This document shows positions 1-13,384 of a stretch of 13,384 nt of DNA, piece after piece. Source of the DNA: Caldithrix sp. GTDB taxonomy: Bacteria > Calditrichota > Calditrichia > Calditrichales > Calditrichaceae. Both the position numbers and the translations under genes were made by a program. Positions within the stretch are counted from its first letter, which is position 1. Each line of letters starts with the position of its first letter. The notes under the pieces were generated by a model. The model was not told the origin of the DNA and ran no database searches. It was given only the letters and a program-made list of their open reading frames with translations. The stretch spans positions 1 to 13,384 of the forward strand of contig WJIP01000195.1 in NCBI GenBank assembly GCA_014730185.1, read 5' to 3'.

Positions 1-220
1 AGCCCACTTCCCGGTAAGAGGCCTTTCCCTTTTGCCCTTTGGGCAATGAAATGGGAACTGTCAAATAACTCGGGCCGTTGGGCGTCTTGATGCGGTTACG
101 AGCGGCGAAGCTCTGTCCTCTCGGGTATTGGACGTTGTCCAGATAAACGAACACATCGCTTTGCATCATTTTGTAAAAATATCCGATCCACGGTAAATAG
201 TTTGCCTGATGCATAGCCAT
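1..220 (-). CDS. WbqC-like family protein, N-terminal part only; the gene runs off the window start
   Basis: The reverse complement of 1-220 reads MAMHQANYLPWIGYFYKMMQSDVFVYLDNVQYPRGQSFAARNRIKTPNGPSYLTVPISLPKGQ... The HQxNYLPWxGYF opening matches my recollection of the WbqC-like (PF08889) N-terminus. The ORF is open to the window edge and is absent from the ORF track because it is partial. The ATG at 218-220 lies 9 nt past the sulfotransferase stop. Confidence 0.55.
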   Translation of the reverse strand, partial: MAMHQANYLPWIGYFYKMMQSDVFVYLDNVQYPRGQSFAARNRIKTPNGPSYLTVPISLPKGQKGKASYREVG

Positions 221-228
221 TAAGGTTT

Positions 229-1227
229 TCATAAGGCGCCCTCGCTGTTTTCTAACGAACGGATCAGCGTTGAAAATTTTTCTTTATCTTCGCTTTGCGG
301 ATAACTGCGATAGGGAAATTCACCGGGCGGCGGATTATCAACTGTTAAGGAATAATCCAATAATTGCAGGGAAGTATCTTGAATTTGTTTGAAAACCTGA
401 TGCGGACTTCCCGTAAGCGATTGATAGGAAACCCTGACCACATTTAAATCATTATTCTTGATTTCCCTGTCGTAAAAGCGTTTCAAATAATAAACCTGTC
501 CAGCGATTTGTGTGTAATAATCCTTATCGCGCAACTGTTCGTATTCGATGGGCATATAGCTCCACCAGGTATTCAAGTCCGTGTAATATTTTTTGCGGGC
601 CTGTAAAATCGATACCGCAGCGTCCAGCGGATCCCGTTCGATGTATACATAAAGAACTTTACTCAGAATGTCCTGCATCGTTTTTAAGTGATAGGAACCA
701 AAGATATTTTTAAAGATCATTGGCTTACCGAACTCCTGTTGCATATTGGCTAATGTCTTTTTTAAGCCTGCCCAATTGATGTTGGGTTCCATTTCCTTAC
801 AGCGGGTGACCCCCTCAAACGTTTCTTTTTGTAACCAATACCGCCAGAAATAACCGAATTCATGAATGTCGGACAGCTCTGAGGTGCGGGCATAATCGGA
901 ATGGAAATCGGTTTGCCGTTGATCGCCGTAAATGCTTTTAAACAGGCGGATGCCGTGCAAAGGGGCCAGCCAGAAACGAGCCTCGAAATTATTAATGAAT
1001 CCCACGTCGAGTGAATGGGCAATGAGCTGGGTCATCAGCGTGGTGCCGGAGCGGGGTAAACCGAACACAAAAATAAAAGGATGTTCTATGCCGAGATCAT
1101 CGGTATACAACTCCTGTTCGGCGGCTTGCAGGGACCGGTTCAGATGTTGCAGAAAATTCTCGGTTTGCGGCGACTTAACGTAGCCGCCCTTGCGATTCTG
1201 ATATAAATCGGTTAATCGGTCAACCAT
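229..1227 (-). CDS. PAPS-dependent sulfotransferase family protein
   Basis: GLPRSGTTL matches the 5'-phosphosulfate-binding P-loop (PKSGTTW-like), and YIERDPLDAAVS matches the 3'-phosphate-binding RDPxD motif. The track start at 1230 is TTG. The ATG at 1225-1227 has AGGAG 6 nt upstream (plus-strand ctcct at 1233-1237). The stop is TGA. Confidence 0.8.
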   Translation of the reverse strand: MVDRLTDLYQNRKGGYVKSPQTENFLQHLNRSLQAAEQELYTDDLGIEHPFIFVFGLPRSGTTLMTQLIAHSLDVGFINNFEARFWLAPLHGIRLFKSIYGDQRQTDFHSDYARTSELSDIHEFGYFWRYWLQKETFEGVTRCKEMEPNINWAGLKKTLANMQQEFGKPMIFKNIFGSYHLKTMQDILSKVLYVYIERDPLDAAVSILQARKKYYTDLNTWWSYMPIEYEQLRDKDYYTQIAGQVYYLKRFYDREIKNNDLNVVRVSYQSLTGSPHQVFKQIQDTSLQLLDYSLTVDNPPPGEFPYRSYPQSEDKEKFSTLIRSLENSEGAL

Positions 1228-1240
1228 CAAACGCTCCTGT

Positions 1241-1876
1241 TTATTTGATTATCCAGCGTACAACTTCGAAGGTCTCGGCAAAATCTCTTCCGCATTGCAC
1301 ACCGCGGGTTTTGGCCAGTCCCTTAATAAACTCTTCATTGGCGTATTTGCGACCCGTTTGCGAACGATAGCATTTGACCGATTCCAGTTTGGTATGAAGA
1401 TGATGTTCTTCCAGATAGACGAAAGCCCGGGTTTCGAAGTTGATGTTATTCCAGGGCATTTCATAGGCCAGCACGGACGTAAATTTAAAGGCCCGTAAGC
1501 CTTCCGTGGCGATGGTAAAATGATCCTGATGCAAATCATTGGCGGATGTCATCAGCACGAGGTCGGGTTGGATATCCCGATTCAATTGCACCAGGTCCTC
1601 TAAAATTTCCTGTCGATAATGAGCAAATTTTCTGACCGGATAGCGATAGATAAGCAAATGATCCTTGCGGATGCCCAAAACTTTGCTGGAAGCTTTAACT
1701 TCCTTCAGCAAGATATCTTTGGGCAAACCCTCGGGAACCGATTCCTCGGCGCAGGAGAACGTGGCGTAGTATACGTCGCGGCCTTCCTCAATAAACTTTG
1801 CCATGGTCCCGCCGCATCCGAATTCGCCATCGTCGGTATGCGGCCCGAGAACCAGTACTTTTTTAAAATCATTCAT
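1241..1876 (-). CDS. PIG-L/LmbE family deacetylase (N-acetylglucosaminyl-type de-N-acetylase)
   Basis: The N-terminus VLVLGPHTDDGEFGCGGT is the signature HPDDE...GxGG zinc-binding motif of the PIG-L/LmbE fold. The ~210 aa length is typical. The stop lies 14 nt from the sulfotransferase ATG, so the two are in an operon. Confidence 0.85.
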   Translation of the reverse strand: MNDFKKVLVLGPHTDDGEFGCGGTMAKFIEEGRDVYYATFSCAEESVPEGLPKDILLKEVKASSKVLGIRKDHLLIYRYPVRKFAHYRQEILEDLVQLNRDIQPDLVLMTSANDLHQDHFTIATEGLRAFKFTSVLAYEMPWNNINFETRAFVYLEEHHLHTKLESVKCYRSQTGRKYANEEFIKGLAKTRGVQCGRDFAETFEVVRWIIK

Positions 1877-2010
1877 AGTGCACCTGCAGGGATACGATGA
1901 ATATGTTCTTTACGAGTAGTTATTTTACTCGAAAATAATATTGACTGGGGGTGGAACGCAAATATTTTTATATTCATCGTGTATATGGATTTTATGTTTT
2001 TCAATGTTAT

Positions 2011-2036
2011 AATAAACGAAGCCTAAAGCATCCGAG
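2011..2036 (-). terminator. Rho-independent terminator of the aminopeptidase gene
   Basis: A perfect 10-bp stem gcctaaagca/tgctttaggc with a 6-nt loop sits 50 nt beyond the stop at 2086. On the minus strand it is followed by TTCGTTTATTATAA, which is T-rich. Confidence 0.5.
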
Positions 2037-2085
2037 TGCTTTAGGCCTCTTGGGTTTAATGCATTAAAAGTGTGTATGCAGACGT

Positions 2086-3321
2086 CTACCATTTTTGATG
2101 ACCGGCAGATGCTCCTTTGACTTTATGTTTGTCCGGTACCACCCAGATATTATCTTCAATTTCCAGCTTAACATCATCCAGATAAACCGCTTTTCCGCAG
2201 CCGCCTTCCCGGAAATCGGTTACGATATCCACATGTTGGGCAGAACGATTCAGTTTGCCCTGCTCGAAAAACTGTTCCAGCTCTTTTGTGCCCTGTTCGG
2301 AGCTGGGATCATCCACATAACATTCGGGATAACTGGCACCGATGGCAATGTGCAGCGTGCCGCCGACTTTTTCCACAAACAACGGATGCTTCAACACTTT
2401 TTCAATACCGTTATTCATACCCAGGGCTACTTCACCCAGCCGATGTGAGCCCTCATCGGTTTCAATGATTTTTTCCAAGGTTTCACCATTTTTGTCCGCG
2501 GAATAATCGACAATTTTACCCTTCTCAAATTTCAGATAAATGCCCTGGATGGTCACGCCCACAAAAGACACCGGCAGGTCCACGAATATTTCGCCTTCAA
2601 CCGTGTTGGTGTTGGGGCTGGTAAACACCTCGCCATCAGGAAAATTGCGTTTGCCCGTGCACTTTACAATGTTACGCCCACCGATGTCCATTTTTAATTC
2701 CAATTGGCGCCCGTTGCCGGGATGCTCGGTCACAATACGTATGGTTTGGCTGTGATTGAGCAGTTGATAAATATCTTCTTCCACATCATTGAGCATGCGG
2801 GGATCGACCAGTGAAGCATTGACGATAACGCGGGCGTATTCTTCCAGTGTCATGCCCTCCAGATCGGCAAATCCCTGCGTGGGAAAAAGAGTTAGTACCC
2901 AGGGTTTAAGCAGCCTCAGGTTTTTGATGGGTTCATCCGCCCGCATAATTGCTTTGGATGTTTCGTCCGGTAGGTTGGCATAGAGTTCGGGATTTTCGGC
3001 GCCCAGAACTTCGATGTATTTGGTCATGGCTTTATATCTTTCTTTATGCCACTCGGGAACGCCTTCGATTTGTTCCTTCGATCCATGGCGAGCCATGGAG
3101 GCGCTCCACACTTTACCGCGGTCGTTATCCGGCGGCACAATATTCATATCGGCAATAGCGCCGGCAGCAAATATTTTATCCTGCAAGACAGAAAGCAGCG
3201 GCCAAGTAATGTGTTCACCTTTCAGCATAATAACATCTTCTTTTTTGATGCCGCCCAGGGAATAATCCAATAAATAATTCGCCCAGGTTTCCAGGTCTTT
3301 GCGGGGTAGGTTTACAGACAT
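2086..3321 (-). CDS. M29-family aminopeptidase (AmpS/PepS/aminopeptidase T-like)
   Basis: The ~410 aa length fits the family. The C-terminal half carries ETDEGSHRLGEVALG...GGTLHIAIGASYP...QHVDIV, which matches my recollection of conserved blocks in M29 aminopeptidases (ETDEGARRLGEVAL, HLALGNAYP, VHVDF). The track start at 3336 reads through the SD. The ATG at 3319-3321 (MSVNLPRK) is preceded by AAAGGAG at 5-nt spacing. Confidence 0.8.
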   Translation of the reverse strand: MSVNLPRKDLETWANYLLDYSLGGIKKEDVIMLKGEHITWPLLSVLQDKIFAAGAIADMNIVPPDNDRGKVWSASMARHGSKEQIEGVPEWHKERYKAMTKYIEVLGAENPELYANLPDETSKAIMRADEPIKNLRLLKPWVLTLFPTQGFADLEGMTLEEYARVIVNASLVDPRMLNDVEEDIYQLLNHSQTIRIVTEHPGNGRQLELKMDIGGRNIVKCTGKRNFPDGEVFTSPNTNTVEGEIFVDLPVSFVGVTIQGIYLKFEKGKIVDYSADKNGETLEKIIETDEGSHRLGEVALGMNNGIEKVLKHPLFVEKVGGTLHIAIGASYPECYVDDPSSEQGTKELEQFFEQGKLNRSAQHVDIVTDFREGGCGKAVYLDDVKLEIEDNIWVVPDKHKVKGASAGHQKW

Positions 3322-3643
3322 AACGACTCCTTTCACAGGTTAGACTTTGATCAATATTTTAATTTAAGGCCCGATGCAATGTACAGCAATGTGTTTTTAA
3401 ATTTTAGCTGTAATAAACCGGGTATGAATTTTCAAATAGCAAAAGAGTTCCAGCCCCTCAGTCATCTTATCTTAATGATACTCAATTGATCCTTAGAGAC
3501 GTATGATAACACCATTAACATTGAGTGTGAATTTCAAAATCACTCCCTTCTACAATATAAGTTTCGCCATGTTCTAATGATCAACAACTTTATTATCAGA
3601 AAGACCAATCCAACCCTCATTCACGCAGCAACTCCAATAGTAT

Positions 3644-6600
3644 TTAGAAAAAGGCCCGGATTTCAGCCTGTCCGCTGTGGATTATGCGATCGAATTGAGA
3701 TTCATCGCGGCCATTGTAGAAGAACGTGAAAACGATGTTTTTAGCCACGGTATATTCTGCTCGAAGCTGCCATAATTGTGATAACCCTTCTTTTTTGCCC
3801 CGGGCCATTTCAAAAGGGATGGTAAAATCCAAAGGATTTTCAAAGACGTTCACATGCTGCCTGGAATATTCCCCGCTGATTCGGCCTTTTCCGGGGATGG
3901 CGTAGTCGATTCTGAATTTGGATAAAACGTACCACAGTTGCAGCGGATAGGATTCCACATCATTGATTTCCCGCCCATACTGGCCTTCCAGGCCGAATTC
4001 CCATCGGGTGAAAGGCCGATAGGATAGTCTTTGTTCACCGTAATAACCGGTAATGTCCCGATTGCGAATAGGACTGGCCGCACTGTAGCGGAATTTGCTT
4101 TTTAAAGTGGCTTCCGATTGTCCGCTGAAACGGCTGTTGATCCGCCAACTGCTGCGCAAGGCATAGGTTCGGTTCAGTCGATCCTCATTTTCACCGGCAT
4201 CTAAAAATTGATTGAACCGACTTTGATCGTATTTGAAACGCAGGCGAAAAGACAGATTGCGGTTTCGGCGCATGATATACAAATCCTGATCGTATTGTAT
4301 GACACCGCGAATGGTCTGGGCATTCTGGAAACTGGATACATTCAACAAATAGATATCATACAAATCGTCGCTGCCGGATTCCTCTTCAATGCGTAAACTG
4401 GATTCACTGCTTAATCGATTTAAAAAAGACTGCCAGCCCCCGCTCGGATTATCCCAGTAACGGTCGCCATCCAGGCGCAGACGGAAAGCGCTTTCCAGGT
4501 TGGTAATCGGCCTGAAGTTACCGGAGGGTAACACAAATAAAATATATTTTCCATCAGGATCGGGCACGTATTCCTGCAAATCCTCATCGAATCTCAGATT
4601 ACCCCGGCTTTCGCCCACATCCAGATAAATTTTTTCTTTGAGGGCCGTTTGTTCCGTGGAAATACGGTACAGCATATTGAAGTCGAAGGCACTTTTCCAG
4701 CGCTGATGACCCAGTTTGAGCTCAGCCAGATTGGTTTTCCGATCCTGCCAAACGGTATCCTGCACACTGGCATCGGCATAGAGTAATTTTAAGGTATCAA
4801 CTTTAATGGCTTCAAAGCGACGTGTATAATTCTTGGACCGACGGGTCAGCTGCACACTGGCATTGGTGTTTTGTAAGTTTTTCAGTTGCAGATCCAACCG
4901 GTGGGTATAAGTGGCGGCCTGTGGTAATAGCTGGTTGGTGTCCTGCGCATCATAAACCTTATCCTGTCGATATTCGGTCGCGATATGACCGGTAAAATAC
5001 TTCCATTTGGTAAAGTCGATTTGCATACCGGTATGATCATACTGAAATCCGCTGATGGTATTGCCCTGAATATTTTTGCGCTGCTCCCCGCGGTAGAATA
5101 CACGAGGCGTCCATTTCCATATTTCTTTTTGTAAATTTACTCTGTAACGTTGCCAGGTATTATTAACACCGGCCCGGGATAAACGGCTGTTTAGACGGGT
5201 ATAAAGGGCTTTTCCGGTAAATAGAGAGGGCCGGTCAAAATCAATTTGGGATTGCCAACGTTTGGATTTCATTTCTTTTTTTGCCAGATAACCCAGTTGC
5301 GATTGCAACGATAATTGATCGATGGGTCGATAATTCAGTTGGGTCTGTATACTTTTTTCCCGGTTATCGGTTAAACTGGGCTGTAAAACATTCCAGTAGC
5401 GCTGATAGTCGGGCCGATTGAGCCGGTCAATCGATTGAAAACGATTGTGCACATAACGGGCATTGATGTTAGCGGTTACTCGCCCAAAATCAGTTTGTCC
5501 AAGTTTTAATGCCTGGTCGGCAATGTTCAGGTGTAATTTGGCAGCACCGCCCATATTATCATCATCATCCACAGAAGAGAGTGTGTTTTTATCATAACGG
5601 GACAGGGCAGACTCGGTAGTTAACCGAATATTGGAAATCGGCTGCCAGGTTAAGCGAACGTCGGTCACGTCATGAGAAGCGGGCAGGGGGAGTAATTGAA
5701 CGGGTTCGTAATCCCCCCGCTGCGGGCCTATCCAGCGGTAAACACCCAGACGATCTCGGGTGTAGGAGCCCCGTTGCTTACCGACAAAAGAAAAGGTAAT
5801 CCGGTATGATCCGTTGTTATCGCCCACATATTTATAAATGGTATACGTTGTATTGTTGTATACCGTGTCCGTTTCAGCATAACTGCCGGAGCTGTCGGGG
5901 GTCAGGCGGGCACCTGCGGTAAACGCCTGTATGGGATCATCCCCGGCTTGCCTGATGATGGATTTATCCTCGGCGCTGAGCTCACCACCTTCTTCCAGGC
6001 TTTGCTGTGGATTGTCGGCTTCCCGGTAATAACGGACATCCAGTTGCAACTGGTCGTCAAACCACTGAGCGCCGTTTTCCACGCTGTAGACATTACGGTT
6101 GTATTGCTGCACGGCCGGAAAGTATTCAAAATCAATTTCAATGCGTGATTCACTGGTGATCAACCGTTGATTGGTAAAGGTAATCTGGCCGTTACCGTAT
6201 TCAATGGTATAATCGTTACTTTCACCACGTACCATTGGCTCCCCATTAATGAACACCTTTTCCGTGCCGGCCAGTACGATAATATCTTGACTACCGTCGG
6301 TAGCCGTTAATTGGTAAGGACCCTGGTTGCCTTCCTGCCCGATAAACTGCATGCTGTTGAAAAATCCGCGGGTGGCGGCCACTGTGGCCCCCAGATAGGT
6401 TTGGCCATATTGACCGCGCAGAGAGAGGCCCTGTAGTTTTCGCGAAAGATCGGCGAATTCCGAATTTTGATAGGTTAAATTCAGATCCCCTACGGTACCG
6501 TCCACATAAGGACTGCGGAACTGCACATATACTTTGTCGATTTCCTCCAGAGTCTGGGTGTTACCTTCGGGTTGGATGGGGGTCGCTTCATCGGTTAAGG

Positions 6601-7171
6601 CTCCGATAATTTCCACATTATCGGTAATCATGCCGGAAAGTTCCAAGTTCAACCCGGAATTCAGAGTAAAATCGCGGTTACTACCCACTTTTACACCCCG
6701 CATAATACTCCCGCTGGTGGATAATCCGGGAGGCATACCTGTAAAGGGGTTTTCGATATTGATCTGCCTGAGTTGGCGGTTGCCCTGTATGGTTTGTGTA
6801 CTGTCATCCGTGCGCATTTTTTCCGCTTCAAAGAGTGTATAGGTACGTTTCAGCTTCACTGGCAGACGGTTGTATACGATTCGAAGGGTATCCTCGATCG
6901 ATGGGTAGGGCATAAATCGAATGGTTTGAGAACGGTGGATTCGATAGTCGATTTCTTGTTGTAAAAGACGACTGTTGCGAGTGATTTGCAAGGTTTGCCA
7001 TTGAGGGCGATGATTTTCAGGGACCCGGAAGCTGAAGCGGGATTCACGTACTATAAGGGTGGTGTCGACTTTCCACGGATAGGCTGGTTTAATTATCTGA
7101 GCATTTGTTTTTTCTGCAAAAAATATCAGAGTGAATAAAAGCAGGCTGTATGTAAAAACGGACCGGTTCAC
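3644..7171 (-). CDS. Large secreted, probably outer-membrane beta-barrel, protein of unrecognised family (~1175 aa)
   Basis: The ORF is open from 7201 (TTG) with no internal stop over 3.5 kb. The GTG at 7169-7171 overlaps the upstream gene's TAG stop as TAGTG and yields a canonical signal peptide MNRSVFTYSLLLFTLIFFAEKTNA|Q. The C-terminus ends ...AEIRAFF, an aromatic terminal residue typical of OM beta-barrels. Composition is rich in Y/R/N/Q/S/T/G. I recognise no named domain. Confidence 0.6.
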   Translation of the reverse strand: MNRSVFTYSLLLFTLIFFAEKTNAQIIKPAYPWKVDTTLIVRESRFSFRVPENHRPQWQTLQITRNSRLLQQEIDYRIHRSQTIRFMPYPSIEDTLRIVYNRLPVKLKRTYTLFEAEKMRTDDSTQTIQGNRQLRQINIENPFTGMPPGLSTSGSIMRGVKVGSNRDFTLNSGLNLELSGMITDNVEIIGALTDEATPIQPEGNTQTLEEIDKVYVQFRSPYVDGTVGDLNLTYQNSEFADLSRKLQGLSLRGQYGQTYLGATVAATRGFFNSMQFIGQEGNQGPYQLTATDGSQDIIVLAGTEKVFINGEPMVRGESNDYTIEYGNGQITFTNQRLITSESRIEIDFEYFPAVQQYNRNVYSVENGAQWFDDQLQLDVRYYREADNPQQSLEEGGELSAEDKSIIRQAGDDPIQAFTAGARLTPDSSGSYAETDTVYNNTTYTIYKYVGDNNGSYRITFSFVGKQRGSYTRDRLGVYRWIGPQRGDYEPVQLLPLPASHDVTDVRLTWQPISNIRLTTESALSRYDKNTLSSVDDDDNMGGAAKLHLNIADQALKLGQTDFGRVTANINARYVHNRFQSIDRLNRPDYQRYWNVLQPSLTDNREKSIQTQLNYRPIDQLSLQSQLGYLAKKEMKSKRWQSQIDFDRPSLFTGKALYTRLNSRLSRAGVNNTWQRYRVNLQKEIWKWTPRVFYRGEQRKNIQGNTISGFQYDHTGMQIDFTKWKYFTGHIATEYRQDKVYDAQDTNQLLPQAATYTHRLDLQLKNLQNTNASVQLTRRSKNYTRRFEAIKVDTLKLLYADASVQDTVWQDRKTNLAELKLGHQRWKSAFDFNMLYRISTEQTALKEKIYLDVGESRGNLRFDEDLQEYVPDPDGKYILFVLPSGNFRPITNLESAFRLRLDGDRYWDNPSGGWQSFLNRLSSESSLRIEEESGSDDLYDIYLLNVSSFQNAQTIRGVIQYDQDLYIMRRNRNLSFRLRFKYDQSRFNQFLDAGENEDRLNRTYALRSSWRINSRFSGQSEATLKSKFRYSAASPIRNRDITGYYGEQRLSYRPFTRWEFGLEGQYGREINDVESYPLQLWYVLSKFRIDYAIPGKGRISGEYSRQHVNVFENPLDFTIPFEMARGKKEGLSQLWQLRAEYTVAKNIVFTFFYNGRDESQFDRIIHSGQAEIRAFF

Positions 7172-8082
7172 TAAAATACCAGATATCCTTTTATGATCCA
7201 ATTACCGGAAATGATGAACAGTTCACATTTGATTTGTTGATTCTCTTTTGGGCTTTGCCATGCCGCCACATCAACGGGATAGAATTCGGCATCCGGATTA
7301 TGCACTACAACGGGTTTGAATGATGTAATCTGTTGATTCGATATAAAGAGCGCGCCGCTGTCGCTATCCGTCACCAACGCCTGGCCATCCTTTAAAACAT
7401 CGATCCCTCGGGGATGGATCATTTGTTTATGGGAGGACTGACGCAGAAAATTGCCGAAGAAATCGAACTGTATCAGAGCTTGAAGTCCGACGTCGCTGAC
7501 AACCAATCGCTGCTCCTGCCAGATTTCCAATTGCCCCGGTTCCTTTAACCGTCCAATGCCGGAAGCATAATGACCGAAGGCCCGTTCCGCCGAACCATTT
7601 CGGTTGAATTTGATGATTTTGCTGTCACCCCGATCCAGTAAAAAAAGATCCTGCTGAGCGTTTACCGCACAGCTGAGGACTTCATCAAATTGATAATCAG
7701 TTACGGCACCGGGATTGCTTTCCAGAGATGAGATGTAGTTCATATTGCGGTCAAAACGTTGCACACGACGATTGTTATAGTCGGAGACATAAACATTGAT
7801 TATACTTTTGGTCCAGATATCCATGGGATAATTAAATTGCTCCCCCTGAAAACCGAAGCCCCCTACGGTTTTGATCAGTTTTCCCTGCCGATCAAAAATT
7901 TGCAAACGATGGTTACCGCTATCCACTACATAGACCAGACCGGCGGAATTTACGGTTAAAGCCTGCGGATCTTTAAATTGACCTGGTTGGCTTCCGCCAC
8001 CACCGAAACGGTGTTGTTCAAAAAAAGTTTGCGACAGTATCCCGATTGGCAGAAGACATAATAAAAGTATCCTGTAAACCAT
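7171..8082 (-). CDS. Secreted NHL-repeat (six-bladed beta-propeller) protein
   Basis: The signal peptide is MVYRILLLCLLPIGILSQ. NHL-type blades recur: GQFKDPQALTVNSAGLVYVVDSGNHRLQIFD, FNYPMDIWTKS..VYVSDYNNRRVQRFD, LKEPGQLEIWQEQRLVVSDVG, IHPRGIDVLKDGQALVTDSDSG. AAGGGA lies 8 nt upstream of the ATG. Confidence 0.75.
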   Translation of the reverse strand: MVYRILLLCLLPIGILSQTFFEQHRFGGGGSQPGQFKDPQALTVNSAGLVYVVDSGNHRLQIFDRQGKLIKTVGGFGFQGEQFNYPMDIWTKSIINVYVSDYNNRRVQRFDRNMNYISSLESNPGAVTDYQFDEVLSCAVNAQQDLFLLDRGDSKIIKFNRNGSAERAFGHYASGIGRLKEPGQLEIWQEQRLVVSDVGLQALIQFDFFGNFLRQSSHKQMIHPRGIDVLKDGQALVTDSDSGALFISNQQITSFKPVVVHNPDAEFYPVDVAAWQSPKENQQIKCELFIISGNWIIKGYLVF

Positions 8083-8108
8083 CGAATTATCCCTTCAGTA
8101 TAAACGGT

Positions 8109-8120
8109 CATCAGCTGATG
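8109..8120. promoter_or_regulatory. Perfect 12-bp palindrome CATCAGCTGATG in the NHL gene leader; candidate operator
   Basis: It is exactly self-complementary and lies 27-38 nt upstream of the NHL start codon, just 5' of the SD. Confidence 0.3.
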
Positions 8121-8390
8121 GTTGAATCCTTATGATCAACCACGCATGAGGAGATTGTTATTAAAATTTCGTAGGATACGGTCTGTATCCACCGAAAAAT
8201 GTATTGGATACACACTAATGTACAAAAATGTAACGGATTGGTTTCTTTATTGCAAGGTATAAAAATTGCCGGTTAAACGCATTCCAAAATGAATCAAATC
8301 CCTTGGTCAAAGGGCAAAAAAAAGAAGGGGATTAAAGCTTACAGGATTACTTTATGAATAGAACGTTGAATGATAAAAGCCGGGACAGAA

Positions 8391-8425
8391 AAGTGCTTAA
8401 AATTCTAACAGGGTTTTAAGCACTT
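8391..8425 (-). terminator. Possible terminator or hairpin downstream of the DUF2892 gene
   Basis: A perfect 12-bp AT-rich stem aagtgcttaaaa/ttttaagcactt with an 11-nt loop sits 35 nt past the stop at 8460. On the minus strand it is followed by TTCTGTCCCGGCTTTTATC, only moderately U-rich. Confidence 0.3.
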
Positions 8426-8459
8426 TAATAAAAAAATTCAGGCAGGAGGTACAGAAACT

Positions 8460-8651
8460 TTAATTCTCTTGTTTTTTGGTTGACGTTTTAAACGGTAGAT
8501 ATCCGGGACAAAAATTAAACAAACCGGTTAACAGTGGAAGTAAACCGATCCACCCCCAATTGGTTTTGGGACCCCAGAAATCAAGAGAAATGAGAAAGAC
8601 GCCTATTACAATTCTTAATACACGGTCAAAACCGCCCACATTGCTTTTCAT
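8460..8651 (-). CDS. DUF2892 (YgaP-like) small inner-membrane protein
   Basis: MKSNVGGFDRVLRIVIGVFLISL...WGWIGLLPLLTGLFNFCPGY matches the DUF2892 pattern N-V-G-x-x-D-R-x-x-R-x-x-x-G ... L-x-T-G-x-x-x-x-C-P-x-Y with two TM helices. AAGGAG lies 7 nt upstream of the ATG at 8651. Confidence 0.7.
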   Translation of the reverse strand: MKSNVGGFDRVLRIVIGVFLISLDFWGPKTNWGWIGLLPLLTGLFNFCPGYLPFKTSTKKQEN

Positions 8652-8719
8652 GACGTTGCTCCTTAATATGGTTTAAAGAATAACTGTATATTTAGATAGG
8701 TTGGGGGGAAGTAAGATAC

Positions 8720-8743
8720 AAAAAAGCCGGCCAAAGACCGGCT
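8720..8743 (-). terminator. Rho-independent terminator of rplU-rpmA
   Basis: A GC-rich stem agccgg/ccggct with a 7-nt loop sits 20 nt past the rpmA stop. On the minus strand it is followed by TTTTTTGTATC. Confidence 0.6.
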
Positions 8744-8762
8744 CAAAGTGTATTAACGGGGA

Positions 8763-9026
8763 TTAATTCTGGACATTCTCCAGAACGCTGACGCGTTTTT
8801 TGGTTTTACCCATCCGTTCAAATTTAACATAACCATTTATTTTAGAAAACAATGTATCATCGCTACCGATTCCCACGTTTTCACCAGGATGAATTTTGGT
8901 ACCACGCTGACGCATAATAATAGCTCCGGCATTTACAAACTGCCCACCGAAGGCTTTTACGCCCAATCGTTTGGATTCACTTTCCCGGCCGTTTCTGGAA
9001 CTGCCAACACCTTTTTTATGGGCCAT
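8763..9026 (-). CDS. rpmA: 50S ribosomal protein L27
   Basis: [29 protein letters not shown]... is the canonical L27 N-terminus at 87 aa. The ATG abuts the rplU TAA (TAAATG), and the GGAG in the rplU 3' end serves as its SD. Confidence 0.95.
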
Positions 9027-9497
9027 TTAAGACTCCTTTTCTTCTTTCTTTGTTTTCTTGGGAGCGGCTTTTGGCTTACTCTCCGCCTTGGCTTTCGTTT
9101 TAGTCTGCGTGTCTTTTTTTACCGTCGCAGACTTAGCGTTCGTACTCTCATCAGCGGCTTTGTCTTTTTTTGGCGCTGCTTTAACTTTACCAATGTTATC
9201 AATTTGAATCAGTGTATACGGCTGCCGGTGCCCTTTTTTAACACGATAGCCTTTACGCCGTTTTTTCTTAAAAACGGTAATTTTTTTATCTTTGCCGTTT
9301 TCTACCACCGTTGCAGAAACCTGCATGTTTTTAACAACAGGATTACCGATCTGAGGTTTGCCTTTGTCGTCTTCGAAAAAAAGTACTTTATCAAATTTAA
9401 CGGTTTTTTTATTCTGCGTATCCAGCAGGGGCACGCGAAGCTTCTGATTCTGCTCAACTTTATACTGTTTTCCACCGATCTCCACAATGGCGTACAT
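9027..9497 (-). CDS. rplU: 50S ribosomal protein L21 with a ~55-aa Lys/Ala/Thr-rich C-terminal extension
   Basis: MYAIVEIGGKQYKVEQNQKLRVP... is the canonical L21 start. The ATG at 9495-9497 has AGGAG 8 nt upstream. The track's extra 9 codons begin at a TTG. The tail KAAPKKDKAADESTNAKSATVKKDTQTKTKAKAESKPKAAPKKTKKEEKES is low-complexity and basic. Confidence 0.9.
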   Translation of the reverse strand: MYAIVEIGGKQYKVEQNQKLRVPLLDTQNKKTVKFDKVLFFEDDKGKPQIGNPVVKNMQVSATVVENGKDKKITVFKKKRRKGYRVKKGHRQPYTLIQIDNIGKVKAAPKKDKAADESTNAKSATVKKDTQTKTKAKAESKPKAAPKKTKKEEKES

Positions 9498-9538
9498 TAT
9501 TCTATCTCCTAAAATTGAATTCAAAAAAATAAGCCTTT

Positions 9539-9567
9539 AATTTAATTTGCTTCCACAGACTTGTCAA
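9539..9567 (-). promoter_or_regulatory. Candidate sigma70-type promoter for rplU-rpmA
   Basis: The minus strand reads TTGACA (plus 9562-9567), a 17-nt spacer, then TAAATT (plus 9539-9544), about 40 nt upstream of the rplU ATG. Confidence 0.35.
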
Positions 9568-9746
9568 ATTTTTGTCAGAGTTCCGAAGTTCCTAAGGGAC
9601 GTAGTGGAAAGCCTGTTAGCTTTGAGAAAAATAGATACATATTTGATAAATAAATCTCGGTTATTTAAATTATTGTTGAAAAGTTATCAATTGAGGTTAT
9701 GAGTGTAGCTTAGAAATCATTATAAGACACCAATCAGGGAGGCAAG

Positions 9747-10091
9747 ATGAATATTTACCATGAACCGGCGGCTGAAATGAGTGCGAAAGCCCGGGATTTG
9801 ACACGGGCCTTGGCCAGCTTAAAGGAAGAAATTGAAGCTGTTGATTGGTACAATCAACGTGTGGATTTAACCGAAGATGAAAAATTAAAAAAACTGTTGG
9901 CCCATAATCGGGACGAAGAGATCGAACACGCTTGTATGACCCTGGAATGGTTAAGGCGTAACATGGATGGATGGGATGAACAGCTGAGATTGTATTTATT
10001 TACCGAAGATGATATAACCGACCCTGAAGACCATGATCAGGATTCGAATGCAGGTAAGGATTCGGATAATCTGGGTATTGGTGAATTATAG
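9747..10091 (+). CDS. Encapsulated ferritin-like protein (EncFtn-type encapsulin cargo) with a C-terminal targeting peptide
   Basis: EAVDWYNQRVD...LLAHNRDEEIEHACMTLEWLRRN...LRLYLFTE matches my recollection of the EncFtn ferritin-like core (ExxH-containing helices). The acidic linker ends in ...SDNLGIGEL, which fits the family-1 cargo-loading peptide consensus (G)SLGIGSL. GGGAGG lies 5 nt upstream of the ATG. The gene sits immediately 5' of the shell gene. Confidence 0.75.
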   Translation: MNIYHEPAAEMSAKARDLTRALASLKEEIEAVDWYNQRVDLTEDEKLKKLLAHNRDEEIEHACMTLEWLRRNMDGWDEQLRLYLFTEDDITDPEDHDQDSNAGKDSDNLGIGEL

Positions 10092-10106
10092 AATGAAGGA
10101 GTCAAA

Positions 10107-10904
10107 ATGATGGATATTTTAAAAAAAGGTTTAGCACCGATTACCGATCAGGCATGGCAGGTTATCGAAGAAGAAAGTCGCGAAATGTTAACAATGCATC
10201 TGACCGCCCGCCGGTTTGTAGATTTGGATGGCCCCAATGGCATCGCCTTCAGTGCGGTCTCTCTGGGGCAATTGGCTTTACCAAAAAATCAAAAAAAAGA
10301 CGAAGTGCAATATGGAATACACACTGTTTTACCCTTAATGGAAGTGCGCATGCCGTTTGATCTGAATATTTGGGAGCTGGATAATCTGCATCGGGGCAAA
10401 GAAAATATCGATTTAACAAATATGGAAAAGGCTGCTAAAAAAATTGCCCAGTTTGAAGAGCAGGCCATTTATTATGGTTTTGAAGGTGGCTCCATTCAAG
10501 GTTTGTATGAAAAAAGTGAGCATAAAAGCCGTCCGATGCCTAAAAATGCCGAACAAACCCTGAAAAGCCTTCCCGAGGGTATTCAAACGCTAAAGGATAA
10601 TGCCGTAGACGGTCCCTACCATTTGATAGTGAACCCCAATAAATGGCAGGAGATCAGCAGTTATGTCAAAGGGTATCCGCTAAAAAAGCAGGTTGAAAAT
10701 ATGCTTGAGGGTCGGGTGGTTACGTGTCCAAATATCAGCGGTATGTTTCTGGTACCCCTAAGAGGTGGTCATTTTAAACTGACGATTGGCATGGATTTGT
10801 CCATAGGCTATGAGTCGCACAATGCTAAGGAAGTGAAGTTGTATTTTACCGAATCTTTTACATTTCAGGTGCTCGATCCGGCTGCCTATATTATATTTGA
10901 ATAA
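10107..10904 (+). CDS. Family-1 encapsulin nanocompartment shell protein (HK97 fold, Linocin_M18-like)
   Basis: The 265 aa length is typical. The LKKGLAPITDQAWQVIEEESRE N-terminus and blocks such as WELDNLHRGKENIDL, GPYHLIVNPNKW, GGHFKLTIGMDLSIGYES and FTESFTFQV match blocks I recall from characterised T4-type encapsulins. AAGGAG lies 5 nt upstream of the ATG, which is 15 nt after the cargo stop. Confidence 0.9.
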   Translation: MMDILKKGLAPITDQAWQVIEEESREMLTMHLTARRFVDLDGPNGIAFSAVSLGQLALPKNQKKDEVQYGIHTVLPLMEVRMPFDLNIWELDNLHRGKENIDLTNMEKAAKKIAQFEEQAIYYGFEGGSIQGLYEKSEHKSRPMPKNAEQTLKSLPEGIQTLKDNAVDGPYHLIVNPNKWQEISSYVKGYPLKKQVENMLEGRVVTCPNISGMFLVPLRGGHFKLTIGMDLSIGYESHNAKEVKLYFTESFTFQVLDPAAYIIFE

Positions 10905-10936
10905 ATACTATCATAATATTTATTTAGTGCCGGGGT

Positions 10937-10976
10937 GTATACAATAGCCACGCATGAACAGTGTTGTATACTTTTT
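10937..10976 (+). terminator. Candidate terminator of the encapsulin operon
   Basis: An 8-bp stem gtatacaa/ttgtatac closes a 19-nt loop and is followed by TTTTT (10972-10976), about 35 nt after the encapsulin stop. Confidence 0.4.
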
Positions 10977-11172
10977 GCTAATCTGGTTAAGAATGCGTAA
11001 TTTGTTTGGTTCAGCCATTGAAACCAATGGGTATGGTTGATTTCTTTAGAGAGAGGAGTCAAAAATGGCGAAAAAAGAAGTCGGTTGCGCTCGACCGACA
11101 GGAGCACGCGTTGGTGAATCGTCTGCCGATGAAATAACCGTTAATGAACAGAAAGAAAAAGAGGAGAAAGTT

Positions 11173-11781
11173 ATGAGCACGGCAAAAGTAGGGGCAAAAG
11201 CCCCGGATTTTCAGGCGCCGGCTTATTTTAAAGGGGAATTCACGGAGGTGCAACTTTCCGATTTCCTGGGTAAGTGGGTGCTGTTATGTTTTTATCCCGG
11301 TGACTTCACATTCGTTTGAGCGACTGAAGTGTCAGCGGTCGCTGCCAACTATGATACATTACAGGAACTTGGAGTACATGTTATCTCCGTGAGCGTCGAT
11401 AGTCAGTTTGTCCATAAAGTTTGGAATGATCAAGAGCTATCCAAGATGATCGATGGAGATATTCCCTTTCATATGGCCTCGGATGGTTCCGGAGAGGTAG
11501 GCAAGATTTATGGAGTATACGATGAAATGGCTGGTGTTGAGTTGCGTGGCCGTTTTATCATCGATCCGGATGGCGTTGTTCAGGCCATGGAAGTGATGAC
11601 CCCTCCTGTAGGGCGCCAGCTCGCCGAGACGATCCGGCAGGTTAAAGCCTTTCAGCATGTGCGGGCCACATCCGGTGCGGAAGCTTGCCCGGCAGGATGG
11701 GAACCCGGAAAACCCACACTCAAACCTGGGCCTGCTCTGGTGGGCAATGTATGGAAAGAGTGGAAACCCACAAAATTGTAA
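11173..11781 (+). CDS. Selenocysteine-containing 2-Cys peroxiredoxin (AhpC/TSA family); the in-frame TGA at 11317-11319 is read as Sec
   Basis: Track ORFs 11065..11319 and 11329..11781 lie in one frame separated only by TGA. The joined product reads ...[28 protein letters not shown]...[12 protein letters not shown]...[11 protein letters not shown]...[18 protein letters not shown]. This is the canonical FTFVCPTE peroxidatic-Cys motif with TGA at the Cys, plus the EVCPAGW resolving-Cys motif. At 202 aa the length is standard for a Prx. GAGGAG lies 6 nt upstream of the ATG at 11173. An alternative in-frame ATG at 11065 also has AGGAG. Confidence 0.75.
11319..11343 (+). promoter_or_regulatory. 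Candidate bacterial SECIS hairpin immediately 3' of the UGA
   Basis: A 6-bp stem agcgac(11319-11324)/gtcgct(11338-11343) encloses a 3-bp upper stem tga/tca with apical loop AGUG 9-12 nt after the UGA. The position and GU-containing apical loop fit a bSECIS. An alternative fold, CG/CUGA-AGUG-UCAG/CG with a bulged A, gives the same apex. Confidence 0.5.
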
Positions 11782-11845
11782 ACGGAGCGTTTAAAAGCCA
11801 TACCCATTGGTTTGCTTTGGTGCTAGGATTTTGGTAAGTAAATTT

Positions 11846-11875
11846 ATCAATTCACAGATGCAAAAGTGAATTGAT
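11846..11875 (+). terminator. Candidate terminator of the peroxiredoxin gene
   Basis: A perfect 10-bp stem atcaattcac/gtgaattgat with a 10-nt loop sits 65 nt after the stop and is followed by TATTGTGTT, a weak U-tract. Confidence 0.4.
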
Positions 11876-12344
11876 TATTGTGTTAGGTTTGAGTGTCCGC
11901 TTACGATTTAACCCGATTCTGATGATATGGTCGCAATCGAATTATAAGTTGATGCCTGCAATGGATTTGGATTTAATCTCAATCTTGATGAAACAAAGAT
12001 GTCTGATAAAATGATCTTCGTCAAAATTCTTATTATACCTTCAATACTACATCTTCCAGCCGGCACCATTTAAAGCCCCTAATTATTAAAGCCCTTCATA
12101 ATAGTGGTTGATGACGGTCACACCCGCAGTAAATAATTGTTTTGCGTGAAATAATCGGATGAAACAACCGGTTTATAACGATATTCCAGTTGTTTAAAAT
12201 TTTTTGGGAATTCATATGAGCTGAAGTGGCTTAGTTATGATTTATGTAAAATAGTGTTCTAATGGCTTATTGGCTTGCCGTATATCGAGTCATTTATCAC
12301 GAATGACAAATTAATATTTTTTACTAAACACAGGGGGATATCAA

Positions 12345-13384
12345 ATGAGGCATTTTTACTCTTATAGGTTGCTGACTTTATTAATATTGTTGGCGCCTGG
12401 AATAATTTTCAGCCAATTATCGGGTACCTATACCATAGGAGCGGGCGGGGACTACACGACCTTCTCAGATGCAGCGGATGATCTTAATACCGATGGGGTA
12501 ACCGGAACGGTAACGTTCGATGTTATCAGCGGTTCTTACAATGAGCAGTTTGCAATCGGTGGGATAAGCGGGGTGAGCGCATCCAATACCGTTACCTTTC
12601 AAGCTCAATCCGGAGACGCAGCTGATGTAACGATTTCATATACGGCCAGCGGTTCATCCGATAATTATATTGTACAATTGGATAACACTGATCATATCAT
12701 GTTCAAAAATTTATCATTTAATACCACGGGCTCAAGTTACGCCAGAGTATTCGACCTGCGAAATAATGTAGATCATTTAACGATTGATCAATGCGAATTA
12801 TCCGGAAGTCCAACAACTTCGAGCAGTACCAATTATGCTCTTATTTATGGAGATGATCTTAACGGTACAGATTTTCTGATTACCGATAACACTTTCATTG
12901 ATGGTTCATCAGCGGTGTATCTAAGGGGTGTCAGTTCTGCAAGCAGAGCAAGCAACTCAGTCATTGAAAACAATGATATTTCCGGCGACCTCTATTATGG
13001 CATTTATTTAAGCTATTTCAATAACCATGAAATCACGCAAAATTTGTTGGAAGTTCGCAACTATGGATTCTATCTGCAGGATACCGATGGACGTGTGAGG
13101 GTGGAAAATAATCGTTTACAGACCCGTTTAAGTTACGGTATTTATATAGTAAGTAGCGAGGGCAATGCGGATCGTCTGAGAATTGCCAATAACTTTTTAA
13201 GCAATACTTATACAGGTACGAATTATGGTTTATACACCAACAACAATTCCAATTTGGACATCTACCACAACAGCGTTCATCTGACGCGATCGTCAAGTGG
13301 CTATGCCCTATACCAGACGGGCAGCGGCAATGACATCAACATCGTCAATAACATTTTTGCCAATTTCGGCGGCGGCTATGCTAC
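12345..13384 (+). CDS. Secreted right-handed parallel beta-helix (pectate-lyase-fold) repeat protein, 5' part; continues past the window end
   Basis: My own translation from the ATG at 12345 reads MRHFYSYRLLTLLILLAPGIIFSQLSGTYTIGAGGDYTTFSDAADDL...VIENNDISGDLYYGIYLSY...RVENNRLQTRLSYGIYIV...IANNFLSNTYTGTNYGLYTNNNSNLDIYHNSVHL... This shows a signal peptide and repeated NNx(I/L)...YG(I/L)Y PbH1-like coils. The ORF is open to base 13384. GGGGG lies 8 nt upstream of the ATG. It is absent from the track because it has no stop. Confidence 0.7.
   Translation, partial: MRHFYSYRLLTLLILLAPGIIFSQLSGTYTIGAGGDYTTFSDAADDLNTDGVTGTVTFDVISGSYNEQFAIGGISGVSASNTVTFQAQSGDAADVTISYTASGSSDNYIVQLDNTDHIMFKNLSFNTTGSSYARVFDLRNNVDHLTIDQCELSGSPTTSSSTNYALIYGDDLNGTDFLITDNTFIDGSSAVYLRGVSSASRASNSVIENNDISGDLYYGIYLSYFNNHEITQNLLEVRNYGFYLQDTDGRVRVENNRLQTRLSYGIYIVSSEGNADRLRIANNFLSNTYTGTNYGLYTNNNSNLDIYHNSVHLTRSSSGYALYQTGSGNDINIVNNIFANFGGGYA

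Follow-up and report, generated by a model that had tools for sequence, protein, structure and literature searches.

An EncFtn-encapsulin operon and a selenocysteine peroxiredoxin gene side by side in a Caldithrix-type genome: most likely neighbours rather than a new system

When an encapsulin iron-storage operon is followed closely, and on the same strand, by the gene for a selenocysteine peroxiredoxin (Sec-Prx), do the two form one system or do they merely adjoin? The question is raised by a stretch of 13,384 nucleotides from Caldithrix sp. (the window; all positions below are its own, and all features described lie on its plus strand), for which a first-pass annotation had proposed a co-regulated encapsulin and Sec-Prx module. 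Our answer, to which we give a probability of roughly three in four, is that the locus consists of two independent, individually well-known units standing side by side in a Caldithrix-type genome. The pairing itself is, to judge from comparative sequence evidence, most likely a matter of neighbourhood rather than a new system.

The reading frame at 9747..10091 encodes a protein of 114 amino acids that matches the EncFtn-like Pfam family PF22277 (E 3e-40) and scores 150.8 bits against TIGR04535, above the cut-off of 125, which makes it a member of the encapsulated ferritin (EncFtn) family of cargo proteins. Its best solved relative is EncFtn of R. rubrum, 5da5 (E 3e-28). In a residue-by-residue alignment, E28, E58, H61 and W34 of the window protein fall on E32, E62, H65 and W38 of 5da5, the first three of which we take to be the ferroxidase centre and the last an entry-site residue. 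A targeting (cargo-loading) peptide of the LGIG type, DNLGIGEL, lies at the C-terminus (10065..10088), as the first-pass annotation had said. All 72 EncFtn homologues examined, namely those adjoining related encapsulins, carry a C-terminal peptide of this type, with the strict pattern L[GTS][IV][GRK] in 59 and close variants in the other 13. Upstream of the gene, a consensus scan predicts a sigma-70-like promoter candidate, TTGATA-17-TAAATT, at 9643..9671 (9 of 12 matches).

The shell gene follows its cargo gene at a spacing of 16-19 nt and extends over 10107..10904. Its product matches PF04454 over 252 of 253 profile positions (E 2.5e-78), belongs by its score of 266 bits (cut-off 100) to the family 1 encapsulins of NF041155 (encap_f1, the HK97-fold Linocin_M18 group), and is matched by the T. 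maritima encapsulin 3dkt with an E-value of 3e-62. The true start is probably the ATG at 10110, one codon after 10107, where both the deposited annotation and the homologues begin (MDIL...), giving a protein of 264 amino acids. The deposited protein is 100% identical to this 264-aa shell and is labelled 'bacteriocin [Caldithrix sp.]'; a lookup of exact matches to the 265-aa form returned nothing because the deposited protein begins at the second ATG. Any other shell in the database is at most 59% identical. Encapsulin membership is also judged by an adjacent cargo gene with a C-terminal targeting peptide, which EncFtn provides, and EncFtn lies upstream of the encapsulin in 79 of 80 related loci. 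The earlier reading of a compact operon with a shell of family 1 is borne out. This first unit would be an iron-storage operon of the classical family 1 encapsulin kind, in which an EncFtn decamer would oxidise Fe(II) at an inter-subunit ferroxidase centre, DNLGIGEL would dock EncFtn inside the shell, and the shell would hold the iron mineral; as for the peroxiredoxin below, these are biochemical activities that we infer.

The peroxiredoxin gene, prxU, begins 160 nt beyond the encapsulin gene and runs from the ATG at 11065 to a TAA ending at 11781, encoding 238 amino acids if an in-frame UGA at 11317..11319 is read as selenocysteine (Sec). That codon occupies the peroxidatic position of the motif PxxxTxxU, which is known from Sec-Prx proteins (PMC13188914) and appears here as P-G-D-F-T-F-V-TGA. 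With U entered as C, residues 6-236 of the 238 match NF040737 (peroxi_PrxU) at 407 bits, for which the cut-off is 270, and PF00578 and PF10417 match as well. An N-terminal extension of about 35 residues, with a conserved G-C-x-R-P motif, is common to PrxU homologues of 235-243 aa. TGA occupies the peroxidatic codon in each of the 80 closest metagenomic Prx relatives, while homologues in the protein databases show W or C at the Sec position; gene callers, we observe, routinely split PrxU genes or mistranslate them, reading TGA as W. A further side observation is that within prxU the RPTG codons are recurrently complementary to the PVGR codons some 496 nt away; this was set aside, because the antisense relationship between the two sets of codons dictates 8 of the 12 positions.

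A SECIS hairpin follows the UGA at 11330..11347, with the loop GGUC at 11337-11340. In the window its stem has seven pairs and one U-C mismatch and lies 13-30 nt past the U of the UGA. Across the alignment 92.7% of cells are paired, both sides have changed in 65 cells where 16 were expected, and the covariation, 0.358 against 0.112, was reached by none of 500 shuffles. The minimum-energy hairpin at 11318-11345 was considered for the same role and rejected: it shows no covariation, with 72.5% of cells paired against 72.3% after shuffling. Scans of the whole 13.4-kb window with tRNA and Rfam models gave no match, hence neither a tRNA-Sec nor a regulatory RNA of any known kind. The Sec-Prx proteins are an established family of selenoproteins (PMC13188914), and the assignment of this gene to it, already made in the first-pass annotation, is upheld by the conserved TGA, the covarying SECIS and NF040737. 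The second unit would accordingly be a stand-alone prxU encoding a thioredoxin-dependent peroxiredoxin with selenocysteine as its peroxidatic residue, and the SECIS hairpin 13-30 nt downstream would help to decode its UGA. On sequence grounds EncFtn, the encapsulin and PrxU are each a member of a known family, because all three pass curated NCBIfam cut-offs.

The first-pass annotation had itself named, as grounds for refuting its proposal, a lack of any conserved Prx beside the encapsulin in related genomes, and this is what the comparison of neighbourhoods showed. An adjacent, co-directional Prx occurs in none of 80 encapsulin loci; nor does an adjacent Prx occur in any of the 73 of these that have at least 900 bp downstream, in a comparison set of encapsulin loci from outside the Calditrichota, the nearest shell relative reaching only 59% identity. 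In the other direction, neither encapsulin nor EncFtn is found near the Sec-Prx in 80 loci (54 of them with at least 1.2 kb upstream), and neither is found near prxU in seven further contexts of its closest relatives (81-88% identity). Among the loci compared, an encapsulin adjoined a Sec-Prx in this contig alone, a result that tells against the proposed co-regulated module. The neighbours of the encapsulin operon and of prxU both vary widely between loci, and the other genes of the window showed no synteny with any of 176 fetched loci. In five encapsulin loci of Marinilabiliaceae type an unrelated Cys-Prx lies 1.2-2.5 kb off on the opposite strand, Dps occurs near related encapsulins in seven loci, and Fur does so in six, which hints at a loose, recurrent association of stress genes with encapsulins. 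No link between encapsulin and peroxiredoxin was found in the literature searched.

The 160-nt gap between the two co-directional genes (10905-11064) contains a candidate for a weak terminator of the encapsulin operon, an AU-rich hairpin followed by UUUUU at 10937..10976, with a 10-bp stem and a 15-nt loop. At -10.9 kcal/mol it is no more stable than shuffled sequence (z +0.4), and a terminator scan did not call it. Its build resembles that of a second terminator candidate, past prxU at 11846..11875, with a 10-bp stem and a 10-nt loop, which is followed by UAUUGUGUU (-10.2 kcal/mol, z -2.3). A consensus scan of the gap found no convincing sigma-70 promoter. Because the hairpin is weak and no such promoter was found, read-through co-transcription of the encapsulin operon into prxU is possible.

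A shared ribosome-binding context at the two starts had been taken earlier as a further tie. The identity itself stands: the 11-mer AGGAGTCAAAA, a Shine-Dalgarno context, precedes both the encapsulin start (10097..10107) and the prxU start (11054..11064) exactly, and these are its only two copies in the window, where 0.01 would be expected by chance. For a motif specified in advance this would exceed chance, but this one was chosen after looking. As a sign of linkage it is weak evidence. Its GGAGT core recurs in the ribosome-binding site of the L27 gene of the window, AAGGAGTC; Prx relatives without encapsulin carry AGGAGT[CA]A before their starts, and at the Shine-Dalgarno position two of them (loci L081 and L084) read AGGAGTAAAAG and AGGAGTCATTT. 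Relatives of the encapsulin use GGAGGT, with 78 of 79 lacking GGAGT. The shared 11-mer can be put down mostly to a Shine-Dalgarno flavour also used by Prx relatives and by the L27 gene. A longer similarity, of about 38 nt, between the regions upstream of the encapsulin (10072-10109) and of prxU (11028-11066) scores 18, a value reached in 2 of 5000 shuffles, but other places in the same window score 16, so the excess is marginal. Its left half coincides with the 5' arm of the inverted repeat described below, which is inherited from relatives without encapsulin. We treated this similarity as chance plus the shared Shine-Dalgarno flavour. The regions upstream of EncFtn and of prxU share no repeat of 10 nt or more.

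What prxU does carry at its borders would suit a unit of its own. The gene is bracketed by an inverted repeat, the longest in the window with perfect complementarity: its 5' arm, AAACCAATGGGTATGG at 11021..11036, starts 44 nt before the ATG, and its 3' arm, CCATACCCATTGGTTT at 11798..11813, lies 16 nt past the stop and is followed by a U-rich tract, with 16 of 16 positions complementary. Seven related loci keep the repeat with different, compensating sequences. Over the eight loci and 17 pairs, 93.4% of positions are paired and 14 pairs have changed on both sides, the choice of segments by complementarity inflating the percentage paired though not the compensatory changes; the covariation, 0.655 against 0.240, was reached by none of 500 shuffles. 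RNAduplex z-scores, which spurious extensions swamped when the flanks were long, did not serve as the main statistic. The arms stand 40-48 nt from the start and 5-16 nt from the stop across loci. The repeat is absent from the prxU loci L083, L161, L162 and L169 and is therefore no general PrxU feature; it is restricted to a prxU subclade at 81% identity or more. In relatives of this gene without encapsulin, both the AGGAGT ribosome-binding site and the flanking helix are retained.

The repeat fits, as far as sequence comparison can tell, an autonomous prxU unit with a helix joining the untranslated region (UTR) at its 5' end to the one at its 3' end; on this reading prxU comes with a ribosome-binding site and a leader of its own as well as a covarying flanking helix. 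We suggest, tentatively and at somewhat less than even odds, that in this subclade a covarying helix of 16-20 bp, with one arm at the very 5' end of the leader, folds the mRNA into a 'panhandle'. Serving as a long-range terminator or to protect the ends of the mRNA, the helix would make prxU a self-contained expression cassette for any genomic context, a place directly behind an encapsulin operon included. Such a helix would perhaps couple survival of the mRNA to successful read-through of the Sec UGA, and transcripts reading past the weak terminator of the encapsulin operon could still be cut back to a prxU mRNA that is stable and monocistronic.

Several other accounts of the locus deserve weight. 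The proposal that EncFtn, encapsulin and Sec-Prx make up a single module, co-transcribed or co-regulated, for iron detoxification and peroxide removal, through read-through past the weak hairpin or through a single regulator, draws on the common strand, the short gap with its weak AU-rich hairpin and no strong promoter called, the identical 11-nt context, the start-site similarity of about 38 nt, and the recurrence of Prx, Dps and Fur near the EncFtn-encapsulin pair in a minority of relatives. We nevertheless consider it unlikely: the adjacency is missing from every comparable locus in both directions, the leader, ribosome-binding site and flanking helix of prxU are inherited from relatives without encapsulin, no operator-like repeat is shared upstream of EncFtn and prxU, and the gap holds a hairpin and U5 of the same build as the hairpin after prxU. 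Were the linkage functional, iron sequestration in a nanocompartment would be tied to selenium-dependent peroxide removal, a new combination in the oxidative-stress defence of anaerobes. Somewhat less likely still is that the repeats flanking prxU act in DNA, as ends of an invertible segment or of a mobilisable cassette, and do not form an RNA helix. The arrival of prxU behind the encapsulin would then have an explanation, and both the near-perfect arms of 16-20 nt in several diverged loci, a pattern that homogenisation by recombination can produce, and the different gene context of prxU at almost every locus would agree with this account. Among the mismatches in the arms, however, U-G or G-U as read in the sense strand predominate, with four or five cases to a single A-C, the distances of the arms from start and stop are fixed, and a U-rich tract follows the 3' arm; moreover, inspection by eye showed no target-site duplication beside the arms in the window and L081, and the called or annotated genes near prxU included none noted as a recombinase.

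Two further accounts are far less probable than either of these. PrxU might be a second encapsulin cargo, loaded through its N-terminal extension, which is probably flexible; N-terminal targeting peptides are known for the secondary ferredoxin cargo of Firmicutes encapsulin systems (PMC8346489). Yet the extension is family-wide, being covered by the NCBIfam PrxU model and present in about 90 relatives without a nearby encapsulin, and its conserved feature is a single Cys (in G-C-x-R-P), more suggestive of redox chemistry than of docking. No LGIG-like motif was found in the extension or at the C-terminus, and the first-pass annotation, in calling the Prx a neighbour rather than cargo, judged this correctly. 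That the TGA of prxU truly ends translation or stems from a sequencing error, leaving a broken gene or two fragments and no selenoprotein, is likewise highly improbable. Gene callers do split the gene there (into fragments of 82 and 151 aa), and the 13-kb contig lacks Sec machinery and tRNA-Sec, but the TGA sits exactly at the catalytic codon in every one of the 80 relatives with the downstream frame fully conserved, the SECIS hairpin covaries at synonymous sites, PrxU scores above the curated cut-off, and a Sec-Prx has been experimentally verified in Eubacterium acidaminophilum (Sohling et al. 2001, as cited in PMC13188914).

The reading as two independent units accordingly remains the one we prefer. 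Nothing found requires a physical or operonic link between them. Separate transcription of prxU, and adjacency that arose through lineage-specific placement of genes, would account for the arrangement. A shared stress response is plausible, because both units belong to the physiology of iron and oxidative stress.

Both units resemble known systems closely. The selenoprotein shares with PrxU of Eubacterium acidaminophilum (NF040737; Sohling et al. 2001, in the account given by PMC13188914) the PxxxTxxU motif with its UGA, the SECIS immediately after it, and a full-length match to the family model that includes the N-terminal extension. It differs from most relatives in retaining a C-terminal resolving Cys (EACPAGW) where they have T or A, and from other PrxU genes in its 5'/3' flanking helix, otherwise found only in the subclade at 81% identity or more. 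Interactions between 5' and 3' UTRs have been described in bacteria for the hbs mRNA of B. subtilis (PMC5737220) and the icaR mRNA of S. aureus (PMC3868564). Like these, the repeat around prxU would form a long-range helix from the leader to just past the stop of a single gene. It differs in its near-perfect arms of 16-20 nt with a U-tract after them, and in being recognised here from sequence alone; the ribosome-binding site, occluded in icaR, would be free in prxU. The helix could offer a tractable natural case of long-range pairing between the UTRs of an mRNA for a selenoprotein.

The encapsulin operon is like the family 1 systems with EncFtn or Flp cargo of Thermotoga maritima, Rhodospirillum rubrum and Haliangium ochraceum in its two-gene order of cargo, then shell, with 16-19 nt between the genes, in the E, E and H of EncFtn that align with those of R. 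rubrum, in the LGIG-type peptide, and in a shell closest to that of T. maritima. It differs from known EncFtn systems only in its host phylum, a Calditrichota-type metagenome-assembled genome, and in moderate divergence, the architecture being the same; Flp and EncFtn encapsulin systems have been described in 23 bacterial phyla (PMC8346489). Encapsulin operons with additional stress genes are also on record, Flp-fusion encapsulins adjoining ferritin-like proteins or rubrerythrins (PMC8346489). The present locus shares with them the co-location of genes for iron and oxidative stress, but theirs recur within lineages, whereas the Sec-Prx adjacency was seen in a single contig only. The evidence thus indicates that encapsulin and Sec-Prx are no conserved combination, and what remains is a first Calditrichota-type example of two well-known systems.

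All of the features described by the first-pass annotation, which had proposed EncFtn, encapsulin and a selenocysteine (Sec) peroxiredoxin as one co-regulated module, are present at the positions given, on a 13,384-bp contig of a metagenome-assembled genome of Caldithrix sp. The reading frame for the encapsulated ferritin cargo, EncFtn, at 9747-10091 (+ strand), matches PF22277 (E 3e-40) and TIGR04535 (150.8 bits, cutoff 125); its residues E28, E58, H61 and W34 align to E32, E62, H65 and W38 of the R. rubrum protein, and its C-terminal end is DNLGIGEL. An LGIG-type C-terminal peptide occurs in 72 of 72 EncFtn homologs adjoining related shells, 59 with the strict form L[GTS][IV][GRK] and the rest with close variants. 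The family 1 encapsulin shell follows on the same strand (10107-10904, the true start probably being the ATG at 10110), with matches to PF04454 (E 2.5e-78), NF041155 (266 bits, cutoff 100) and T. maritima 3dkt (E 3e-62). It is 100% identical to a 264-aa database protein named "bacteriocin [Caldithrix sp.]". Flp/EncFtn family 1 encapsulin systems have been described from 23 bacterial phyla, with a proposed role in iron homeostasis and in resistance to oxidative stress (PMC8346489).

The peroxiredoxin gene, prxU, lies 160 nt past the shell gene (11065-11781, + strand), with an in-frame TGA at 11317-11319, and by sequence criteria encodes a genuine selenoprotein of the PrxU family. The 238-aa product, its U written as C, reaches 407 bits with the NF040737 model (peroxi_PrxU, cutoff 270); the alignment covers residues 6-236, which marks the upstream ATG, at 11065, as the real start. 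Close PrxU homologs, mostly 235-243 aa in length, have in common an N-terminal extension of about 35 aa with a conserved G-C-x-R-P, and TGA occupies the Sec codon in each of the top 80 metagenomic relatives. The SECIS element, a 7-pair hairpin with loop GGUC at 11330-11347, 13-30 nt past the UGA, is strongly supported by synonymous-site covariation: pairing holds in 92.7% of cells, both-side changes number 65 against 16 expected, and the score of 0.358 versus 0.112 was matched by none of 500 shuffles. The thermodynamically best hairpin after the UGA was rejected for lack of covariation. PrxU is a curated selenoprotein family founded on experiment, and the Sec peroxiredoxins, recognized by their TxxU motif, are well established as a family (Sohling et al. 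2001, summarized in PMC13188914).

Several further observations concern this family. The N-terminal extension (11065-11172 in the window; homologs P0121-P0225) holds a single conserved Cys, that of G-C-x-R-P. The window protein retains the canonical C-terminal resolving Cys (CPAGW), but most relatives have T or A there; it may therefore be the N-terminal Cys that usually resolves the selenenic acid. Inside the first 35 nt of the coding region (codons V-G-C-A-R-P-T), a hairpin at 11080-11099, GTCGGT-TGCGCTCG-ACCGAC, was detected on the minus strand by the terminator scan and could modulate prxU initiation. Complementarity between the codons of the N-terminal (A)RPTG motif and those of the conserved PPVGR motif, 482-496 nt apart, recurs in prxU loci (L169 4769-4780/5277-5288, L172 4768-4780/5277-5289, L167 3885-3903/4386-4404) and imperfectly in the window (9/11); most of it is forced, these codons being antisense to each other, and it is probably chance. 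In public data Sec-peroxiredoxin genes are systematically mis-called, either with TGA read as Trp by the gene caller, giving "FVWATE" in many entries (P0121-P0125, P0127, P0128 and others), or split into fragments of 82 aa and 151 aa (P0241-P0357).

Conservation of the linkage was checked from both sides and is absent in both directions. Among 80 encapsulin loci fetched, with shells 49-59% identical, from candidate division KSB1, Bacteroidales, Ignavibacteria, Verrucomicrobia and Desulfobacterota, EncFtn lies directly upstream of the shell in 79, the remaining locus being at a contig edge. No adjacent co-directional peroxiredoxin was found in the 73 of these loci whose sequence extends 900 bp or more beyond the 3' end of the shell gene. 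Conversely, neither encapsulin nor EncFtn occurs in any of 80 Sec-peroxiredoxin loci, 54 of which reach at least 1.2 kb upstream, and no neighbor is conserved among them. A search with the post-Sec fragment recovered closer peroxiredoxin relatives, 81-88% identical; seven more genomic contexts of these have no encapsulin upstream, the upstream genes being cation ATPase, 3-keto-disaccharide hydrolase/4HBT, radical SAM, Band_7 or ABC transporter. Non-conservation of this kind is what the first-pass annotation had itself named as refuting its proposal. The gene identities stand, and the proposed module is not supported; the individual components belong to already known families, and their pairing appears to be a one-off neighborhood. 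That the pairing is unreported holds for the library searched, where none of the seven papers mentioning both encapsulin and peroxiredoxin connects the two.

Neighbors of the shell pair are otherwise lineage-specific, most commonly MscS (20 loci) and nitroreductase (13 loci). In some Bacteroidales a Dps-like ferritin (7 loci) or Fur-family regulator (6 loci) lies upstream of the pair, as at L005 1-480(-) and L004 903-1349(-). Five Marinilabiliaceae-type loci (L013, L022, L023, L031, L036) encode a Cys peroxiredoxin of AhpC/1-Cys-C-terminal-domain type, 31% identical to the window protein, 1.2-2.5 kb downstream of encapsulin on the opposite strand; this is not operonic and looks like one evolutionary event. 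Other genes of the window show no synteny with any fetched locus. They include ribosomal protein L21 (9027-9524, - strand, 165 aa), whose C-terminal tail is long and rich in Lys, Ala and Glu and whose listed TTG start is probably upstream of the real one (MYAIVEIGGKQYKV), and a signal-peptide right-handed beta-helix protein (PF13229, NosD-like; 12345-13384, + strand) that runs off the contig end, separated from prxU by about 560 nt without a long reading frame.

Read-through co-expression in this one organism is possible. The gap contains a hairpin at 10937-10976, with a 10-bp AU-rich stem and 15-nt loop followed by UUUUU, similar to one 3' of prxU (11846-11875). Its energy of -10.9 kcal/mol does not improve on that of shuffled sequence, and it was not called in the terminator scan; as a terminator it is plausible but weak, and co-transcription is possible for that reason. 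The ribosome-binding context shared by the encapsulin and prxU starts, pointed out in the first-pass annotation, is real: the exact 11-mer AGGAGTCAAAA occurs in the window at these two sites only. Encapsulin relatives use GGAGGT, GGAGT being missing in 78 of 79. In peroxiredoxin relatives without encapsulin the corresponding position reads AGGAGTAAAAG and AGGAGTCATTT, and the L27 gene of the window has AAGGAGTC; the 11-mer thus mostly reflects a lineage-typical Shine-Dalgarno flavor. A similarity of about 38 nt between the EncFtn 3' end plus encapsulin ribosome-binding site (10072-10109) and the prxU leader (11028-11066) has a local score of 18; 2 of 5000 shuffles did as well, and other places in the window come close, scoring 16. 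No repeat of at least 10 nt is common to the regions upstream of EncFtn and prxU.

The only element perhaps worth further work is a putative helix flanking prxU. The longest perfectly complementary inverted repeat of the window has its 5' arm, AAACCAATGGGTATGG, at 11021-11036, beginning 44 nt upstream of the ATG, and its 3' arm, CCATACCCATTGGTTT, at 11798-11813, beginning 16 nt past the stop codon. The same layout is found in seven other loci, L081 (5217-5235/5986-6004), L082 (229-245/1001-1017), L164/L165 (L164 4702-4717/5466-5481), L167 (3818-3833/4582-4597), L168 (4700-4719/5466-5485), L172/L173 and L174-L176 (L174 4705-4724/5465-5484), and is restricted to the subclade at least 81% identical to the window protein. 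Arms are 16-20 nt long and differ in sequence between loci; in the other seven they are 740-755 nt apart, the 5' arm beginning 36-48 nt before the ATG and the 3' arm 5-11 nt past the stop. When the eight arm pairs are aligned, 93.4% of cells are paired, a percentage inflated by choosing segments for complementarity, and both sides change in 14 of 17 pairs, a measure not so inflated. Covariation is 0.655 versus 0.240, a value reached by none of 500 shuffles, and slid controls give at most 0.14. The predicted arm duplex has -23 to -39 kcal/mol, against -9 to -11 in three loci without the repeat (L083, L161, L169).

Inverted repeats flanking a gene might instead act in DNA, marking an invertible or mobilisable cassette. 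We consider this less likely: read on the sense strand, most mismatches inside the arms are U-G or G-U, and a U-rich tract follows most 3' arms, both of which favor a helix at the RNA level. The repeat is probably, on this comparative evidence, a helix between the 5' and 3' UTRs followed by a U-tract. As to the linkage, prxU thus brings its own conserved flanking signals with it wherever it lies, as expected of a stand-alone gene that came to sit behind the encapsulin operon in this lineage. Precedents for the 5'/3'-UTR helix proposed here are found in hbs mRNA (PMC5737220) and icaR mRNA (PMC3868564).

Follow-up and report, generated by a model that had tools for sequence, protein, structure and literature searches.

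A prxU-type peroxiredoxin gene with an in-frame TGA at the peroxidatic position and a covariation-supported candidate SECIS hairpin downstream

How should a peroxiredoxin reading frame be read when it carries a stop codon at its catalytic position? In the 13.4-kb stretch of DNA analysed here (the window), the plus-strand frame from 11065 to 11781 contains a single in-frame TGA, which splits the gene into ORFs of 84 and 150 amino acids (Table 1). The sequence around the TGA, FTFV*ATE, occupies the position of the peroxidatic cysteine, and in alignments with solved structures of 2-Cys peroxiredoxins the TGA stands at the Cys of FTFVCPTE. Residues 37 to 222 align to typical 2-Cys peroxiredoxin structures with an E value of ~1e-45, and both catalytic positions are aligned. 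When cysteine was put at the TGA, the Pfam domains AhpC-TSA (5.7e-38), Redoxin, and 1-cysPrx_C were identified in the product. A preliminary description of this DNA had reported two same-frame ORFs parted by one TGA, the replacement of the invariant peroxidatic cysteine by that TGA, and an intact resolving cysteine in EACPAGW; the translation, the structural alignment, and the codon for Cys208, respectively, bear these observations out.

The product, again with cysteine put at the TGA, scored 407.2 bits against the curated NCBIfam equivalog model NF040737 (peroxi_PrxU), the cutoff of which is 270 bits. The match pairs residues 6 to 236 of the 238-aa product, counted from the ATG at 11065, with profile positions 2 to 232 of 233. 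Because the cutoff is exceeded, the gene is a member of a named and known selenoprotein family. The score against the AhpC equivalog TIGR03137 (191 bits) was below its cutoff of 272 bits, and the peroxidatic position here is TGA/Sec and not Cys. We conclude that the window gene is very probably an intact prxU encoding a peroxiredoxin with selenocysteine at the peroxidatic residue, which would be thioredoxin dependent as in the rest of the family. This sequence-based reading is supported by the equivalog model, the universal presence of TGA in the relatives examined, purifying selection downstream of the TGA, and a covariation-backed SECIS. The earlier assignment of the gene to the PrxU type is in agreement with all four, and the claim that the joined ORFs make up a complete peroxiredoxin accords with the end-to-end match to NF040737. 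The proposed start at 11065 was also retained, since the region matched by the model extends back to residue 6 and a Shine-Dalgarno sequence accompanies the conserved start there. The label "2-Cys" suits the window copy, which has Cys208, but not the family, in which the C-terminal resolving cysteine is kept in only 25 of 81 members and an N-terminal cysteine in 77 of 81.

Table 1. Positions of the prxU features, the two hairpins, and the neighbouring encapsulin genes in the window
Feature	Position	Strand	Details and basis
EncFtn gene	9747-10091	+	C terminus ...DNLGIGEL; upstream of prxU
Family-1 encapsulin gene	10107-10904	+	prxU lies 160 bp downstream on the same strand
AGGAG Shine-Dalgarno sequence	11054-11058	+	6 nt 5' of the long-form ATG at 11065; read from sequence
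prxU CDS, long form	11065-11781	+	238 codons including predicted Sec85; stop TAA 11779-11781; translation and profile matches
N-terminal arm motif, residues 7-18	11083-11118	+	Cys8 codon 11086-11088; motif in relatives
Internal AGGAG (11162-11166) and in-frame ATG (11173-11175)	11162-11175	+	Start of the Prx domain; probable start of a 202-aa short form
Predicted UGA selenocysteine codon, Sec85	11317-11319	+	In PxxxTxxU motif (PGDFTFVU); TGA in relatives; alignment to 4fh8
Alternative hairpin	11319-11343	+	Possible in free RNA; not conserved; not the predicted SECIS
Predicted SECIS hairpin	11330-11347	+	5' arm 11330-11337, apex G11338 U11339, 3' arm 11340-11347; covariation
Cys208 in EACPAGW, canonical C-terminal resolving Cys of 2-Cys Prx	11686-11688	+	Aligns to EVCPAGW of 4fh8

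One genome per species was scanned, which yielded 593 relatives; the best 80 of these were examined. All of these 80 carry TGA at the homologous codon, which is far beyond chance. They represent KSB1, Marinimicrobia, Cloacimonadota, Chloroflexota, Acidobacteriota, Desulfobacterota, Thauera, Thiobacillus, NC10, Zixibacteria, Spirochaetes, and other taxa, and the nearest PrxU sequences are those of KSB1 and Marinimicrobia metagenome-assembled genomes (~85% identity). The 150 codons 3' of the TGA align without gaps to those of the eight closest relatives, with 61 to 77 synonymous and 18 to 29 nonsynonymous codon differences, and the resulting ratio (~3 to 4 synonymous changes per nonsynonymous change) equals that in the 47 Prx-domain codons before the TGA. 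A comparison with orthologues had been proposed earlier as a check, and it turned out in favour of the gene, with the TGA kept throughout and the downstream half gapless and under purifying selection.

Covariation in the RNA 3' of the TGA was tested in a gapless 80-sequence alignment, in which columns 26 to 33 and 36 to 43 correspond to the two arms of the hairpin at 11330 to 11347. Across the 80 sequences, 92.7% of the cells of this hairpin are paired, and 67 are double-change cells, a level reached by none of 500 shuffles. Its covariation score was 0.313, compared with at most 0.12 when the partners were slid. Compensatory changes were seen at four stem pairs, mostly at synonymous sites. Pair 30-39, which joins the third base of a Ser codon with the third base of an Ala codon, is GC in 49 sequences, AU in 24, CG in 5, and UA in 2 and is never broken; pair 33-36 (GC in 70, AU in 10) likewise shows zero breaks. 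At pair 28-41 the compensation extends to the amino acids, with Ser changing to Ala along with Asp to Ala or Ser. The apical G34 and U35 (G11338 and U11339 in the window) are invariant in the alignment, and RNAalifold independently gave five of the eight pairs.

According to the published bacterial SECIS model (bSECISearch criteria; PMC13188914), the UGA and the apical loop are 16 to 37 nt apart, the upper stem is 4 to 16 bp long, and the minimum free energy (MFE) is -7.5 kcal/mol or lower. In the hairpin at 11330 to 11347, 17 nt separate the UGA from G11337, which is inside the model range, and the stem has 7 or 8 pairs. The loop, which opens with G and then G or U, can be read as G-G-U-C (11337 to 11340) or as G-U closed by the covarying G-C/A-U pair, in keeping with the published loop rule. 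The window copy has a U11332/C11345 mismatch in the stem, common to its 17 closest relatives; at position 16, counted from the U of the UGA, a U stands opposite A, G, or C and is paired in 53 of the 80 sequences and mismatched in 18, including the window copy. With this U/C mismatch unpaired, the window hairpin is weak in nearest-neighbour energy, at -5.4 kcal/mol (median across loci, -10.1 kcal/mol), and stays above the energy cutoff, which is reached by 51 of the 80 loci. The hairpin top encodes Ala-Val (GCR-GUY). Of 98 relatives in the database whose TGA had been called "W", 97 have this dipeptide, but only 6 of 20 Cys forms, true or apparent, do so, and three distinct confirmed TGC genes are without the Ala-Val hairpin core. 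The constraint at the hairpin top travels with the TGA. When the entire window was compared with Rfam at E values up to 1, there were no matches, and no curated RNA family covers the SECIS. The conserved SECIS is accordingly assigned here by comparative evidence to the hairpin at 11330 to 11347, which would act in selenocysteine insertion.

The preliminary description had instead proposed a SECIS-like stem-loop at 11319 to 11343 (AGCGACUG/CGGUCGCU, loop AAGUGUCAG). This structure does exist: its 8 bp form the MFE fold of the isolated window segment (-11.6 kcal/mol), and the loop holds a GU. However, dinucleotide shuffles fold equally well in 61 of 200 cases (z = -0.48). In the 80-sequence alignment 80.5% of its cells are paired, with a covariation of 0.028, equal to that of the shuffles, and breaks occur in 56 of the 80 relatives at pair 15-39, in 25 at pair 18-36, and in 32 at pair 21-33. 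Its geometry is outside the published model, with a spacing of 7 nt instead of 16 to 37 nt and a loop whose first two positions lack G. Moreover, because its 5' arm begins inside the UGA, the hairpin must melt when the UGA is decoded and would not be expected to persist with the UGA in the A site. That the stem-loop at 11319 to 11343 is the functional SECIS is thus very unlikely, whereas the overlapping hairpin at 11330 to 11347 is the one that is conserved.

Two other explanations concern the TGA itself. A pseudogene or a sequencing error, in which an ordinary 2-Cys peroxiredoxin has acquired a nonsense change from TGC or TGT to TGA, would need just one base change, and gene callers do split the ORF. 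Yet the TGA is shared by all 80 relatives examined and is followed by the conserved SECIS, and the joined ORF fits the PrxU model from end to end. The gapless downstream codons are under the same purifying selection as the upstream ones, so a pseudogene is excluded; this explanation is effectively refuted and is the least credible of those considered. Alternatively, the TGA might be read as a standard amino acid, either through reassignment as in genetic codes 4 and 25 or through near-cognate read-through by Trp or Cys after a loss of Sec decoding. In the database, 98 of 120 gene calls of relatives do show a "W" at this position, but this is an artefact of callers that use code 4 or 25. In ~3,800 codons from nine credible ORFs, the window has this one in-frame TGA compared with 51 TGG codons, and the sulfotransferase gene terminates at TGA, which together exclude codes 4 and 25 and agree with the earlier statement that TGA is a true stop elsewhere in the window. 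That the sole TGA falls on the catalytic Cys/Sec position, that the invariant G-U apex and the stem covariation imply selection for SelB recognition, and that prxU is linked to selA in relatives all argue against a standard amino acid, a reading to which we give slightly less credence than even the unconserved hairpin. Selenocysteine at codon 85 is preferred over both. No other credible TGA-split ORF pair was found within the window; one such pair at 2068 to 2697 (plus strand) was rejected, as it is antisense to the M29 peptidase gene.

A course of events for the recoding can be proposed. When the ribosome reaches the UGA, the mRNA just 3' of it would fold as the short hairpin at 11330 to 11347, the apex of which would present the invariant G-U 18 nt past the UGA. 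By analogy with Escherichia coli fdhF, SelB with GTP and Sec-tRNA(Sec) would bind this apex and compete with RF2 in bringing selenocysteine to the A site. The hairpin at 11319 to 11343, which starts at the A of the UGA, would be melted in the ribosomal mRNA channel during UGA decoding, and its freed 3' arm would allow the conserved hairpin to form at the mouth of the channel. The resulting enzyme is expected, from its family, to reduce peroxides via a selenenic acid at Sec85. In the window copy, Cys208 of the partner subunit could resolve the selenenic acid as in typical 2-Cys peroxiredoxins, and thioredoxin would presumably recycle the enzyme, as in the family.

A tRNA scan and the gene content of the 13.4-kb window revealed no tRNA and no Sec-machinery gene. 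Similarly, no tRNA-Sec was found in the 60 related loci scanned, a result that is uninformative, as the Sec machinery need not be linked. In six proteobacterial loci (L017, L015, L019, L021, L024, and L066), selA is located directly 3' of prxU; the selA of L017 matches TIGR00474 with 591 bits, and the other five are selA homologues adjoining prxU. This linkage in relatives supports Sec decoding indirectly. There is no prxU neighbourhood conserved across phyla: the largest cluster comprises 6 of 80 loci, and the only cluster that proved informative was that of selA. As a separate observation, an ORF beginning MLIGTAGHIDHGKTTLL follows selA in L017 and has a SelB-like N terminus, recognised by eye only.

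In the window, prxU is preceded on the same strand by genes for EncFtn and a family-1 encapsulin. Neither of the two was found within 3 kb of any of the 80 other prxU loci. PrxU as an encapsulin cargo was considered and rejected, since the protein is without an LGIGxL-like targeting peptide and the genes do not co-occur, and we treat the adjacency as lineage specific and not as evidence of cargo. Further upstream, on the minus strand, sequence motifs point to rpmA and rplU; ORFs for an NHL-repeat protein, an M29 peptidase, a PIG-L deacetylase, a sulfotransferase, and a 1185-aa protein that matches no Pfam family are also found there. A 207-aa ORF at 8889 to 9512 (plus strand) was considered spurious, as it is antisense to rplU and rpmA.

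The N-terminal part of the PrxU sequences has a conserved arm. The motif G-C-A-R-[PVT]-T-G-x-V-[VL]-G-E is present in 76 of 81 sequences, in all of which its cysteine is invariant; one further locus (L072) has a variant (GCQRPAV), which brings the N-terminal cysteine to 77 of 81. The long-form ORF starts ~84 codons 5' of the TGA in 76 of 81 sequences with M-[A/E]-[E/D]-x-x-x followed by the arm motif, and in 73 of 76 relatives the corresponding start has a Shine-Dalgarno-like motif 5' of it. In the arm codons, third positions vary freely (~1.7 to 2.0 bits) whereas positions 1 and 2 are constrained, and the motif is therefore selected as protein. The distance from the arm cysteine to Sec is nearly fixed at 73 to 80 residues. 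The AlphaFold model of a Cys-form relative (P0077) has pLDDT values of 60 to 73 for arm residues 1 to 20 and below 50 for the linker, and the arm is covered by none of the solved structures matched.

In 78 of 81 sequences there is a second conserved ATG, situated 47 or 48 codons 5' of the Sec codon and invariably combined with an embedded AAGGAG-like Shine-Dalgarno sequence. In the window this is the ATG at 11173, which is a probable second initiation site, and the conserved internal ATG with its Shine-Dalgarno sequence suggests that two isoforms are made. The PrxU of Eubacterium acidaminophilum is reportedly ~203 aa long, which would match the short form. One could imagine a dual-start gene that yields a short form with the Prx domain only and a long form in which Cys8, on a disordered tether ~76 residues before Sec, resolves or protects Sec85 through a selenenylsulfide and so substitutes for the C-terminal cysteine that most members lack. 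We regard this scheme as doubtful. The arm occurs with or without the C-terminal cysteine, the two showing no anticorrelation, and for this reason the replacement of the C-terminal cysteine by Cys8 is a weak idea; a resolving or protecting role for Cys8 as a tethered thiol is speculative. No descriptions of the N-terminal arm or of the internal start were found in the searchable literature, and the arm with its invariant cysteine and the conserved internal start are the only points here that are possibly new.

In annotation, a single selenoprotein gene, prxU, with predicted Sec at codon 85 should replace the two ORF fragments. The earlier expectation that automated annotation would split the gene or call a pseudogene was right in that gene callers split the ORF, but it overstated the difficulty of annotation. 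Many metagenome gene calls of the PrxU family wrongly give Trp at the Sec position or split the gene. The SECIS of the family could be pinned by covariation, whereas single-sequence folding chose the wrong hairpin, which calls for caution in SECIS prediction.

Compared with the cargo of family-1 encapsulins, PrxU is similar in that its gene lies on the same strand, that both have roles in oxidative stress, and that in PrxU a disordered linker bears a short terminal motif, an arrangement like that of cargo proteins. It differs in that EncFtn ends in DNLGIGEL and PrxU has no LGIGxL-type peptide, and in that the arm occurs in 77 of 81 sequences, the window included, yet 0 of the 80 other prxU loci have an encapsulin or EncFtn gene within 3 kb. 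Typical 2-Cys peroxiredoxins of the Prx1/AhpC type (PDB 4fh8, 1we0, and 1qmv) have the same fold, and the motifs FTFV[C/U]xTE and E[VA]CPAGW are kept. The window protein differs from them by the predicted Sec in place of the peroxidatic Cys, by its score below the TIGR03137 cutoff, and by an additional 36-residue N-terminal arm with an invariant Cys, which is absent from the solved structures.

The minimal SECIS element of E. coli fdhF spans positions 15 to 31, counted from the U of the UGA, and has G23 and U24 (PMC8659212). The prxU hairpin is alike in that it starts ~11 nt after the UGA, with the stem at positions 14 to 31 and the apical G-U at 22 and 23, and in that the pair closing this exposed G-U covaries between G-C and A-U. 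Unlike the fdhF element, the prxU hairpin is without a conserved bulged U17, and no conserved lower stem was detected by RNAalifold. The fdhF loop also reads GGUC.

The founding member of the PrxU family is that of E. acidaminophilum (Sohling et al. 2001, Biol Chem 382:979, as cited in PMC8533274 and PMC7231847). Selenocysteine-containing peroxiredoxins with a TxxU motif, which is also given in PMC1088965, are among the established prokaryotic selenoproteins (PMC13188914); they were found in the selenoproteomes of many anaerobes (PMC1794560), and PrxU was detected in the proteome of Sulfobacillus (PMC7409299). The view that such peroxiredoxins are rare does not hold, as they were described as early as 2001 and metagenomes contain them in abundance, and the window gene is an ordinary member of this abundant and long-known selenoprotein family. 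It differs from the founding member in that its host is an uncultured bacterium, and the window copy retains the C-terminal resolving cysteine that most members lack. It resembles the PrxU proteins described by NF040737, the product name of which is thioredoxin-dependent peroxiredoxin, in its full-length match above the cutoff, in the predicted Sec at the peroxidatic position of the PxxxTxxU motif, and in its N-terminal arm, which the model covers.

The N-terminal arm of PrxU, the selenocysteine (Sec)-containing peroxiredoxin encoded by prxU, is conserved as M-A-E-x-x-x-G-C-A-R-[P/V]-T-G-x-V-V-G-E, a motif carried by 76 of 81 sequences (the window plus the best 80 of 593 relatives, L001 to L080). 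Its Cys is invariant in those 76 and has a near-fixed spacing to Sec, lying 73 to 80 residues before it. Searches of the accessible literature turned up no account of this arm, and it lies outside all solved structures. The arm is connected to the rest of the protein by a low-complexity linker that contains a conserved KE dipeptide, which is explained by the internal Shine-Dalgarno sequence embedded there. An in-frame internal ATG with such an embedded Shine-Dalgarno sequence is kept at the equivalent position in 78 of the 81 loci (window plus best 80 of 593), suggesting that one gene could give rise to two isoforms, a long form of 238 aa and a short form of 202 aa.

Features of the window and their coordinates
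Feature	Position	Strand	Remarks
1185-aa ORF	3644-7201	-	Start overlaps end of NHL-repeat protein gene
NHL-repeat protein gene	7171-8082	-	End overlapped by start of 1185-aa ORF
rpmA (L27)	8763-9026	-	Apparent real gene, identified by sequence motifs
rplU (L21)	9027-9524	-	Apparent real gene, identified by sequence motifs; Lys-rich C-terminal tail
EncFtn and family-1 encapsulin shell genes	9747-10904	+	160 bp upstream of prxU, same strand
N-terminal arm region of prxU	11065-11175	+	Equivalents in L001 to L080, ~84 codons upstream of each TGA
Internal ATG with embedded AAGGAG Shine-Dalgarno sequence	11162-11175	+	Start of Prx domain, in frame
Canonical C-terminal resolving Cys codon, xCP[A/S]GW	11686-11688	+	Cys kept in window copy
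ORF running past window end	12345-13384	+	Signal-peptide-like N-terminus MRHFYSYRLLTLLILLAPGIIFSQ

Only 25 of the 81 PrxU genes (window plus best 80 of 593 relatives) encode the canonical C-terminal resolving Cys, and 48 have Thr at this position. At the Sec position, W appears in 98 of the 120 most similar database proteins, because metagenome gene callers read TGA as Trp (code 4 or 25); these Trp calls are a systematic misannotation of the PrxU family.

EncFtn ends in the C-terminal targeting peptide ...DNLGIGEL. Neither encapsulin nor EncFtn adjoins prxU in any of the other loci (0/80, best 80 of 593 relatives). Elsewhere in the window, rpmA and rplU appear to be the real genes of 8763-9524 (- strand), and the 207-aa ORF antisense to them (8889-9512, + strand) was rejected as a spurious Phe-rich frame. 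The 1185-aa ORF had no match in Pfam. The ORF at the window end continues after MRHFYSYRLLTLLILLAPGIIFSQ into a repetitive stretch rich in Asn, Gly, Ser, and Thr and may encode a secreted beta-helix-type protein.

In beta- and gammaproteobacterial relatives (L017 [3764-6591], L015, L019, L021, L024, and L066), selA directly follows prxU, an adjacency that ties the selenoprotein gene to the Sec machinery; in L017, selA is followed by an ORF resembling selB in its N-terminal sequence alone. The Desulfoferula mesophila locus (L081) encodes at 6061-6723 a PrxU homologue with a true Cys codon, TGC, and, ~2.3 kb downstream, a 348-aa AIRS/AIRS_C protein whose size and domains fit a candidate SelD.
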